From Candidatus Ratteibacteria bacterium (GTDB lineage: Bacteria > Ratteibacteria > UBA8468 > MWAK01): a stretch of DNA of 64,000 bases. The translations under genes and the position numbers were made by a program. The notes below the pieces were generated by a model that did no database searches, was not told the origin of the DNA, and saw only the letters and a program-made list of their open reading frames with translations. The stretch spans positions 5,330 through 69,329 of the forward strand of contig JBAZEZ010000009.1 of the NCBI GenBank assembly GCA_041653615.1. The letters run 5' to 3'. Position 1 is the stretch's first letter, and the number at the start of each line of letters is the position of its first letter. Of this stretch, positions 1 through 64,000 are shown in pieces.

Positions 1-2
1 TG

Positions 3-3000
3 GCCAAAAAATGGGGGATGCGGAGTCTGGCCATCACCGACCACGGAAAGATGTTCGGTGTAATTCCTTTCTACCAGGAAGCCCTCAAGAATGGCGTCAA
101 ACCGATTATCGGCAGCGAGTTCTATCTGGCGCCGGCCGGCCGCTCGGAAAAAAGAGGCGAGAAGACCGGAGACGCCTATTCCCACCTGACCCTGCTTGCC
201 AAAAATGATGAAGGCTACCGGAACCTGATGCGCCTTTCCACGCTCGCCCACACCGAAGGGTTTTACCACCGGCCACGCATCGACCGGGAACTGATTGAAA
301 AACACAACCAGGGCGTCGTCCTCTTAAGCGGCTGTCTGAAAGGCTCAATTAACTCCCTCCTGCTGCAAGACCGGGAAGAAGAAGCGGAAAAAACAGCGGC
401 CTATTACCGCAACATTTTCAAGGCCGATTTTTACCTGGAAATTCAGAATAACGGCCTTCCGGAACAGGAAAAAGTCCTGCCTAAGATTGTGGCGCTCGGC
501 AAAAAATTAGGAATCCCCCTGGTGGCAACCAACGACTGCCATTATCTCTCGCAACAGGACAGCGTGGCTCATGATGCTCTGCTCTGCATCCAAACCGGCA
601 GCCATCTGCAGGACGAAAAACGGCTCAAATTCTCCTCAGACCAGTTCTATTTCCGAAGCGGCCAGGAAATGGAAGCAATCTTCGGAGAACTACCCGAATC
701 CCTGAAAAACACCCTGGCCATTGCCGAAAAATGCAACCTGGAACTGGAATTCGGCCAGCCGAAGCTGCCCCACTACGTGCCGCCGACCGGAACAACCCTG
801 AGCCAGCGTTTGCGCCAGTTGGCGGAAATCGGGTTAAAAGAGCGCTACCAGATTGACCAAAAGAACTTTTCCGAAACACAAAAGCCGGTCATTGAGCGGG
901 TCGAAACAGAACTGAAAGTCATTGAAAACATGGGGTATCCCGGCTATTTTCTGGTTATCCAGGATATCGTCAATTTCGCGAAGCAAAACGGCATCGCGGT
1001 CGGTCCCGGACGCGGCTCCGCAGCCGGAAGCGTAGTCGCGTACCTGCTTGGAATAACCGACATTGACCCTTTAAAATACGGGCTTATCTTTGAACGTTTC
1101 CTCAACCCGAACCGAATTTCGCTGCCGGATATTGACATTGATTTTGAGGATAGCCGCCGCGATGAAATAATCACTTACGTCCGCAGCAAATACGGCGCCA
1201 CCCAGGTTGCCCAGATAGTTACCTTCGGAACCCTTTCCGCCCGCTCGGTAATCCGGGACGTGGGCCGCGTAATGGGTTTACCTTACGCCGAAGTGGATAA
1301 AGTCGCTAAACTGGTACCGGGAGAACTGCATATCAAGCTTGCCGAAGCGCTAAACCAGGAACCGGAGCTGGCCCGTCTGGTTTCCGGTAATGAAGAGATG
1401 CGGCGGCTTTTTGAAATTTCCAAAACCCTGGAGGGCCTGCCCCGGCATGCTTCCACCCACGCGGCCGGAATCGTCATCGGCGATAAACCCCTGGAAGAAT
1501 ACGCTCCGCTCTTCCTGGGCACCAACGACGCGGTTACCACCCAGTACGACATGAACGCGCTCAGCGAAATCGGCCTCCTGAAAATTGACCTGCTGGGTCT
1601 TAAAACATTAACCGTAATTGACCAGGCAAAAAAACTGATTGACCAGCGCTACCACCGGCCCATAACTTTCCCGCCGGATGACCGCCGCACCTACCAGATG
1701 CTCTCCGAAGGCAACAGTTTCGGCATCTTCCAACTGGAAAGCACCGGCATGCGCGACCTCCTGCGCAAAATCAGTCCCAACGTTTTTGAAGATATCATAG
1801 CCATCCTTGCTCTGTACCGTCCCGGCCCCCTGGGAAGCGGAATGGTGGAGAGTTTTATCACCGGTAAGAAACATCCGGGTAAAATCCACTACGACCATCC
1901 GGTCCTGAAAGAAATCCTGCTCTCAACCCATGGCATAATACTCTACCAGGAACAGGTAATGGAAGTCGTACATCGGCTGGGTAATTTTACGCTGGCGGAA
2001 AGCGACCTTTTCCGCAGAGCGATGGGTAAGAAAATTCCGGAAATAATGGAGGAGAACCAAGAACGTTTTGTGAAGGGCGGCCGGCAAAACGGACTTTCCG
2101 AGAAGATCGCGGAGAAAATTTTTAACCAGATCGTGAAGTTTGCCGGTTACGGATTCAACAAGAGCCACAGCGCCGGCTATGCCACCATCTCCTACCAGAC
2201 AGCCTACCTGAAAGCCAACTACCCCCTGGAATTCATGGCCGCGCTCTTGAACAGCGAAACCGGCAACAGCGACAAGATTGTGGAATATACCCAGGAATCC
2301 GAACGGATGCACATCTGGATTCTGCCGCCCTGCGTCGAAGAGAGTTTTGCCTATTTCACCGTCTTCGGCAACGATATCCGATTCGGTCTGGCCGCAATCA
2401 AAAACGTCGGCTTTTCCGCGATCGAATCAATCGTCAGCGCCCGGGAAAAAGACGGACCCTTCAAAGACCTTTTTGATTTCTGCCGTCGGGTGGACTTACG
2501 CCTGGTAAACCGAAAGGTCCTGGAAAGTCTGATTAAAGCAGGCGCCTTCGACCTTTTCCGCCTGCACCGCAGCCAATTAATGGCCCTGATTCCCTACACG
2601 CTCCAAACAGCCGGCAGTTATCAGGAAGACGAACGCCGCGGCCAGAACACACTCTTCGGTGATTCCAGCGCCACCGTCAAATTCCGGATGCCCGGGGAAG
2701 TTACGGCTTTGCCGGAGTGGACGGAACCGGAAATCCTGGCCGGTGAAAGAGAGGTGCTGGGTTTTTATCTCTCCGGACACCCACTCGGACACTACGAAAA
2801 GATTTTGACCCAATTTGCCAAAAACAACGTCAAGGAAGTCCTCGCCCTGAAATCCGGCGCGACGGTACGGTTAGGCGGCCTGATTGAAAAGGTCAAAAAA
2901 TTAGTAACCAAAAGAGAAGGGAAGCGCATGGCCAGTTTCACTTTCGAGGACCTGACCGCCAAAATTGAAGCGATGGTCTTTCCGGAAGCCTTCGAAAAAT

Positions 3001-3359
3001 TTGCCGGGTTCATCCACCCCGGCAGCATCGTCTTTTTGGAAGGAAGAGTTGACGTCAGGGAAGAAACCGCGCAGATACTGGTCAGTGAAATCGTACCCGT
3101 TTCTGAAGGAATAAAACGCTATACCCAAAAGGTGGAAGTCACTTTCTTTCCGGCCGGAACTGAAGAAAAGACCCTGAAAAAATTTCAAGACCTGGTTGCG
3201 AAATACCCGGGCACAACACCGCTCCACCTGAAACTGATGTTCACCGGTAAACGGGCCGCCCTGGTAAAATTGAACGGCGATTACCGAGTCGCTCCGGAAG
3301 AATCTTTCGTAAAAGCAGCCGAAGATATCTTCGGCCAATCTTCCGTAACTCTTTCGTAA
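3..3359 (+). CDS. dnaE: DNA polymerase III alpha subunit (5'-truncated by window edge)
   Basis: PHP-domain LAITDHG, GPGRGSAAGS, PDIDIDF catalytic motif, FAGYGFNKSH, C-terminal OB fold. The frame is open to the window start and the HLHxH N-terminus is missing. Confidence 0.97.
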   Translation, partial: AKKWGMRSLAITDHGKMFGVIPFYQEALKNGVKPIIGSEFYLAPAGRSEKRGEKTGDAYSHLTLLAKNDEGYRNLMRLSTLAHTEGFYHRPRIDRELIEKHNQGVVLLSGCLKGSINSLLLQDREEEAEKTAAYYRNIFKADFYLEIQNNGLPEQEKVLPKIVALGKKLGIPLVATNDCHYLSQQDSVAHDALLCIQTGSHLQDEKRLKFSSDQFYFRSGQEMEAIFGELPESLKNTLAIAEKCNLELEFGQPKLPHYVPPTGTTLSQRLRQLAEIGLKERYQIDQKNFSETQKPVIERVETELKVIENMGYPGYFLVIQDIVNFAKQNGIAVGPGRGSAAGSVVAYLLGITDIDPLKYGLIFERFLNPNRISLPDIDIDFEDSRRDEIITYVRSKYGATQVAQIVTFGTLSARSVIRDVGRVMGLPYAEVDKVAKLVPGELHIKLAEALNQEPELARLVSGNEEMRRLFEISKTLEGLPRHASTHAAGIVIGDKPLEEYAPLFLGTNDAVTTQYDMNALSEIGLLKIDLLGLKTLTVIDQAKKLIDQRYHRPITFPPDDRRTYQMLSEGNSFGIFQLESTGMRDLLRKISPNVFEDIIAILALYRPGPLGSGMVESFITGKKHPGKIHYDHPVLKEILLSTHGIILYQEQVMEVVHRLGNFTLAESDLFRRAMGKKIPEIMEENQERFVKGGRQNGLSEKIAEKIFNQIVKFAGYGFNKSHSAGYATISYQTAYLKANYPLEFMAALLNSETGNSDKIVEYTQESERMHIWILPPCVEESFAYFTVFGNDIRFGLAAIKNVGFSAIESIVSAREKDGPFKDLFDFCRRVDLRLVNRKVLESLIKAGAFDLFRLHRSQLMALIPYTLQTAGSYQEDERRGQNTLFGDSSATVKFRMPGEVTALPEWTEPEILAGEREVLGFYLSGHPLGHYEKILTQFAKNNVKEVLALKSGATVRLGGLIEKVKKLVTKREGKRMASFTFEDLTAKIEAMVFPEAFEKFAGFIHPGSIVFLEGRVDVREETAQILVSEIVPVSEGIKRYTQKVEVTFFPAGTEEKTLKKFQDLVAKYPGTTPLHLKLMFTGKRAALVKLNGDYRVAPEESFVKAAEDIFGQSSVTLS

Positions 3360-3499
3360 CACCCAACTGGTAGCGCTCCCCAATTCTTTCCCGGCCAAAA
3401 AAATAACCGCAGAGCAAAATCGGGCCTTTACCCTATAAAGCTCGTGCGGTTTGCGAAGCCCGCTTCAGCGGTTATGTCAGGCTTTGCCCGACGACCGCG

Positions 3500-3600
3500 T
3501 CCGCCGAAACTTTAGTGAAGGCGGAAGCCCGCGTTGTTTTGTTAAGCCCCCCTTCGCTAACCGCGCCATAGCCTTGGCGACGCCAAAGGCTTCGGCGGAC
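3500..3600. repeat. CCGCC/GGCGG hairpin repeat family, two units (3500-3525, 3564-3600)
   Basis: tccgccgaaactttagtgaaggcgga and cgccatagccttggcgacgccaaaggcttcggcggac; relatives at 20987, 22314, 22426 and inside rnpB. Confidence 0.75.
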
Positions 3601-3603
3601 ACG

Positions 3604-3787
3604 GTCGGGGCGACTGGATACGAACCACTTCGCTCCGGAAACAGGTCTTTAGCTGGTCGCTACAAGACCTGACGTTTCCTGCGCTCGTTTTAAGAGGGGG
3701 CAGGCCCCCTCTTAATTTTCTCCCCCAAACGTGAAGGGAACTTTCCCTTCACACATCCCTGGGTTCGAATCCTCCTTCAGGAAGAAT
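3604..3787. mobile_element. 184-bp ORF-less insert at the tRNA-Pro 3' end, starting with a duplicated tRNA 3' end (att-like)
   Basis: 3604-3627 gtcggggcgactggatacgaacca matches 3788-3811 gtcggggcgactggattcgaacca (1 mismatch in 24); three internal hairpins. Confidence 0.7.
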
Positions 3788-3788
3788 G

Positions 3789-3862
3789 TCGGGGCGACTG
3801 GATTCGAACCAGCGACCACCTGAACCCCATTCAGGTGCGCTACCAGGCTGCGCTACGCCCCG
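3789..3862 (-). tRNA. tRNA-Pro (anticodon GGG), CCA not encoded
   Basis: Reverse complement CGGGGCGTAGCGCAGCCTGGTAGCGCACCTGAATGGGGTTCAGGTGGTCGCTGGTTCGAATCCAGTCGCCCCGA: full cloverleaf, anticodon loop ATGGGGT, T-loop TTCGAAT. Confidence 0.96.
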
Positions 3863-3866
3863 AAAT

Positions 3867-3909
3867 AATCCTGTCATTCCCGCCTACCACATGCGGGAAT
3901 GACAGGATT
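3867..3909. repeat. ATTCCC/GGGAAT palindromic repeat, perfect 17-bp stem
   Basis: aatcctgtcattcccgc-N9-gcgggaatgacaggatt. Confidence 0.9.
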
Positions 3910-3910
3910 A

Positions 3911-4708
3911 TTACGCTTTGATTTTGCCTGCACGGAAAGCGGTTAAATACTCGACGCAATACTGGTCAAGTCCCATCAGCCCTTCCGCGGAAAGAGCGGC
4001 GGCAATCATCCCGGTATCGGTCGGGTCTATCAAAGCGGAATCAAGCCCATACCCGATTGCCAACGCCAGAAAATAACGGTTGAGCATTCTCCGCTCCGGA
4101 AGTCCGAAGGAAACGTTGGAAAGCCCGCAGGTTGTTTTGACGCCGGGAATCGCCTGCTTGATGGCTACAATCGCTTCCAGAAAAATCCGGCCGTTATTCG
4201 GGTCGGTCCCCACCGGCTGAGCCAGCGGGTCAAGGTAAATATCCTCAACCTTCACTTTCCGGGCAACAAGTCTGCTTACTATCTTCTCCGCGTTCTCCAC
4301 CCGGGTGGCCACATCGCAGGGAATGCCCCGGTCGTCCATGGTCAAGCCAACAACCTTGCCGGTATAACCTTCGAAGAGCGGGAGCATTGCTTCCAGTTTG
4401 GCTTTCTCCGCATTGATGGAATTAACCATAACCTTCCCTTTAACCAGGGGCAGACAGATTTTTAAAGCATTCGCGTCGGCGCTGTCCAGGCAAATATCGG
4501 TATAGCCGATTTCCTGAACCGTCTCCACCAGCCAGCGCAGACCCGCCGACTCGTCCCCGGAACCAAGACCGGCGTTAAGGTCAAGATAACCGGCGCCGGC
4601 TTCCATCTGGATGCGCGCCTCTTTCTGGATAAACACCTTGTCCCTTGCCCTTAAGGCTTCGGCAATCTTTTTACGGGTTGCGTTGATGCGTTCGCCAATA
4701 ATAAGCAT
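3911..4708 (-). CDS. acsE: Methyltetrahydrofolate:corrinoid methyltransferase (AcsE/MeTr-like pterin-binding protein)
   Basis: MLIIGERINATRK, LDLNAG, ICLDS, MVNSINAE, IYLDPL, TCGLSNVSFGLPERRMLN; SD ggaggt before ATG 4708. Confidence 0.8.
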   Translation of the reverse strand: MLIIGERINATRKKIAEALRARDKVFIQKEARIQMEAGAGYLDLNAGLGSGDESAGLRWLVETVQEIGYTDICLDSADANALKICLPLVKGKVMVNSINAEKAKLEAMLPLFEGYTGKVVGLTMDDRGIPCDVATRVENAEKIVSRLVARKVKVEDIYLDPLAQPVGTDPNNGRIFLEAIVAIKQAIPGVKTTCGLSNVSFGLPERRMLNRYFLALAIGYGLDSALIDPTDTGMIAAALSAEGLMGLDQYCVEYLTAFRAGKIKA

Positions 4709-4724
4709 AAAAACCTCCAAATTT

Positions 4725-4750
4725 GGGAGGGGGTGAAACCCCTCCCCTAC
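4725..4750 (-). repeat. GTAG-type REP (GTAGGGGAGGGG subfamily)
   Basis: Reverse complement gtaggggaggggtttcaccccctccc: GTAG followed by a hairpin. Confidence 0.8.
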
Positions 4751-4798
4751 AAAAACATTTTAAATTGTATATGATATAATATTTAAGGAAATTTAGCA

Positions 4799-6331
4799 AT
4801 GAAAAAAACGCTATTTTTAGGGATTGACGTCGGTACGACCGGCGTAAAAGCCTTGCTGGTCGATGAAACCGGAAAGGTCGTCGACCAGGCAACCAAAGAA
4901 TATCCGCTCCTGGCGCCGAAACCCTTGTGGCTGGAACAAAACCCGGCGGACTGGTGGAGCGCCGCGGTCAAAGCGCTGCGGCTGATTTCCGGACGGCAAA
5001 AGCTCAAGGGAAACCTCCTGGCAATTGGCCTGACCGGCCAGATGCACGGCTCGGTCTTCCTTGACCGGGAAGGCAAAGTCATACGACCGGCAATCCTCTG
5101 GTGCGACCAGCGGACCGGCGCGGAAGTAAAAGAGATTGAAAAACTGGTTGGCAAAAAGAGAATAAACCAAATTACCGGCAACCCGGTCTTTACCGGATTT
5201 ACCGCGCCCAAAATATTGTGGCTGCGCAATAACGAACCCGCCGCCTACCGAAAGATTGCCAAAATTCTCCTGCCCAAAGACTACCTTCGCTATAAATTAA
5301 CCGGAGATTTTGCCTCGGAGGTAACCGACAATTCCGGAACCAGTCTCTTTGACGTTGAAACTAGGAAATGGTCTCCGGAAATCTTGAAAAAACTTCAAAT
5401 CAAGCCTGACTGGTTGGCGCCGGTCTTCGAATCTCCGGATATCACCGGAAAAATTACCGCGGAAGCAGCCAACCTCACCGGACTTCCGGAAGGTCTGCCG
5501 GTGGCTGCCGGCGCGGGCGACCAGGCGGCCAGCGGATGCGGAAACGGGGCTGTCTCCCGGGGCATAGTTTCAACCACCCTGGGAACTTCCGGTGTAGTCT
5601 TCGCTTTTTCCAACAAGGTCTTAAAAGATTCCGCCGGCCGGATTCATACGATGTGCCACGCGGTTCCCGGAACGTGGCACCTGATGGCCGTAAGTCTCTC
5701 CTCCGGCGGTTCCCTGCGCTGGTTCCGGGATAGTTTCTGCCGGGAAGAAATATCCGAGGCAAAAAATAAACATCAAGACCCTTACGAAATAATGACCGCG
5801 TCGGCCGCAAAAATTACCGCCGGCTCCGAAGGTCTGCTCTTCCTGCCCTACTTGACCGGCGAGCGCACACCTCACCCCAACCCCCTGGCCCGGGCCGTCT
5901 TCTTCGGCGCCACCGGCCAACACACCAAACCCCACTTCATTCGGGCAATCCTGGAGGGTGTAACTTTTAGTCTGCGGAACGGAATGGAAATCATGAAAGA
6001 AATGGGATTGCCGATTCGCCAGGTGCGCGTTTCCGGCGGCGGAGCCCGCTCTGACCTCTGGTGCCAAATAATGGCCGACATCTTCGGGAAAAAACTGGTG
6101 CGGACCGAAAATCCGGACACTACCGCGTTGGGTGCGGCCATCCTGGCCGCGGCCGGCGTTAAATATTTTAAGGACGTACCGAAAGCCTGCAGCCGGATGG
6201 TACGGACAAAAGAGGTCTTCCATCCGAATAAAAAAGAAAAATTAATTTATAATCAGGCATACGAAATTTTCCGAAAACTCTACCCGGCGGTCGCCCCTTT
6301 TTTTGACTCGGTGGCCAAAATTAGGTTATAA
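4799..6331 (+). CDS. xylB: Xylulokinase (FGGY family)
   Basis: [55 protein letters not shown]. Confidence 0.9.
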
Positions 6332-6342
6332 TTTTAAGAATT

Positions 6343-6666
6343 ATGGATTTGGTGGACCAAAAAGAGATAAAATTTAATGAGCAGGGTCTGGTTCCGGTGG
6401 TAACACAGGCTGAAAACGGAGAAGTCCTGATGCTGGCTTACGCCAATAAAGAAGCGCTGCGCCTGACACTGCAAACCAAAAAAGCTCACTATTTTTCCCG
6501 TTCCCGCCAAAAGTTATGGCTTAAAGGCGAAACTAGCGGCAACATACAGAAAGTAAAAGAAGTTTTAATTGATTGCGACCAGGACGCGGTTCTTTACCAA
6601 ATAAAACAGAAGGGCGTGGCCTGCCATACCGGAAACCGCAGTTGTTTCTATCGAAAATTAAAATGA
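6343..6666 (+). CDS. hisI: Phosphoribosyl-AMP cyclohydrolase
   Basis: [40 protein letters not shown]. Confidence 0.95.
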
Positions 6667-7985
6667 AAACACTTTACGCTCGGGCTCTGGGAGTTCTGGT
6701 AGTCGCCGGCCTCTGTTTCTGGGCATTCTGGCCGCCTCAGCAAAAGGTGAAACTGGGCCTTGACCTGCGAGGCGGTATGCAGTTAGTCCTACAGGTTCAG
6801 CCGGCCGCGGAATTAGCCAATGTTTCCATTGCCGAACTGACCGACCGCACGATGGAAGTCATCCGGAACCGGGTGGACTCTCTGGGTATCACCGAACCGC
6901 TCCTGCAGAAAGTCGGACAAGACCGAATCATGGTCCAGATGCCCGGAATTGAAAACCCGGAAAGAGCTCTGGAAATTTTAGGAAAAACCGCCTTCCTTGA
7001 ATTCAAACTGGTAGAAGACAATCCGGACCTTTTGAAAGCGGCAATGGAAGGCAAAGTCCCGGATGGTTACCAGCTGATTTACGAATACGAAAAAGACGCC
7101 AAGGGAGTTTCCCTGCCCGGTACGCCGTATCTGGTACACGCGCAGCCAAATCTGACCGGCCAGGACTTGAGTAACGCCCGCCTTAGTTACAGCTCGGGCG
7201 CGATGCCGGTCGTTGACATGGAACTGAATTCCGAAGGCGCCAAAAAATTTGCCGAAGTAACCGGCGCAAACATAGGCAGGCGGCTGGCCATCGTGTTGGA
7301 CGGAATCGTCCAATCCGCGCCGGTCATCAAAGACAGGATTCCTTCGGGAAGGGCTCAAATCTCCGGAAAGTTCACCACCGCGGAAGCCAATGATTTAGCC
7401 CTGGTGTTACAAGCCGGCGCCCTGCCGGCCAAAATTGAAGTCATTGACCGGACTGTAGTCGGTCCGAGTTTGGGAAAAGATTCCATTAATAACGGTATTA
7501 AAGCATGCCTGTTGGGCGCAATTCTGGTAGTAGCTTTTATGATTGTCTATTATACCGCCGGCGGCCTGGTGGCAAACTTCGCCCTGGCCCTTAATATTCT
7601 CATCCTTTTGGGAGTTCTGTCTTACTTCCGATCCACCCTGACCCTGCCCGGCATCGCCGGTATCGCCCTGACCATCGGGATGGCGGTAGACGCCAACGTC
7701 CTTATCTTTGAACGTATCCGGGAAGAACTGCGCGCCGGCAAAACCATCCGGGCCGCCCTGGACCGTGGTTACGAACGGGCGATGGTGGCCATTATCGATT
7801 CCAACCTTACCACGGTAATTGCGGCCATCTCCCTCTTCATCTTCGGCCGCGGTTCAGTGAAAGGTTTCGGCCTGACCCTGACTATCGGCATTCTGGCAAA
7901 TATCTTCACCGCGGTGCTGGTAACACGATTAATTTACGATTTTGCGTTAAACAAATTCCCGATTAAGAAACTGAGGATTGGATAA
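6663..7985 (+). CDS. secD: Protein translocase subunit SecD
   Basis: [50 protein letters not shown]. The ATG overlaps the hisI stop (ATGA); the ORF-track start at 6573 is too long. Confidence 0.95.
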
Positions 7986-8000
7986 AACAACAAAAATCCT

Positions 8001-8894
8001 ATGAATATATTCCATCAAGTACCTAAATTTGATTTTATGGGCAAACGGGGCATCTTCTTCACCTTTTCGCTTTTGATTACAGTTGGCGGCTTAATCGTAA
8101 CCTTCTGGCGCGGACCCAACCTCCTTTCCGAAGATTTTACCGGCGGTTATCTTACCCAACTACAATTCAGCCAGCCGATTGATGTCGGAGAAATACGAAC
8201 CCTTCTGATTAGCCGCGGTTATTCTGACGTCGCGCTCCAGAAGGTCGGCGAACAAGGAACAAAAATCATCATCAAAACCAAAAAAGGCGGCTCCGAAATC
8301 ATCTCAATCATCAAAGAAACGTTTCCCAATCAAGCGGTTGAAGTGCTCGGCGAAGAACAGATAAGCCCGACGATGGGTGAAACAATACGCAAGCAGACTA
8401 TCCTGGGCTGCCTGGTCGCCCTGGTTGGTATCCTGATTTATATAGCGGCCCGTTTTGAATTTCGTTTCGCGGTCGGAGCCATTGTCGCAATTGTCCACGA
8501 CCTTTTGGTCGCCCTCGCCTTTCTGGCCCTAACCGGTCGGCAGATAGACAGCTTGGTCATCGCGGTTTTCCTGACCATCCTGGGTTATTCCGTAAACGAT
8601 ACGGTTATCATCTTTGACCGTATCCGGGAAAATCTCCGGGGCCTGCGCAAAATAGAAGACCCTACTGCCATCTTCAACCGCTCCATCAACGAAACGCTTT
8701 CCCGGACCACCATCACGGTTCTAACGGTTCTCCTAGTAACGCTCTGCCTCTTCATCTGGGGCGGACCGGTCCTCAATAACTTTTCCTTCGTCCTGCTGGT
8801 CGGTTTCATCACCGGAACCTACTCTTCTATTTTCATCGCCTCCGCCGTCGTCATCGCCTGGGAAAAAAAGTCTCCCCACCGCTTCCGAACTTAA
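8001..8894 (+). CDS. secF: Protein translocase subunit SecF
   Basis: DFTGG, RFEFRFA, AIVHD, LTILGYSVNDTVIIFDRIREN, SINETLSRT. Confidence 0.95.
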   Translation: MNIFHQVPKFDFMGKRGIFFTFSLLITVGGLIVTFWRGPNLLSEDFTGGYLTQLQFSQPIDVGEIRTLLISRGYSDVALQKVGEQGTKIIIKTKKGGSEIISIIKETFPNQAVEVLGEEQISPTMGETIRKQTILGCLVALVGILIYIAARFEFRFAVGAIVAIVHDLLVALAFLALTGRQIDSLVIAVFLTILGYSVNDTVIIFDRIRENLRGLRKIEDPTAIFNRSINETLSRTTITVLTVLLVTLCLFIWGGPVLNNFSFVLLVGFITGTYSSIFIASAVVIAWEKKSPHRFRT

Positions 8895-8903
8895 GAATTT
8901 TTT

Positions 8904-9003
8904 GGACGCAGCTATACGCAGAAACAGCCGGATAATGCTAAAAAATAATTCTTTAACTTAATCTTTAATCTGTATCTGCGATTATCTGCGAAAATCTGCG
9001 TCC
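8904..9003. repeat. GGACGCAG...CTGCGTCC inverted-arm element (10-nt periodic arms), copy 1
   Basis: Terminal inverted repeat ggacgcag/ctgcgtcc; right arm atctgcgatt atctgcgaaa atctgcgtcc; AT-rich core. Confidence 0.85.
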
Positions 9004-9023
9004 CAATAAGCACGCATTAATCT

Positions 9024-9671
9024 ATGTATATCTTCGCCGGACGTTTCAAAGGACGCCGTCTTTTCTTTCCGCCCATGCCCGTCATCGCGGGTAAAATCAG
9101 ACGCAAACCCGGCGAAAAAACGCTCCGTCCCACCACCGGTTTAGTCCGCCGGGCAATTTTTGACATCCTGGCTCCGATAATATCAGATAGTTCTTTTCTG
9201 GACCTTTACGCCGGAACCGGCGCGGTGGGCCTGGAAGCGGTGAGCCGGGGTGCCGAAAAAGTTATCCTGGTGGAAAGCAACCCAAAAACAGCCCTTTACC
9301 TGAAACAGAACCTGGAATTGATTAAGGCGGCCGCTAAAAAGGAGGGGGTTGAGATTGCGGAAGAAAATCTAATATTTTATCCGTATCAGGCGGAAAAAGC
9401 GATTTCGATTCTGGCCGAAAAAAAAGAGGGGTTTGACATCGTTTTCGCGGACCCGCCCTACGACTTCAGCGAACAAAAAATTACGGAATTAATCGCGCAA
9501 ATTTTTGAAGGGGGAATACTCCGACCCGACGGGAAACTTATCCTCCAGCATATTTCCGGCCTGGAAAAAAATCTGCTCTTTAAAGAAAGCATCGCTGCCC
9601 TGACGCTCACCGTTGAAACCCGCCGCTACGGTTACTCCTCCCTTTCGTTCTTCTGTCCGTCACCCTCCTAA
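9024..9671 (+). CDS. rsmD: 16S rRNA m2G966 methyltransferase RsmD
   Basis: LRPTT, FLDLYAGTGAVGLEAVSRGA, DIVFADPPY, RRYG. Confidence 0.9.
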   Translation: MYIFAGRFKGRRLFFPPMPVIAGKIRRKPGEKTLRPTTGLVRRAIFDILAPIISDSSFLDLYAGTGAVGLEAVSRGAEKVILVESNPKTALYLKQNLELIKAAAKKEGVEIAEENLIFYPYQAEKAISILAEKKEGFDIVFADPPYDFSEQKITELIAQIFEGGILRPDGKLILQHISGLEKNLLFKESIAALTLTVETRRYGYSSLSFFCPSPS

Positions 9672-9703
9672 ATATAGCGGTACGATTCATCCGACGTATT
9701 GTC

Positions 9704-9727
9704 GTAGTGCGACCCTTTCAGGGTCGC
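9704..9727 (+). repeat. GTAG-type REP (GCGACCCT subfamily), left island boundary
   Basis: gtagtgcgaccctttcagggtcgc; inverted copy at 17564-17587 (23/24) and a third copy at 61010-61033. Confidence 0.85.
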
Positions 9728-9735
9728 CGGGTTTT

Positions 9736-9789
9736 GTAGGGGCGGGGATGCATCCCCGCCCACGGAAGGGGGCACAGCCCCTCCCCTAC
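9736..9789. repeat. Inverted REP doublet (GTAGGGG...CCCCTAC)
   Basis: gtaggggcggggatgcatccccgcccac followed by gaagggggcacagcccctcccctac. Confidence 0.85.
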
Positions 9790-9852
9790 ACAAGCCATCT
9801 CTTGACTTATACAACAATGTTTGGTATAATATCTGCAAAATAGGAGACGATT

Positions 9853-10251
9853 TTGAGTATCGTGATTAAAACCATAGGGAATAAAAAGTACGCCTATCAT
9901 GCCTATCGCACCGGCAGTAAGGTAGTGCACCGGTATCTTGGAAGCGTTTCCGACAAGAACGTGGCGGCAAAAATCAAGGTACTGAAAACGGAGAAGCGGA
10001 TACCGAGTCAATTCCACCCTTTATTCTGGGACACGAATCCCGATAAAATAAACATCCGTAAAAACGCAAGGTACATCGTTGAGCGTGTCCTGGAAATCGG
10101 CGGCCTTGAGGCTTTCCAATGGATACAAAAACTCTACCCGACAAGACTGATTACCGAAACGTGCGACACGAGCAGAAAAATATCGGAAAAATCGAAAATA
10201 TTCTGGAAAATCTGGACTGGAGACCGCGATGCATTCCGAATGTTTCCCTAA
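9853..10251 (+). CDS. Putative antitoxin: DUF6922-like C-terminal domain with an N-terminal basic beta-sheet domain
   Basis: LFWDTNPDKI...YIVERVLEIGGLEAFQWIQKLY resembles DUF6922; directly upstream of and overlapping an AbiEii-like gene; TTG start after aggag. Confidence 0.65.
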   Translation: MSIVIKTIGNKKYAYHAYRTGSKVVHRYLGSVSDKNVAAKIKVLKTEKRIPSQFHPLFWDTNPDKINIRKNARYIVERVLEIGGLEAFQWIQKLYPTRLITETCDTSRKISEKSKIFWKIWTGDRDAFRMFP

Positions 10252-10885
10252 GGAAGGATTATTGGTTTTAACCCGGTTGAAACACATCGTTCGCCCGCAT
10301 CACTTCCTCCTGGCCGGCGGTACCGCAGCGGCGATTCAAATCGGGCACAGGATATCTGAAGACCTTGATTTTTTCACAAACCAACCCTTCGCAACCGAAG
10401 AAATTTTTCGCGAACTTCAGCGCCGGAAACTCGCTCCTTTGCTTTTACAGGAAGAAAAACACACGCTGACCGTAATTATCAAACAAACTAAGGTATCCCT
10501 GTTTTATTATCCCTACCCGTTTATTGAGAAGTATCTTGAATGGAAAGGCATCGCGGTTTCACAAATTACGGATATTGCCGCTATGAAAATTATCGCCATA
10601 AATCAAAGGGGAGCAAAAAGAGATTTCGTTGACCTGTATTTTATGCTCCAAACGGTCCCGTTTTGGAAAATCTCCGAAAACATGGTGAAGCGGTTTGGCG
10701 CAAACCGGGTCAATCCCGTGCATATCGGTAAATCACTGGTTTACTTTCACGAAGCGGACTCCGACCCGGAACCCCGGTATTGCAAGGGAAAAGAAACCGA
10801 TTGGCAAATTATCAAAGCATTTTTTGCCAATCATGTTCCGCAAATGGTTCTCGCCCTTCAAAACGCAACAGAGGTAAGAACTTGA
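10229..10885 (+). CDS. Nucleotidyltransferase of the AbiEii/AbiGii toxin family
   Basis: FLLAGGTAAAIQIGHRISEDLDFF, DIAAMKIIAINQRGAKRDFVDLY. Confidence 0.85.
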   Translation: MHSECFPKEGLLVLTRLKHIVRPHHFLLAGGTAAAIQIGHRISEDLDFFTNQPFATEEIFRELQRRKLAPLLLQEEKHTLTVIIKQTKVSLFYYPYPFIEKYLEWKGIAVSQITDIAAMKIIAINQRGAKRDFVDLYFMLQTVPFWKISENMVKRFGANRVNPVHIGKSLVYFHEADSDPEPRYCKGKETDWQIIKAFFANHVPQMVLALQNATEVRT

Positions 10886-10892
10886 CAAATCT

Positions 10893-11249
10893 TTACTTAC
10901 CCTTCTCTTCATCCGCCAAGTAATTAGCCATCTTCCAAAGCATCTTCTTGAAATTATCCCCTTTATCCCTGACCAGACTTTCCAGCCGACGGGTAAAAAG
11001 ATCCTGATTGCTCTTCAGATAGGCAACCGGTTCTTTCGGCGGATAAAAAAGGCCCTGGACGGGCACCCCCAGAGCATCGGCGATTCTCTTCATCGTCTCC
11101 AGGCTTGCTTTCTTGGTTCCCCGCTCCACGTGGCTTAAAAAACTGGGGCTTATTTTTGCCTTAAAAGCCACCTTCTCCTGGGTTACTCCAATCTTTTCCC
11201 TGATTTCCCTGATACGTTTGCCCAATATGCGGTAGATGTTTTTTTCCAT
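10893..11249 (-). CDS. XRE/Cro-C1 helix-turn-helix regulator
   Basis: LGKRIREIREKIGVTQEKVAFKAKISPSFLSHVERG. Confidence 0.9.
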   Translation of the reverse strand: MEKNIYRILGKRIREIREKIGVTQEKVAFKAKISPSFLSHVERGTKKASLETMKRIADALGVPVQGLFYPPKEPVAYLKSNQDLFTRRLESLVRDKGDNFKKMLWKMANYLADEEKGK

Positions 11250-11311
11250 TAGGGAATATTATCGCCTATTATTCCTTTATTCTTAAATAGTCCATAGGAA
11301 ATATAAATAAT

Positions 11312-11340
11312 TTGACTTATGGATATAGTTGTGATAATAT
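11312..11340 (+). promoter_or_regulatory. Candidate sigma70 promoter for the lipoprotein cluster
   Basis: TTGACT-N17-TAATAT in the AT-rich divergent intergenic region. Confidence 0.55.
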
Positions 11341-11395
11341 TCATAAATAAACGTTTCCCAGGATCTGTCAAAATTTTTCTGTAAAAGGGAGGAGG

Positions 11396-11923
11396 ATGGA
11401 AAAGATAAAAAGATTGGTTTGGTTAGGCATAGCTATCGGTGTAATAGGCGTCTTGGCAGGTTGCGCCACCGGCCCTATGGTAGGTAAAGCCAACGTTCCT
11501 GCTCCGGAAAAGATTGAGACCCTTCAAATGTCCCCGTTATCTCTCGAAGTTTTGGACGAAACCAAGCAGGAAAAGAACCAGACGTTCATTCAGTCATTAG
11601 AGAATGATTTAAAACTGGAACTCTCCAACAACAGAATCCAGATGGATACAGAAGCGGACAAAACATTAAAGGTTTCCGTTAAGAGCGTCCATCAGACCGG
11701 GTACGCAAAAGAGTTCATAACCGGTCCTTTCCACGGACCCTCTTACCTTAAACTCAGCGTTACTTTAACCGATAAAACCGGAACTTCTCTGGCCGAATTC
11801 CCGGTGGCGCCGTTTTACGGCAACACCAAAGCTATATCCAACTTGTTAAAATCTCCGGGAAAAATTACCAAAAAACTGGCTCAGGAGATCGTGAGTAGTC
11901 TAATATCGTTGAAGAAGCGTTAA
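11396..11923 (+). CDS. Putative lipoprotein (DUF4410-like)
   Basis: Signal peptide with lipobox LAGC; SD ggagga. Confidence 0.65.
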   Translation: MEKIKRLVWLGIAIGVIGVLAGCATGPMVGKANVPAPEKIETLQMSPLSLEVLDETKQEKNQTFIQSLENDLKLELSNNRIQMDTEADKTLKVSVKSVHQTGYAKEFITGPFHGPSYLKLSVTLTDKTGTSLAEFPVAPFYGNTKAISNLLKSPGKITKKLAQEIVSSLISLKKR

Positions 11924-11944
11924 TAAAACACGAGGAGAATAAAG

Positions 11945-12514
11945 ATGGGGGAATTAGGAGCAAACGCAAAAGTTTTAATGTTGTTAACATTGGGGTCTTT
12001 ATTGCTCGCAGGCTGCGTAACCTTTGGATCGGAAAGCGATACGAATAGTCCAACATCTGAGCAAAAAGTCTTAAGCGGAGCGCAGACATGCAGTGCGGTC
12101 TTTGAAGAATTGATTCCCGAACACAAACCTGACTTCCAAACATTTAAAGAATCTTATGAAAAATCGTGGTCGGTAACTGTGGGGGTGCTTAAAACACTTG
12201 AAAATCCAATTACTTCAGCAGATAAGGAAAATGGCGTTATCGTAACCGATTACCTGGAAAAACCGAAAGGCATGTTCAAAGGGCCTTGGAGAGATAAATA
12301 CTACGTAACAGTCAGCAAAACAGACGCTTCAACAACCCAAATAAAAATCAAACGAACGGTTGAAGAATTGGAGGCGCTCGAGAGAGTGCAGGGAAGTCGT
12401 CTTGTCGGTAAAGTCTGGCGGGAAAAGACCGGTGGCGTGGAATGGATGAAAAAACAGTCAAATGGCGCTTATGAAAAATACATCCTTGGTCTCATAGGAA
12501 AAAACTTGAAATGA
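11945..12514 (+). CDS. Putative lipoprotein (alpha/beta BamC/DUF3568-like fold suspected)
   Basis: Lipobox LLAGC; WSVTVGVLK...ITSADKENGVIVTDY pattern. Confidence 0.6.
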   Translation: MGELGANAKVLMLLTLGSLLLAGCVTFGSESDTNSPTSEQKVLSGAQTCSAVFEELIPEHKPDFQTFKESYEKSWSVTVGVLKTLENPITSADKENGVIVTDYLEKPKGMFKGPWRDKYYVTVSKTDASTTQIKIKRTVEELEALERVQGSRLVGKVWREKTGGVEWMKKQSNGAYEKYILGLIGKNLK

Positions 12515-12563
12515 AATAAGAAAACGGAAGACTCCAATTAACGATAGGTAACGGAGGTGTAAA

Positions 12564-12962
12564 ATGGCGCAAAAGGTTACCAACGTCACAACGAAACTGT
12601 CTGCAGAAGACGTAATCGTTAGATCGGTCCAGTTTTTTACCAACGAGAAATGGAGAACGCAAACTCAAAGTTCAAGAGCGGTGACGTTTAGGACCAATCT
12701 GCCAGTGCCGCGAGTAATTACCGGTTTTCTTCTTTTTATCGGTGGTATTTTTTTATCTTTTACGATAGTGCTGCTAATAATCGGAATTCCCATGGTTATT
12801 GCCGGATTTTTAATACTTTTCTCTGCTGGAGTACGCTTGCTCGGTTCACAAGACCTGGTGGTAACAGCCACGCAGTCAGGAAACGGTTCTGAAGTTATAA
12901 TTACGCATGCATATCAAGCCGCGCGTTCCGTAAATCAATTTGTTGAAGCTCTTCCTCAGTAA
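12564..12962 (+). CDS. Hypothetical membrane protein (two TM helices)
   Basis: Central hydrophobic hairpin ITGFLLFIGG...GFLILFSAG; SD ggagg. Confidence 0.65.
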   Translation: MAQKVTNVTTKLSAEDVIVRSVQFFTNEKWRTQTQSSRAVTFRTNLPVPRVITGFLLFIGGIFLSFTIVLLIIGIPMVIAGFLILFSAGVRLLGSQDLVVTATQSGNGSEVIITHAYQAARSVNQFVEALPQ

Positions 12963-12978
12963 CCTTTTATTAAAAGTT

Positions 12979-13242
12979 ATGATCGATGTATCCGGAAAAC
13001 CGGAACAAGAATGGATAGAGGAATTAAAACATAGGGAAAGCGACCGAAATTACACAACCGCGCTTATTCTATCGGTTTTGTTCGGCGCCTTTGGCGCGGA
13101 CCGTTTCTATTTGGGATATACCGGACACGGTTATTGGAAACTTGTTACACTTGGCGGTTTTGGCATATGGTGGTTAATTGATATATTTCTAATCGCTTCC
13201 GGTAAATTGCTGGATGCGGATGGGTACTTAATAAAAAAATAA
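12979..13242 (+). CDS. TM2-domain membrane protein
   Basis: ALILSVLFGAFGADRFYLGYTGHGYWKLVTLGGFGIWWLID. Confidence 0.85.
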   Translation: MIDVSGKPEQEWIEELKHRESDRNYTTALILSVLFGAFGADRFYLGYTGHGYWKLVTLGGFGIWWLIDIFLIASGKLLDADGYLIKK

Positions 13243-13299
13243 ACTCCGAATAATGAATGTATCCCGTAGCACTTAAAAACAACTTTTAGAGGAAAAAAC

Positions 13300-14343
13300 A
13301 TGATTAGAATTAATATGAAGTTTTTGTTAATGGGGCTTATTGTGTTGTTTGTTTATAATGTACAGGTGAGTCTTGTTTCTTCATCGGGGGCTCAAAATAT
13401 TGTTTCAATTAAACAAGATGAGCCAACAGTTCAAAAAGTCAGGATACTTATTGACCAGATAAGAGTAATTTCTACGAAAAGTGACGATTTGGAAGCTATA
13501 GGATGGGGCGTAATGACGCAGATGGAGAAAATTGGAAAAATTGGAAATCCTGCTTTACCCCCAATAATAGAAACACTCAACGATGCCAAGGAAAGCTGGA
13601 AGGTCAGATTTTTTATGGCCGTAATCCTAGGAGAAGTTATTCCGGATAAAATGACTGTTCCATCTTTGGTCAGGGTTGTGTCCAATAGAAAAGAACCTAC
13701 ACCACTTCGAACAGAATGTATCCAAGCGATGAGTTACATTGGCGATATCAGCGTAGTGACAACTCTTATCTCTACCCTTCGGGAATCAAATATTAACATA
13801 AAAATCACGGCAATGAATACCTTGGGAAACTTGAAGGATAGCAGGAGTGTTCCTTACCTGATTACTCAATTAGATGATCCCGACTGGAATATCCAAATGG
13901 TGGCTTCGAGATCGCTTGGGCGCATCGGAGACTCACGGGCAATCAGCCCCCTAATCAAAAAAATCAAGGGGAATAAACTACCCAAAGACAATTCAAGAAT
14001 AATGCAAACCGTCACTATTGACGCGTTATCTAACTTCAACACCCCTGAGGTCGAACAATATTTCATATCCATTCTTGAAGAAAATGAAACTGAAGACAAT
14101 GTTAGGATGGCGACAATTGATGGTTTGGGCAGAATGAAGAGCGAAAAGTCTATAGATTTACTCTCGAAATTATTGCTCAGCAAGAAGGAGATTTTTAGAA
14201 AGCATGCAGCTGCAGCACTTGCTGAAATTGGTAATAAGAAAGCACTCAAATCAATTCAGCAGTCTATAGAAAGCACGGACAGTGAATATGTAAAGAATTC
14301 ATTGGAACATTCAGCCAAAAAACTTTCCGAAAGCGGGAAATAG
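13300..14343 (+). CDS. Exported HEAT/PBS-lyase repeat protein
   Basis: N-terminal signal/TM, then about 8 HEAT units (e.g. AMNTLGNLKDSRSVPYLITQLDD, ASRSLGRIGDSRAISPLI). Confidence 0.85.
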   Translation: MIRINMKFLLMGLIVLFVYNVQVSLVSSSGAQNIVSIKQDEPTVQKVRILIDQIRVISTKSDDLEAIGWGVMTQMEKIGKIGNPALPPIIETLNDAKESWKVRFFMAVILGEVIPDKMTVPSLVRVVSNRKEPTPLRTECIQAMSYIGDISVVTTLISTLRESNINIKITAMNTLGNLKDSRSVPYLITQLDDPDWNIQMVASRSLGRIGDSRAISPLIKKIKGNKLPKDNSRIMQTVTIDALSNFNTPEVEQYFISILEENETEDNVRMATIDGLGRMKSEKSIDLLSKLLLSKKEIFRKHAAAALAEIGNKKALKSIQQSIESTDSEYVKNSLEHSAKKLSESGK

Positions 14344-14372
14344 TAAGTAATCATTTGTCGAAGGAGAAGGTT

Positions 14373-17300
14373 ATGAATATTATGATTAAGAAATATCTCC
14401 TTACTATATTGTCGATACCTGTTCTGTCGATTCTTCTGTCTATCCAATACTGCAATGCGTACGTTTCCTGGGCCTCTACTAATCAAAACCAATATCCTGG
14501 GGCCGCAGATGCTGTTTTCAAAGATCTCGGACCCAATGCTTGGGGTATTCCCGTATCTTTTCAGGTAGGTCACGCCGCTATTTTTTACCAGTATGGCACG
14601 GATGGTTCTCGACAGGTAATTCAAGCAAATGGATATAGTGCACCCAGCAGTATAGCATCATGGAGTGATTTCCTGGGAGGCTTGGAATATTGGGGAGCCT
14701 ATTCACAGTCGCGGATTGATGCTTCCGCAAGAGAAGAGATTCTATACATTGCCACTACCTATTGTCTTAATATTCCTTATGCGTTGAATCGTGGACACTA
14801 TAAGGATCCACCGAACAGCTTAAGGTGCGACGGTCTTGTTGAATATTGCTATGAACGGGCTTTTGGTGAAGAGAATTCACCAGCATATACCCAGCCAAAT
14901 CAAGGGATAGTGCCCAATGATCAGTATGATGGAAACGCTCTTCGGCTGTGGTCATTTGCTTTGGATTCAGATAGTTCCGAACATTACATGACTCCTGAAA
15001 TAGTGATGGAATGGATTAACAACCAATCTACTGTAGATGATCCAACCACGGATGATCATGATTGGGGCAGTGGAAATTCAAGACAGGGCAAGAACTCTAT
15101 TAACCATAATCCGGCATTAACGAGTGGAACTGTTAGTCCGTCTTCAGGATATGCCAATTCGACGAGTTTTACGTATTCGGTAAGTTACTCTGATGCCGAC
15201 TTGGATGTGCCAGTCACAGCTTACGTCTATATTGACGGCAACCCACACACAATGACATTTGTCAGCGGTAAAGCATACAATGGGATATATCAATATATAA
15301 CGACTTTATCAAGTGGGTCGCACAGCTACTACTTTTATTTCATTGATAATCAGAATAAATCGGGTTCGTGTAGATTGCCTTCCTCTGGTAATTACTCTGG
15401 GCCGATTATTACCATCCCACCAGCTATCTCCGTATCCCCGTCAGACGGATTGACCTCTTCGGGCAACCAAGGTGGACCGTTCAGCCCCTCAAGCAAACAG
15501 TACTCTGTTTCTAACAGCGGCGGAGGAACCTTAAACTGGACAGCTTCGGCAAACCAGAACTGGGTAACTGTCTCACCAACAAGTGGCACCAACTCCGGGA
15601 CAGCGACAGTTTCAATCAACAGTAACGCCAACAGCCTCTCCGGTGGTGCTACCTACATCGCCACCGTGACCTTTGGCGGAAATGGTGGTAGCACTGCCCG
15701 GCAAGTCAGTCTGACTGTGCAGAATCAGACCGCTATAATCAACATGACTATTGGGCCTCTCCCGGTAGATTTTGGTACCGTTTCGGTCGGCCAATCAGTC
15801 CAGCAAAACCTTACGATTACGAACGGTTCTAATTCAACCGGTGCATTAATAGGTTCCGTTGGCACACCACCTGTTCCTTTTTCCCTTGTGAGCGATAATG
15901 CTTTTAATCTTGCGCCAGGACAATCCAAAATATTCACTTTTCGGTTCTCACCAACAACAAACGATACATTTAACAATAGTTTTGCCGTTACAAGTAATGC
16001 CACCAACCAGGTGAGCCCAGTGAACCTTTCTATGTGCGGTGTTGGCTTCGGCGGACCCAGCTATGGCATGACAATAACTTCGTGCGCAATCAGTAACACC
16101 AACCCAAATACCGGACAAGCGGTAACCCTGACCGGCATGGGTGGTCAGGTACACGGAGTCACAAGTGGGGACTTAATCAAAGTGGTCGTTGGCTTCCGCG
16201 ATGGTTCAGGAAACTGGAGGGGCGGCGAACCGGTTTTGGTTTCGAGCACAGTTCCGGGGCAGAGTTTTCAACCGTGGTCGTACAGCAGCGGTGTTTCCGT
16301 CAACGCACCTTCGAGCTCCGGCACATACTACGTTTGGGTACGTTCAGTGCCAACAGTTACTAATGCCACGGCCATCCAGGATTTTAAAAATGCTGCCCCA
16401 ACCAGTGCTGATCAACAACGGGACGATAAGTGGAGCACACCGCTGACAGTCAACGGCAATGACCCGCTTTTCGGAAATCTACTTTTGTACAAACAGGATG
16501 GAACCCAAATTCTTGGAAACGTCCCTATAGATAATCCTGTTAGGGCTAACGGAACTTATACTGTGGGCAGCGACGGAAGCAACCAAGCATTAAGCCGATG
16601 GGAAATAATTTCGGGAAGTGATGTAGTGTTTACCGATACCTGTCTCTCGGGCGATTTGACTTCTTGCTGGCTACCGGGCAATGCCCTGAACCCTGGAACT
16701 GCTTACACTTTAAAAGTCAGAGCTAAAAACTCCAACAGTATTTGGTCGGAATGGGTTTCCCTGGATTTCAACACGATTCCACAAATACAATCTAATGATT
16801 CAAATGGTGACGGTGTTCCGGATGACCAGACACCAACTAATGCCGATTTAATATCGTATGGTTTCGTTCCTTATAATCCTGGCATTCCTGATTCCGGCCT
16901 TCCCGATACTGCTTTGATCGTAAAGTTCAACAACGAGCCCATCTTGGTTGAGTCCACCGGCAACGATACAATTTCTTATTTTGCCGGCATCACACCTTCG
17001 GAGGTGCCACCGTCAGATTACAGTAATCCTTATGGTGTTTTTACTACCCGGATAGAAGTTCCGGTGGGAACATCCATAACACTCACATACACGTTCCCCG
17101 CAACATTGCCTTCCGGTACTTTATGGTACAAATATGATGAATCTGCCACGGCCGGAAACAAATGGGTTGAATATCCAGATGCATTCCTTGGTCCGGGTTC
17201 AAATCAATTTACGATACAGGTTACCGATGGAGGTGAAGGTGATGCTGACGGAGTTGCCAATGGTATCATCATAGACCCATCCGGACCTATTTCGCCCCCA

Positions 17301-17417
17301 CCAACCCCTCCTCCTAACGGCGGTGGAGACAAAGGCGGTGGAGGAGGAGCCGCTGGTCCTCTTGCCGTGGGTATCTCCACCCTTCTGGGCTGGTGGAAAC
17401 GTAGGAAGCGGGGATAG
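14373..17417 (+). CDS. Large surface protein: permuted papain-like (YiiX/YaeF-type NlpC/P60) domain, Ig/BACON/ASH-like repeats, choice-of-anchor U-like domain, GlyGly-CTERM-like tail
   Basis: Signal peptide; VGHAAIF precedes RCDGLVEYCY; QYSVSNSGGGTLNWTASANQNWV; DFGTVSVGQ; VTDGGEGDADGVANGIIIDPSG; tail GGGGAAGPLAVGISTLLGWWKRRKRG. Start taken at ATG 14373 after aggag. Confidence 0.75.
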   Translation: MNIMIKKYLLTILSIPVLSILLSIQYCNAYVSWASTNQNQYPGAADAVFKDLGPNAWGIPVSFQVGHAAIFYQYGTDGSRQVIQANGYSAPSSIASWSDFLGGLEYWGAYSQSRIDASAREEILYIATTYCLNIPYALNRGHYKDPPNSLRCDGLVEYCYERAFGEENSPAYTQPNQGIVPNDQYDGNALRLWSFALDSDSSEHYMTPEIVMEWINNQSTVDDPTTDDHDWGSGNSRQGKNSINHNPALTSGTVSPSSGYANSTSFTYSVSYSDADLDVPVTAYVYIDGNPHTMTFVSGKAYNGIYQYITTLSSGSHSYYFYFIDNQNKSGSCRLPSSGNYSGPIITIPPAISVSPSDGLTSSGNQGGPFSPSSKQYSVSNSGGGTLNWTASANQNWVTVSPTSGTNSGTATVSINSNANSLSGGATYIATVTFGGNGGSTARQVSLTVQNQTAIINMTIGPLPVDFGTVSVGQSVQQNLTITNGSNSTGALIGSVGTPPVPFSLVSDNAFNLAPGQSKIFTFRFSPTTNDTFNNSFAVTSNATNQVSPVNLSMCGVGFGGPSYGMTITSCAISNTNPNTGQAVTLTGMGGQVHGVTSGDLIKVVVGFRDGSGNWRGGEPVLVSSTVPGQSFQPWSYSSGVSVNAPSSSGTYYVWVRSVPTVTNATAIQDFKNAAPTSADQQRDDKWSTPLTVNGNDPLFGNLLLYKQDGTQILGNVPIDNPVRANGTYTVGSDGSNQALSRWEIISGSDVVFTDTCLSGDLTSCWLPGNALNPGTAYTLKVRAKNSNSIWSEWVSLDFNTIPQIQSNDSNGDGVPDDQTPTNADLISYGFVPYNPGIPDSGLPDTALIVKFNNEPILVESTGNDTISYFAGITPSEVPPSDYSNPYGVFTTRIEVPVGTSITLTYTFPATLPSGTLWYKYDESATAGNKWVEYPDAFLGPGSNQFTIQVTDGGEGDADGVANGIIIDPSGPISPPPTPPPNGGGDKGGGGGAAGPLAVGISTLLGWWKRRKRG

Positions 17418-17458
17418 GCACTGGCCGGACAAGAACAAGTGAGTTTTGATTGTAGAAA

Positions 17459-17500
17459 CAGCCCCGGGACAGAAAAAAGGTTTCGGGGCTGCTCTATTTT
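17459..17500 (+). terminator. Possible intrinsic terminator after the surface-protein gene
   Basis: cagccccg...cggggctg stem with a long loop, then ctctatttt. Confidence 0.35.
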
Positions 17501-17529
17501 AGGCAGTCTCCTTTGACAACTGCAAATAC

Positions 17530-17557
17530 GAGATTCTTCGCTACGCTCAGAATGACA
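17530..17557. repeat. GTCATTCTGAGC/GAAGAATCTC-type palindromic repeat (single copy here)
   Basis: gagattcttcgctacgctcagaatgaca. Confidence 0.55.
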
Positions 17558-17563
17558 CAACAA

Positions 17564-17587
17564 GCGACCCTGAAAGGGTCGCGCTAC
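17564..17587 (-). repeat. GTAG-type REP (GCGACCCT subfamily), right island boundary
   Basis: Reverse complement gtagcgcgaccctttcagggtcgc; 23/24 identical to 9704-9727. Confidence 0.85.
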
Positions 17588-17666
17588 GAAAGAGACTACG
17601 GCCTCCTATCCACCCCCACCTTGCCTCCCCCGTCAAGGAGGAAACAAGAGGAAACAATTAGTGGAT

Positions 17667-20417
17667 TTACCTCTCCCGCAAGGAAGAAGATGTGGATTTC
17701 CGGTGGGAGAGTTTGACCAGTTCTACGGCCCAGAGCGGGAAGGAAGAGAGCAAAAGAACCAGGACGATGTCCGCAAATCCCAGGGGCTGGGTCCGGAATA
17801 TCCGGTTGACGAATGGCGTATAAACTGCTACAACCTGCAATAGAAAGGAAATGGCGCAGGCGATAATTAGTTTTGGGTTAGTAAACAGACCGATTTTAAA
17901 AATTGATTCCCGGCTGTTCCGACAGTTGAACGAATGGAATAATTGGGAGCAGGCCAGAACCACAAAGGCACCGGTCCGGGCCCGGACAATGCCGCCTTTT
18001 TCCCCAAAAAGGATAACGGCAAACGCCAGGAGACTGCAGAAGGCAATTAAAGCACCCTGACCTAAAATCACCAGCATCTTGTGTTTGTCGATAACCCCTT
18101 CGCTTGTTTTGCGCGGGGGCCGCTCCATAATTCCGGGGTCAACCGGGTCAACACCCAGGGCGAGCGCCGGCAGACCGTCGGTAACCAGGTTTACCCAGAG
18201 TATCTGAACCGGCAATAAGGGCGCCGGCACACCCGCCAGCGAAGCGGTAAACATCACCAGTATCTCTCCGCTGTTACAGGAAAGCAAATAGTGGATAAAC
18301 TTCCGGATATTGTCGTAGATGCCCCGGCCTTCCTCGACCGCGGCGACGATGGAAGCAAAATTATCGTCGGTGATAACCATGTCCGAAACTTCTTTGGTAA
18401 CATCGGTTCCGGAGATACCCATCGCCACGCCGATATCTGCCTCCTTAATGGCCGGCGCGTCGTTTACGCCGTCACCGGTCATAGCCACGATTTCGCCTTT
18501 TTTACGCCAGGCGCTGACGATTCGGAATTTATGCTCCGGCGAAACCCGGGCGTAGACGGAAATCCGGGGCGCCATCTCCAGAAATTCCCGGTCGTCCAGC
18601 CGGTCCAATTCCAATCCGGTCAACGCCAGGGAACCCTCTTCAAAAAACCCCAGCTCTTTAGCGATGGCAATCGCGGTGTTCTTGTGGTCACCGGTAATCA
18701 TCACCGTCCGGATACCGGCGCCCTTGCACTTGGTTATCGCTGCCCTGGCCTCTGCCCGCGGCGGGTCCATCATCGCAATCAGTCCGGCAAAAATAAGGTC
18801 TTTTTCGATATTATCCGCCTCGTACTGTTTTGGAACCTCGTCCAAGTAACGGTAAGCGACCGCGATGACCCGCAAAGCCTGGTTGGCCAACGTAAGATTC
18901 TGTTCGAGGATTTGTTTTTTACGGGCTTCGGTAAGTATAACCCCCTCACCCTTGCCCTCTCCCTGCAGGGGAGAGGGAATATATTCGCGTGTACAATCGT
19001 TCAGCAGGATGTCCGGAGCGCCCTTGACGTAAATCACCGGCCGCGCTCCCTCCCGTCCTCCTTCGGCGGAATAACGGATTATGGTCATCTTTTTACGCTC
19101 GGAATCAAAGGGTATTTCCTGAAGAAACGGCATCGATACCTCAAGCTCTTCCTTCCGAATATCCGCCTTGGCCGCCGCGGTTAAAATGGCACCTTCGGTA
19201 GGGTCGCCGACAATCCGGTAGGTACGATTTTCCGAAACCAGGCTGGCCGAATTACACAGAACACCGCAAAGAAGGTTCTGTTTCAATGCCGGGTATTCCT
19301 GCAATTTTATTGCCCTTCCGTCAATCAGAAATTCTCCGGTCGGTTCATACCCAACGCCGGTGACCTGAAACGAAGTCCCTCCGGCGTAAATGGCCTTAAC
19401 GGTCATTTCATTCCTGGTCAGGGTTCCGGTCTTATCGGTGCAGATAACAGTGGCACAGCCCAACGTCTCAACCGATGGCAATTTACGAATTAAAGCATTC
19501 CGCTTCACCATCCGCTGCACGCCCAAAGCCAGAGCGATGGTCACCACCGCCGGCAAACCTTCGGGAATAGCGGCCACGGCCAGGCTTACCGCAGTGAGAA
19601 AAAGGTCGATAACCTTTCCACCCCTCACTAACCCAATCAAGAAAATCAAACCGACCAGCAGCAGACACAAGTAAACCAGCCACTTGCCGAATTGTTCCAG
19701 CTTTTTTTGCAGAGGGGTCGGTTCCCGGGTGGCTTGTTGAATCATACCGGCAATCTTACCCAATTCCGTGTCCATGCCGGTTTCCACTACCAGCGCCCTT
19801 CCTTTACCGGAAGAGACCGAAGTACCGAGGTAAACCGTATTGCCCCTTTCCGCGAGCGGAACCTCTTTTTCAGCCAGGGCGAGAGTGGTCTTAACCACCG
19901 GTAGGGACTCGCCGGTCAAACTGGCTTCCTGAACGCTGAAGTTTGGGGTAAGATAGACCAGACGGCTATCCGCCGGAACGTTGTCTCCGGCTTCCAGTTC
20001 AATAATATCACCGGGGACCAGTTGGGAAGCAGGCAGTACAACCGGCTTGCCTTCACGAATTATTTTCGAAGCCGGACTGGAAAGTTTCTTGAGAGCGGAC
20101 AAGGATTTTTCGGCGCGAAACTCCTGGATAAAACCTAAAATGGCGTTCAGAACGACAATCCCGATAATCGCGAAAGCATCAACCCATTCCTTTAAAAAAC
20201 CGGAAACCAGTGCGGCGCCGATTAAAACCCAGACGATGAAACCCTGAAATTGCTCCAGAAATATCCCCGGAAGGCTCCGGCCTTTCTTATCCTTTAATTG
20301 GTTCAATCCGTATTTTTCCAGCCGCAGAACGGCTTCCGGAACGGAAAGACCGTTGGAAAGGTCGGTTAAGAGGGTTTTCGCTAAATCCTGGACATCTGAT
20401 TGCCAGTATTTTTCCAT
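17667..20417 (-). CDS. P-type cation (Ca2+, type IIA-like) transporting ATPase
   Basis: [38 protein letters not shown]. Confidence 0.95.
18941..18978. repeat. CCCTCTCCC/GGGAGAGGG palindromic repeat in frame within the ATPase
   Basis: ccccctcacccttgccctctccctgcaggggagaggga encodes [13 protein letters not shown]. Confidence 0.75.
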
Positions 20418-20490
20418 TATTTATCAATTTATATTATAACCCTTCAATTACGCATTCACAAAATACGTTTTCTGTGGTAAAATATAAAAA

Positions 20491-20976
20491 ATGAAAAAAG
20501 GGGTGGTTTATCCGGGCAGTTTTGACCCGGTTACCCTGGGTCATCTGGATTTAATCAAACAAGCTCTTACTATTTTTGACCGGGTAATCGTGGCCGTAGC
20601 GGACAATTCGGAAAAAAATCCGGCTTTTACCCGCAAAGAAAGAATTCGGATACTGAAAGATGTGACCGGAAAAATGCCCGGAGTGGAAGTAGACTATTTT
20701 TCGGGCCTGCTGGTTAATTACCTCCGGGGAAAAAAGGTCAATGTCATCCTGCGGGGCTTGCGCGCAGTTTCAGATTTTGATTACGAATTCCAGATGGTTT
20801 TGACCAACCGTCGCCTGGCACCGGAAGTGGAAACGGTCTTTTTGATGCCCCAGGAAGATTATTTCTTCCTGAGTTCCAGCATGGTTAAGGAACTGGCCGT
20901 CTTGGGCGCCAACCTCTCCGCTTTCGTCCCGGCAAAGGTGGAAAAGGAATTAAAAATAAAATTAGGTAGGAAATGA
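20491..20976 (+). CDS. coaD: Phosphopantetheine adenylyltransferase
   Basis: YPGSFDPVTLGHLD, RGLRAVSDFDYEFQM, LSSSMVKE. Confidence 0.97.
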   Translation: MKKGVVYPGSFDPVTLGHLDLIKQALTIFDRVIVAVADNSEKNPAFTRKERIRILKDVTGKMPGVEVDYFSGLLVNYLRGKKVNVILRGLRAVSDFDYEFQMVLTNRRLAPEVETVFLMPQEDYFFLSSSMVKELAVLGANLSAFVPAKVEKELKIKLGRK

Positions 20977-20986
20977 CAGGCGAGAC

Positions 20987-21059
20987 TTGTCCGCCAAAGC
21001 TTTAGCGAAGGCAGACACCTATCCTACTACACTAGTGCGGGGCTTTAGCCCCGCACTAC
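20987..21059. repeat. CCGCC-family hairpin (20987-21015) plus GTAG REP (21033-21059)
   Basis: ttgtccgccaaagctttagcgaaggcaga; tagtgcggggctttagccccgcactac. Confidence 0.75.
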
Positions 21060-21097
21060 AAGAAAGATACAAAAAATATCAAAACATAGGGGGAAAA

Positions 21098-21292
21098 ATG
21101 CCAAATCCTTTCCGGCGACATTCACATTCCCGGGGCGCCAAAAGACGGTCTGCGAACCGCCTGGAACTACCCGGACTCGCCAAATGCAGCAACTGTCAGT
21201 CAATCATTCTTTCCCACCGGGTCTGTCCGGATTGCGGGTACTATGACGGCCGGCCGGTGGTGGTAATCAAGACCAAAGGGAAAGAAAAATGA
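21098..21292 (+). CDS. rpmF: 50S ribosomal protein L32
   Basis: MPNP..RHS..R..KRR, CSNC...HRVCPDCGYY; ATG 21098 after ggggg. The ORF-track start at 20987 reads through repeats. Confidence 0.93.
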   Translation: MPNPFRRHSHSRGAKRRSANRLELPGLAKCSNCQSIILSHRVCPDCGYYDGRPVVVIKTKGKEK

Positions 21293-21353
21293 GCCCCATC
21301 TTAGGGCTGATCAGCAAGTGAGAAGAAAAACAGGAAGGGGAAGTGAGATTGAA

Positions 21354-22322
21354 ATGTCTACTCTTATACGCGTCGCGGTTGACCTGTCCGGCAGTGAAAA
21401 AGGCCCGGCGGAAGTCTTGGAAGGCGCGATACTCGCCCGACAAGAAGGAAACCTGGAAATAATCCTGGTCGGACAAAGTTCCGCGGTGGCCGGAAAAGAC
21501 CTGGCGGGGTGTTCGTTCCTGGAAGCGCCGCTGGCCATTCCGATGTCAGAAAAGATAAGCCGGGAATTATTGCGCAACCAGGACAGTTCCCTCTTTAAAA
21601 TCGTACGGCTGGTGCAAGAAGGCAAGGCGGACGCGGCGGTAAGCGGTGGAAACACCGCCTGCTTTGTGGCGCTGGCCACAACGCTTCTGGGAACTATTCC
21701 CGACGTGGAACGGTCCGGCATCGCTATCTTTCTGCCTAAAATGAGCGGAACCACAATCCTGATTGACGCCGGCGCCAACACCGCCACCACTCCCAAACAC
21801 CTGGTCTCTTACGCGATAATGGGCAGTTACCTCCACCAGGCCCTTTTTAGTTCGGAAAAACCCAGGATTGGCCTGCTCAACGTAGGCGAGGAAGAGACCA
21901 AAGGCAGTGACCTCTATCGCGAAACCCACCTTCTTTTAAAACAGGACCAGCGAATTAATTTTATCGGAAACGTTGAAGGCCATAATATCTTCGACCCGCA
22001 GGTTGACGTGGTTGTGACTGACGGATTTACCGGAAACTGCATCCTGAAAACAATTGAAGGCGTAACCGGAGATTTTGCCTCGTTTCTTAAAGAAGAAATT
22101 GTCAAAAAAGGGCTGGAACATGAACCGGCTGTTACCGAGATACTGGGTAATTTTCTTCGCCGGGGCGATTTCGCCGAATACAGCGGCGGCTTCCTGATGG
22201 GTGTCTCCGGACTCTGCGTTATCATCCACGGACGGTCAGGCGCGGAAGCCCATCGGAAAGCAATTCTGCGCGCCCGGGACGCGGCAGCCGGTAAACTGAT
22301 GTCCCGCCTTCGCTCGCCATAG
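21354..22322 (+). CDS. plsX: Phosphate acyltransferase PlsX
   Basis: VAVDLSGSE, AVSGGNT, LIDAGAN, GLLNVGEEETKG, FIGNVEG, VVTDGFTGN, IIHGRS. Confidence 0.93.
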   Translation: MSTLIRVAVDLSGSEKGPAEVLEGAILARQEGNLEIILVGQSSAVAGKDLAGCSFLEAPLAIPMSEKISRELLRNQDSSLFKIVRLVQEGKADAAVSGGNTACFVALATTLLGTIPDVERSGIAIFLPKMSGTTILIDAGANTATTPKHLVSYAIMGSYLHQALFSSEKPRIGLLNVGEEETKGSDLYRETHLLLKQDQRINFIGNVEGHNIFDPQVDVVVTDGFTGNCILKTIEGVTGDFASFLKEEIVKKGLEHEPAVTEILGNFLRRGDFAEYSGGFLMGVSGLCVIIHGRSGAEAHRKAILRARDAAAGKLMSRLRSP

Positions 22323-22352
22323 CGGGCTTCGGCGGGCAAAGCCCGCCAGAAA
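22314..22352. repeat. CCGCC-family hairpin overlapping the plsX stop
   Basis: tcgccatagcgggcttcggcgggcaaagcccgcca. Confidence 0.7.
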
Positions 22353-22405
22353 ACATCCGAAATATTTCGCCGTAGCCCGCCAAAATTCACCTTTTGATTA
22401 CATCA

Positions 22406-22473
22406 CTGGATTCCCGCGCCTACTATCCGCCTTCGCCAAGGCTACGGCGGACACAGTCCGCGGGAATGACAGG
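22406..22473. repeat. ATTCCC/GGGAAT element with a nested CCGCC-family hairpin
   Basis: ctggattcccgcg [tccgccttcgccaaggctacggcggac] cgcgggaatgacagg. Confidence 0.8.
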
Positions 22474-22479
22474 CATTAG

Positions 22480-22998
22480 ATGGAAGACCTAAAAATACAT
22501 CATTTCCCGGACAAGATTCTCCGACAAAAAACCAAAAAGGTAACCAGGATAGACAACACCGTCAGAGAACTTTCCGAGAAGATGCTCGCGACAATGAAGG
22601 ATGCGTCCGGAATAGGCCTGGCTTCCAACCAGGTGGGGAAACTCATCCGAATAGCGGTAATCGGCAATCTCCCGGACATCCTGAACGAACCCTTGGTTCT
22701 GATTAACCCGGAAATCAATGATTCCGAAGGCTGGACCACCCAGGAAGAAGGTTGCCTTTCTTTTCCCGGAGTTTACGCGGCGGTGCGGCGCCAAGTTAAA
22801 ATTTACGCCACTTTTTGGAACTTAAAAGAAGAAGAGATGCGGATTGAAGCCCAGGGGTTTCTGGCCCGCGCCATCCAGCACGAATTGGATCACTTGGACG
22901 GCATCCTTTTTCCGGACCATCTCTCTTTCCTCTCCCGGCAGTTATTCCTGAAAAAATATAAAAACAGAAAAAAAGAACGCCTTCTTTTTGACCGATAA
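22480..22998 (+). CDS. def: Peptide deformylase
   Basis: GIGLASNQVG, EGCLSFP, QHELDHLDG. Confidence 0.97.
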   Translation: MEDLKIHHFPDKILRQKTKKVTRIDNTVRELSEKMLATMKDASGIGLASNQVGKLIRIAVIGNLPDILNEPLVLINPEINDSEGWTTQEEGCLSFPGVYAAVRRQVKIYATFWNLKEEEMRIEAQGFLARAIQHELDHLDGILFPDHLSFLSRQLFLKKYKNRKKERLLFDR

Positions 22999-23048
22999 GG
23001 CAAATTTATAGTAAAATAATGTTTTATCAATACAAATATAAAGTAAGT

Positions 23049-23127
23049 TGTCATTCCTGTGGATTATAAGCAGGAATCTACAACCTTAAAGGAATTGAAT
23101 TCCCGCTAAAAACATGCGGGAACGACA
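23049..23127. repeat. ATTCCC/GGGAAT doublet (REPIN-like)
   Basis: tgtcattcctg...caggaatc spacer gaattcccgc...gcgggaacgaca. Confidence 0.8.
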
Positions 23128-23149
23128 TCGTTAATCTGGAGGAATTACC

Positions 23150-23887
23150 ATGGCTGAAACAATCAATTGTCAAACCCGGACCGAAAAAGGAACCAGTGCG
23201 GTCAAGAAACTGCGTCGGCAAGGTCTGATACCCGGAACCGTATACGGACATAAAACAAAACCGATTTCAATTTCCGTTTCCGAAACCGAATTCCTGAAAA
23301 TCTGGCGGAAAATTACCGGAAAACAGGTACTGCTTGACTTGATTGTTCATAAAAATGACAAGGAAACCAAGATGCACGGGTTTCTTAAAGATTACCAGCA
23401 CGACCTGGTCGACCGAAAGTTCTTGCACCTTGATTTTCATAAAGTCAGCACCTCGGAAAAAATCCGCATGGCCATCCCGATTGAACTGACCGGGGAAGCG
23501 CCCGGCGAAAAAGAGGGCGGAATCGTTGACCAGATTCTAAGGGAACTTGAGGTTGAGGGATTGGCGGGAAAACTTCCGGAAAAGATTATCGTTGATGTCA
23601 GCGCGTTAAAAATCGGCGATTCCATTTTTGTCTCGGCCTTGAAACTGGCCGATGAGATTGAAATTTTAAAACACGGGGAAGAACCAATCGTTTCGGTATT
23701 GGCTCCCAAAAAGGTGGAGGAAGAAGTAGTGGCGCCGGTGGCATTGGATGAAGCGGCGGCAACGGAACCGGAAGTCATCAGTGAAAAAACGTCCGAAGAA
23801 AGACGCAAGAAGAAGGAAGAGAACAAACCCAAGGAAGAAGGAAAAACCAAGGAAGAGGGTAAGCCCAAGGAAGAAAAAAAGAAATAA
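23150..23887 (+). CDS. rplY: 50S ribosomal protein L25 (long CTC form)
   Basis: LRRQGLIPGTVYG, HLDFHKV, GGIVDQ, LPEKIIVDVSALKIGDSI. Confidence 0.95.
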   Translation: MAETINCQTRTEKGTSAVKKLRRQGLIPGTVYGHKTKPISISVSETEFLKIWRKITGKQVLLDLIVHKNDKETKMHGFLKDYQHDLVDRKFLHLDFHKVSTSEKIRMAIPIELTGEAPGEKEGGIVDQILRELEVEGLAGKLPEKIIVDVSALKIGDSIFVSALKLADEIEILKHGEEPIVSVLAPKKVEEEVVAPVALDEAAATEPEVISEKTSEERRKKKEENKPKEEGKTKEEGKPKEEKKK

Positions 23888-23905
23888 CGGTTCCGCGTAT
23901 TTATT

Positions 23906-24469
23906 ATGTTTCCTTACGTAGTGGTGGGGTTAGGCAACCCCGGCTCCGGCTACCAGAAAAACAGGCATAATTTAGGATTTCGCGTTATAGACGAATTATC
24001 CCGCCAAGACGAAAACTCATCCTTATCCGGCGCGGTATCTTTTCGAAAGAACGGCAAGGCATTTGTGGCGAAGGTAAAAATTGCAGACCGAAACCTGATT
24101 CTCACTAAACCGCACACTTACGTAAACCGCAGCGGCGAAGCGGTCTTAAGCATTCTGACACGCAACCGAATCCCTAAAGAAAATATTCTGATCGTTTGCG
24201 ATGACCTGTCTTTGCCCTTGGGAACTTCGCGGCTGCGCTTTAAAGGCAGTTCCGGCGGACACAACGGTTTGCAATCAATCATTGAGGCAATCGGAAACGA
24301 GTTTGCCCGTCTCCGGCTTGGCATCGGAACACCGGGGTCTTCGGCGGAATGGGCTGATTATGTTTTGAAAGATTTTACGCCGACCGAAGAAGAAAAACTT
24401 CCGGAAATAATAGACCAGGCGGTTGAGGAAATCATAAACTTCATAAAAAGCCAAACGAAAAATAGCTAA
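23906..24469 (+). CDS. pth: Peptidyl-tRNA hydrolase
   Basis: VVGLGNPG, RHNLGF, KPHTYVNRSG, GSSGGHNGL, RLRLGIG. Confidence 0.96.
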   Translation: MFPYVVVGLGNPGSGYQKNRHNLGFRVIDELSRQDENSSLSGAVSFRKNGKAFVAKVKIADRNLILTKPHTYVNRSGEAVLSILTRNRIPKENILIVCDDLSLPLGTSRLRFKGSSGGHNGLQSIIEAIGNEFARLRLGIGTPGSSAEWADYVLKDFTPTEEEKLPEIIDQAVEEIINFIKSQTKNS

Positions 24470-24472
24470 ATA

Positions 24473-24587
24473 GGACGCAGATATACGCAGAAAAAACGGG
24501 ATAATACTAAATGATAATCTTTATTAGAGCGTTTCCTGGCAATTCTTTAAGGTAATTTTTAATCCGTATCTGCGGTAATCTGCGTCC
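24473..24587. repeat. GGACGCAG inverted-arm element, copy 2
   Basis: ggacgcagatatacgcag...atctgcggtaatctgcgtcc. Confidence 0.85.
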
Positions 24588-24594
24588 AAAAAAT

Positions 24595-25755
24595 ATGGAC
24601 TACTTTCAAGAATCGCTCGCCCTGCACCTGAAACACCGGGGAAAGATTGAAGTGTGCAGCAAGGTTGCGCTAAAAGACAAGACTGACTTGTCCCTTGCTT
24701 ACACGCCCGGCGTAGCCGCGCCCTGCAAGGAAATTGAACAGGACCCAAAACGTCTCTACGACTACACCAGCAAGGGAAACATGGTAGCGGTGGTAACCGA
24801 CGGCAGCGCAGTACTGGGCCTGGGCAACATCGGACCGGAAGCCAGCCTGCCGGTAATGGAGGGAAAAGCAATTCTCTTCAAAGAATTCGGCGGGATTGAC
24901 GCCTTTCCCATCGCCATCGCCAGCCAGGATGTAGACGAGATTGTCCGCACCGTCGTCTTAATTTCACCCGTATTTGGCGGCATAAATCTGGAGGATATTT
25001 CCGCCCCCCGATGCTTCCTGATTGAAGAACGACTAAAAAAAGAACTGAAAATTCCGGTCTTTCACGACGACCAGCATGGAACCGCGGTGGTAACATACGC
25101 GGCCCTGTTAAATGGCTTAAAAATAGTAAGGAAAAAGAAGGAAGATATTAAAGTGGTCATCTCCGGGGCAGGCGCCGCCGGTATTGCGATTGCCAAATTC
25201 CTTTTGGCGGCCGGCGTTACCGAAATCATTGTCTGTGACCGCCGCGGAACCATATATGAAGGCAGGAACGGCGAAACCAATACCGCCAAAGAAAAGATAG
25301 CCCTGCTCACCAACCGGAAAAAACTCTCCGGAAGTTTATCTTCCGCGCTGGCCGGCGCGGATGTTTTTGTCGGAGTTTCGGTGCCGGGCCTGATTACCGC
25401 GGAAGACGTGAAGAAAATGGCCGCCCGAGCCATCGTCCTGGCGATGGCCAACCCGATTCCGGAAATTTCACCGGAAGAAGCCAAGGGCGCCGGCGCCGCA
25501 ATCGTGGCAACCGGACGAAGCGACTACTCCAACCAAGTCAACAACCTGTTAGCTTTTCCGGGAATTTTCAAAGGCGCTTTTCAGGCAAAAGCGGTGAGTA
25601 TTACCGAAGAAATGAAAATTGCGGCCAGCTTGGCGATTGCCTCGCTGGTTTCCAACAAAGAACTCTCGCCGAATTATATTATCCCCTCGCCCCTGGACCG
25701 CCGCGTGGCCGATTCTGTCGCGGAATCGGTAAAGACCGCCGCGCTTCAGCGGTAG
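24595..25755 (+). CDS. NAD(P)-dependent malic enzyme (short form, no PTA domain)
   Basis: [62 protein letters not shown]. Confidence 0.93.
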
Positions 25756-26444
25756 GAAGCACCCCAATCGCTGTACTCGGAAAGATAGACGTTATAATCC
25801 TCGGAAGCAATATTCAAAACCGGCCCGAACCCCTTGTTCTTGTGCCAGAGACAGCGCACCACCGGTGTATGCCCCCTGTACGGGGATGAAGTAAGCATAT
25901 ATTGGGAATACTCCCGCCAAGTAACATCAGAACCCGGCACCCCGCCGGCAGTTACTTCACCCGTATCGGCCGGATCCGGATTAAACATTAAAAGGTAGGA
26001 ACAATTACGGGGATTATCAGGATCGTTAATCCGGCCGCTCTTTGGGTTGGCCTCGTCGTACCTGTCACATCCGTTCCAGTTATCGGCCGCGGAAGCGCCC
26101 CAAGCCTCAAATCCGTGTCCAAACGCTCCATTATCCCTATCGGTCAGACAAGTCAGGACTTTCGGGTTGGTGCCCAGGTAATTCGGTTGCAGATTGGACA
26201 ACCAGTACGGAAATTGATACTCCCAATCCTGGCGATACATTTCAATCGCGGCAGAAAACTGCCTCAGATTATTAATGCAGTTAGCCTGACGACCTTTTTC
26301 CCGCGCGCTGGAAAAAGCCGGTAATAATTGACTGGCTAAAATATTGATAATGGCAATTACTACTAAAAGTTCAATTAAAGTAAACCCCTTAGAAGACAAT
26401 CGCCGCCTACACGGGGTAAATCCGAAACGCTTGTTACCGTTCAT
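25746..26444 (-). CDS. Prepilin-type N-terminal methylation protein (PVC/DUF1559-like)
   Basis: [14 protein letters not shown]...[23 protein letters not shown]. Confidence 0.85.
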
Positions 26445-27145
26445 TTTCCCGTTACCGCCTCTTCTCTGAATTTAACCTCTTTAGCCGCGTCGGCCGCGGC
26501 AGCCCTCACCGTAAAATCAGTTTCGCTGCCAGCCAAATTATTTAAGCGATTCAGGGTATCCGGGCCGCCTCTGCGGCTTAAGAAAGAAAGGGCTTCGACC
26601 CGTAGAGAACTATCTTCCGTGGTCTTCTCCGCCAAACGCAAAATAAGACCGGTTGCTTCCGAACCGGGAATCCGCGCGAAAAGAACCAGGGCGGCATGTC
26701 TCACTGCGGGCAGGGGGTCAGAAAGACCTTTTTCCAGATAGGGATACGCCTTTTCTTTTTCCTTGCGGCTAATCGTTTCCAGACCAATCATCCGGATCTT
26801 GGCATCCGGCGAATTTAGGAGATTGAGAAATTTTATCCGGTCTAAAATCAGGATGGAATAAGCGGCGGCCCGGCGTACTCTTTCATCCGAGTCTAAAGTA
26901 AGGACTTTTTCCAGGTCAGATACCGCGCCTTTTGCGTTAATGCGTCCTAAACCAAGCGCGGCGTCAAGACGGGTTTCCGGAATCACGCTGACAAGACCCT
27001 GTAAATATTTTGTCGAACTTTCCCCTTCCGGCCTGCGGCAGGAACGGACGATTAAAACCAAAAAAAAGGCAAGAATTAAAAAGAGAATGATGCCGACGGC
27101 GATTTTTTTCTTTTCTGGAATATTCCAAAAATCGCTTGTAGGCAT
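26441..27145 (-). CDS. Membrane-anchored HEAT-repeat protein
   Basis: N-terminal TM; [38 protein letters not shown]. Confidence 0.8.
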
Positions 27146-27540
27146 TACCGTTCCATAGACTTTGATTCTTTAACCTTTATTTTTACCGGTGGGGCTGACT
27201 GTTTTTTTACGGTTCCCTGGCTCCCACTTTGTCCCCGAAGAACCGAAGGAATCATTTCTCCCGTCGGAATTGACGAAGGTAAAATTACAGACGGAGGAAT
27301 TGACGTCTCCGCGGAAACCTTCAGAATAGAATTGAGAACGTTGGGATTGGCAACACCTTGTTCCGCCTGGCCGACAACGTAATAGTAATAACCGCCGAGG
27401 CCGACAATGAGCAAGGAAAGGATCAACGCAACCGCAAATTTCGGCTTACTTACTTCCAAAACAATCAAAGCCAGGATAATTCCCAGCAAGCCCACCGCTA
27501 TTACAATCAGCGCCGAAAGGTAGCCCATCACATATTCCAT
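27145..27540 (-). CDS. Hypothetical membrane protein
   Basis: Two N-terminal TM helices and a Pro/Ser-rich basic tail; its stop overlaps the next start. Confidence 0.6.
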   Translation of the reverse strand: MEYVMGYLSALIVIAVGLLGIILALIVLEVSKPKFAVALILSLLIVGLGGYYYYVVGQAEQGVANPNVLNSILKVSAETSIPPSVILPSSIPTGEMIPSVLRGQSGSQGTVKKQSAPPVKIKVKESKSMER

Positions 27541-27627
27541 TCTTTGCCTCCGTTAAAAAATAAAATGTATTGGAATGTTTGCCAATTTCTTTTATATTAC
27601 ACTCTTTTCGCTTTCTCTGTCAATTTT

Positions 27628-28692
27628 TTAACGAATTTTAAGGGTCACCAGCGAAAAGAGCGCAAAAATAATAGCCAGAATCCAGAAACGAATGACTATT
27701 TTTGATTCCGGCCAGCCGTGCAGTTCAAAATGGTGGTGAAGCGGCGTCATGGCAAAAACCCGTTTCTTGCGGGTTTTAAAAGAAACAACTTGGATAATTA
27801 CCGAAAGCGCTTCAATCACAAAAACTCCGCCGGCAAAAAACAAGGCGAACTCCTGTTTGGTAAGGATGGCCACCACACCCAGACTGCCGCCTAAACTGAG
27901 GCTCCCGGTGTCACCCATAAAAATTTCGGCCGGATAGGCATTAAACCAGAGAAAACCAAGGCTGGCTCCGATAAGACTGGCACAAAAAACCGATAGTTCA
28001 CCCACGCCCCGGATAAAAGCAAGACCTAAATAATTGGCAAAAACATAATTACCCACAACATAACTGATAAAGGTAAAGGTTATCGCCACCATCAACACCG
28101 AACCGATGGCCAGACCGTCCAAACCATCTGTGATATTAACCGCGTTGGAACTGGCCGTCAAAACAAAGATTACCAGCAAGAGATACCAGATACCCATATT
28201 CCAGATAATTTCCTTAAAAAAAGGCGGGTAGATGGTTGTTCCAAACTGAAAGGGACCCAGAAAAAGGGCTAAACCGATAACCAGGCCCAGGCTAACCTGG
28301 CTGGCTATCTTCACCAGGGGCCTGATTCCTTCTGCCTTTTTTCGAATGTATTTGGTGTAATCATCGTAAAAACCGGTTACGGCGAGCCAGACCAGGGAAA
28401 GGAGCGTCAGCAGAAGATATTTATTGGAAAGGTCCGCCCATAAAATTACGGAAATGATAACAGCGCCGACTATTAAAATACCTCCCATCGTCGGAGTGCC
28501 GTACTTGGAAGCATGGAATTCCAACAGGTCTGGATGCTTCAAATGCTGCATGGTCTTAATAAAGCGCGGACCAAAATAAAGAACCAGGAAGAGACTGGTA
28601 AACGCAGCCAGAACCATCCTAACCGTCAGGTAACGAAAAACATTAAGCCCGGACCAGTAAACACTCAGGATATAAAGTAGTTTATAGAGCAT
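27628..28692 (-). CDS. mraY: Phospho-N-acetylmuramoyl-pentapeptide transferase
   Basis: KYGTPTMGG, GFYDDY, NAVNITDGLDGLA, WFNAYPAEIFMGDTGS, MTPLHHHFE; start at ATG 28692. Confidence 0.97.
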   Translation of the reverse strand: MLYKLLYILSVYWSGLNVFRYLTVRMVLAAFTSLFLVLYFGPRFIKTMQHLKHPDLLEFHASKYGTPTMGGILIVGAVIISVILWADLSNKYLLLTLLSLVWLAVTGFYDDYTKYIRKKAEGIRPLVKIASQVSLGLVIGLALFLGPFQFGTTIYPPFFKEIIWNMGIWYLLLVIFVLTASSNAVNITDGLDGLAIGSVLMVAITFTFISYVVGNYVFANYLGLAFIRGVGELSVFCASLIGASLGFLWFNAYPAEIFMGDTGSLSLGGSLGVVAILTKQEFALFFAGGVFVIEALSVIIQVVSFKTRKKRVFAMTPLHHHFELHGWPESKIVIRFWILAIIFALFSLVTLKIR

Positions 28693-28708
28693 TACGTTAA
28701 AAGTTTGT

Positions 28709-28794
28709 GTAGGGGCGCGGAGTTGCATCCCCACCCGATAAGACTAAGGCTTTCAGCCCACGTGATACAGGAGGGGACGCAGCCCCTCCCCTAC
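28709..28794. repeat. Inverted GTAG REP doublet upstream of mraY
   Basis: gtaggggcgcggagttgcatcccc ... ggaggggacgcagcccctcccctac. Confidence 0.8.
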
Positions 28795-28798
28795 ATTA

Positions 28799-30529
28799 CT
28801 ACCTGATGACTACAATTGTCCAATCGTAAGCAAGTCCGGTCTTCTTGTCTTTAACCATCAGAACCTGCTTTCCCGGCGTACCGAATATAACCGAAGGTTC
28901 CCGGGAAGACCGAAAATTATGATCGGAAGACATAAACTCAAGTTCACCGGCGTATTCCGAAACTTCATTCCCGTAACGGTCGCTGAAAAGAACCTTAAAT
29001 TTGTATTCCTGGCCCAGAACCGCCACCATGGGAATGCCATCCAACCTGATATCAGCCGAAACAGCCGGTTTTACCTCAAACGGATTAGACTTTCCGGAAT
29101 GGTTATTTCCGTCTTCCACCACCAGGCAGGTCTCTTTGGACGCCTTAGTAACCAGAACCTCCTCCACTCTGGCTCCGGAAATATAACTTTCCCGGGAAAC
29201 TATCAAAGTACCGGTGGTGTCGCTCAAATAAGGACCTTTGACCGTGTTTCCCCATCGGTCTTCGGAATGAATGATAACGCTAAAGGGTTCGCCGGCAATC
29301 TTCGGCGAATTAATCCGGTCAATCGTGAAATGGTCAACAGCGCCTGGATTTACCACAAAGGCCTTTTCTCCGGTAATGTCACCGTTTAAATCCCTTTGGA
29401 GGGTTGCTTTTATCTTTTGGTTTCCGGCCTTAAAAAAAGCGAGCCGGAATTTCCCAATCTGATCCGGATCTTGACTTCCGGTTAATAGTATTGGCTGCAT
29501 CTTTTGCATCTGGGCGGTGGGGTCAGAACATTCCAACTTCATCTTTCCCTCGTAAACCAGGCAGATATTCCCAAACTTGTCCTGAACCAGAACTTCCAGC
29601 TCAAAACCTTTCCCGGCTTTTAAATCATTTTTCGGCAATAAGATTTCAATCTTTTCCGGCAGCCCAGGGACCACATCAACCTTCGCGGGGAAAAAAGCAC
29701 CCTCTTCGTCCACCACCAGGACAGTATCTACCCCAACGCTCCGGGAAAAGGACATGTCGCCTTCCCAGACGCCTTTGGAAAGCACAACCGTTTCTGGTTG
29801 AATACTGCCGTTTACACTCGCGATACTTACCGTTTTGTCAACCGGAGCCATCTTTCCGGATTCATCATAGCCGACAATCTTCACCCGTAATTCTCCGACA
29901 ACGATCTTCTCCGGCAAATTTTCCACCCGAACCTTAACCGGTCTCTTCACCTGACCCGCTGCTGCTTCCGGCTCCGGCTTCTGCTTCGTAAAGCTGGACT
30001 CCGGCTGTTTGGTAGAAGGCGCTGCTACCACCGGAAAATTTATTCTGGGACCAACACTAACCGTGCCGTCCGCGCGCAGAATCTGATAACCCCTGCTGTG
30101 CGGAGACGGCACATCGGGACTAATTGAAGTTACTTCGGTCATCAACCAGGTAGAACCGGGGATTCCATCCAAACTTTTACCGCTTACGGTATCGTTCCAG
30201 AGATAGTTTGTACCGCGTTTATTAAGTTCGGAAGGAATTAACGGGCAGAAAAAGACGGCTTTGTTACCGCTGAGACTATCCTTAAGTAAATTATTGATTC
30301 CTTTTATATCGTCCGGAGAACTCGGAAAAAAAACAGCGTTGGGCAAAGAGCCGTTGTCCATCTGAAAATTAACCAGCGCCAGATAAATTTGGTGCAGATT
30401 ATTCTGACAAGCGGCTTCGTTCCCCTTGCGCACAACCTGGTAGGCGGTAAAAGAAATCGAAGAAACAAAAGCGGCAACCACCGCTAATTCCAAAAGCGCG
30501 AACCCGGATTTCCGCCACATTCCCTTCAT
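28799..30529 (-). CDS. Prepilin-like protein with an internal H-X9-DG motif followed by Ig-like (invasin-type) repeats
   Basis: SGFALLEL, ACQNNLHQI, HSRGYQILRADG; repeated V.PG...F.V...D..GN units. Confidence 0.7.
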   Translation of the reverse strand: MKGMWRKSGFALLELAVVAAFVSSISFTAYQVVRKGNEAACQNNLHQIYLALVNFQMDNGSLPNAVFFPSSPDDIKGINNLLKDSLSGNKAVFFCPLIPSELNKRGTNYLWNDTVSGKSLDGIPGSTWLMTEVTSISPDVPSPHSRGYQILRADGTVSVGPRINFPVVAAPSTKQPESSFTKQKPEPEAAAGQVKRPVKVRVENLPEKIVVGELRVKIVGYDESGKMAPVDKTVSIASVNGSIQPETVVLSKGVWEGDMSFSRSVGVDTVLVVDEEGAFFPAKVDVVPGLPEKIEILLPKNDLKAGKGFELEVLVQDKFGNICLVYEGKMKLECSDPTAQMQKMQPILLTGSQDPDQIGKFRLAFFKAGNQKIKATLQRDLNGDITGEKAFVVNPGAVDHFTIDRINSPKIAGEPFSVIIHSEDRWGNTVKGPYLSDTTGTLIVSRESYISGARVEEVLVTKASKETCLVVEDGNNHSGKSNPFEVKPAVSADIRLDGIPMVAVLGQEYKFKVLFSDRYGNEVSEYAGELEFMSSDHNFRSSREPSVIFGTPGKQVLMVKDKKTGLAYDWTIVVIR

Positions 30530-30536
30530 ATTGCAG

Positions 30537-31952
30537 CTATTTTAGCATAAAATGCTCAACGATTTCCTCTAACTTAAGGAAACGGGAACCCTTGAGAAAA
30601 ACGAAAACGCCGGGTTGCAGATTTTTCTGTAAAAAAGAACCGGCGGCTTGATTATCTTCCGCCCGCAAAATCCTACTTTCGGGAAAACCAAACGAACAGG
30701 CGCCTTCTCTGACTGATTCCTTTTCCGGACCGACCAGAATCAAGCGGTCCGGGTTTACCCGCGCCAGGAACCTTCCCAGGCTAAAGTGACTCCTTTGAGA
30801 AAAACGCCCCAGTTCCCCCATAGAACCGGCTACAATTATCTTACGGTTATTTCCGGCCAGGCGCCGAAAAGTAGACAGCGACTCCCGGAACGAAGCGGGG
30901 TTGGCGTTGTAAGTATCGTCAACGATATAAACTCCGGACTTTTCCAAAACCTGAAAACGGTGTTCCGCCGGTTTGAATTTCGCCAATTGTTCGGTCAGAA
31001 CATCTTCCGAAATTCCAAACCGCAGGGTCAGGGCTGAAGCCGCCAGAACATTCTTGATATTGAAAAGACCGAAAAGAGGAACAGAAAGCGGGAGGAATGT
31101 TCCTTCTTTCCGGCCGAGCAGAAAATGAGTACCCTCCGGCGTGAACCTGATATTTTTTGGGAAATAATCGGCTTCCTTCTTCAAACCGAAAGTAATGCGC
31201 TCCCGCACCGGAAAAGAGGCCAGGAAAGAAAAAAAACGGTCGTCGGCCGGAAGAACAGCGCAACCACGTTTCAGGTAAACCAATAATTCCGCTTTGGCGG
31301 CGGCTATCCGGCTTTTGCTGCGCAAGAAACCCAGGTGCGCGGAACCGATATTGGTAATCAAACCGAAATTCGGAGACGCGGTCCGGCTCAAATTCGCAAT
31401 TTCTCCGGGATGGTTCATGCCCATCTCCAAAACCGCCGTCCGGTCAGCCATGCTCAGTTTAAGAATAGAAAGGGGAAGACCGATTTCGTTATTAAAGTTT
31501 CCGGCATTAGCTATTACGCGATAAGAAGCGGAAAGAATATGCGCGATAAGCTCCTTAGTTGTAGTCTTGCCGCTGCTTCCGGTTATGGCGACAACCGGTA
31601 TCTTGAATTTTCGGCGGTAATTTTCGGCGATGGCCAAAAGCGCTTTTTTGGTGTCGGGAACTTCGATTAAAATAAATCCCCCTTCACCTCGCCTCTCCCC
31701 GTTGGGGAGAGGATAAAGGTGAGAGGGACTAAATTTTCCCAAAGCAAACAAAGAACCGGAAGCACCTTTAGCGACGGCCGCGGCTATAAAGTTATGCCCG
31801 TCAAAATTCTCTCCGGCAACCGGGATAAAAAAATCCCCGCGTTTCAGGCTGCGGCTATTAATTGAAACGGAACGAATCACGGAATCCTGTCGTCCCTGCT
31901 TAAGCAATCCGCCGGTCCAATCCAGAAGTTCTTTTACGGTTATCTTTTCCAT
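30537..31952 (-). CDS. murF: UDP-MurNAc-tripeptide:D-Ala-D-Ala ligase
   Basis: INSRSL, DGHNFI, AITGSSGKTTTKE, NFNNEIGLP, DDTYNANPAS, GSMGELG, KGSR; start at ATG 31952. Confidence 0.95.
   Translation of the reverse strand: MEKITVKELLDWTGGLLKQGRQDSVIRSVSINSRSLKRGDFFIPVAGENFDGHNFIAAAVAKGASGSLFALGKFSPSHLYPLPNGERRGEGGFILIEVPDTKKALLAIAENYRRKFKIPVVAITGSSGKTTTKELIAHILSASYRVIANAGNFNNEIGLPLSILKLSMADRTAVLEMGMNHPGEIANLSRTASPNFGLITNIGSAHLGFLRSKSRIAAAKAELLVYLKRGCAVLPADDRFFSFLASFPVRERITFGLKKEADYFPKNIRFTPEGTHFLLGRKEGTFLPLSVPLFGLFNIKNVLAASALTLRFGISEDVLTEQLAKFKPAEHRFQVLEKSGVYIVDDTYNANPASFRESLSTFRRLAGNNRKIIVAGSMGELGRFSQRSHFSLGRFLARVNPDRLILVGPEKESVREGACSFGFPESRILRAEDNQAAGSFLQKNLQPGVFVFLKGSRFLKLEEIVEHFMLK
31678..31727. 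repeat. CCTCTCCCC/GGGGAGAGG palindromic repeat in frame within murF
   Basis: cccccttcacctcgcctctccccgttggggagaggataaaggtgagaggg encodes PSHLYPLPNGERRGEGG. Confidence 0.8.
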
Positions 31953-31983
31953 CCGCTCTTTTGTCGTTCCCGTATGTTTTAGA

Positions 31984-32039
31984 CGGGAATCCATACCTTA
32001 AATATTTAGATTCCCGCTTACTATCCGCGGGAATGACAG
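31984..32039. repeat. ATTCCC/GGGAAT element (partial doublet)
   Basis: cgggaatcc...agattcccgc...gcgggaatgaca. Confidence 0.75.
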
Positions 32040-32044
32040 TTTAT

Positions 32045-33550
32045 TCATCGTTGTTCGGACAGCGCTTTGCCGGCAACCAACCGGTCGTCAAAAGGAATAA
32101 CGGTATCCTTCATGACCTGATAGGTTTCGTGACCTTTACCGGCAATTAACACAACGTCCCCTTTTCCCGCTAAAGAAATAATCCGGTGAATCGCCTCGGC
32201 GCGGTCCGGAATTATTTCGTACCGGCTGCGCCGGGAAGACAGGATGCCGGCTACAATATCATTAATAATAGCAGACGGTTCCTCGTTGCGCGGATTATCA
32301 GAGGTAATAATAAAATAATCGGCGTAAGCAGAAGCAATCCGGCCCATCTTGGGCCGCTTGCTCTTATCCCGGTCTCCGCCGCAACCGAAAACCAAAAGAA
32401 CGCGACCCTGTTTTTCCCCGGATGCTTTCCTGACCGCGCGCGCGGTCATAAGAAGATTCTTCAAAGCGATATCTTTGTGGGCATAGTCAACCACAACCCG
32501 GAATCCCCGGTCCGTCTTAATCTCTTCAAAGCGGCCCGGTACTGTTTTCAATTCCTCAATGCCCTGCCGAATTGTCTGAAGCGGAATTCCTTCACCGACC
32601 CCGAAGGCAAGAGCGGCCAGAGCATTGTAAGCGTTGTGCCGACCCGGAAGATTGACCGTAATCTCAATTTCGCCCATGGGCGTCCGGGCACGAAAAGAAA
32701 CGCCCTTTTCCTTCATGGTCAGCCCAAAACCCCGCACCATTGCGCCGCGACGGAACCCGTAACTGATAAACCGGACGCCTCCGGGAACCGAACGATAAAA
32801 ATAACGGGCGGCCCGATCGTCGCGATTGATAATAGCCACCCGTTTTTCTTTATTGCTCTTAGCCAGGTAACGCGAAAATAAGCTGGCTTTCGCGACCAGG
32901 TAGTTACGGAAGGTACCGTGGTAATCAAGGTGTTCGTGAGGCGTAGCATTGGTAAAGAGACAAACATCAAAAGGAAGGCCTCTGACCCTTCCCTGGGCAA
33001 GCCCGTGTGAAGAAACTTCAATAACCGCATATTGGCATTTCGCTTCTACAATCTGACTGAAAATCTCCTGGAGTTCCAACGGTCCCGGCGTGGTGTTGAG
33101 AGCCGGCACCTGGCGACCGGCCACCCGGTAATTAATGGTGCCGATTACACCGGCCTTTTTTTCGGCGGCCGCGACGACACTTTCAATCAAGTAGGTTGTG
33201 GTGGTCTTACCGTTGGTACCGGTCACTCCGACTATCCGCAGCTTCTGCGCCGGATAGCGATAAAAACGCCCGGCCAATTCCGGCAGAACCTCCCCGGTAT
33301 TTTCCATAACCACAGTTACCGCCCGGCCGGCTGACTCAAAATCGGCCTGAGTCAAAACCACCCTGGCTCCGCGTTCTAACGCTTCCGGAAGATACCGGTG
33401 GCCATCATCTTTTTCACCGATAATCGCGGCGTAAAGATAGCCGGGTCTGACTTTTCGGCTATCGGTAGCCAAACCGGTGATTTCCGGATTTTCAGAAGGC
33501 GGAAAAATCTTCTTTACCGGTAAACCTTCAAGCAAATCGCGTAGTTTCAT
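32045..33550 (-). CDS. murE: UDP-MurNAc-Ala-Glu:diaminopimelate ligase
   Basis: DSRKV, GVTGTNGKTTT, EVSSHGL, HLDYH, VPGRFE, VVVDYAH, TSDNPRNE (DNPR = meso-DAP type), AGKGHE. Confidence 0.96.
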   Translation of the reverse strand: MKLRDLLEGLPVKKIFPPSENPEITGLATDSRKVRPGYLYAAIIGEKDDGHRYLPEALERGARVVLTQADFESAGRAVTVVMENTGEVLPELAGRFYRYPAQKLRIVGVTGTNGKTTTTYLIESVVAAAEKKAGVIGTINYRVAGRQVPALNTTPGPLELQEIFSQIVEAKCQYAVIEVSSHGLAQGRVRGLPFDVCLFTNATPHEHLDYHGTFRNYLVAKASLFSRYLAKSNKEKRVAIINRDDRAARYFYRSVPGGVRFISYGFRRGAMVRGFGLTMKEKGVSFRARTPMGEIEITVNLPGRHNAYNALAALAFGVGEGIPLQTIRQGIEELKTVPGRFEEIKTDRGFRVVVDYAHKDIALKNLLMTARAVRKASGEKQGRVLLVFGCGGDRDKSKRPKMGRIASAYADYFIITSDNPRNEEPSAIINDIVAGILSSRRSRYEIIPDRAEAIHRIISLAGKGDVVLIAGKGHETYQVMKDTVIPFDDRLVAGKALSEQR

Positions 33551-33557
33551 CTTATAT

Positions 33558-35249
33558 TTATTTTGTTTGTTTTATTTCCTGGTCAGGCGCGATACCCAGA
33601 GCCAAAAGGGTTCGCTGCCCGATGCGGTTGAAAACCGGACCGGCAACCACCCCGCCGTAATAAGCGCCCCTGGGTTCATCCACCATGACGTAAATAACTA
33701 AATTCCGCTCCGGAGTTTTAATGAAACCGGCAAAAGAAGCAAAATACTTGGTATGGGAGTACCGGCCGTTTTCCACTTTCGTGGCGGTTCCGGTTTTGCC
33801 GCCTACGCGATAACCGGGAATTGCGGCCCACTGCGCGGTTCCCTCTCCGGAAGCAACATCCTCTAAAATTGAAATCAGGGTGTCCGACGTCGCCTTAGAA
33901 ATAACGCGACGGACCAAAACGGGCTTGCAGCCCGGAGTAAACCGGCCGCGGTTATCACGTACCCATTTCAAAAGATACGGTTGATAAAGATTGCCTCCGT
34001 TGACAATGGCGCCGAGAGCTGCGGCGCACTGGACAACCGTAGCGCTGACTTCCTGGCCGAAAGGAATCGCAGTCATGGAATAATCGGACCACCGGGAAAC
34101 AGGTCTTAAAATTCCGGATACTTCCCCGGGAAGATTGATACCGGTTTTTTTGCCAAAACCAAAAGCGGTGGCGTATTGGTACATCCGTTCTTCTCCCAGT
34201 TTAAAACCAACCTTGACGGCGCCGATATTACTGCTTTTGGCGATGACTTCCCGGAAAGTAAGCATACCATAGGGGTGCGTATCGTGAATAATGTGATTCC
34301 GCACGAAATATTTTCCGTTTTCACAAAAAATGTTGTCTTCCTGTTTAACCACCCCTTCATTCAACCCGGCAGCCGCGGTAACCATTTTAAAGACCGACCC
34401 CGGCTCAAAAATATCGGTGACCGAACGATTGCGGCGACAATCAAGAGAGGATGTTACCGGCGGATTCGGGTCATACGTGGGACGGTTCGCCAAGGCCAGA
34501 ACCTCTCCGTTATTCGCATCCAGGACAATCCCCACCGCGCCCCGGGCGGAATATTCTTTAAAAACTTTCTCAATCTCCTCTTCCAGGATGCGCTGAACTT
34601 TGATATCTATCGTCAAAAAAATGTCCTGGCCGGCCCGGGCGGAAATACCTTCGTTTGCCGACGGAATAGGATTCCCCTTTCCGTCCCGCAAAATAAAAAT
34701 TTTCCCGTCCTGACCGGACAAAAAACTGTTGTATTGTTTCTCGATACCTTCCAATCCTTTACCATCCGTGTTCACCAAACCGATAACGTGGCTGGCTATT
34801 TTCCCCTCCGGGAAAGACCGGAAAAAAGTTTCCTGAAAACCAACCCCCTCAATGTCCAGCTTCTTAATAGCAATGTAATCATCGTAAGGAAGCCGACGGT
34901 TCAACCAGATAAACCCCTTGCCGGATGAAAAATCAGCGGTTAATTTCGCCGAAGATTCGCGGATAATGGGCACAACTTTCCCGGCTACCTCAAACGGCGT
35001 TTCCTTGAGATACTTCGGCTCCGCGTAAAGTTCGTAGTAAGGGATAGATATCGCCAGCGGCCTGCCTTCACGGTCATAAATCGCGCCGCGGGACGCCGGT
35101 TGGGAAATCGACTGGTAATTTTTCGCTCGCGCCTTCCGCTTTAGTTCCGGCGCTTGCTTAACCTGGAGAAACGCCAGCCGTAAAAAAATCAGGCCAAAAC
35201 AAACGAAAAAAATCCAACCCACGGTTTCCAGGCGTTTTCCCCGTTCCAT
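33558..35249 (-). CDS. ftsI: Penicillin-binding protein 3 / FtsI
   Basis: RGAIYDR, GLEGIE, EPGSVFK (SxxK), SSN, KTGT. Confidence 0.93.
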   Translation of the reverse strand: MERGKRLETVGWIFFVCFGLIFLRLAFLQVKQAPELKRKARAKNYQSISQPASRGAIYDREGRPLAISIPYYELYAEPKYLKETPFEVAGKVVPIIRESSAKLTADFSSGKGFIWLNRRLPYDDYIAIKKLDIEGVGFQETFFRSFPEGKIASHVIGLVNTDGKGLEGIEKQYNSFLSGQDGKIFILRDGKGNPIPSANEGISARAGQDIFLTIDIKVQRILEEEIEKVFKEYSARGAVGIVLDANNGEVLALANRPTYDPNPPVTSSLDCRRNRSVTDIFEPGSVFKMVTAAAGLNEGVVKQEDNIFCENGKYFVRNHIIHDTHPYGMLTFREVIAKSSNIGAVKVGFKLGEERMYQYATAFGFGKKTGINLPGEVSGILRPVSRWSDYSMTAIPFGQEVSATVVQCAAALGAIVNGGNLYQPYLLKWVRDNRGRFTPGCKPVLVRRVISKATSDTLISILEDVASGEGTAQWAAIPGYRVGGKTGTATKVENGRYSHTKYFASFAGFIKTPERNLVIYVMVDEPRGAYYGGVVAGPVFNRIGQRTLLALGIAPDQEIKQTK

Positions 35250-35250
35250 T

Positions 35251-35544
35251 TTATTTTACTTTATTAAAATCAAACCGATAGACGTTCCAGGACTTCGGTT
35301 CCACCAGAGGCAGACCGAATTTCTGCAACCTGGACCGGATGGCGGAAGTACTTTTTAACGAAAGCGCCTGGGCCTGCAGCTGCCGGTTTTCCGTCAGGAG
35401 TTCCTTGTACCTGATTTCCGCCGTCCCAATCCGATATCCCTGGTTGACAATCAGTCCCTGTTGCCAGACATAGGCAAGTATGGCAATAAGAAATAAAGTG
35501 ACGATGTGCCAGAATTCAAACCCTTGTTTCTTCTTCCTGCGCAT
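35251..35544 (-). CDS. ftsL: Cell division protein FtsL-like
   Basis: Single TM plus coiled coil; lies between rsmH and ftsI. Confidence 0.7.
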   Translation of the reverse strand: MRRKKKQGFEFWHIVTLFLIAILAYVWQQGLIVNQGYRIGTAEIRYKELLTENRQLQAQALSLKSTSAIRSRLQKFGLPLVEPKSWNVYRFDFNKVK

Positions 35545-35554
35545 AAAACTCTTT

Positions 35555-35652
35555 GGACGCCGATTACCGCAGATAATCGCGGATACAGATTAAAAATACT
35601 TTATAGAAATATCATTTAGCATTATCCGCAATTTCTGTGAAAATCTGCGTCC
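35555..35652. repeat. GGACGCAG inverted-arm element, copy 3
   Basis: ggacgccgattaccgcagataatcgcggat...aaaatctgcgtcc. Confidence 0.85.
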
Positions 35653-35655
35653 TAT

Positions 35656-36522
35656 TTAAATCTTTTCCGCGGCGCGCAATTTCGCGCTGCGGCTGGCCGG
35701 GTTGACAACCACTTCTTCCCGGCCGGACCGAACCGGCTTTCTGGTAATAACCCGCAGCTGTTCATTTTGCTTCAGGAAGTTTTTAACAATACGGTCTTCC
35801 AGGGAATGGTAGGAAATTATGGCCAGTCGGCCGCCGGGCTTGAGAATTTCCACGGCCTGGGGAAGCGAAATCTCCAAACTTTCCAGTTCCCGATTAACCG
35901 CTATTCTCAGGGCCTGGAAAACACGGGTAGCCGGGTCAGACTTTCCGTGCCGGCGTATCACCCGTCGGCTGATTTCCGCCAGTTGGATCGTGGTATTCGC
36001 AGCGTTACAATTTACCGCTTCTTTTATCCTGACGGCCAACCGTCTGCTCTCCCGGATTTCACCGTATTGGTAAAGAACATCGGCCAGTTCCTCGGCCGAC
36101 AAATCCTTCAGCAACCGCGAGACCGGTTCACCTTCCGCCCGATTGAACCTCATATCCAACGGCCCTTCCCTTTGAAACGAAAAACCTCTTTCGGCCTCAT
36201 TCAGCAAATAGCTGGAAAGACCCAAATCGTAAATTATTCCGTCCGGCGCGTTAAAGCCGGCGCTGCCGGCCAGTAATTTCAAATCCCGAAAATCCCCTTC
36301 CCGAAAAGTGGCTTGACCGGAAAAATCCTTTAACCGGTTGCGGGCTTCTTCCAGCGAACTTACGTCCCGGTCCAGACAGAGTAATTTTACCTCACTTCCA
36401 GAAACCGCCAACATCGCCACGCTGTGCCCGGCAGTACCGGTGGTGGCGTCAATAAAAAAACCACCTTTTTCCGGTTGGAGTATAGTCAGAACTTCCGCAG
36501 TTAAAACAGGTATGTGTAACAT
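35656..36522 (-). CDS. rsmH: 16S rRNA m4C1402 methyltransferase
   Basis: HIPVL, DATTGTAGHS, DLGLSS, GPLDMR, RVFQALRIAVNREL, ISYHSLEDRIVK, SRSAKLR. Confidence 0.96.
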   Translation of the reverse strand: MLHIPVLTAEVLTILQPEKGGFFIDATTGTAGHSVAMLAVSGSEVKLLCLDRDVSSLEEARNRLKDFSGQATFREGDFRDLKLLAGSAGFNAPDGIIYDLGLSSYLLNEAERGFSFQREGPLDMRFNRAEGEPVSRLLKDLSAEELADVLYQYGEIRESRRLAVRIKEAVNCNAANTTIQLAEISRRVIRRHGKSDPATRVFQALRIAVNRELESLEISLPQAVEILKPGGRLAIISYHSLEDRIVKNFLKQNEQLRVITRKPVRSGREEVVVNPASRSAKLRAAEKI

Positions 36523-36611
36523 CAGTGAACGGTGAATGGTTAACGGTGAATGGTAAAAGATTCAAGAATTAAATCAGTTACCGTTTACGATTTACGATTC
36601 ACCGTTTACTG
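36523..36611. repeat. Heptamer-arm inverted element (CAGTGAA...TTACTG), copy 1
   Basis: Arms of GGTGAAT/GGTAAAT-like 7-mers and their complement around the core aaaagattcaagaattaaa. Confidence 0.85.
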
Positions 36612-36616
36612 TTGTT

Positions 36617-37027
36617 GGGGGGCGATAAGCCGGGTTCTGTTTAGATAGCCATTTCTCTTGGCCCTGTCTTACGACAGGGCTCAAGCAGCCTACCCGGGGT
36701 ATTTGCGGAGCGGGCGTCCATCCCCCTGCTCGGCCTTGCTCCAGAGAGGTGTTTGCCAAACGGCAATCTTACGATTGCCGCCGGTGAGCTCTTACCTCAC
36801 CTTTGCACCCTTACTCGTCTACGCAAAACTATGGCGGGCTTTGCCCGCAGTAGCCTTGGCGAAAACGGGCGGTTTATTTTCTGTGGCACTTTCCGTTTCC
36901 TTGCGGAACCTGGGTGTTACCCAGTCCCGGCCCGACCGGAGCCCGGACTTTCCTCAGTTACCGACTTTGTCCGCCGAAGCCAGCTTCGGCATAGGCGGAT
37001 GCAGTAACTGCAGCTATCTCGCCCCCC
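36617..37027 (-). ncRNA. rnpB: RNase P RNA (type A) with expanded P3 and P12
   Basis: Minus strand has GAGGAAAGTCCGGGCT, AGTGCCACAGAAAA and ACAGAACCCGGCTTA; P1 GGGGGGCGA/TCGCCCCCC. Confidence 0.95.
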
Positions 37028-37035
37028 CCTAAATA

Positions 37036-37110
37036 CGGTGAACGGTGAATGGTAAATGGTAAAAGATTCAAGAATTAAAGCGGTTACCATTCACTATTCA
37101 CCATTCACTG
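37036..37110. repeat. Heptamer-arm inverted element, copy 2
   Basis: Shares atggtaaaagattcaagaattaaa with copy 1; contains the rnhA stop codon. Confidence 0.85.
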
Positions 37111-37530
37111 CTTTTTATCCAACGCCTTATTCGCCAGCTGGTCGGCGGTTTTGTTTTCGTCGTGACTTAGTTTTTCAAAAGAGACTTTCCCCAACCCGGA
37201 AACAAGGCGCTGCGCCAAAAGATGAAACCGCTTGATATCTTCGTTCTTGACCTGGTAACGACCGGTCATCTGATTTATCAGAAGTTCGCTATCGCTATAA
37301 ATCGTTAATTCCAATACATCGGTTTTTGTCGGTAAATTATGCGCATATAAAAGTGTTTCTCCCAATCCGTAAAGAAGCGCGGTATATTCAGCGATGTTAT
37401 TGGTGGTAATTCCAATTTCAAGGCCAACCTCTTTCAGCGATTGGCCTTCCGGGTCATAAAGAGCGACTCCAATGGCAGACCGGCCCGGATTACCCCGGCT
37501 TGCTCCATCAATGAAAATGGTTAGTTTCAT
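37105..37530 (-). CDS. rnhA: Ribonuclease HI family protein
   Basis: IFIDGASRGNPG, TNNIAEY, SDSELLINQM, ADQLANKALD. Confidence 0.9.
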   Translation of the reverse strand: MKLTIFIDGASRGNPGRSAIGVALYDPEGQSLKEVGLEIGITTNNIAEYTALLYGLGETLLYAHNLPTKTDVLELTIYSDSELLINQMTGRYQVKNEDIKRFHLLAQRLVSGLGKVSFEKLSHDENKTADQLANKALDKKQ

Positions 37531-37534
37531 GGTT

Positions 37535-38239
37535 TTATTCTAAATACAAAAGCCGATTACAGCCTTCGCAGGAAACCAGGTCGTTTCCTTTATGCAATTG
37601 GTCCAGGGTACCGGTGGGCAGCCGCGTCTGACATCCGGTGCAGATATTGTCTTTCACCCCGGCCAGAGCTTTACGATTCGCTTTTGCTTTCAAAACCCGT
37701 TCGTAAGAAATCAACATTTCTCTGGGAATCGCTCCGGCCAAAATCGGCCGCCGTTTTTCCTCTTCGGCAAGTTCAGTCCGCAACGCCTCGTCTTCCCGGG
37801 CCAGCACCTTCAATTTTTCGTCCAAAATGCTTTTTTCCTTCTCCAGGCGCTTCTCTTCCTCCTTGCGTATCTTTTTAACCCGGCCCACATTGTCCATCAG
37901 CAAAAGCACGTGTTCTTCTAAATTGGAAATCTTTTTTTTAAAACCTTCAATTTCGGACGTCAACGCCGTATATTCCCGATTGGTTTTAACATCCATTAAC
38001 TGCCGCTGCGCCTTCTTTACGTCTTCCTCCAGCCCGCTTACCTCCGATTCTGTTTCCCTCAAACTTACTTCTTCTTTTTTAACCCCTCCATCCAGAATAA
38101 CCAGCGCTTCGGTTTCCTGCTTAAATTTATCGCTTAGTTTTTCGGTTTCAATCGGTATTTCGGCAACTCGTTTCTTCAAGCGGTAAATTATTCGGTCAGA
38201 ATTTTGTAAATCCCGCAATCGTTCAATTGTCGTGGCCAT
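37535..38239 (-). CDS. C4-type zinc-ribbon coiled-coil protein (CT398-like)
   Basis: Long coiled coil; CTGC...CEGCNRLLY. Confidence 0.88.
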   Translation of the reverse strand: MATTIERLRDLQNSDRIIYRLKKRVAEIPIETEKLSDKFKQETEALVILDGGVKKEEVSLRETESEVSGLEEDVKKAQRQLMDVKTNREYTALTSEIEGFKKKISNLEEHVLLLMDNVGRVKKIRKEEEKRLEKEKSILDEKLKVLAREDEALRTELAEEEKRRPILAGAIPREMLISYERVLKAKANRKALAGVKDNICTGCQTRLPTGTLDQLHKGNDLVSCEGCNRLLYLE

Positions 38240-38257
38240 AGTTTTATAGAACCAGCC

Positions 38258-38533
38258 TCATTTAACTACCCATTCCCCTTCCCGAATCAAACCCAGTTCC
38301 CGCCGGGCTAACTTTTCCGTAAGGAAAGGATTCGTCTTCAACGCTACTATCTCTTCCCTTAACTTCCGGTTTTGCACGGACAATTGAACTTCCTGTTGTC
38401 GGTAAAAACGCAAGGTGGTGCTTAAATGGTTCATCCGCCAAAACCCGGGCAGGTAAACAACTACCGCCAACAGCCAGATTAAGACCGTTACTAATCTCAC
38501 GCGCATCAGTTCAATCCCCCAATCCGGACGCAC
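38258..38533 (-). CDS. Septum formation initiator (FtsB/DivIC-like)
   Basis: TM, coiled coil, EKLARRELGLIREGE. Confidence 0.8.
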   Translation of the reverse strand: MRPDWGIELMRVRLVTVLIWLLAVVVYLPGFWRMNHLSTTLRFYRQQEVQLSVQNRKLREEIVALKTNPFLTEKLARRELGLIREGEWVVK

Positions 38534-38679
38534 GATTCTTGCGGGGGAAAAATTAAGAAATCTTAAACCGCCGAAATTTACTAAAACCCGCAGAAATACA
38601 TCTAAAATATACTACTTAAAGCGCTGTTTTGTCAACTTCAATTGTTGTTTTGCCGTTAAGTACCAATTTATCAAGATTT

Positions 38680-38782
38680 CACCGCGGAGCACGCGGAGTT
38701 CGCAGAGAAATACTTTTAAAGACTATTTTAAAGTTGCCCTTTCGCTCCATACTACTCTACGGTCTCTACGACCTCTGCGATG
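38680..38782. repeat. Nonamer-arm inverted element
   Basis: caccgcggagcacgcggagttcgcagag, AT-rich core, ctctacggtctctacgacctctgcgatg. Confidence 0.7.
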
Positions 38783-38829
38783 CATCTTTCAATTGTCCTG
38801 TTGTCCAAAATCTGATATGATATTATTCA

Positions 38830-40713
38830 GTGAACAAAATGAGCGAGTTTGACTTATATCTCTTTTCGGAAGGTACCCTCTACCGGGCCTACGAAAAATT
38901 GGGCAGCCATCCGAAAACTATAAACGAAAAATCCGGTGTCTCGTTTGCCGTCTGGGCTCCCAACGCGAACAGCGTTAGCGTGGTCGGAGACTTCAACCAC
39001 TGGGACGGTCGGAAAAATCAGATGAACCCGGTCGGTTCTTCCGGAATTTGGGAAATATTCGTCCCGGACCTGACGGAAAAAACGCTCTACAAGTACGAAA
39101 TCAAAACCAGAAATAACACACTCCTGCTTAAGACAGACCCCTACGCCTTCTATTCGGAGGTCAGACCGAAAACCGCCTCGATCGTCTGGAATATCAACCG
39201 GTATGTCTGGCAGGACGACGATTGGATGAAAAAACGTAAAGAAAGACAACACCTGGCCGCGCCGTTGAACATTTACGAAATCCACCTGGGTTCCTGGATG
39301 CGCGGGGAAGGGAACACCTTATTGAGTTACCGGGATTTAGCACCCAAACTGGCTGAATACGTGTTGCGGATGGGCTTTTCCCACGTGGAATTTATGCCGT
39401 TCACCGAACACCCCCTGGATGAATCCTGGGGCTACCAGACTACCGGCTACTTTGCGCCGACCAGCCGATTCGGAACACCGGATGATTTCGCTTACCTGGT
39501 TGACCATCTTCACCAAAATGGAATCGGCGTCATCGCCGACTGGGTGCCGGCTCACTTTCCAAAGGACGGACACAGTCTCGCCCGATTTGACGGAACCGCT
39601 TTATACGAACACACAGACCCCAGACAGGCCGAACATAAGGACTGGGGAACACTCATATTCAACTACGGTCGTTACGAAGTTGCCAACTTCCTGATTAACA
39701 GCGCCTTATTCTGGCTGGATAAATACCACATCGACGGCCTGCGGGTGGACGCGGTCGCTTCCATGCTTTACCTGGATTACTCCAAAAAACCCGGCGAATG
39801 GATTCCCAACCGTTTCGGCGGTAATGAAAACCTGGAAGCGGTTGCCTTTTTGAAAAGACTCAACCAGGTCGTTTACGGCTATCACCCGGATGTTTTCACC
39901 GCGGCCGAAGAATCCACTTCCTGGCCGATGGTTTCCCGACCCACCTACGCCGGCGGTCTGGGTTTCGGATATAAATGGAATATGGGCTGGATGCATGATT
40001 CACTCCACTACATTTCCCGAGATGCCGTCTACCGAAAATTCCACCAACAGAACCTGACCTTTGCCCTCCTTTACGCGTTCAGTGAAAATTTTATCCTGCC
40101 GCTTTCACACGACGAGGTCGTACATGGTAAGGCTTCGCTTCTGGCCAGGATGCCGGGTGATGATTGGCAGAAATTTGCCACCCTGCGTCTCCTGTTGGGT
40201 TATATGTACACTCATCCGGGTAAAAAATTGCTCTTTATGGGCGCGGAAATAGGTCAGTGGCGGGAATGGGATTTTCTCTCAAGCATAGACTGGCATCTCC
40301 TGCAGTATGAACCGCACCGGAAACTGCAGCGGTTTGTCCGGGACTTAAACCTGTTTTACCGGAACCAGCCGCCGCTCTACCAGTTGGATTCAAGCCCGGC
40401 CGGATTTGAATGGATTGATTTCAACGATACGGAAGGAAGTATCGTCTCCTACCAGCGTTACGGACAGGACAAAAATGATTCACTAGTAGTAATCTGCAAC
40501 TTTACGCCGGTACCCCGTTTTAATTACTGCGTCGGCGTCCGCCAACCCGGTTTTTACCGGGAACTCCTCAACAGCGATTCCGAATACTACGGCGGAGGCA
40601 ATCTGGGCAACAGCGGCGGCCTGGAAACTCAAAAAATTCCCTGTCACAACAGGCCTTTCTCCCTTTCCCTAACCATTCCACCCCTGGCTGCCCTCATTCT
40701 GAAACATATTTAG
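38830..40713 (+). CDS. glgB: 1,4-alpha-glucan branching enzyme
   Basis: [68 protein letters not shown]. Confidence 0.97.
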
Positions 40714-41640
40714 AATCCGGCAACCGCCGCCGCAATTGCTGAATTTCTTGCAGTCAGGACAATTTTTCTTAAGGTTATTTGCCTGAAAATATTTTACCTT
40801 TTCCAGTTCTGTCAACTTTAAAAAGCTATCTTCAAAAAGACTTCCCAGGATTTCGGGATTCTGCTCGCAGGTTCTCAAGTTGCCGGATGAATCAATAACC
40901 CATTTATTCCGGCCGCAGACGCAGGTACCGAAATTAAGGTTCGGATATTGCTCCTGGTCAATGAGGCAGGACTCAACCGGAACCGTAACGTTTATCGGAA
41001 AATTATATTCCCGGGCTTTTCGGTCCGAGGCAAACAAGGCCTTTCCCAATTCCTCTTCGGTCAGCGTTAATCCGGGAAGGTTATTCAGGCCTTCCCCTCC
41101 CGGCACAAACCGGTTTAGGGAAACGCTGTCCGCCGAAAAAGCAAAACAGAGGTCAATGACATCCGCCACTTCTAATAAGTTCTGCTTTGTAATTACGACG
41201 GAAACATTCAATTTTGCCCGGTATTTTTTTACCAGTAAAATTGCATTTCTTACTTTCTGCAACTGGTCGTTTCGACTTAAATAAGAATACGCCTCTTGTT
41301 TTATGCTCGGAAGCGAAATTTCAAAATAACCGACACCGTTACTAACTAAAGCCGAAACCTTCTCTTCATCCAAAAGGATACCGTTGGTGGCGATTCCCAG
41401 TTTGATTTTCCTCTGGTTGAAAAAAGACGCGATTTCTACAATATCCCGATGCAGCAACGGCTCCCCGCCCGCGAAGGTTACTGAATCCGGTGAAACTTCC
41501 TTGAGAACCCTATCAAATAATTCCCTGATTTCTGAAAGTGTGAGTTCTTTCCGGGGATAACCGCTCTTTTCTTTCCAGACATTATAACAGTAACGGCAGT
41601 TATTGTTGCAGCGGGAAGTTACCTCGTAAATAAAAAACAT
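40669..41640 (-). CDS. Radical SAM protein with SPASM domain
   Basis: [20 protein letters not shown]; SPASM cysteines CVCG...CE...CPDC...CGGGC. Confidence 0.92.
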
Positions 41641-42611
41641 TACCGGCTTGCCCCAAAGTAAATTCGCCAGATTGCCGACTCCAAATCCGCAATCAATTCA
41701 TTCATTCCGGAAAAGGACTCCTTAAAATCCGCGAACGCTTTCTTGGTTGCCAGGTATTCTTTCTCGGGTAGTTCCGGATAGCCTATTTCTTTTTGACTGG
41801 CTTGGTAATCAGCAAAATCTTTGTTAAAAACCGACGCAAGTTTATCTACTTCCTGCGCCGTTGAAGGCCTTGGAAATGGTATACGATAGGAACCGGGTTG
41901 ACCGGAAAACACATCCAAAATGCAAAATGCCTTTATATCCTGTTGGATGTTGGAAAGGGCTTGGCGATATTCCGACGCATTAATAACCTTTGCCTTCTTC
42001 AAAACCAGAAGCCGGTCAATCTTCAATTCCAAGTCAGCGAGAAAATCCGGTTTCGCCATAATTACCGAATCTGTCGGAATAGCCATCCGCGTCAGCGCAA
42101 GATAAAACGTACCCCGGCCAATGTAATCAATTCTGGCATTACAAATTTTTTTCAGAAGGCCGGTTTCCGCCGCGGCTATCTTTTCTCCGGTAATTTTGTT
42201 TAAACCGGAGAATACTTCATCCGATTCTTTTCGCAGGCTACTACATTCGTCCGGGGAAATTGAACCGCTGTACACTCCGTATTTATCCGGCTCCGGTTTT
42301 TTCGTTTCTATTTGGTCTAACTTCTTCCAAAACGCTTTGAGATTTCTCCATTCCGGGGTACTGTTCAAGGCGGCTATTCTCTGCGCTGAAACGAGGCGCG
42401 TATCTTTTGATTGTCCGGAAACCGTTGGTTTATCCTCCTGAGCGTAACTTATTCTGCCAAAAGAAAGAAAAACGAGGAAGAGGAAAAAAGTACTCAGGAA
42501 GAGGTTTCGGCGATTAATCCGGTTCAGTTTCGCCGGACGAATGCCCAGAAAAAAGACGAGATAGGCGACCAGCACCGCAAATACAACTACAACTGCTTGA
42601 ATGGGTTTCAT
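41640..42611 (-). CDS. Hypothetical exported/membrane helical protein coupled to the radical SAM gene
   Basis: Hydrophobic N-terminus, RRNLF, second hydrophobic stretch, SYA|QE; its TAA overlaps the radical SAM ATG; SD aaaggag. Confidence 0.7.
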   Translation of the reverse strand: MKPIQAVVVVFAVLVAYLVFFLGIRPAKLNRINRRNLFLSTFFLFLVFLSFGRISYAQEDKPTVSGQSKDTRLVSAQRIAALNSTPEWRNLKAFWKKLDQIETKKPEPDKYGVYSGSISPDECSSLRKESDEVFSGLNKITGEKIAAAETGLLKKICNARIDYIGRGTFYLALTRMAIPTDSVIMAKPDFLADLELKIDRLLVLKKAKVINASEYRQALSNIQQDIKAFCILDVFSGQPGSYRIPFPRPSTAQEVDKLASVFNKDFADYQASQKEIGYPELPEKEYLATKKAFADFKESFSGMNELIADLESAIWRIYFGASR

Positions 42612-42613
42612 AA

Positions 42614-42697
42614 ACTCTCCTTTGCCCGCCGTAACATGGACGCCAAGTGACGACGAAACCGTCTGGTAACGAGACGCCCGCTTTGCGAAGGCGGACT
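42614..42697 (-). promoter_or_regulatory. Structured leader motif containing the SD, copy A
   Basis: Homologous to 49534-49618; the closing stem pairs only on the minus strand (G-U). Confidence 0.55.
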
Positions 42698-42816
42698 TTT
42701 TGGGGATTTGCGCTTTTTAAATTTAGACACCGAAATCACCAAAAAGTTCCTTGACGCGCTATTTTTCATAATTTTACCCCTATCTGTTACCAAATGTCTA
42801 TTGGTTTTAGATATAC

Positions 42817-42845
42817 TTGACATAATGTAATGTATATGTTACAAT
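42817..42845 (+). promoter_or_regulatory. Near-consensus sigma70 promoter overlapped by a TGTAA-N8-TTACA palindrome
   Basis: TTGACA-N17-TACAAT with an extended TG; palindrome at 42826-42843. Confidence 0.7.
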
Positions 42846-42877
42846 ATGTACTGTAAACAATACCAAAGGAGGAAAAG

Positions 42878-43498
42878 ATGACGCGGTTGCAGAAAGACGC
42901 GGTGAAAGAACTTGCGGTTTTGTTGTTGGCTGTTATTGCGGTCGGCACAGCATACGTACTGACTCATGATTTGATACACAGTTTATGCTGGCTGGGATTA
43001 ATAGGGTTCCTGGGAATTCTGGCACTGTTTCCTACGGTCGGGCCTGAACCGGAAATGAAACCCGAGGATGATTTTTCATTGCGCCGGGGACATAAAACAT
43101 TAAGCATCGTAATATTTACAGCCGTATGGGCGGTGCTGCAGGGGGTATATTTTACCGCATATCCCAAAAATGGAATTGCCTGGACACCCACACTGGCATT
43201 CGCCGCTTTCGCACTCCTGATAGCCTGGAGGAACCGGAAGGTCATCCGGTTGAGATACCGTATGCCGAAATATGACGAGCGGGAAATGCTTGTCCAAAAG
43301 AACGCGGCGCGCGTATCACTTGGTATTTTCTGGGTCGCGTTCGCTCTGTGGGGCGTCGTGGCGGGAATACTTTCCGATTCTCGCACCTGGCATCTGCCTG
43401 GGGCCACTTACGCATTCCAAGTAGCAATTGGCTTGTGGCTGGTAAAAACGGTCTACGCGATTGCAGTAATATTGCAAGAAAGGAGAGCGGGCGAATGA
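42878..43498 (+). CDS. Hypothetical membrane protein (about 6 TM; YDERE motif typical of XRE-operon membrane proteins)
   Basis: Hydrophobic segments; [15 protein letters not shown]; SD aaaggagg. Confidence 0.7.
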
Positions 43499-43704
43499 AA
43501 AACCGCATTGAGAATAAAATCAGGCGGCTTAGATTCGAACACGGGGAGATGACGCAGGAAGAACTGGCCGGCAAGACCGGCGTCACGCGCCAGACAATCA
43601 TCGCCCTGGAAGCCCAAAAATATTATCCGTCTCTGGAACTCGCCTTCCGGATTGCGCATGTTTTCGGCGTCCGGCTGGAAGATGTCTTTCAATACGAAGA
43701 ATAA
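43495..43704 (+). CDS. XRE helix-turn-helix regulator
   Basis: [13 protein letters not shown]...[21 protein letters not shown]...[11 protein letters not shown]; ATGA overlap with the upstream gene. Confidence 0.93.
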
Positions 43705-43726
43705 CGGTATTCAATTGGGGGTGTCT

Positions 43727-44272
43727 ATGAAAAAGTTACTGCTTCTTATCGGCACGTTGGCGCTGTCGTATCCACTGTTTGCGGCGCCGGTTAATAAAGC
43801 TATGACAGTTCCGAAAACTACGATTGCGCGGGTGGGAACATATGACTCACGCGCCGTAGCGGCGGCATACGTCGGCACAACGGCTTTCAACAAAGACATG
43901 AAAGAACTGACGACGAAGTATGAAAAGGCGAAAAACGAAGGAAACAAAAAGCGAATGGCGGAATTGGAGGCGCAGGGAAAAGCGCAACAGGTGCTGCTGC
44001 ACAAACAGGGCTTCAGTACGGCTCCGGTGGATAACATCCTTGAACACATCAAGGGCAAGTTACCTGAAATCGCCAGAAAGTCCGGCGTTGAAGTAATCGT
44101 GTCAAAATGGGATAAAAAGACGCTTGCCAAATACAAATCGGCGGAGTTCGTGGACGTTACCATGGCGCTGGTGGATGCTCTACAACCAAACGACCGCCAG
44201 CGTAAATCTGCCATCGAGATTCAGAAGCATAAGCCAATTTCGTTAAGGCAGGCGGGAAATATAAATGATTGA
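43727..44272 (+). CDS. Exported hypothetical protein (helical, possibly OmpH/Skp-like)
   Basis: Signal peptide MKKLLLLIGTLALSYPLFA; RVGTYDSRAVAAAY followed by coiled coil. Confidence 0.6.
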   Translation: MKKLLLLIGTLALSYPLFAAPVNKAMTVPKTTIARVGTYDSRAVAAAYVGTTAFNKDMKELTTKYEKAKNEGNKKRMAELEAQGKAQQVLLHKQGFSTAPVDNILEHIKGKLPEIARKSGVEVIVSKWDKKTLAKYKSAEFVDVTMALVDALQPNDRQRKSAIEIQKHKPISLRQAGNIND

Positions 44273-44334
44273 GTTGGATAAATTTTTAAGCGCTTAGAAA
44301 AAGGCTGAACGGAAAAGTTATTTGTATTTTTTCA

Positions 44335-44525
44335 AACGAGGGTGTTTGGTTAAGTAAAATTTCACGTAGTGTCAGGAACAAAACAAGCAGAACGGAGAGG
44401 TGAGTATCCGGGGCTCACCCGAACCACGGGTGAGAACACGGAGAGGCTCGCCTCGGAGTTACGTAGTTTTGTCTGACACGCAGGGTGTTTTACAAACCAA
44501 ACATCCGAGTTATTCAGTGGCACGG
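44335..44525. repeat. Structured ~190-bp repeat, copy 1 (3' of the MFS gene)
   Basis: Colinear with 45750-45990; closing stem gtgtcag..acaaaac/gttttgtctgacac. Confidence 0.8.
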
Positions 44526-45703
44526 AGGGGAATTTTGATTTTCAGGACGGAGAAAAAGTTGACGACCGCAATAAGCGCGCCGAGCACAAAAACATACTGA
44601 TAGCCAAGTTTAAACCAGATTATCCCGCTCAACAAAGCAACGGAAATGGAAAAAAAGTGGTCAATCGTCACACCCATATTCAGGGTCGGCGCAACGTGTT
44701 CCGGGTCCACCGCGATTTTTTTCAAATAAGTTGCCCGCGCCATGCTGACCGAGATGAGCATACCGTCCAGAATAAAACACGCAGCCGCCACCAAAAAAGC
44801 GGCGTTACCGGGAAAAAGTATTTTAGAAAACCCGTAGCCCAGGCAGACAAAAACCAGAACTATCGCTTCCGCCGCCAGAACCATCTTTTCACCCAGCCGG
44901 TCTATCGCACGCCCTAAAATAGGTTGAAAAACGATACCGATAACCCCGGTGATGGTCAGGAGCGTTGCCAGCATCCGGGTCGGCGCTTTAAAAATGGTGA
45001 CCAGGACCCAAGGAGCAAAGGTAAGAAATATCTGTTTCCTGGTTCCGTACAGGATATTCAACCAATAAAAAAGCCGGTATTCCTTATGCAGTTTAAGCCG
45101 GAGTTTGGGATGCTGCGGCTTGTCCGGTTTCATAAAAAAGAGCAAGCCGGCCGCGCCGAAAGAAACACAGGCCGCGATTAAAAAAGCGCTGGCGAATTTA
45201 AAATGAAAATAACTGAATCCCAGAAAAACCGTAAAACTGCCCAAGATTGCGGCAAAATTACCGACACCGCTGAACTGACCCAGCCGTTTACCGACCGCTC
45301 CTTCCCTCGCCAATTCCATCCCGATACTAAAGTTCAAAGGAAGAAAGATATGCTGTCCCAGGCTGAAAATAAAAAGCCAGGCAAGCATAAAGGAGAGCTG
45401 CGGGGAAAAAGAACCGATAAGGATAAGACCTAAACCCTGAAGCAGGAGGGCCAGGACCGCCAGGCGCCGGCCGCACATAAAAAAGAGGAAGGCGGAAACA
45501 AATATCACCAGAAAACCGGGCAGTTCCCGCGGCAACTCCAGAATCGACCTCTGCAAGCTGCTGATTCCAAAAGTGTCGTTCAGGAAATTGTTGAAGACGG
45601 AATTGAAAACCGCCTGGCTGAAACCGATAAGCGCAATCGCCCCCAGAAAAAGACGCACGTCCGGCGATATATTCAAAAAACGTTGTTTGAATTTTTTAAT
45701 CAT
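44510..45703 (-). CDS. Major facilitator superfamily transporter
   Basis: About 12 TM segments; GRRLA and GRAIDRLGEK loop motifs; start at ATG 45703. Confidence 0.85.
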   Translation of the reverse strand: MIKKFKQRFLNISPDVRLFLGAIALIGFSQAVFNSVFNNFLNDTFGISSLQRSILELPRELPGFLVIFVSAFLFFMCGRRLAVLALLLQGLGLILIGSFSPQLSFMLAWLFIFSLGQHIFLPLNFSIGMELAREGAVGKRLGQFSGVGNFAAILGSFTVFLGFSYFHFKFASAFLIAACVSFGAAGLLFFMKPDKPQHPKLRLKLHKEYRLFYWLNILYGTRKQIFLTFAPWVLVTIFKAPTRMLATLLTITGVIGIVFQPILGRAIDRLGEKMVLAAEAIVLVFVCLGYGFSKILFPGNAAFLVAAACFILDGMLISVSMARATYLKKIAVDPEHVAPTLNMGVTIDHFFSISVALLSGIIWFKLGYQYVFVLGALIAVVNFFSVLKIKIPLRATE

Positions 45704-45749
45704 TGAAATCAGCGATCCTAAAATAGTCGCGCTACATTTTTTGACTTGC

Positions 45750-45990
45750 AACGAGGGTGTCCGGTGAACGGCATTTCGCAGAGTTGTTTGTTTTTACCCC
45801 AAATGAGGATTGTTTCTTTTGCAACACTTCGCGGAGTGACAGTTACAAAACAAGCAATACGGAGGCTTGAGTAGCCGGGGCTCGCCTTGTAATATAGGCA
45901 AGAACACGGAGAGGCTCAAGCCGGAGTTGCGTAGTTTTGTCTGACACGTAACGTGTGGAGCAAAAGAAAAATCCGAGTTACTCAATGGAG
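45750..45990. repeat. Structured repeat, copy 2 (3' of galT, 5' of MFS)
   Basis: Shares aacgagggtgt, acaaaacaagca, ccggggctc, agaacacggagaggctc, cgtagttttgtctgacacg and atccgagtta with copy 1. Confidence 0.8.
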
Positions 45991-46997
45991 CGCAAATACT
46001 CCGCCGCGTCCTCCGGCGGCGTGGGATTAATGTAGAAACCGGTTCCCCACTCAAAACCGGCGATTCCGGTAACCCGGGGAATAATCTCCAGGTGCCAGTG
46101 ATAATCTTTGTCTATCGTCTGCCAGTATCCGGACCGGGGTACCCGGTTCGGCGCAGTGTGGATAAGATAGTTGTAGGGCGGTTTATCCAGCGCCTGGTTA
46201 ATCCGGTAAAGTGTCTTTTTTAGAGTTGCGGCCAGGTCCTTTCGTTCCGCCTCGGTCATCTGGTCGAAATCCGGATGGTGCCTTTTGGGCACAATCCAGG
46301 TTTCAAAAGGAAAACAAGCGGCGAACGGAGAGAGAACCATGAAATCGCGACTTTCCTGAATAAGCCGCTTTCCGGAATCAAGCTCCTGCTCAATAATATC
46401 ACAAAAAACGCAGCGCTCTTTCAATTGATAATGCTGCGCCGCTCCGAGTAATTCCTCCCGGACCCTTTTGGGAGTTATCGGTGTGGCAATAATCTGAGAA
46501 TGACTGTGCTCCAGCGAGGCGCCGGCGCCTTCCCCGCAGTTCTTAAAAATAAGAACGTAACGAAAACGAGGGTCCTTCTTCAAATCGAGGGAACGCATCT
46601 GATAAGATAGAATCACTTCCGCAATCTCGCTTTCCGAAAGTTCCGCAATGTCGGTAATATGCCGGGTGGTCTCCACGATTACTTCGTGCGCGCCAACGCC
46701 GTTCATCTGGTCAAACATTCCGATGCCTTTGCGGCTCAAGTCGCCTTCAATGGCCAGGGCCGGATACTTGTTCGGAATCACCCTCAACCACCAGCCGGGC
46801 TCATTTTCCTTGGTACCGGCCTTACGGAAAGAAATAATTTCCGGCGGTGTTTTGGATTCATTTCCCTCGCAAAAAGGACAAAACCCTCCCTTTGCCTCGC
46901 TTCTTTTGTCAAAAACAAAATCCTGGGGGCGGCGGGCCCGCTCGGTGGAAATTATCACCCAGCGGTTAAAAATCGGGTCTTTTCGTAATTGAGGCAT
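45978..46997 (-). CDS. galT: Galactose-1-phosphate uridylyltransferase family (GalT/ADP-glucose phosphorylase-like)
   Basis: MPQLRKDP, CPFCEGNE, VIPNKYPAL, GASLEHSHSQI, CVFCDII, HWHLEIIPR, GFEWGTG. Confidence 0.9.
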   Translation of the reverse strand: MPQLRKDPIFNRWVIISTERARRPQDFVFDKRSEAKGGFCPFCEGNESKTPPEIISFRKAGTKENEPGWWLRVIPNKYPALAIEGDLSRKGIGMFDQMNGVGAHEVIVETTRHITDIAELSESEIAEVILSYQMRSLDLKKDPRFRYVLIFKNCGEGAGASLEHSHSQIIATPITPKRVREELLGAAQHYQLKERCVFCDIIEQELDSGKRLIQESRDFMVLSPFAACFPFETWIVPKRHHPDFDQMTEAERKDLAATLKKTLYRINQALDKPPYNYLIHTAPNRVPRSGYWQTIDKDYHWHLEIIPRVTGIAGFEWGTGFYINPTPPEDAAEYLRSIE

Positions 46998-47016
46998 AAT
47001 AGTCTCCTTCGGAAAC

Positions 47017-47073
47017 GGGAGGGGACGTAGCCCCTCCCCTACATTAACAACGCCGAGCAAGCTCGGCAACTAC
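47017..47073 (-). repeat. Two tandem GTAG REPs (47017-47042, 47052-47073)
   Basis: Reverse complements gtaggggaggggctacgtcccctccc and gtagttgccgagcttgctcggc. Confidence 0.8.
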
Positions 47074-47082
47074 AAATTGCCT

Positions 47083-48510
47083 TCATGACAAACCTAACGC
47101 TTGCTCCAGGTGATGAGCAAAACACAAAACCCGTTCTTCGGCAAAGGCCGGACCCAGTATCTGCAAACCGACCGGCAGGTTATCGCGTACACATCCCACC
47201 GGCAGGCTTAAACCCGGAATCCCGGCCAAATTGGCGGAAACGGTAAAGATATCCGACAGATACATCTGCAAAGGGTCGATAACTTTCTCGCCGATTTTAA
47301 AAGGCGGCGTCGGCGAAGTAGGCGTTAATATCAAATCCACTTCTTGAAAAGCCTGTTCAAAATCCCGTCGAATAAGCGTGCGTACCTTCTGGGCTTTGCG
47401 GTAGTAAGCCTCGTAATAACCGGAGGAAAGAACAAACGTTCCCAGAATTATGCGGCGCTTGGTCTCCCGGCCAAAACCTTCGTTACGGCTCTCTTCATAT
47501 AACTGGCGCATCGTCCGGGCCCCTACCTTACGCTTTCCATAGCGGACGCCGTCAAAACGGGCCAAGTTGGCGCTTGCTTCCGCGGTCGCCAGAACATAAT
47601 ACGCGGCAATCGCATAGGTGGTGTGCGGCAGGGAAATCTCCCTGATTTCCGCACCTAATTTTTTAGCTGTTTTGATGGCTTCGTCAATTTTTTGGGCTAC
47701 ACCACTCTCCAGGCCTTTCCCAAAATATTCCCTGGGCAGACCAACCTTCAATCCGGAGACCGGTTCCGAAAGAAGCGCCGGATAATCCGGCACGGCAACT
47801 TCAGCGCAGGTAGAATCAGCCGGGTCAAAACCGGCAATTTCTTTCAGAATAATGGCGGCGTCTTCTACGGTTCCGGCAAACGGGCCAATCTGGTCCAGGG
47901 AAGAGGCAAAAGCAACCAATCCGTAACGAGACACCCGACCATAAGTAGGTTTCAGGCCGACCACGCCGCAAAAAGAAGCCGGCTGACGAATGGAACCGCC
48001 GGTATCCGAACCAAGGCTGGCGCAGGCAAAATCGGCCGCTACCGCGGCCGCGGACCCCCCGCTGCTCCCGCCCGGAACGCAATCCGGATTTGCCGGATTG
48101 CGGGTTATCCCAAAAGCGGAATTTTCGGTGGAAGAACCAAAGGCGAATTCATCCAAATTGGTCTTGCCCAAAAAAATCGCGTCATTTTTTCTTAATTTTT
48201 TAATAACAGTGGCGTCGTACGGAGAGACAAAACTTTCCAGAATGCGGGAGGCACAGGTGGTTTTTGTTCCTTCCTGGCAAATGTTATCCTTGATGGCCAA
48301 CGGAATTCCGGCCAGAACAGAAAGGTCTTCACCTTCGGAAATCCGCCGGTCGACGCTCTTCGCCTGCCGGAGCGCCTCTGACTCATTCAGGGAGAGAAAA
48401 GCGTGAATCAAACCGTCTTTCTCTTTTATCCTGCCGTAAAAATCGGTTACGGATTCAACCGCCGAAACCTTTTTTTTCCGGTAAAGTTCGGCCAGTTTTT
48501 TGATGGTCAT
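47083..48510 (-). CDS. gatA: Asp/Glu-tRNA amidotransferase subunit A
   Basis: AIKDNI, GKTNLDEFAFGSSTE, PGGSSGGS, GSDTGGSIRQPA, LARFDGVRYG; start at ATG 48510. Confidence 0.95.
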   Translation of the reverse strand: MTIKKLAELYRKKKVSAVESVTDFYGRIKEKDGLIHAFLSLNESEALRQAKSVDRRISEGEDLSVLAGIPLAIKDNICQEGTKTTCASRILESFVSPYDATVIKKLRKNDAIFLGKTNLDEFAFGSSTENSAFGITRNPANPDCVPGGSSGGSAAAVAADFACASLGSDTGGSIRQPASFCGVVGLKPTYGRVSRYGLVAFASSLDQIGPFAGTVEDAAIILKEIAGFDPADSTCAEVAVPDYPALLSEPVSGLKVGLPREYFGKGLESGVAQKIDEAIKTAKKLGAEIREISLPHTTYAIAAYYVLATAEASANLARFDGVRYGKRKVGARTMRQLYEESRNEGFGRETKRRIILGTFVLSSGYYEAYYRKAQKVRTLIRRDFEQAFQEVDLILTPTSPTPPFKIGEKVIDPLQMYLSDIFTVSANLAGIPGLSLPVGCVRDNLPVGLQILGPAFAEERVLCFAHHLEQALGLS

Positions 48511-49177
48511 ATTTCTTCCATAAATCAGGACGTAATTTCTTCGTTCTTTCTTCAGCCGTCTTCTGCCTCCAAGCAGCAATTTTTTTATGGTCTCCGGAAA
48601 GCAGAACTTCCGGTACCCCAACTCCCCGCCACCGGGCCGGCCTGGTATAATGCGGCCAATCCAAAAGATTACCGCTGAACGAGTCCTGCTCGGCCGCGCC
48701 TTCCGGCAGAACTCCCGGTAAAAGACGCGTCACCGCGTCAATCACCACCAGGGCTGCCGTTTCTCCGGCGGAAAGAACGTAATCACCAATTGAAAGTTGC
48801 CGATCACACAACTCTACAACTCGCTCATCCATTCCTTCGTAATGACCGCAAATCAGAATAAGCCCTTTCTTTCGGGAAAATTTTCTCGCTAAAGGCTGGT
48901 CTAAAACCCTCCCGGCCGGTGAAAGCATAATTATTTCTGCTTTCGGATTATCTTTTCGTATTTTTCCAAGCGCTTTCGCAACCGGACCGACCATCATCAC
49001 CATTCCCACGCCGCCGCCGAATGATTTATCATCAACTTTCCGGTGACGGTCAGTCGTAAAATCGCGCAGGTTATGAACCCGAAGGTCCAGAAATCCCGCT
49101 TCCCGGGCCCGACCGATAATGCTTAAATCAAGAGGTAAAAACGCCTCCGGGAATATGGTAATAACGTCTATGCGCAT
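48455..49177 (-). CDS. trmD: tRNA (guanine-N1)-methyltransferase
   Basis: VDDKSFGGGVGM, LICGHYEG, SIGDYVLSAGE, PHYTRP, VPEVLLSGDH. Confidence 0.96.
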   Translation of the reverse strand: MRIDVITIFPEAFLPLDLSIIGRAREAGFLDLRVHNLRDFTTDRHRKVDDKSFGGGVGMVMMVGPVAKALGKIRKDNPKAEIIMLSPAGRVLDQPLARKFSRKKGLILICGHYEGMDERVVELCDRQLSIGDYVLSAGETAALVVIDAVTRLLPGVLPEGAAEQDSFSGNLLDWPHYTRPARWRGVGVPEVLLSGDHKKIAAWRQKTAEERTKKLRPDLWKKYDHQKTGRTLPEKKGFGG

Positions 49178-49188
49178 GTAACTTAAGC

Positions 49189-49267
49189 TGTCATTCCTGC
49201 AGATTTTTAGCAGGAATCTACGCTTTTAAAAATACTGGATTCCCGCTTGATACACGCGGGAATGACA
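49189..49267. repeat. ATTCCC/GGGAAT doublet (REPIN-like)
   Basis: tgtcattcctgc...gcaggaatc spacer ggattcccgc...gcgggaatgaca. Confidence 0.82.
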
Positions 49268-49285
49268 TAAGGAATTAATACATTT

Positions 49286-49528
49286 TTACAGTATGCCCTT
49301 TTGCTTAAAAAGGCTTCGGACCGTATCCGACGGTTGGGCGCCGACTCCTAACCAATATTTTGCCCGCTCCGCGTTCACTTCCAGAACTTTCGGCTGCAAC
49401 CGGTTATTGTAATTTCCCAACAACTCCAGATAGTCGCCTCTGCCATCTTTACGGCTGTCAACCACCACGATACGATAACTGGGCTGATTTCTCTTGCCGA
49501 CTCTCCTTAATCTGATTTTTGCTGCCAT
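49286..49528 (-). CDS. rpsP: 30S ribosomal protein S16
   Basis: KIRLRRVGKRNQPSYRIVVVDSR...LGNYN...WLGVGAQPSDTV. Confidence 0.97.
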   Translation of the reverse strand: MAAKIRLRRVGKRNQPSYRIVVVDSRKDGRGDYLELLGNYNNRLQPKVLEVNAERAKYWLGVGAQPSDTVRSLFKQKGIL

Positions 49529-49533
49529 ATTTT

Positions 49534-49618
49534 TTCTCCTTTACCTGCCATAGCATGGACGCCTTGTAGCGCCTAAGGCGCCTGTTCACGAGGCGTCCGC
49601 CCTGCGAAAGCAGGCCCG
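49534..49618 (-). promoter_or_regulatory. Structured leader motif containing the SD, copy B
   Basis: Homologous to 42614-42697; ggacgcc/ggcgtcc stem with an internal gcgcc-taa-ggcgc hairpin. Confidence 0.55.
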
Positions 49619-49630
49619 CCGCCTCCTATC

Positions 49631-50896
49631 TTAATTCTCGTTTATTCGCGTTATTCTCGCACCGACTGCGTTCAGTTTCCCTTCCATGTCCTGATACCCC
49701 CGGTCCAGGTGATAGATTCTGCCCACAACCGTTTCCCCGTCCGCAGCCAACCCGGCCAACACAAGCGCGGCGCTGGCGCGCAAGTCGGAGGCCATTACCC
49801 TGGTTCCGGCCAACCGCTCCCTGCCCCGAATAATGGCTGTTCCCTCTTGCAGCGTAATATCGGCTCCCAAGCGCTTCAACTCCGCGGCGTGCATAAATCT
49901 TTCCGGGAAAATCTTCTCCGTAATCACGCCGGTTCCTTCCGCCAAACACATCAAAGACATAAATTGCGCCTGCAGATCAGTCGGAAATCCGGGATAGGGA
50001 AGAGTCACGATATCAACACCTTTAAGTTTCCCTTTAGCTTTGATTGAAACCTTGTTTTTCCCTTTTTTGATTTCCACTCCGGCCTCAACCAATTTTTCCA
50101 GAAGCGCAAAAAGATGCTCCGGCACGCAGTCGCGAACCTCAACTTCGCCGGCGGTAATCGCGCCGGCCAGAAGATGGGTTCCGGCTTCAATCCGGTCGGG
50201 AATGACGCGATAATCGGTTGGTTTCAATTTTTTAACCCCTTTTATCCGAATCAGGTGACTTCCGGCCCCGTAAATTTTGGCGCCCATCTTATTCAAAAAA
50301 TTAGCAAGGTCAACTATTTCCGGCTCACAGGCGGCAAATTCAATAACCGTTTCCCCGCTCGCGAAACAAGCGGCCATCAATAAATTGGCCGTTGCCAAAA
50401 CGCTGGAACCGAAATTACCGCCCAGAAAAATTTCCGTTCCGGCCAACCGCTTGGTCTCTCCCTCAACATAACCTTCAACCAGTTTAAAACCCACACCCAA
50501 CTTCTCTAAACCCTTAAGATGAATATCCACCGGTCGGTCGCCGATAACGCACCCGCCCGGCAGAGAAATACGCGCCTTTCCAAAACAAGCCAAAAGCGGA
50601 CCCAGCAGGCAGATGGAAGCACGCATCTCTTTAACCAATTCGTAGGGCGCGGTACAACTGACAATCCCCGAAGAATCCACGGTAATGCAGTCACCTTCCC
50701 ACTGCACTCGCGCTCCGACCGCGGAAAGAATTTTAAGCATCGTCCGGATGTCCCTCAAGTGCGGAACTCCGTATATTCTGCTCCTGCCCCCAGAAAGCAA
50801 GGTCGCGGCCAGAATGGGAAGGCTGGCATTCTTGGAACCACTCGTTGAAATACTACCCTTAAGCCTTCGCCCGCCAAGAATTTTAAGCGCTTCCAT
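49631..50896 (-). CDS. murA: UDP-N-acetylglucosamine 1-carboxyvinyltransferase
   Basis: GSKNASLP, MRASICLLGP, LPGGCVIGDRPVDIH, IPDRIEAGT, YPGFPTDLQ, SDLRASAAL; start at ATG 50896. Confidence 0.97.
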   Translation of the reverse strand: MEALKILGGRRLKGSISTSGSKNASLPILAATLLSGGRSRIYGVPHLRDIRTMLKILSAVGARVQWEGDCITVDSSGIVSCTAPYELVKEMRASICLLGPLLACFGKARISLPGGCVIGDRPVDIHLKGLEKLGVGFKLVEGYVEGETKRLAGTEIFLGGNFGSSVLATANLLMAACFASGETVIEFAACEPEIVDLANFLNKMGAKIYGAGSHLIRIKGVKKLKPTDYRVIPDRIEAGTHLLAGAITAGEVEVRDCVPEHLFALLEKLVEAGVEIKKGKNKVSIKAKGKLKGVDIVTLPYPGFPTDLQAQFMSLMCLAEGTGVITEKIFPERFMHAAELKRLGADITLQEGTAIIRGRERLAGTRVMASDLRASAALVLAGLAADGETVVGRIYHLDRGYQDMEGKLNAVGARITRINEN

Positions 50897-51749
50897 GTTT
50901 TTGACAAACCACCACCCGGTCAATACCGGCAAAATCTTTGATTACTTTCTCCAATTTAAAACCGGCCTTTTCAAGCAGGGAAACAATTTTTTCCGCCTGG
51001 CCGTATCCAATTTCAAATATCAGGTAACCACCGCCCGCCAAAATCCCGTAACTTCCGGTTATCAAAATACGAATGAAATTCAGGCCGTCCGGTCCGCCGA
51101 AAAGCGCTCCTTCCGGTTCCCGTCTCACTTCTTTTGACAGATTCCTCCTTTCCGTCAACGGAATGTAAGGCGGATTAGAAACAATCACTTCAAATTTTTT
51201 ACCGGTTCTGCCGGAAAAAACACTAAAATCTTCCCGTTGTATCCTGGTCCGGTTGCTTTTAATTCGCAACCGGCGCCTGTTACCCCGGGCCATCTTTACG
51301 GCCGGCAGGCTTTTATCGATTAAAAAAAACTCAGCGTCGGATATAGGGGCCATCGCCAGAGTCAAACCAACCACCCCGCAACCGGTCCCGACCTCCAAAA
51401 TCCGTTTTTTGCCCCTAAAACCGGAAATCCTTTCCCGGACCGCTTGTACCAATAGTTCTGTTTCCGGCCGAGGAATAAACACTCCTCTTCCCACCCGAAA
51501 AATCTCTCCGCAAAAAGTAACTTCCCCGGTCAAGTATTGAAGCGGTTCCCCCCGCCCGCGCCGGCGCAGAAGATATTCAAACAAAACTCTTTTGGATTTC
51601 GCGACTTCTTTCTCCGGATAAAGATACAGGTCTATCCGCCGTAAATTCAACAGATGGGCCAGAATAATTTCAGCGCAAAGACGCGGTTCTTCAACCACTT
51701 TGCTTTCAAGATAAGCACTACCTTCTCTTAGAACCGCGGATAGAACCAC
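50883..51749 (-). CDS. prmC: Release factor glutamine methyltransferase
   Basis: GEPLQYL, VFIPRPETE, LEVGTGCG, VSNPPYI, FEIGYGQ; likely GTG start overlapping the upstream TAG. Confidence 0.93.
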   Translation of the reverse strand: MVLSAVLREGSAYLESKVVEEPRLCAEIILAHLLNLRRIDLYLYPEKEVAKSKRVLFEYLLRRRGRGEPLQYLTGEVTFCGEIFRVGRGVFIPRPETELLVQAVRERISGFRGKKRILEVGTGCGVVGLTLAMAPISDAEFFLIDKSLPAVKMARGNRRRLRIKSNRTRIQREDFSVFSGRTGKKFEVIVSNPPYIPLTERRNLSKEVRREPEGALFGGPDGLNFIRILITGSYGILAGGGYLIFEIGYGQAEKIVSLLEKAGFKLEKVIKDFAGIDRVVVCQKHGSA

Positions 51750-52012
51750 TACTGTTTTGAAACCGTACGCGTATTGGCTTCGATATCCAGCACCACCAAA
51801 ATTAGCTGGCTCGCGCCGTAAAGATAAAGAAAACCGAAAACACCATAAACCAAAGAAGCTAAACACACAATACCGCTGGTCTCCGGCTTACGCGCAAGCA
51901 AGCCCAGTCCCACCAAAAGGCCGATGCCGCAAAGAATAACCACCACCCAGGCAAGCGTACACAAAGCGTCCGAAACCTTCCTTAAACCCGCGTATTTAAG
52001 AACTTCTTCCAT
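51749..52012 (-). CDS. Small membrane protein (two TM)
   Basis: Two hydrophobic helices; VLDIEANTR; SD ggagg. Confidence 0.7.
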   Translation of the reverse strand: MEEVLKYAGLRKVSDALCTLAWVVVILCGIGLLVGLGLLARKPETSGIVCLASLVYGVFGFLYLYGASQLILVVLDIEANTRTVSKQ

Positions 52013-52021
52013 CTTAACCTC

Positions 52022-52095
52022 CGTGGATGGTCAACGGTAAATAGTAAATGGTAAAATCTTTAAACCATTCACGATTCACAATTCACCATTTACTG
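52022..52095. repeat. Heptamer-arm inverted element, copy 3
   Basis: Core aaaatctttaaacc; ends tttactg. Confidence 0.8.
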
Positions 52096-52446
52096 CTTTA
52101 TGTCCGAATTGTCCATGGCCATTTTACCGAGCACCGGTAAAAGAAAATATTCGCCCCGATATGCCTTGACCATTAGGACAATCCAAAAAACGACTCCCGC
52201 TAAATTAATCAAGTAACGAAAGATTTTCAACAGCGGCGGTGCAAAAGAAAAAACGGCGGTAATCACCGATAACAAAACAAGCCAGACGACTGAAAAAAAT
52301 ATCGCCTGCAGGCTGTGAAAACGAATAAACTTATTCTTCTTTTCTGTCAGGAAAAAGAAGAGGCCGGTAATTACGCTGAAAATACCCAGCACATAACAAA
52401 GCAATCCGGCCATATTTTCCTTCAATCCGCTGCTTGTCTCTTCCAT
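52090..52446 (-). CDS. DUF4870-like membrane protein
   Basis: SSGLKENMAGLLCY, FIRFHSLQAI, MVKAYRGE..LPVLG. Confidence 0.8.
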   Translation of the reverse strand: MEETSSGLKENMAGLLCYVLGIFSVITGLFFFLTEKKNKFIRFHSLQAIFFSVVWLVLLSVITAVFSFAPPLLKIFRYLINLAGVVFWIVLMVKAYRGEYFLLPVLGKMAMDNSDIKQ

Positions 52447-52455
52447 GCTTACCTC

Positions 52456-52515
52456 CGTGAATGGTGAATGGTGAATGGTTTAAAGATTTCACTATTCATC
52501 GTTTACTGTTCACTG
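52456..52515. repeat. Heptamer-arm inverted element, copy 4
   Basis: gtgaatggtgaatggtgaatgg; core ggtttaaagatttc is the near reverse complement of the copy 3 core. Confidence 0.8.
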
Positions 52516-53414
52516 TTTTTCAACGCCTCGATAACCGGGGCCAAACCTCCGTCCATAATCTCCTTAAGATTGCGGCTGGTAAAACCGATGCGGTGGTCAG
52601 TCAGGCGATTCTGGGGAAAGTTATAGGTTCTAATCTTTTCGCTGCGGTCGCCGGTTTTTATTTTTGCCCGGCGCTCCGCGCCCATTGCTTCTTCCTGCTC
52701 TCTTTCCTGCTGTTCAGCCAAACGGGCCGCCATCACCTTCAAGGCGCGTTCCTTGTTTTGCAACTGACTGCGCTCATCCTGGCAACTGACCACAATTCCG
52801 GTGGGAAGGTGAGTCACGCGGACCGCCGAATAGGTCGTATTGACCGATTGACCTCCGGCTCCGGAAGAACAGAAGGTGTCAATTTTAACCTCTTTCGGGT
52901 CAATTTTTACTTCCCTGACTTCGGTTTCCGGAAAAGCCGCTACCGTAGCGGCCGAAGTATGGATACGGCCGCTGGATTCCGTTTCCGGAATACGCTGCAC
53001 CCGATGCACGCCGCTTTCGTATTTCAAAAAACCGTAAGCGCCCTTTCCTTTAACCAGAAAAATGATTGACCTTATTCCGTTTTTTTCGCTGAAATTACTG
53101 TCAAAAATTTCGGTTTTCAAACCCTTCCGTTCCGTGAAGCGGGTATACATCCGAAAGAGGTCCCGGGCAAAAAGAGCGGCTTCTTCGCCGCCGGTTCCGG
53201 CTCTCACCTCAACGATGGCATTACGGCTGTCCCGACCATCCAAACTTTTTTTCGCTGAATCTTTCTCCAGCCGGCTCACCTCTGCCCGCAGCCGAACAAC
53301 TTCTTCCCGGGCCAACTCCGCCATCCCCGAATCCTTTTCGCTTCGGGCCAACTCCTCTGCTTCGGCCAGCTCTTTTTTTATTCTCTCGAGAATATAATTA
53401 TTCCTTTTTACCAT
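52503..53414 (-). CDS. prfA: Peptide chain release factor 1, apparently N-terminally shortened
   Basis: [29 protein letters not shown] (PxT), [20 protein letters not shown]; probable ATG at 53414 inside the rpmE 3' end. Confidence 0.85.
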
Positions 53415-53601
53415 ACTTCTTCCGGAACTTCTCCACCCGACCGGCAGAATCGACAAACTTCGATTTTCCGGTAAAAAACGGATGACAAGCGGCACATATT
53501 TCCACGTGCATTTCCTTTTTGGTAGAACCCGTTTCCACCACACTCCCGCAAGCGCAGATAACCTTGCTGGGGGAATAGGCGGGATGAATATCCTTCTTCA
53601 T
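53398..53601 (-). CDS. rpmE: 50S ribosomal protein L31 (zinc-binding type)
   Basis: [34 protein letters not shown]. Confidence 0.97.
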
Positions 53602-54152
53602 TTTTCCTCCATCTCCAATTCGGCGCGACCGATCGGATGTTCCACTTCAGTCAGACCCTCGCTGCTGAAGTATTTAATCGGCTGTCCGTCAATTAAAAAC
53701 CTGACTTTATTCACCCCGGAAAATTGGGTGGCGGTATAAACAATTTGACGCAACCTGGCCAGCATCATTTCCGTTCCGCCGCCCTCGCCAATCTGCTTGG
53801 AAAAATTTAAAAAAACCGTGTCTTCCTCTATGAAAAGACTCAAAAGCTGCGCTTCCTGGAGCAAAGCAGAATCGTAACCGGCTGCTTTCTCCGCCTCATT
53901 CGGACCCTGTAAAAGAAGGGTTATCGCGTTCTGAATTTTTCCGTCAGCAGACCGAAACCGGGGCACCTTCCGTACCACCGGAACAATCATTCCGTGCTGG
54001 GTAAAATAAAGGTTGATTTCCCCGGCACGACCCACCCGTAGCACCCGGTAGAAAATTTCAAAATTGGCCGAAGGCACAAATGCCTTATAAATAAAAAACC
54101 CGGCCACCACCAGGAGCAGAAAAAGAACCGCGTAACCGACCGTCTTTTTCAT
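53598..54152 (-). CDS. GerMN-domain protein
   Basis: N-terminal TM; [36 protein letters not shown]. Confidence 0.85.
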
Positions 54153-54162
54153 ATTAATTTTT

Positions 54163-54279
54163 GGACGCAGATTACCGCTGATTACCGCAGATAAAGTATA
54201 ATAAAAATTTCTTATAGAAATACTTTTAAAAAATTATCGTTTAGTATATTATCCGCAGTTTCTGCGAAAATCTGCGTCC
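54163..54279. repeat. GGACGCAG inverted-arm element, copy 4
   Basis: ggacgcagattaccgctgattaccgcagat...aaaatctgcgtcc. Confidence 0.87.
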
Positions 54280-54285
54280 TCTTGC

Positions 54286-56058
54286 TCATAGCGCTGCGGA
54301 AAGTTCATTAAACTCATCCCAAATTTCTCCGGGCATCCGGTCTCCGAATTTCTTCAAAAAGATTTCTACGTCGGCAAGTTCTGCTTTCCATTCCCCGGGA
54401 TTTACGGCCAACGCCTTTTCCAAATTCGCCTCGGAAATGTCCAGGCCGGAGAGGTCCAGACCGTTCCGGCCGGGCAGAATTCCGGCCGGCGTCTCCCGAA
54501 AATTCGTGGAACCGGAATCGAGGGAACGCTCAATAATCCATTTCAAAACCCGGATATTATCGCCGAAACCGGGCCAGAGAAATTTTCCGTCTTCATCTTT
54601 GCGGAACCAGTTGATACAAAATATTTCCGGCGGACTGGTCATTCGTTTCCCCATATCCAACCAGTGTTGAAAATAATCACCCATATTATAGCCGCAAAAA
54701 GGCAGCATTGCCATCGGGTCCCGGCGCAAAACCCCAACCTTAAGAGCCGCGGCGGCCGTAGTCTCCGAACCCATCGCAGCCGCCATAAATACGCCGTGCT
54801 GCCAGTTAAAACCTTGCATGACCAGCGGTCTGGTATCGCTCCTGCGCCCGCCGAAAATTATGGCAGAAATCGGAACTCCTTGCGGATTATCGGCTTCCGG
54901 TGAAAGCGTGGGACACTGCCTGATATCGACCGTAAACCGGGAATTGGGATGGGCCGCCGGCGTTTTGGATTCCGGTTGCCAGGGATTCCCCTGCCAATCC
55001 AATAAATTTTCCGGCCGGGCGCCATCCATCCCCTCCCACCACGGTTCGTTGGTTTCGGTGTTCAAGGCAGTATTCGTATAAAGGGTAGGATAAGAAGTAC
55101 CCGCTTTCAGGGTCCTCATCATGTTAGGATTGGTCGCCAGAGAAGTCCCGGGCGCTACTCCAAAAAACCCGGTTTCCGGGTTAAGCGCGTAAAGCCGGCC
55201 ATCCTTTCCGATATGCAGCCAGGCAATGTCGTCACCCAGGGTCCATATTTTGTATTCGGGCAAGGCTGATTCCATCATTGCCCGGTTGGTCTTCCCGCAG
55301 GCGGAAGGAAGCGCCGCAACCAGGTAAGTAACGTTTCCTTTCGGGTCTTCCACGCCGATAATAACCATGTGCTCAGCCAACCAGCCTTCCTTTAAACCCA
55401 ACCAGGAAGCAATCCTTAAAGAAAAACATTTTTTACCCAGAAGCGCGTTTCCGCCGTAACCGGAACCGATACTCCAGACCAGGTTCTCTTCGGGGAAATG
55501 CATGATAAAACGGCGGCTGGGGTCAAAATCACCTACCGAATGAATGCCCTTTACGAAATCTTCCGAGGCGCCTATCTTATTCACAGCCTCTTTTCCCAGA
55601 CGGGTCATTATCCGCATGCTAACCGCAACGTAAGAAATGTCTGTAATCTGGACGCAGGCCTTGGCATACGGGGAAAGGGGATTACCCATCACGTAGGGAA
55701 GCACGTACATCGTCCGTCCGGTCATGCATCCTTCGGAGAGCGCGCGCATTTTCGCTTTGGCTTCCGCCGGGTCCATCCAGTTGTTGTTGGGTCCGACCGT
55801 CTCTCGGTCCGGGTGACATACAAACGTCAGTTGTTCGGTCCGGGCAACATCGGTCGGGTGGCTTCGGTGCAGGTATGAAAAAGGAAATGTTTCCTGATTA
55901 AGTTTATAAAACACGTTCTGACTGCCGATACGCTCTTCTTTTTCACCGATTTCAACCAGGCGGCGCGCTTCTTCCTCGGAACCGTCGCACCAATATACCC
56001 GGGCCGGCTTGGTCAGCCGCGCCTGTTCCTCAACCCATTTTTCTAAAGGTGTCGCCAT
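54286..56058 (-). CDS. pckG: GTP-dependent phosphoenolpyruvate carboxykinase
   Basis: DVARTE, SGYGGNALLGKKCF, WLAEHM, PSACGKTN, GDDIAW, NPETGFFGVAPG, HPNSRF, FGGRR, DPMAMLPFCGY. Confidence 0.96.
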   Translation of the reverse strand: MATPLEKWVEEQARLTKPARVYWCDGSEEEARRLVEIGEKEERIGSQNVFYKLNQETFPFSYLHRSHPTDVARTEQLTFVCHPDRETVGPNNNWMDPAEAKAKMRALSEGCMTGRTMYVLPYVMGNPLSPYAKACVQITDISYVAVSMRIMTRLGKEAVNKIGASEDFVKGIHSVGDFDPSRRFIMHFPEENLVWSIGSGYGGNALLGKKCFSLRIASWLGLKEGWLAEHMVIIGVEDPKGNVTYLVAALPSACGKTNRAMMESALPEYKIWTLGDDIAWLHIGKDGRLYALNPETGFFGVAPGTSLATNPNMMRTLKAGTSYPTLYTNTALNTETNEPWWEGMDGARPENLLDWQGNPWQPESKTPAAHPNSRFTVDIRQCPTLSPEADNPQGVPISAIIFGGRRSDTRPLVMQGFNWQHGVFMAAAMGSETTAAAALKVGVLRRDPMAMLPFCGYNMGDYFQHWLDMGKRMTSPPEIFCINWFRKDEDGKFLWPGFGDNIRVLKWIIERSLDSGSTNFRETPAGILPGRNGLDLSGLDISEANLEKALAVNPGEWKAELADVEIFLKKFGDRMPGEIWDEFNELSAAL

Positions 56059-56063
56059 AAATT

Positions 56064-56096
56064 CAGTGAATAGTAAACGGTGAATAGTGAATGGTA
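56064..56096. repeat. Heptamer-arm element, single arm
   Basis: cagtgaatagtaaacggtgaatagtgaatggta. Confidence 0.65.
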
Positions 56097-56186
56097 ATCG
56101 ACTACTAAAAACTTAACTTTATATTTTACTACAACGGCGGGAATTCGGCAAACGCAGAAAATGGGGTCACCTGACTAACGAAAATA

Positions 56187-57800
56187 CTAATTTCCGCCGG
56201 CTTCCTTGTATTTCAAACAAGCGGAAATAAACGCAGTCAGGAGCGGATGAGGCGATGACAGGCGGGATTGAAATTCCGGGTGAAACTGGGTGGCGACAAA
56301 AAACGGGTGGTCTTTCAATTCCACTATTTCTACCAGCCGACGGTCCGGTGAAAGTCCGGCAGTCAGCAACCCCTTCTTCCTGATTTCCGGTAAAAATTCC
56401 GGGTTGACTTCAAACCGGTGCCGGTGTCTTTCGTTAATGCGATTCTTGCCATAGGCGCGGCGGCTGATGCTTTTAGCGGCCAAAACGCAGGGATAACCAC
56501 CCAACCGCATCGTCCCGCCCAGATTTTTTAAATCTTTCTGGGAAGGCAGGAGAGCGATAACCGGGTGCGCGGTCTGCGGATTAAATTCCGTACTGTGAGC
56601 GTTTTTCCAACCACAAACGTTCCGGGCAAATTCCACCACCGCAATCTGAAGTCCCAGACAAATTCCAAAACAGGGAATCCGGTTTTCCCGGGCATACCGG
56701 ATGGCAAAAATCATTCCCTCCACTCCGCGCACGCCAAAACCGCCGGGAACCAAAATACCGGAAACTCCCTTCAAGTGTTTTGCCAGGTCCTCCTCCTTCT
56801 CTAAAACCTCTGAATCCACTTTCCGAATTTTAACGCAAACCCGGTTGGGGAGACCGGCGTGATGCAAGGACTCATCCAAAGACTTGTAGGAATCCTGGAG
56901 CCGTACGTACTTTCCCACCATCGCAATTTCTACCTCGGCCTTAGGCTGCTGCATAATGTTAACCAGCTTCTCCCACTTTACTAGACGGGAAGGCCTTAAC
57001 CTCATCCGGAGCCGCCTTAAAATAACGGTGTCCAGCCGTTCCTGATGAAAAACAAGCGGGATGCTGTAAATACAGCTGGTATCCAACGCTTCCACCACCG
57101 CTTCCGAACGAACGTTGCAGTATAGGCTAATTTTTTCGCGGGCTTCCGCGGAAATCGGCCTTTCCGTCCGGCAGATTATTATATCCGGCTGGATGCCGAT
57201 TTCACGCAGGCGTTCCACCGAATGCTGGGTGGGCTTGGTCTTCAGTTCCGCGGCCGCGTGAATATAAGGCACGTAGGTAAGATGGATACAGCAGGTATCT
57301 TCCGGATTGACATCCTGGCGAAACTGCCGAATCGCTTCCAGAAAAGGCAGGCTTTCGATATCACCGACGGTTCCGCCAATTTCCGTTATCACAATTTCAA
57401 CCTTCCCCTGATGCGCCTTTTTTATCCGGCGCTTAATTTCATCGGTAATGTGCGGCACCACCTGGATGGTCCGCCCCAAAAAATCACCGCGGCGTTCCTT
57501 TTCGATGACATCATGGTAAACCTGACCGGCGGTCGTGTTGTTAATCTTGCCCAAGGTCAGGGTGGTAAAACGTTCGTAGTGCCCCAGGTCAAGGTCCGTC
57601 TCCGCGCCATCCCTGGTAACAAACACCTCTCCGTGCTGATAAGGGGTAAGCGTGCCCGGGTCAACGTTAAGGTAGGGGTCAAATTTCTGCAGCGTAATCC
57701 GGTAGCCGCGTGCCTCAAGCAATGTACCGATGGAAGCGGAAGCCACGCCCTTGCCTAAAGAAGAAAGCACCCCGCCGGTTACAAAAATATATTTGACCAT
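56187..57800 (-). CDS. pyrG: CTP synthase
   Basis: FVTGGVLSSLGKG, DPYLNVDPG, ETDLDLGHYERF, KTKPTQHSV, GICLGLQ, HRHRFE, QFHPEF. Confidence 0.98.
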   Translation of the reverse strand: MVKYIFVTGGVLSSLGKGVASASIGTLLEARGYRITLQKFDPYLNVDPGTLTPYQHGEVFVTRDGAETDLDLGHYERFTTLTLGKINNTTAGQVYHDVIEKERRGDFLGRTIQVVPHITDEIKRRIKKAHQGKVEIVITEIGGTVGDIESLPFLEAIRQFRQDVNPEDTCCIHLTYVPYIHAAAELKTKPTQHSVERLREIGIQPDIIICRTERPISAEAREKISLYCNVRSEAVVEALDTSCIYSIPLVFHQERLDTVILRRLRMRLRPSRLVKWEKLVNIMQQPKAEVEIAMVGKYVRLQDSYKSLDESLHHAGLPNRVCVKIRKVDSEVLEKEEDLAKHLKGVSGILVPGGFGVRGVEGMIFAIRYARENRIPCFGICLGLQIAVVEFARNVCGWKNAHSTEFNPQTAHPVIALLPSQKDLKNLGGTMRLGGYPCVLAAKSISRRAYGKNRINERHRHRFEVNPEFLPEIRKKGLLTAGLSPDRRLVEIVELKDHPFFVATQFHPEFQSRLSSPHPLLTAFISACLKYKEAGGN

Positions 57801-57810
57801 TTTTCTCCGC

Positions 57811-58362
57811 CTAATTTAAGAAAAGTATTTTAAAGCCGATGCCGATTATAACGGCCCCTCCGGCAATTTCAATTTTTCCGGCAAACAAACGACCGAATTT
57901 ATGCCCGGTGAAAACCCCGAAAAATGAAAGCAGAAAGGTTACCGTCCCGATAATAATGGCCGGCAGAGCAATCGCCACTTTTAAAAATGAAAGGCTTAAG
58001 CCCACCGCCAGGGCATCAATACTGGTGGCGAGCGCCAATCCCAACAAAACCACCGTATTTACACCCGATTCTTTTTTCTCGGGTTTATCTATTTTGAAAG
58101 ATTCGTAAATCATTTTACACCCAATCAGGAACAAAAGTCCAAAAGCAATCCAGTGGTCAATCCCGGAGATAAAATTTTTCAAAGTCAACCCGGATAACCA
58201 GCCAACCACCGGCATCACCAACTGAAAAGCCCCGAAGAAAAAAGCCATTTTAAGAGCATCTCCGGAATTAAAATATTTCATGACGGCGCCGGCGGAGATG
58301 GAAATCGCAAACGCATCCAGCGAAAGCCCGACCGCAATAAAAAAGATTGTCAGTAAATCCAT
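57811..58362 (-). CDS. mntP: Manganese efflux pump MntP family
   Basis: AVGLSLDAFAIS, IDHWIAF, ATSIDALAVG. Confidence 0.9.
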   Translation of the reverse strand: MDLLTIFFIAVGLSLDAFAISISAGAVMKYFNSGDALKMAFFFGAFQLVMPVVGWLSGLTLKNFISGIDHWIAFGLLFLIGCKMIYESFKIDKPEKKESGVNTVVLLGLALATSIDALAVGLSLSFLKVAIALPAIIIGTVTFLLSFFGVFTGHKFGRLFAGKIEIAGGAVIIGIGFKILFLN

Positions 58363-58373
58363 CAAAATAATTT

Positions 58374-58484
58374 GGACGCAGATAAACGCAGAAACGACAG
58401 GATAAAGATTAAAATAATTTTAAATTACTTTTAAGAATTTTTTCGTTATGTTTTATCTGCGGTTATCTGCGAAAATCAGCGTCC
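58374..58484. repeat. GGACGCAG inverted-arm element, copy 5
   Basis: ggacgcagataaacgcag...atctgcgaaaatcagcgtcc. Confidence 0.85.
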
Positions 58485-59209
58485 TAAAAACTTGCGTTCA
58501 GCCGCGCCAAGTCCTCCGGCGTATCCACGCACTGGCTGTCAAAAGGGGTGATGACCACCCGGATTTTGGCGCCGTTTTCCTGCGCGCGCAATTGTTCCAG
58601 TTGCTCAATCTCTTCCAGAACACCGGTTGGCCAGGAAGCGAATTTCAGCAAAAAATCCCGCCGGAATCCGTAAATACCCAGGTGCTTGTAAGCGGCGGTC
58701 TTCGGCAATCTCCCCTGATTATCGCGCTCATAGGGAATTGAGGCCCGGGTGAAATAAAGCGCGTCGCCGAACCGGTCCACCACTACCTTGACCGCGTTGG
58801 TATCAACCCATTCCGTTTCACTTAACACCGGCGTCGCCGCAGTCGTCATCAAAACACCCGGCGTTTGAAAAGGTTCTGCCACTTCGATGATAACTTCCGG
58901 CGCGATAAACGGCTCGTCCGCCTGGATATTGATAAATATATCGGCTTCAATTTCGCGGGCCAGATAAGCCGCCCGATCGGAACCGGAGGAAAACTTTCCA
59001 ACCACCATGCGCGCCGAACCGCCGAAAGCCCGCACCGCCTTTAATACCCTCTCGTCGTCGGTGGCCACGATAATTTCGTCCAAAACTTTTGCCTTTTGCG
59101 CCTGGCGGTAAACGTGCTCAATCAAAGGCTTGCCTTTCAAAACCGCCAGCACTTTCCCGGGAAAACGGCTGGACTGGTAACGCGCCGGAATAACTCCGAT
59201 TATTTTCAT
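58484..59209 (-). CDS. kdsB: 3-deoxy-manno-octulosonate cytidylyltransferase
   Basis: IPARYQSSRFPGKVL, SGSDR, NIQADEP, NAVKVV, ALYFTRASIP, KHLGIYGFR, LEQLRAQENG. Confidence 0.94.
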   Translation of the reverse strand: MKIIGVIPARYQSSRFPGKVLAVLKGKPLIEHVYRQAQKAKVLDEIIVATDDERVLKAVRAFGGSARMVVGKFSSGSDRAAYLAREIEADIFINIQADEPFIAPEVIIEVAEPFQTPGVLMTTAATPVLSETEWVDTNAVKVVVDRFGDALYFTRASIPYERDNQGRLPKTAAYKHLGIYGFRRDFLLKFASWPTGVLEEIEQLEQLRAQENGAKIRVVITPFDSQCVDTPEDLARLNASF

Positions 59210-59736
59210 ATTTTTATTATTTCAATTATCTCCCGCGCTACAACCCGCGGAGTTTTACCGTCTGTATCCACGCAGATGTCCGCCTTCCGGTAAAGAGGCA
59301 GGCGCTGCGATAAAAGGTTTTTAATTGTTTTTTCTTTCGGGAGGGGACAGAGCCCCTCCCCTACATTTTTAGGGGCATTCAAAAGCGGACGACCGTTATC
59401 CCCGGCAACCCGTTTTTTAATTTCGCCCGGAGAAACCATCAGAAAAATAACAATACCGTTCTTTTTAAGGTTCTTCCGGTTCGCGGAATCAACGATTGAC
59501 CCGCCTCCGGCGGCGATTACCACGCCTTCTTTCCGGGAAACATCCGCAACCACTTTCTTTTCCAAAGAACGAAAAAACGGTTCGCCCTGACGCCGGAAGA
59601 TTTCCTTAATCGATTGACCGGACTTCCCTTCGATAATAGAGTCGGTATCAATGAATTCGAGATTTAGTTTCCGGGCCAGAATCTTTCCGGTTGAACTCTT
59701 GCCGGCCCCCATGAATCCGGTCAGGACAATTTTCAT
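59206..59736 (-). CDS. aroK: Shikimate kinase with an in-frame REP insertion
   Basis: LTGFMGAGKS, GEPFFRSLE, AAGGG, RPLL, RLPLY. Confidence 0.93.
   Translation of the reverse strand: MKIVLTGFMGAGKSSTGKILARKLNLEFIDTDSIIEGKSGQSIKEIFRRQGEPFFRSLEKKVVADVSRKEGVVIAAGGGSIVDSANRKNLKKNGIVIFLMVSPGEIKKRVAGDNGRPLLNAPKNVGEGLCPLPKEKTIKNLLSQRLPLYRKADICVDTDGKTPRVVAREIIEIIKI
59339..59364 (-). repeat. GTAG REP in frame within aroK
   Basis: gtaggggaggggctctgtcccctccc encodes VGEGLCPLP. Confidence 0.87.
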
Positions 59737-59765
59737 AAATTCAAAATATAGGAATTTCCTTCTTG

Positions 59766-59848
59766 GGACGCAGATACACGCGGAAACAACAGGATAATAA
59801 TTTCAGAGTATTTCTTTAATCTGTGGTTATCTGCGAAAATCAGCGTCC
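59766..59848. repeat. GGACGCAG inverted-arm element, copy 6 (overlaps the aroC 3' end)
   Basis: ggacgcagatacacgcgg...atctgcgaaaatcagcgtcc. Confidence 0.85.
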
Positions 59849-60990
59849 AAATGCTTCAGGTCTTTATTTTTTTTAATCTCCTCAATACTGTCGCCGCCAA
59901 ACTTTTCCAGGAAAGCGTCGGCCAGCACAAAAGCGGTCATTGCTTCCCCTACAATTCCGGCGGCCGGTACCGCGCAAACATCGGAACGTTCTTTAATGGC
60001 CGTAGCCGGTTTCCGGCTTATTATATCCACGGTTGTCAGCGGCTGACCCAGAGTGGAAATCGGTTTCATCGCCGCCCGGATAACCAGCGGCTGGCCGTTA
60101 GTGACACCGGCCTCCAGACCGCCGGCGCGGTTTGTTTTCCGATAAAAACCTTTTTTTGATTCGTGAAAAATTTCATCATGCGCCTTAGAACCAAAAAGAG
60201 ACGCCAGCCGAAAGCCTTCGCCGACTTCAACACCTTTTACGCCCGGTATGCTCATCAGCGCCTGCGCCAGAAGCCCGTCCAACCGGATATCCCACTGCGT
60301 ATAGGTACCCAATCCAACCGGCAGTCCGGTGGCTTTCACTTCAAAAATCCCGCCCAGCGTATCTCCATTCTCTCTCGCCTGGTTGATTAAATCAACCATC
60401 TTCGCTTCCGCGACAGAAGAAAGACAGCGCAAACGGGAATTTTCAATAACGTCGCAGCCTTCCGGCGGATGAAACTCGGAATGGTCGCAGACCGTACCGA
60501 TTTGAACTACCCGGCTGTAAATACTTATTCCGAAAACAAAAAGCAGCTTTTTTACGATCGCGGCCGCGGCTACCCGGGCAGCGGTCTCCCGGGCGCTGGC
60601 ACGTTCTATCACGTTGCGGATATCCTGAAAACCAAATTTAAGCGCCCCGGAAAGGTCGGCGTGTCCGGGCCGGGGAGTGGTAACCGGCTTGGTTTCCAAA
60701 CCACCCGGTTCCACCGCCATCACCTCCTTCCAATTCTCCCAGTCCCGATTGCGGACCAGAAGACCGACCGGCGTACCGAGAGTAAAACCCCTCCTTAAAC
60801 CGGAAAGAATTTCCACCTCATCCTTCTCAATCGCCATCCGGCCGCCCCGGCCAAAACCCTGTTGCCGCCGGAACAGGTCCAGGTCAATCTCCTCCTTCGT
60901 AAGGGGAAGCCCGGCCGGAATCCCTTCCAGAATAACCGTTAGCGCCGGACCGTGACTTTCTCCAGCAGTCAAAAATCTGATTTTTTTCAT
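59827..60990 (-). CDS. aroC: Chorismate synthase
   Basis: TAGESHG, RRQQGFGRGGRM, PRPGHAD, ERASARET, AGGLEAG, MKPISTL, RSDVCAVPAA. Confidence 0.97.
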   Translation of the reverse strand: MKKIRFLTAGESHGPALTVILEGIPAGLPLTKEEIDLDLFRRQQGFGRGGRMAIEKDEVEILSGLRRGFTLGTPVGLLVRNRDWENWKEVMAVEPGGLETKPVTTPRPGHADLSGALKFGFQDIRNVIERASARETAARVAAAAIVKKLLFVFGISIYSRVVQIGTVCDHSEFHPPEGCDVIENSRLRCLSSVAEAKMVDLINQARENGDTLGGIFEVKATGLPVGLGTYTQWDIRLDGLLAQALMSIPGVKGVEVGEGFRLASLFGSKAHDEIFHESKKGFYRKTNRAGGLEAGVTNGQPLVIRAAMKPISTLGQPLTTVDIISRKPATAIKERSDVCAVPAAGIVGEAMTAFVLADAFLEKFGGDSIEEIKKNKDLKHLDADFRR

Positions 60991-61009
60991 TTTTTACCTC
61001 TCGGAAATG

Positions 61010-61080
61010 GCGACCCTGAAAGGGGCGCACTACATTTAACTACAAACATCTATGTTTTGTAGTTACCCAGCTTGCTGGGC
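61010..61080. repeat. Two GTAG REPs (61010-61033 minus, 61059-61080 plus)
   Basis: gcgaccctgaaaggggcgcactac; gtagttacccagcttgctgggc. Confidence 0.78.
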
Positions 61081-61109
61081 TCTTTAACAGAGCCAACCAA
61101 GGTTGGCAA

Positions 61110-62552
61110 CTACTTTTTTACGATGGAAAATTGAACGCTGCCGGTAACCACCCCCTGAAACGACCCGGTGTCCCAGGAAAAGATTGCGCTGTAAAGAGCG
61201 CCCGCATCGGGAATAACGATTTTGCTTGGTATCCGCCAGGTAAACTGATAGCGGTCCGGTAATTCCAATACCGCGTCTCCCTCGGTAACAACATTACCGT
61301 CCGGGTCCTTAATTATCAGGTGCGGTTTACTTTCCGCGAATACAATTTTATTGAGTTCATTGCTTGGCGGCTGGGTTTGCCGTGACGCGTCCCCCAACGC
61401 GAAATAGGTATACGTCTCCTTTGCCTGACCTACCAGTTGCATTGAAACCACAACGTTCTCCGCCGGGCGATACTCCTTTTTGTCCGTTTCCAAGTTTTGC
61501 TCGAACGGAAACCCTATGCTGAATTGTGACGGAAAAGAGGTCAGAACCGCGGCCGGCGTCAAAGAATTGCCGACAAACCTTGCTTTAGACGGCCGGTTAT
61601 AAGAATCATAGATGGTCAGTTCGCCGTTTTTAATAAATACCCTGGAACTACCGCCCCTGCGAAACGCGGCCGGACCGACGGCGCAGACAACCTGAAAACT
61701 ACCGTTATTGAAAACAGATTCCCTTTCCCCAGATTGAGTCCTGTCCTTATTGTCAAGTTTGGTCACATACGTTATCTCCACAATGCCGGACGGCTGCTTC
61801 CCGGACGGATGCTGCCGGATGTCCATGTATTCTCCGGAATCCATAACCTCAATCGCGTAGACACCTCCGGCCAAGTTCACCATCTTCGCCAACGGAACTT
61901 TTTCCGAACTACCCGGGCTGACATCAAACTCTCCGTCCCGGTTCAAATCAACCAACATGATGTCTTTACCGAAATCGTTAAAGGTTCCGTTCGGAGGATT
62001 TGCGTCGTAAATTGCCACCCCTAAATTTTTCTCCGGAGGCAAAAAAACAACTGTGCCGGCACGGTAGCCAAGATTAGCAAAACTAAAAGCCCTCTTCTCA
62101 AGATCGCAGGTAAAGGCCAGGCGATATTCCTGCAAAGTGTCATCCGGATAATTCAACTGCATTAAAATCGGCGGAAAAGAAAACAGCGTTTTGCGGAAAA
62201 GACCTTTTACCGCGGTTCGGCTGACCACCGGCTGATTGTTGCTCAAATCTCCGTCATGGTCAGAATCAAAATAGAGAGTATTGCCGTCAAGACTGAATAT
62301 AAATCTGCTGCCGGCGCCTTCCCCCAAAACAACGGCGCCGTAGAGCGGCGCGGAATCATACGAAGGCTCGCTTTTCAGCGACTCCGCCGGAAAATCGGTG
62401 AGTTCTCCGGAAACTCTGTTATCCGCCAAAGGCAGCAGGTTTTCCGGCAGGAACGCAAAATTAAGCATAACCGACTGCGCGGAGAAAGAGGCGCCGCCTA
62501 AAAAAACAACCGCCGGAATCAAAAACAACAACGGTACAATTCTCCGCTTCAT
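61110..62552 (-). CDS. Exported hypothetical protein with DxDxDG-type putative Ca-binding loops
   Basis: Signal peptide; DSDHDGDLSN, DANPPNG, DLNRDGEFD; beta-rich C-terminal domain. Confidence 0.7.
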   Translation of the reverse strand: MKRRIVPLLFLIPAVVFLGGASFSAQSVMLNFAFLPENLLPLADNRVSGELTDFPAESLKSEPSYDSAPLYGAVVLGEGAGSRFIFSLDGNTLYFDSDHDGDLSNNQPVVSRTAVKGLFRKTLFSFPPILMQLNYPDDTLQEYRLAFTCDLEKRAFSFANLGYRAGTVVFLPPEKNLGVAIYDANPPNGTFNDFGKDIMLVDLNRDGEFDVSPGSSEKVPLAKMVNLAGGVYAIEVMDSGEYMDIRQHPSGKQPSGIVEITYVTKLDNKDRTQSGERESVFNNGSFQVVCAVGPAAFRRGGSSRVFIKNGELTIYDSYNRPSKARFVGNSLTPAAVLTSFPSQFSIGFPFEQNLETDKKEYRPAENVVVSMQLVGQAKETYTYFALGDASRQTQPPSNELNKIVFAESKPHLIIKDPDGNVVTEGDAVLELPDRYQFTWRIPSKIVIPDAGALYSAIFSWDTGSFQGVVTGSVQFSIVKK

Positions 62553-62574
62553 AAACTCAATCCCCTTATATTCA

Positions 62575-62687
62575 GGCCGCAGATTACCGCAGATACAGAT
62601 AAAAATTGTTTTATAGAATTACTAATTTTTTCCCTAAGGAATTGCTGTTCTTGTATTATCCTGCTGTTTCTGCGTATATCCGCGTCC
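62575..62687. repeat. GGACGCAG inverted-arm element, copy 7
   Basis: ggccgcagattaccgcagata...tctgcgtatatccgcgtcc. Confidence 0.8.
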
Positions 62688-62697
62688 AATTTCTTTT

Positions 62698-63909
62698 TTA
62701 GATAACCATACGCTCCGGTACAACGACGATTCCGGTGTCGGTAACCGTAAAACGCTTGCGGTCTTCTTCCGGGTTATAACCGATCCGGAAACCCTCCGGA
62801 ACTTTCACGTGTTTATCAATGATGGCCCTTCGAATTTTCGCGTGACGGCCAATATCTACCCCCTCCATGATAACCGAATCCTCTATTTCGCTATAACTGT
62901 GAATAAAAACACCGGCCGAAATAATGGAGTGGACAACCTTCGCGCCGCTCACAATAGAACCGTCTCCGATGAGAGAGTCCAGAACCTGACCGCAGCGGTC
63001 CGAATCTCGAAAGACGGTCTTGGCCGGAGGCAGAGGAGGCTGATAGGTCCGAATCGGCCAGGTTGATTCGTAAAGATCAAGCTGCGGCGTCACCGAAACA
63101 AGATCCATACTGGCTTCGTAATACGCCTCTAATGTTCCGACGTCTCGCCAGTACTTTCCTTTTCCTTCACACCAATCCTGGAAAGGAAAGACCCAGACCG
63201 GTTGACCTTCCTGGATTAAGCGCGGCAGAATATCGCGGCCAAAATCGTGGGAACTGTTCTTTAGCTTCGTGTCGGCAATCACCTCCCGCACCAGGGCGTC
63301 GGTCTGAAAAAGATAGATTCCCATTGAAATCAAAGCCCGACCCGGAACACCGGGTATTGCTCTGGGCGCTTTCGGTTTTTCCTCAAACGAAACAATCCGG
63401 TTGTCCCGGTCAATTTCCAGGACGCCAAAACGATGGGCTTCTGAAATGGGAATATCCATAACCGCCACGGTTATTTCCGCGTTCCGTGACCGGTGGAACT
63501 CAATCATCGGCCGGTAGTCCATTTTATAGATGTGGTCACCGGCTAAAATCAAAACCAATTCACTTTTCTCCCTCTCCAGGGTATAGATGTTCTGAAAAAT
63601 CGCATCCGCGGTCCCCCGGTACCAATCATCGCTGACACGCTGCTGGGCAGGCAGAATGGTAACATACTCTCCCAATTCCGGATTCAAAATATTCCAACCC
63701 AACCGGATGTGCCGGTCCAAAGAAATAGATTTGTACTGGGTAAGCATGAATATCTGACGCAGGCCCGAATTAATGCAGTTACTCAAAGGAAAGTCGACAA
63801 TACGGTAATTGCCCCCGAACGGCACCGCCGGTTTCGCCCGGTCCTTGGTAAGCGGATAAAGCCGTTCCCCTTTTCCTCCGGCCAACAGAAAAACAAGCGT
63901 CTTAACCAT
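62698..63909 (-). CDS. glgC: Glucose-1-phosphate adenylyltransferase
   Basis: LAGGKGERLYPLTKDRAKPAVPFGG, WYRGTADA, LAGDHIYKMDY, FEEKP, SMGIY, YWRDVGT. Confidence 0.97.
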   Translation of the reverse strand: MVKTLVFLLAGGKGERLYPLTKDRAKPAVPFGGNYRIVDFPLSNCINSGLRQIFMLTQYKSISLDRHIRLGWNILNPELGEYVTILPAQQRVSDDWYRGTADAIFQNIYTLEREKSELVLILAGDHIYKMDYRPMIEFHRSRNAEITVAVMDIPISEAHRFGVLEIDRDNRIVSFEEKPKAPRAIPGVPGRALISMGIYLFQTDALVREVIADTKLKNSSHDFGRDILPRLIQEGQPVWVFPFQDWCEGKGKYWRDVGTLEAYYEASMDLVSVTPQLDLYESTWPIRTYQPPLPPAKTVFRDSDRCGQVLDSLIGDGSIVSGAKVVHSIISAGVFIHSYSEIEDSVIMEGVDIGRHAKIRRAIIDKHVKVPEGFRIGYNPEEDRKRFTVTDTGIVVVPERMVI

Positions 63910-63920
63910 GTAGGAGTTAT

Positions 63921-64000
63921 TTAAATGTAAACCTCAACCTTGGCCTTTTTTCTTAACTGCTGATACCAGTTTTCAAAAAAATCACTTGCTTTTTGACTGA
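63921..64000 (-). CDS. C-terminal fragment of a gene entering from the right edge (SurA/PrsA-like ending)
   Basis: Minus frame reads ...SQKASDFFENWYQQLRKKAKVEVYI*; W..LRKKAKVEV is typical of parvulin/SurA C-termini. Confidence 0.45.
   Translation of the reverse strand, partial: SQKASDFFENWYQQLRKKAKVEVYI

Follow-up and report, generated by a model that had tools for sequence, protein, structure and literature searches.

In the window (the whole stretch of 64,000 nucleotides that was analysed), an MFS transporter gene lies between two copies of a large hairpin element, which we call A and B (Table 1). We conclude that A and B are probably independent members of a lineage-specific, non-autonomous and structure-dependent interspersed repeat family of Candidatus Omnitrophota. 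The family is multi-copy and exclusively intergenic, varies in presence between orthologous sites, and lies in either orientation with one fixed strand that folds better than the other. Its members have repeatedly arrived at the same spacers, where the first ~33 nt of an earlier occupant were left behind. The hairpin family is previously undescribed. Searching the literature for repeats or RNA motifs of Omnitrophota turned up nothing specific, and to our knowledge no repeats or non-coding RNAs have been described for this uncultured group.

Table 1. Positions in the window of the two hairpin copies, the relic and the neighbouring genes.
Feature	Position	Strand	Remarks
Hypothetical gene	43652–44272	+	From the ORF list; 3' end 62 nt 5' of copy A, co-directional with the element
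Copy A leader	44317–44334	+	T-rich tract, CA at end (GTTATTTGTATTTTTTCA)
Copy A hairpin core, 175 nt	44335–44509	+	AACGAGGG...ATCCGAG; outer stem GGGTGTTTGGTTAAG / CAAACCAAACATCC marks subfamily
MFS transporter gene, 397 aa	44510–45703	-	Pfam MFS_1; between copies A and B
Relic	45750–45783	+	First ~34 nt of 5' arm, different subfamily member (AACGAGGGTGTCCGGTGAACGGCATTTCGC...)
Copy B leader	45783–45801	+	GTTGTTTGTTTTTACCCCA; family pattern T-rich then CA
Copy B hairpin core, 176 nt	45802–45977	+	AATGAGGA...AATCCGAG; outer stem GGATTGTTTCTTTTGC / GCAAAAGAAAAATCC marks subfamily
galT-like gene (HIT-family galactose-1-phosphate uridylyltransferase)	45978–46997	-	Pfam GalP_UDP_transf / GalP_UDP_tr_C

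A blastn comparison recovered A and B in direct orientation (E=8e-29), 1.47 kb apart with a single gene between them. The covariance model R1 matched both (copy A, 44335–44509, 181.9 bits, E=1.7e-43; copy B, 45802–45977, 179.6 bits, E=6.4e-43) and nothing else in the window, scoring ~180 bits on the + strand versus 30–38 on the - strand. These results agree with a sequence-only reading of this DNA, which had described two direct copies of a 190–240-bp multibranch element. The unit does measure ~190 bases; the 240 bp given for copy B, however, includes the 34-nt relic at 45750–45783 and an 18-nt T-rich leader. The branching was not borne out, as both copies, in MFE and centroid structure, and the family consensus form a single unbranched rod of nine helices, that is, one long imperfect hairpin. 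Copy A folds with an MFE of -87 kcal/mol (z=-9.25 against dinucleotide shuffles; complement -65.9) and copy B with -73.8 kcal/mol (z=-5.93). A long stem thought to close each copy forms where it had been placed (44369–44384/44466–44479 in copy A, GTGTCAGGAACAAAAC / GTTTTGTCTGACAC; 45836–45851/45934–45947 in copy B, GTGACAGTTACAAAAC / GTTTTGTCTGACAC), but it is not the outermost, because ~30 more base pairs (44338–44368 with 44480–44509) enclose it. The apical hairpin shows the proposed compensation, with CTCACCC/GGGTGAG in one copy against CTCGCCT/AGGCAAG in the other, which has one C.A mismatch. Both copies also adjoin minus-strand stop codons, copy A the MFS TAA (44510–44512) and copy B, through its 3' foot, the native galT TAA (45978–45980). 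That reading had recognised no Rfam family, and none matched: Rfam 15 at gathering thresholds returned RNase P and one tRNA for the whole window and nothing at A or B, and at E<=10 the interval 44200–46100 gave just two 16-bit chance matches (ctRNA_p42d, Vault).

The cores of A and B are about 73–78% identical. At 73%, A–B core identity equals the family mean (average 72%), and each copy is closer to copies in other genomes (84–87%): the nearest relatives are L035 (84%) and L022/L011 (81%) for copy A, and L021 (87%), L053 (86%) and L012 (85%) for copy B. Judged by their outer stems, A and B are members of different subfamilies.

The same reading had proposed that A and B mobilised the MFS gene as a composite. 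Direct copies around one gene do recall a compound element whose ends brought MFS to galT or, in a variant, a locus in which A is a local duplicate of B. In addition, the right flanks of A and B are alike over 11 nt (TTATTCAGTGG versus TTACTCAATGG; rank 42 of 903 pairs), and L006 carries an MFS homologue of 88% identity in an unrelated gene context. However, the closest relative, L005, has the trmD-gatA-galT-MFS order of the window with neither copy, and its MFS protein (406 aa) is 89% identical to that of the window, inside the 88–94% range of gatA, trmD and galT. Because galT and MFS adjoin in L005 without the copies and MFS has diverged to the same degree as the genes around it, the composite transposon is refuted and retains practically no probability. 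These comparisons indicate that MFS is vertically inherited and that A and B did not bring it to the locus. Local duplication of B to give A was likewise rejected, since the outer-stem subfamilies differ and the left flanks are not unusually alike (rank 271 of 903).

Comparison with L005 also bears on how the copies settled. The two galT proteins are 94% identical and share the C-terminus EYLRSIE*. The MFS protein ends in PLRATE in the window and in PLRESQYPKIPLP in L005, its last three codons and stop (ATE*) differing from the longer L005 C-terminus. The spacer taken by copy B in the window carries an intrinsic terminator in L005. At the window locus, one member would have landed after the galT stop and another at the MFS 3' end, where insertion of copy A would have replaced the last codons of an MFS gene already in place. 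The exact MFS protein is present on three contigs. The hypothetical gene 5' of copy A, which has a 181-aa gene call on the identical contig L001, gave no match in a Pfam search.

Family members were gathered by pattern scans of public genomes and metagenomes. An 18-mer scan with one genome per species returned 16 Omnitrophota loci in five MAGs (at least eight in JBDRQI and six in JAPLMK), and a 5'-arm-only pattern returned 34 metagenome loci. Combined, the two scans yielded 48 distinct full-length copies, all from Candidatus Omnitrophota, at ~10 copies per genome; in one MAG they are spread over at least six contigs. Scanning viral contigs for the two longest shared blocks yielded nothing relevant (0 matches, and one chance match inside coding sequence). 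Each unit of ~190 bases consists of a ~15-nt T-rich leader ending in CA and a ~175-nt hairpin that runs from A[AG]CGAGG to CCGAG(CGCT). In the leader position matrix, T stands at 0.5–0.73 at -15 and from -13 to -6, followed by C at -2 and A at -1. Conservation ceases ~15–20 nt before the hairpin on the 5' side and ~4 nt past CCGAG on the 3' side. Leaders vary by subfamily, and they apparently resemble internal parts of the element (CAGTWAC, GTAGTTTT), these sequences being very short. A 62-nt apical insert occurs in L016 and L020. Pairwise identity within a MAG averages 73%, and the best pair overall (L036/L038, from one metagenome) reaches 92.7%. Near-identical copies are thus lacking (maximum 88% within a MAG, 93% within a metagenome), and we see no sign of recent bursts. 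Related MAGs hold a separate, genuinely REP-like 21-mer.

The collected homologues bore out the proposal of a conserved, covarying structured element. The R1 consensus has no branch points and alternates its helices with internal loops. In the alignment 95.6% of cells pair, compared with 28–44% with slid partners, and 247 cells carry double changes, compared with 9–37 in slid controls; none of 500 shuffles matched any of these measures. Compensatory double changes occur in 26 of the 48 pairs. They extend to the outer stem, where columns 13–15/175–177 and 24–25/166–167 have three to four pair types. Besides the covarying helices, certain unpaired or non-canonical positions are conserved: a foot with tandem G.A/A.G (CGAGG/CCGAG), a central block (ACAAAAC-AA-GCA / UGC-GUAG-GUUUUGU) and the loops UGAGUA, CCGKGG and GAACACGG. 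An interpretation of the foot as a 4-bp CGAG target duplication was rejected, as variant feet keep complementarity and not identity (L012, CGAAG/CTGAG; L022, L023b, L058 and L039, Watson–Crick). Two other candidates were dropped: a CsrA sponge acting through GGA motifs, since two of three GGA sites are unconserved in the family, and a small ORF of the type I toxin kind, since no frame is apparently kept across subfamilies in the alignment as inspected by eye. The + strand, in the sense of the window, is the more stable one in 43 of 46 copies, by a mean of 11 kcal/mol and whatever the orientation of the neighbours. An earlier suggestion of a 3'-UTR motif of minus-strand genes is not supported by this result, because the better-folding strand is antisense to galT and MFS and the family lies either way, at some sites in the sense strand just before ribosomal-protein genes.

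Pairing is retained in every resident copy, an observation that a host function would explain as well. Between orthologous copies 4–7 compensatory pairs differ, and these differences could reflect in-place selection and not selection for mobility; replacement or gene conversion by other family members is documented too. A family of independently transcribed small RNA genes, with ~10 paralogues per genome and a host-required hairpin acting as an RNP scaffold or a trans-acting regulator, is an unlikely explanation, albeit one that would accommodate much of this. It would explain a strand asymmetry independent of neighbour orientation, invariant internal loops within covarying helices, deeply diverged paralogues that all retain the fold, and the pyrimidine–purine step (CA) at the leader/hairpin junction. 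It would also explain copies retained at the same locus across species (L019/L017, L026/L016/L062, L043/L059, L037/L049). Signals for independent transcription did not emerge, however. There is no conserved -35/-10, nothing is conserved past -20, and the leader is a T-run and not TAnnnT. A sigma-70 promoter and terminator scan gave nothing above shuffle expectation at A or B. No U-tract follows the hairpin; the T-run precedes it on the + strand, equivalent to an A-run after it on the - strand. An intrinsic terminator was rejected on the same findings. Moreover, many copies lie on the sense strand in operons with the next ATG 5–7 nt off, and the relics, presence/absence and site re-use described below are unexpected for ordinary RNA genes.

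Copies are found only between genes, in either orientation to their neighbours and also inside ribosomal-protein operons. The neighbours are housekeeping genes (DnaX, Tgt, TyrS, S8, L6, L22, RuvC, YebC, MnmA, RNase Y, UppS, Lgt, XerC), with no recurring protein family beyond orthologues. A stop or start codon lies within 0–8 nt of the 3' foot in ~31 of the 36 copies that have a neighbour on that side, and the spacing on the left is 12–120 nt. In every co-directional copy an ATG follows CCGAG/CCGGAG by 3–7 nt, and within ribosomal-protein operons sense-strand copies lie 5–7 nt before start codons. Because the short spacers between foot and ATG held no other Shine-Dalgarno-like sequence on inspection, the foot would double as ribosome-binding site and stem. 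With more than 60 bp, the rod is of a length typical for substrates of double-strand-specific RNases. These features, and the replacement by copy B of a terminator-bearing spacer, could also point to an mRNA element that acts in cis for the host, insulating or tuning the adjacent genes (for example as a translational gate, a stabiliser or a site processed by RNase III or another enzyme), and that spread only secondarily. We regard such an origin as improbable: both orientations occur, yet the favourable G.A and G.U features are on one strand only; the genes served are unrelated; and close relatives manage without the element at the same spacers. The S8–L6 spacer, for example, measures 19–27 nt in L063, L064 and L067 and is filled in L026, L016, L062 and L065.

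Spacers were also occupied more than once. Relics lie 20–31 nt 5' of full copies from another subfamily. In the window, the relic is an nhmmer match to positions 1–35 of the 5'-arm profile, lies 20 nt 5' of copy B on the same strand and has no complementarity to the 3' arm of copy B; the same arrangement of relic and full copy is seen in L011, L012, L015, L032, L065 and L066. In both L025 and L032 a copy lies 2 nt past the stop of the same xerC-like gene, but the two are oppositely oriented. Neighbouring copies are direct in four of four pairs (window, L023, L026, L020/L024) and in a fifth, L054. Dispersal, multiple copies, sharp ends, presence/absence and relics broadly support the non-autonomous element that the sequence-only reading had envisaged, with the composite part removed. 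Target-site duplications were not detected, the longest word common to a copy's own flanks averaging 4.95 versus 4.77 +/- 0.14 for mismatched flanks, a value reached by 9.5% of permutations. In the 8-kb loci around copies, none of 48 had a transposase gene beside it; the sampled neighbours yielded neither a parent IS nor a mobilising enzyme or autonomous partner, and no excision or insertion intermediate was seen.

We hypothesize that this interspersed repeat family spreads through a single-stranded intermediate of the window + sense. The intermediate would be recognised by its shape and central loops and acted on by an enzyme encoded elsewhere, candidates being HUH/RAYT-like, integrase-like or reverse transcriptase, and it would enter short spacers, preferably ones with a resident copy. 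Relative to GC skew, the copies are oriented both ways (18 of 30), which lends no support to a replication-strand mechanism using lagging-strand single-stranded DNA. Once resident, the hairpin would be included in transcripts of the neighbouring genes or lie antisense to these. There is a slim chance that the family is more specifically a homing element, which enters spacers held by a relative and overwrites the occupant from ~nt 34 on, possibly as a bacterial SINE-like retroelement. The T-rich leader, read as its complement on the - strand, would then be an A-rich tail at the end of each unit, and relics would keep only the ~33 nt nearest this tail, as target-primed copies do when truncated at the 5' end. 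The 11–12 nt of right flank common to neighbouring copies would have been carried from a read-through host transcript, and the intermediate that folds would be the single-stranded copy of + sense.

Several known systems resemble the interspersed repeat family in part. ERIC elements are reportedly (Wilson and Sharp, 2006) imperfect palindromes of more than 100 nt that form one hairpin, lie only between genes, mostly in spacers that are transcribed and in either orientation, number tens of copies per genome, some at orthologous sites, and include variants with an internal insertion at a fixed place, all of which is like the Omnitrophota family with its 62-nt insertion. Unlike it, they belong to another phylum, show no sequence similarity and reportedly measure ~127 nt, compared with 175–190 nt here; stems of the Omnitrophota family covary between copies and are not conserved in sequence. 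Terminal inverted repeats, target duplications and a flanking TA have been described for ERIC-type elements (PMC3184786). None of these was found in the Omnitrophota family, whose end sequences show no TA flank pattern, the resemblance being functional only. Transcribed hairpins that influence nearby genes include the ERIC, Correia and REP repeats (PMC3184786). By analogy, the resident hairpin probably affects mRNA processing or translation, because its 3' foot would supply GAG/GGAG 5–7 nt before downstream start codons.

With REPINs, the family shares a non-autonomous hairpin unit with presumed single-stranded movement and, as in REP/REPIN, a conserved unpaired GTAG beside a stem (GCGUAG-UUUUGU). 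Its arrays of relic and full copy are like REPIN clusters, which grow by insertion into or beside existing copies (PMC3116915). However, a REPIN consists of two short REPs, each palindromic, usually in hundreds of copies and flanking a cognate RAYT gene. The arms of the Omnitrophota element are not palindromes and pair together over their full length, its genomic copies are few, and GTAG occurs once per element, in a 3'-arm internal loop, so that the two-REP architecture is absent; the sampled neighbours in the 8-kb loci include no RAYT. Like MITEs (Correia/NEMIS, RUP, Nezha), the family is small, non-coding and dispersed and can sit in operons, and MITEs can provide or occlude expression signals (PMC3184786). 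The defining features of MITEs, terminal inverted repeats that are conserved in sequence and match a parent IS together with target-site duplications, were not found, and near-identical copy sets within a genome were not found (maximum within a MAG 88%). An IS200/IS605-type PATE or omega/reRNA remnant would have separate subterminal hairpins at both ends, a fixed 4–5 nt target at the left flank and TnpA/TnpB relatives in the genome. The CA after the T-run at the left flank, the missing target-site duplication and the sharp right boundary would fit such a remnant, but one long hairpin in place of two small ones and the mixed GC-skew orientation would not; Rfam HEARO and IS605-orfB had no match in the window.

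An attC-like site, recombined as a folded strand by a tyrosine recombinase with MFS and other genes as cassettes, would also be recognised by a fold conserved despite sequence-variable stems, with a strand preference, conserved unpaired bases, direct neighbouring pairs and gene ends tight against the element. The core sites R'' RYYYAAC and R' GTTRRRY are absent from the end matrices and the sequence, however, and 175 nt exceeds attC sizes. Moreover, attC sites form one array beside an integrase, whereas no cassette array beside intI/attI was found here: the genes between and around copies, those of the S10/spc ribosomal operon among them, are core housekeeping genes whose order is conserved, and the copies are dispersed over many contigs. 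For these reasons and because MFS is vertically inherited, the attC analogy is largely refuted, and we give it a very slight chance.

The element breaks short-read assemblies of these genomes and marks synteny breakpoints. Its covariation is unusually clean, with 26 covarying pairs across 48 copies, and its invariant non-canonical loops look like a putative protein-recognition surface. The family is tolerated 5–7 nt before ribosomal-protein start codons, where most mobile DNA cannot sit. If the family is mobile, a hairpin element that shows neither target-site duplications nor sequence-conserved terminal repeats and replaces its predecessors would suggest that the mobilising enzyme is an undescribed one; as a host RNA, the family would represent a new class of large structured RNA.

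Reading of window positions 43800-46500, together with an alignment of the two stretches, confirmed that two look-alike hairpins, copies A and B, lie in direct orientation on either side of an MFS transporter gene, as a sequence-only reading had proposed. A covariance model of the family matched both copies and found no third within the 64-kb window. The minus-strand gene order at the locus is trmD, gatA, a galT-like HIT-family gene and the MFS transporter. The right-hand end of copy B abuts the galT stop codon and that of copy A the MFS stop codon, the same contacts that the earlier reading had described; 62 nt separate copy A from the end of a hypothetical plus-strand gene on its left. Neither copy belongs to an Rfam family. 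In the window, cmscan matched only a class A RNase P RNA and one tRNA, and a permissive scan of 44200-46100 gave two 16-bit chance matches. The window also has a stretch of lower G+C (~10000-16000; 0.41-0.44 versus ~0.50 elsewhere), possibly an island.

The element is real and more general than is visible from the window sequence. A search of one genome per species with an 18-mer taken from the 3' arm matched 18 stretches. Five Omnitrophota MAGs account for 16 of these; at least 8 copies belong to JBDRQI and 6 to JAPLMK. A second scan, of metagenomes, used a degenerate pattern from the 5' arm and apex alone to avoid 3'-arm bias and added 34 loci; nhmmer over all collected loci yielded 48 distinct full-length copies. 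Their mean pairwise identity is 72%, and the highest values are 88% within one MAG and 92.7% overall. Conservation ends ~4 nt past CCGAG on the right and ~15-20 nt ahead of the hairpin on the left, where CA closes a T-run (T 0.5-0.73 at positions -15 and -13 to -6). Because these leaders differ between subfamilies, we count the leader as part of the unit. Some copies carry an apical insertion, of 62 nt in loci L016 and L020 and of ~30 nt in L027, L031 and L042. The 62-nt insert is shared by two non-orthologous copies and is lacking from the L016 orthologues in L026 and L062; the two explanations are a smaller element that has the apex as its target and an exchange of central segments among copies. 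An internally deleted copy in L028 lies between a dihydroorotase gene start and what looks, by eye, like the 3' end of a tRNA gene (T-arm-like TGGAGAGACTCGAACTCTC).

Positions of the features discussed (window positions unless a locus from public genomes or metagenomes is named)
Feature	Position	Strand	Remarks
Copy A	44335-44509	+	181.9 bits, family covariance model
Copy B	45802-45977	+	179.6 bits, family covariance model
Relic upstream of copy B	45750-45783	+	relic-leader-full-copy arrangement, as in L065
MFS transporter gene	44510-45703	-	stop codon 44510-44512
galT-like HIT-family gene	45978-46997	-	stop codon 45978-45980
RNase P RNA, bacterial class A	36613-37027	-	255 bits; long insertions in P3 and P12
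tRNA	3789-3862	-
Logan contig breaks	~45843 and ~44463		ends of L002 and L003, in the most conserved blocks of copies B and A
galT-MFS spacer of closest relative	L005 5782-6000		unrelated 216 nt; several short G+C-rich hairpins and a canonical intrinsic terminator (AAACGCTTCAGAATGAAAGCGTTTTTTTT)
MFS homologue	L006 6001-7245		88% identical to window MFS; adjoins AbiEi/AbiEii-type genes, different neighbourhood
62-nt apical insert	L016 ~1250-1320; L020 ~7800-7870		ACCCGGCCAGTAATTGACCC...GGCCGGGACGAGTGT.GTTCTC; same apical position
Internally deleted copy	L028 4673-4749		5' arm joined straight to ...CTTGCGTAGTTTTGTCTGACACGCAG...
21-mer CAGGCGGGACGCCTGTCCTAC	L016 449-469; L021 6587-6607; L032 5193-5213; L046 630-650; L063 3005-3025; L064 3003-3023		exact matches

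Folding predictions gave a single long, imperfect and unbranched hairpin for each copy (-87 kcal/mol for copy A and -73.8 for copy B; z = -9.3 and -5.9 against dinucleotide shuffles), so that the multibranch shape proposed earlier does not hold. The long stem that had been taken to close the structure is present (44369-44384/44466-44479 and 45836-45851/45934-45947) and is itself enclosed by ~30 further base pairs. Across the family the hairpin comprises nine helices separated by conserved internal loops. At its foot is a tandem G.A/A.G (CGAGG/CCGAG); a few copies have Watson-Crick pairs there instead. Another internal loop is also purine-rich. After an invariant helix, ACAAAAC/GUUUUGU, come the loop AA/GUAG and the helix GCA/UGC, and UGAGUA, CCGKGG and GAACACGG are further conserved loops.

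The complementary strands of copies A and B fold less stably (-65.9 and -70.1 kcal/mol). When both strands were folded for 46 copies, the + sense was more stable in 43, on average by 11 kcal/mol, with 4.3 G.U pairs versus 1.8 on the opposite strand, and this advantage held with neighbouring genes on either strand. On the other strand a U.G conserved in 26 of 41 copies would become a C.A mismatch and the G.A tandems would become pyrimidine mismatches. Together, the stability bias and the conserved U.G and G.A pairs indicate that the functional form is the + sense single strand, either RNA or DNA. In the window this strand is antisense to both galT and MFS, and the earlier suggestion of a 3'-UTR motif is not borne out.

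Covariation was computed on 41 standard-length copies. Standard pairs filled 95.6% of cells, compared with 28-44% when partners were slid by 1-3 columns, and 247 cells were changed on both sides versus 9-37 in the slid controls; none of 500 shuffles reached any covariation measure. Compensatory changes occur in 26 of 48 pairs; those already noticed in the apical hairpin of copies A and B are confirmed. Given the hairpin geometry, swapping a contiguous central segment between copies alters the inner helices on both of their strands simultaneously, so some 'compensatory' differences between close copies may be single recombination events; true compensation is still needed to account for the range of pair types seen across the family. 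That the copies are deeply diverged yet all still folded favours the main rival reading, a family of genuine small-RNA genes.

Family copies come and go at orthologous spacers, and sites are re-used. In L005, the closest relative, gene order is identical and the TrmD, GatA, GalT and MFS proteins are 88-94% identical to those of the window, with no family copy at either place corresponding to A and B. The window lacks the intrinsic terminator of the L005 type. The L005 MFS protein is 9 residues longer, and the arrival of copy A therefore replaced the end of the MFS gene. The S8-L6 spacer is 19 nt in L063 and L064 and 27 nt in L067, and is occupied by a copy in L026, L016, L062 and L065. The subfamily intact in the first three of these is reduced in L065 to its first ~33 nt; next to this relic come a new leader and then a complete member of a different subfamily, and upstream of the relic is a still older one. 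The same relic-leader-full-copy arrangement occurs in L011, L012, L015, L032 and L066 and at copy B. Relics are always on the strand of the full copy, 20-31 nt upstream of it except in L032 (113 nt), and they count against small-RNA genes. Beside a xerC-like gene in two genomes, a copy lies 2 nt past the stop, in opposite orientations and from different subfamilies, and synteny stops at the copy.

The earlier reading had also considered that the two copies mobilised the MFS gene as a composite. L005 has the MFS gene, keeps the galT-MFS order and carries neither copy; the MFS gene was vertically inherited. Copies A and B are 73% identical, the family average, differ in their outer stems and each have 84-87% identical relatives in other genomes. 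They are therefore two separate arrivals in adjacent spacers, and the subfamily difference and vertical inheritance rule them out as ends of an MFS-carrying vehicle. Their right flanks match at 9 of 11 nt (rank 42 of 903 pairs) and those of two ribosomal-operon copies in JBDRQI at 11 of 12 (rank 5); short flanks may sometimes be copied along in local events. The best match to the MFS protein (89%) comes from a MAG annotated as Candidatus Omnitrophota. In L007-L010, 69% identical homologues lie a few kb from a phage-type integrase, and other means may carry this transporter family between contexts. A 51-kb metagenome contig, identical to the window, encodes the exact protein, as do two Logan contigs whose ends fall within copies B and A, so the repeats break up assemblies of this lineage.

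All copies are intergenic. The 3' foot lies 0-8 nt from a gene boundary in ~31 of the 36 copies with a right-side neighbour. For a convergent neighbour this boundary is the stop codon, and for a co-directional one the ATG, which lies 3-7 nt past CCGAG or CCGGAG; left-side spacing is 12-120 nt. Ordinary core genes flank the element (DnaX, Tgt, TyrS, RuvC, YebC, MnmA, RNase Y, UppS, Lgt, XerC and ribosomal proteins S8, L6 and L22), and apart from orthologues no protein family recurs among them. In JBDRQI the ribosomal-protein operon has two copies on its sense strand, one preceding rplV and the other between rpsH and rplF. Such operon-internal positions, and the absence of a promoter or terminator consensus at the copies, also speak against small-RNA genes. 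Related Omnitrophota MAGs hold a second repeat family, the exact 21-mer CAGGCGGGACGCCTGTCCTAC, which is REP-like since it is GTAG plus a palindrome on the opposite strand. Many of its occurrences are 25-45 nt upstream of a long-hairpin element; it is also found within the ribosomal operon (between L6 and L18 in L063) and is absent from the window.

We found no target-site duplications in the flanks, no sequence-conserved terminal repeats in the family alignment, no transposase among neighbouring genes and no consistent orientation relative to GC skew. ERIC and REPIN elements are closest in behaviour; every membership test run placed the family outside MITEs, REPINs, ERICs, attC sites and terminators. 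A SINE-like retroelement, a much less likely reading, would accord with the A-rich minus-strand tail, with relics that keep the part next to this tail and with the flanks carried along. In our reading the long-hairpin elements form a new family of interspersed repeats that are non-autonomous and depend on their structure. They would spread through a + sense single-stranded intermediate, recognised by its shape and central loops through an enzyme encoded elsewhere. A cis-acting role in the host is compatible with either repeats or small-RNA genes, and resident copies may affect neighbouring mRNAs.
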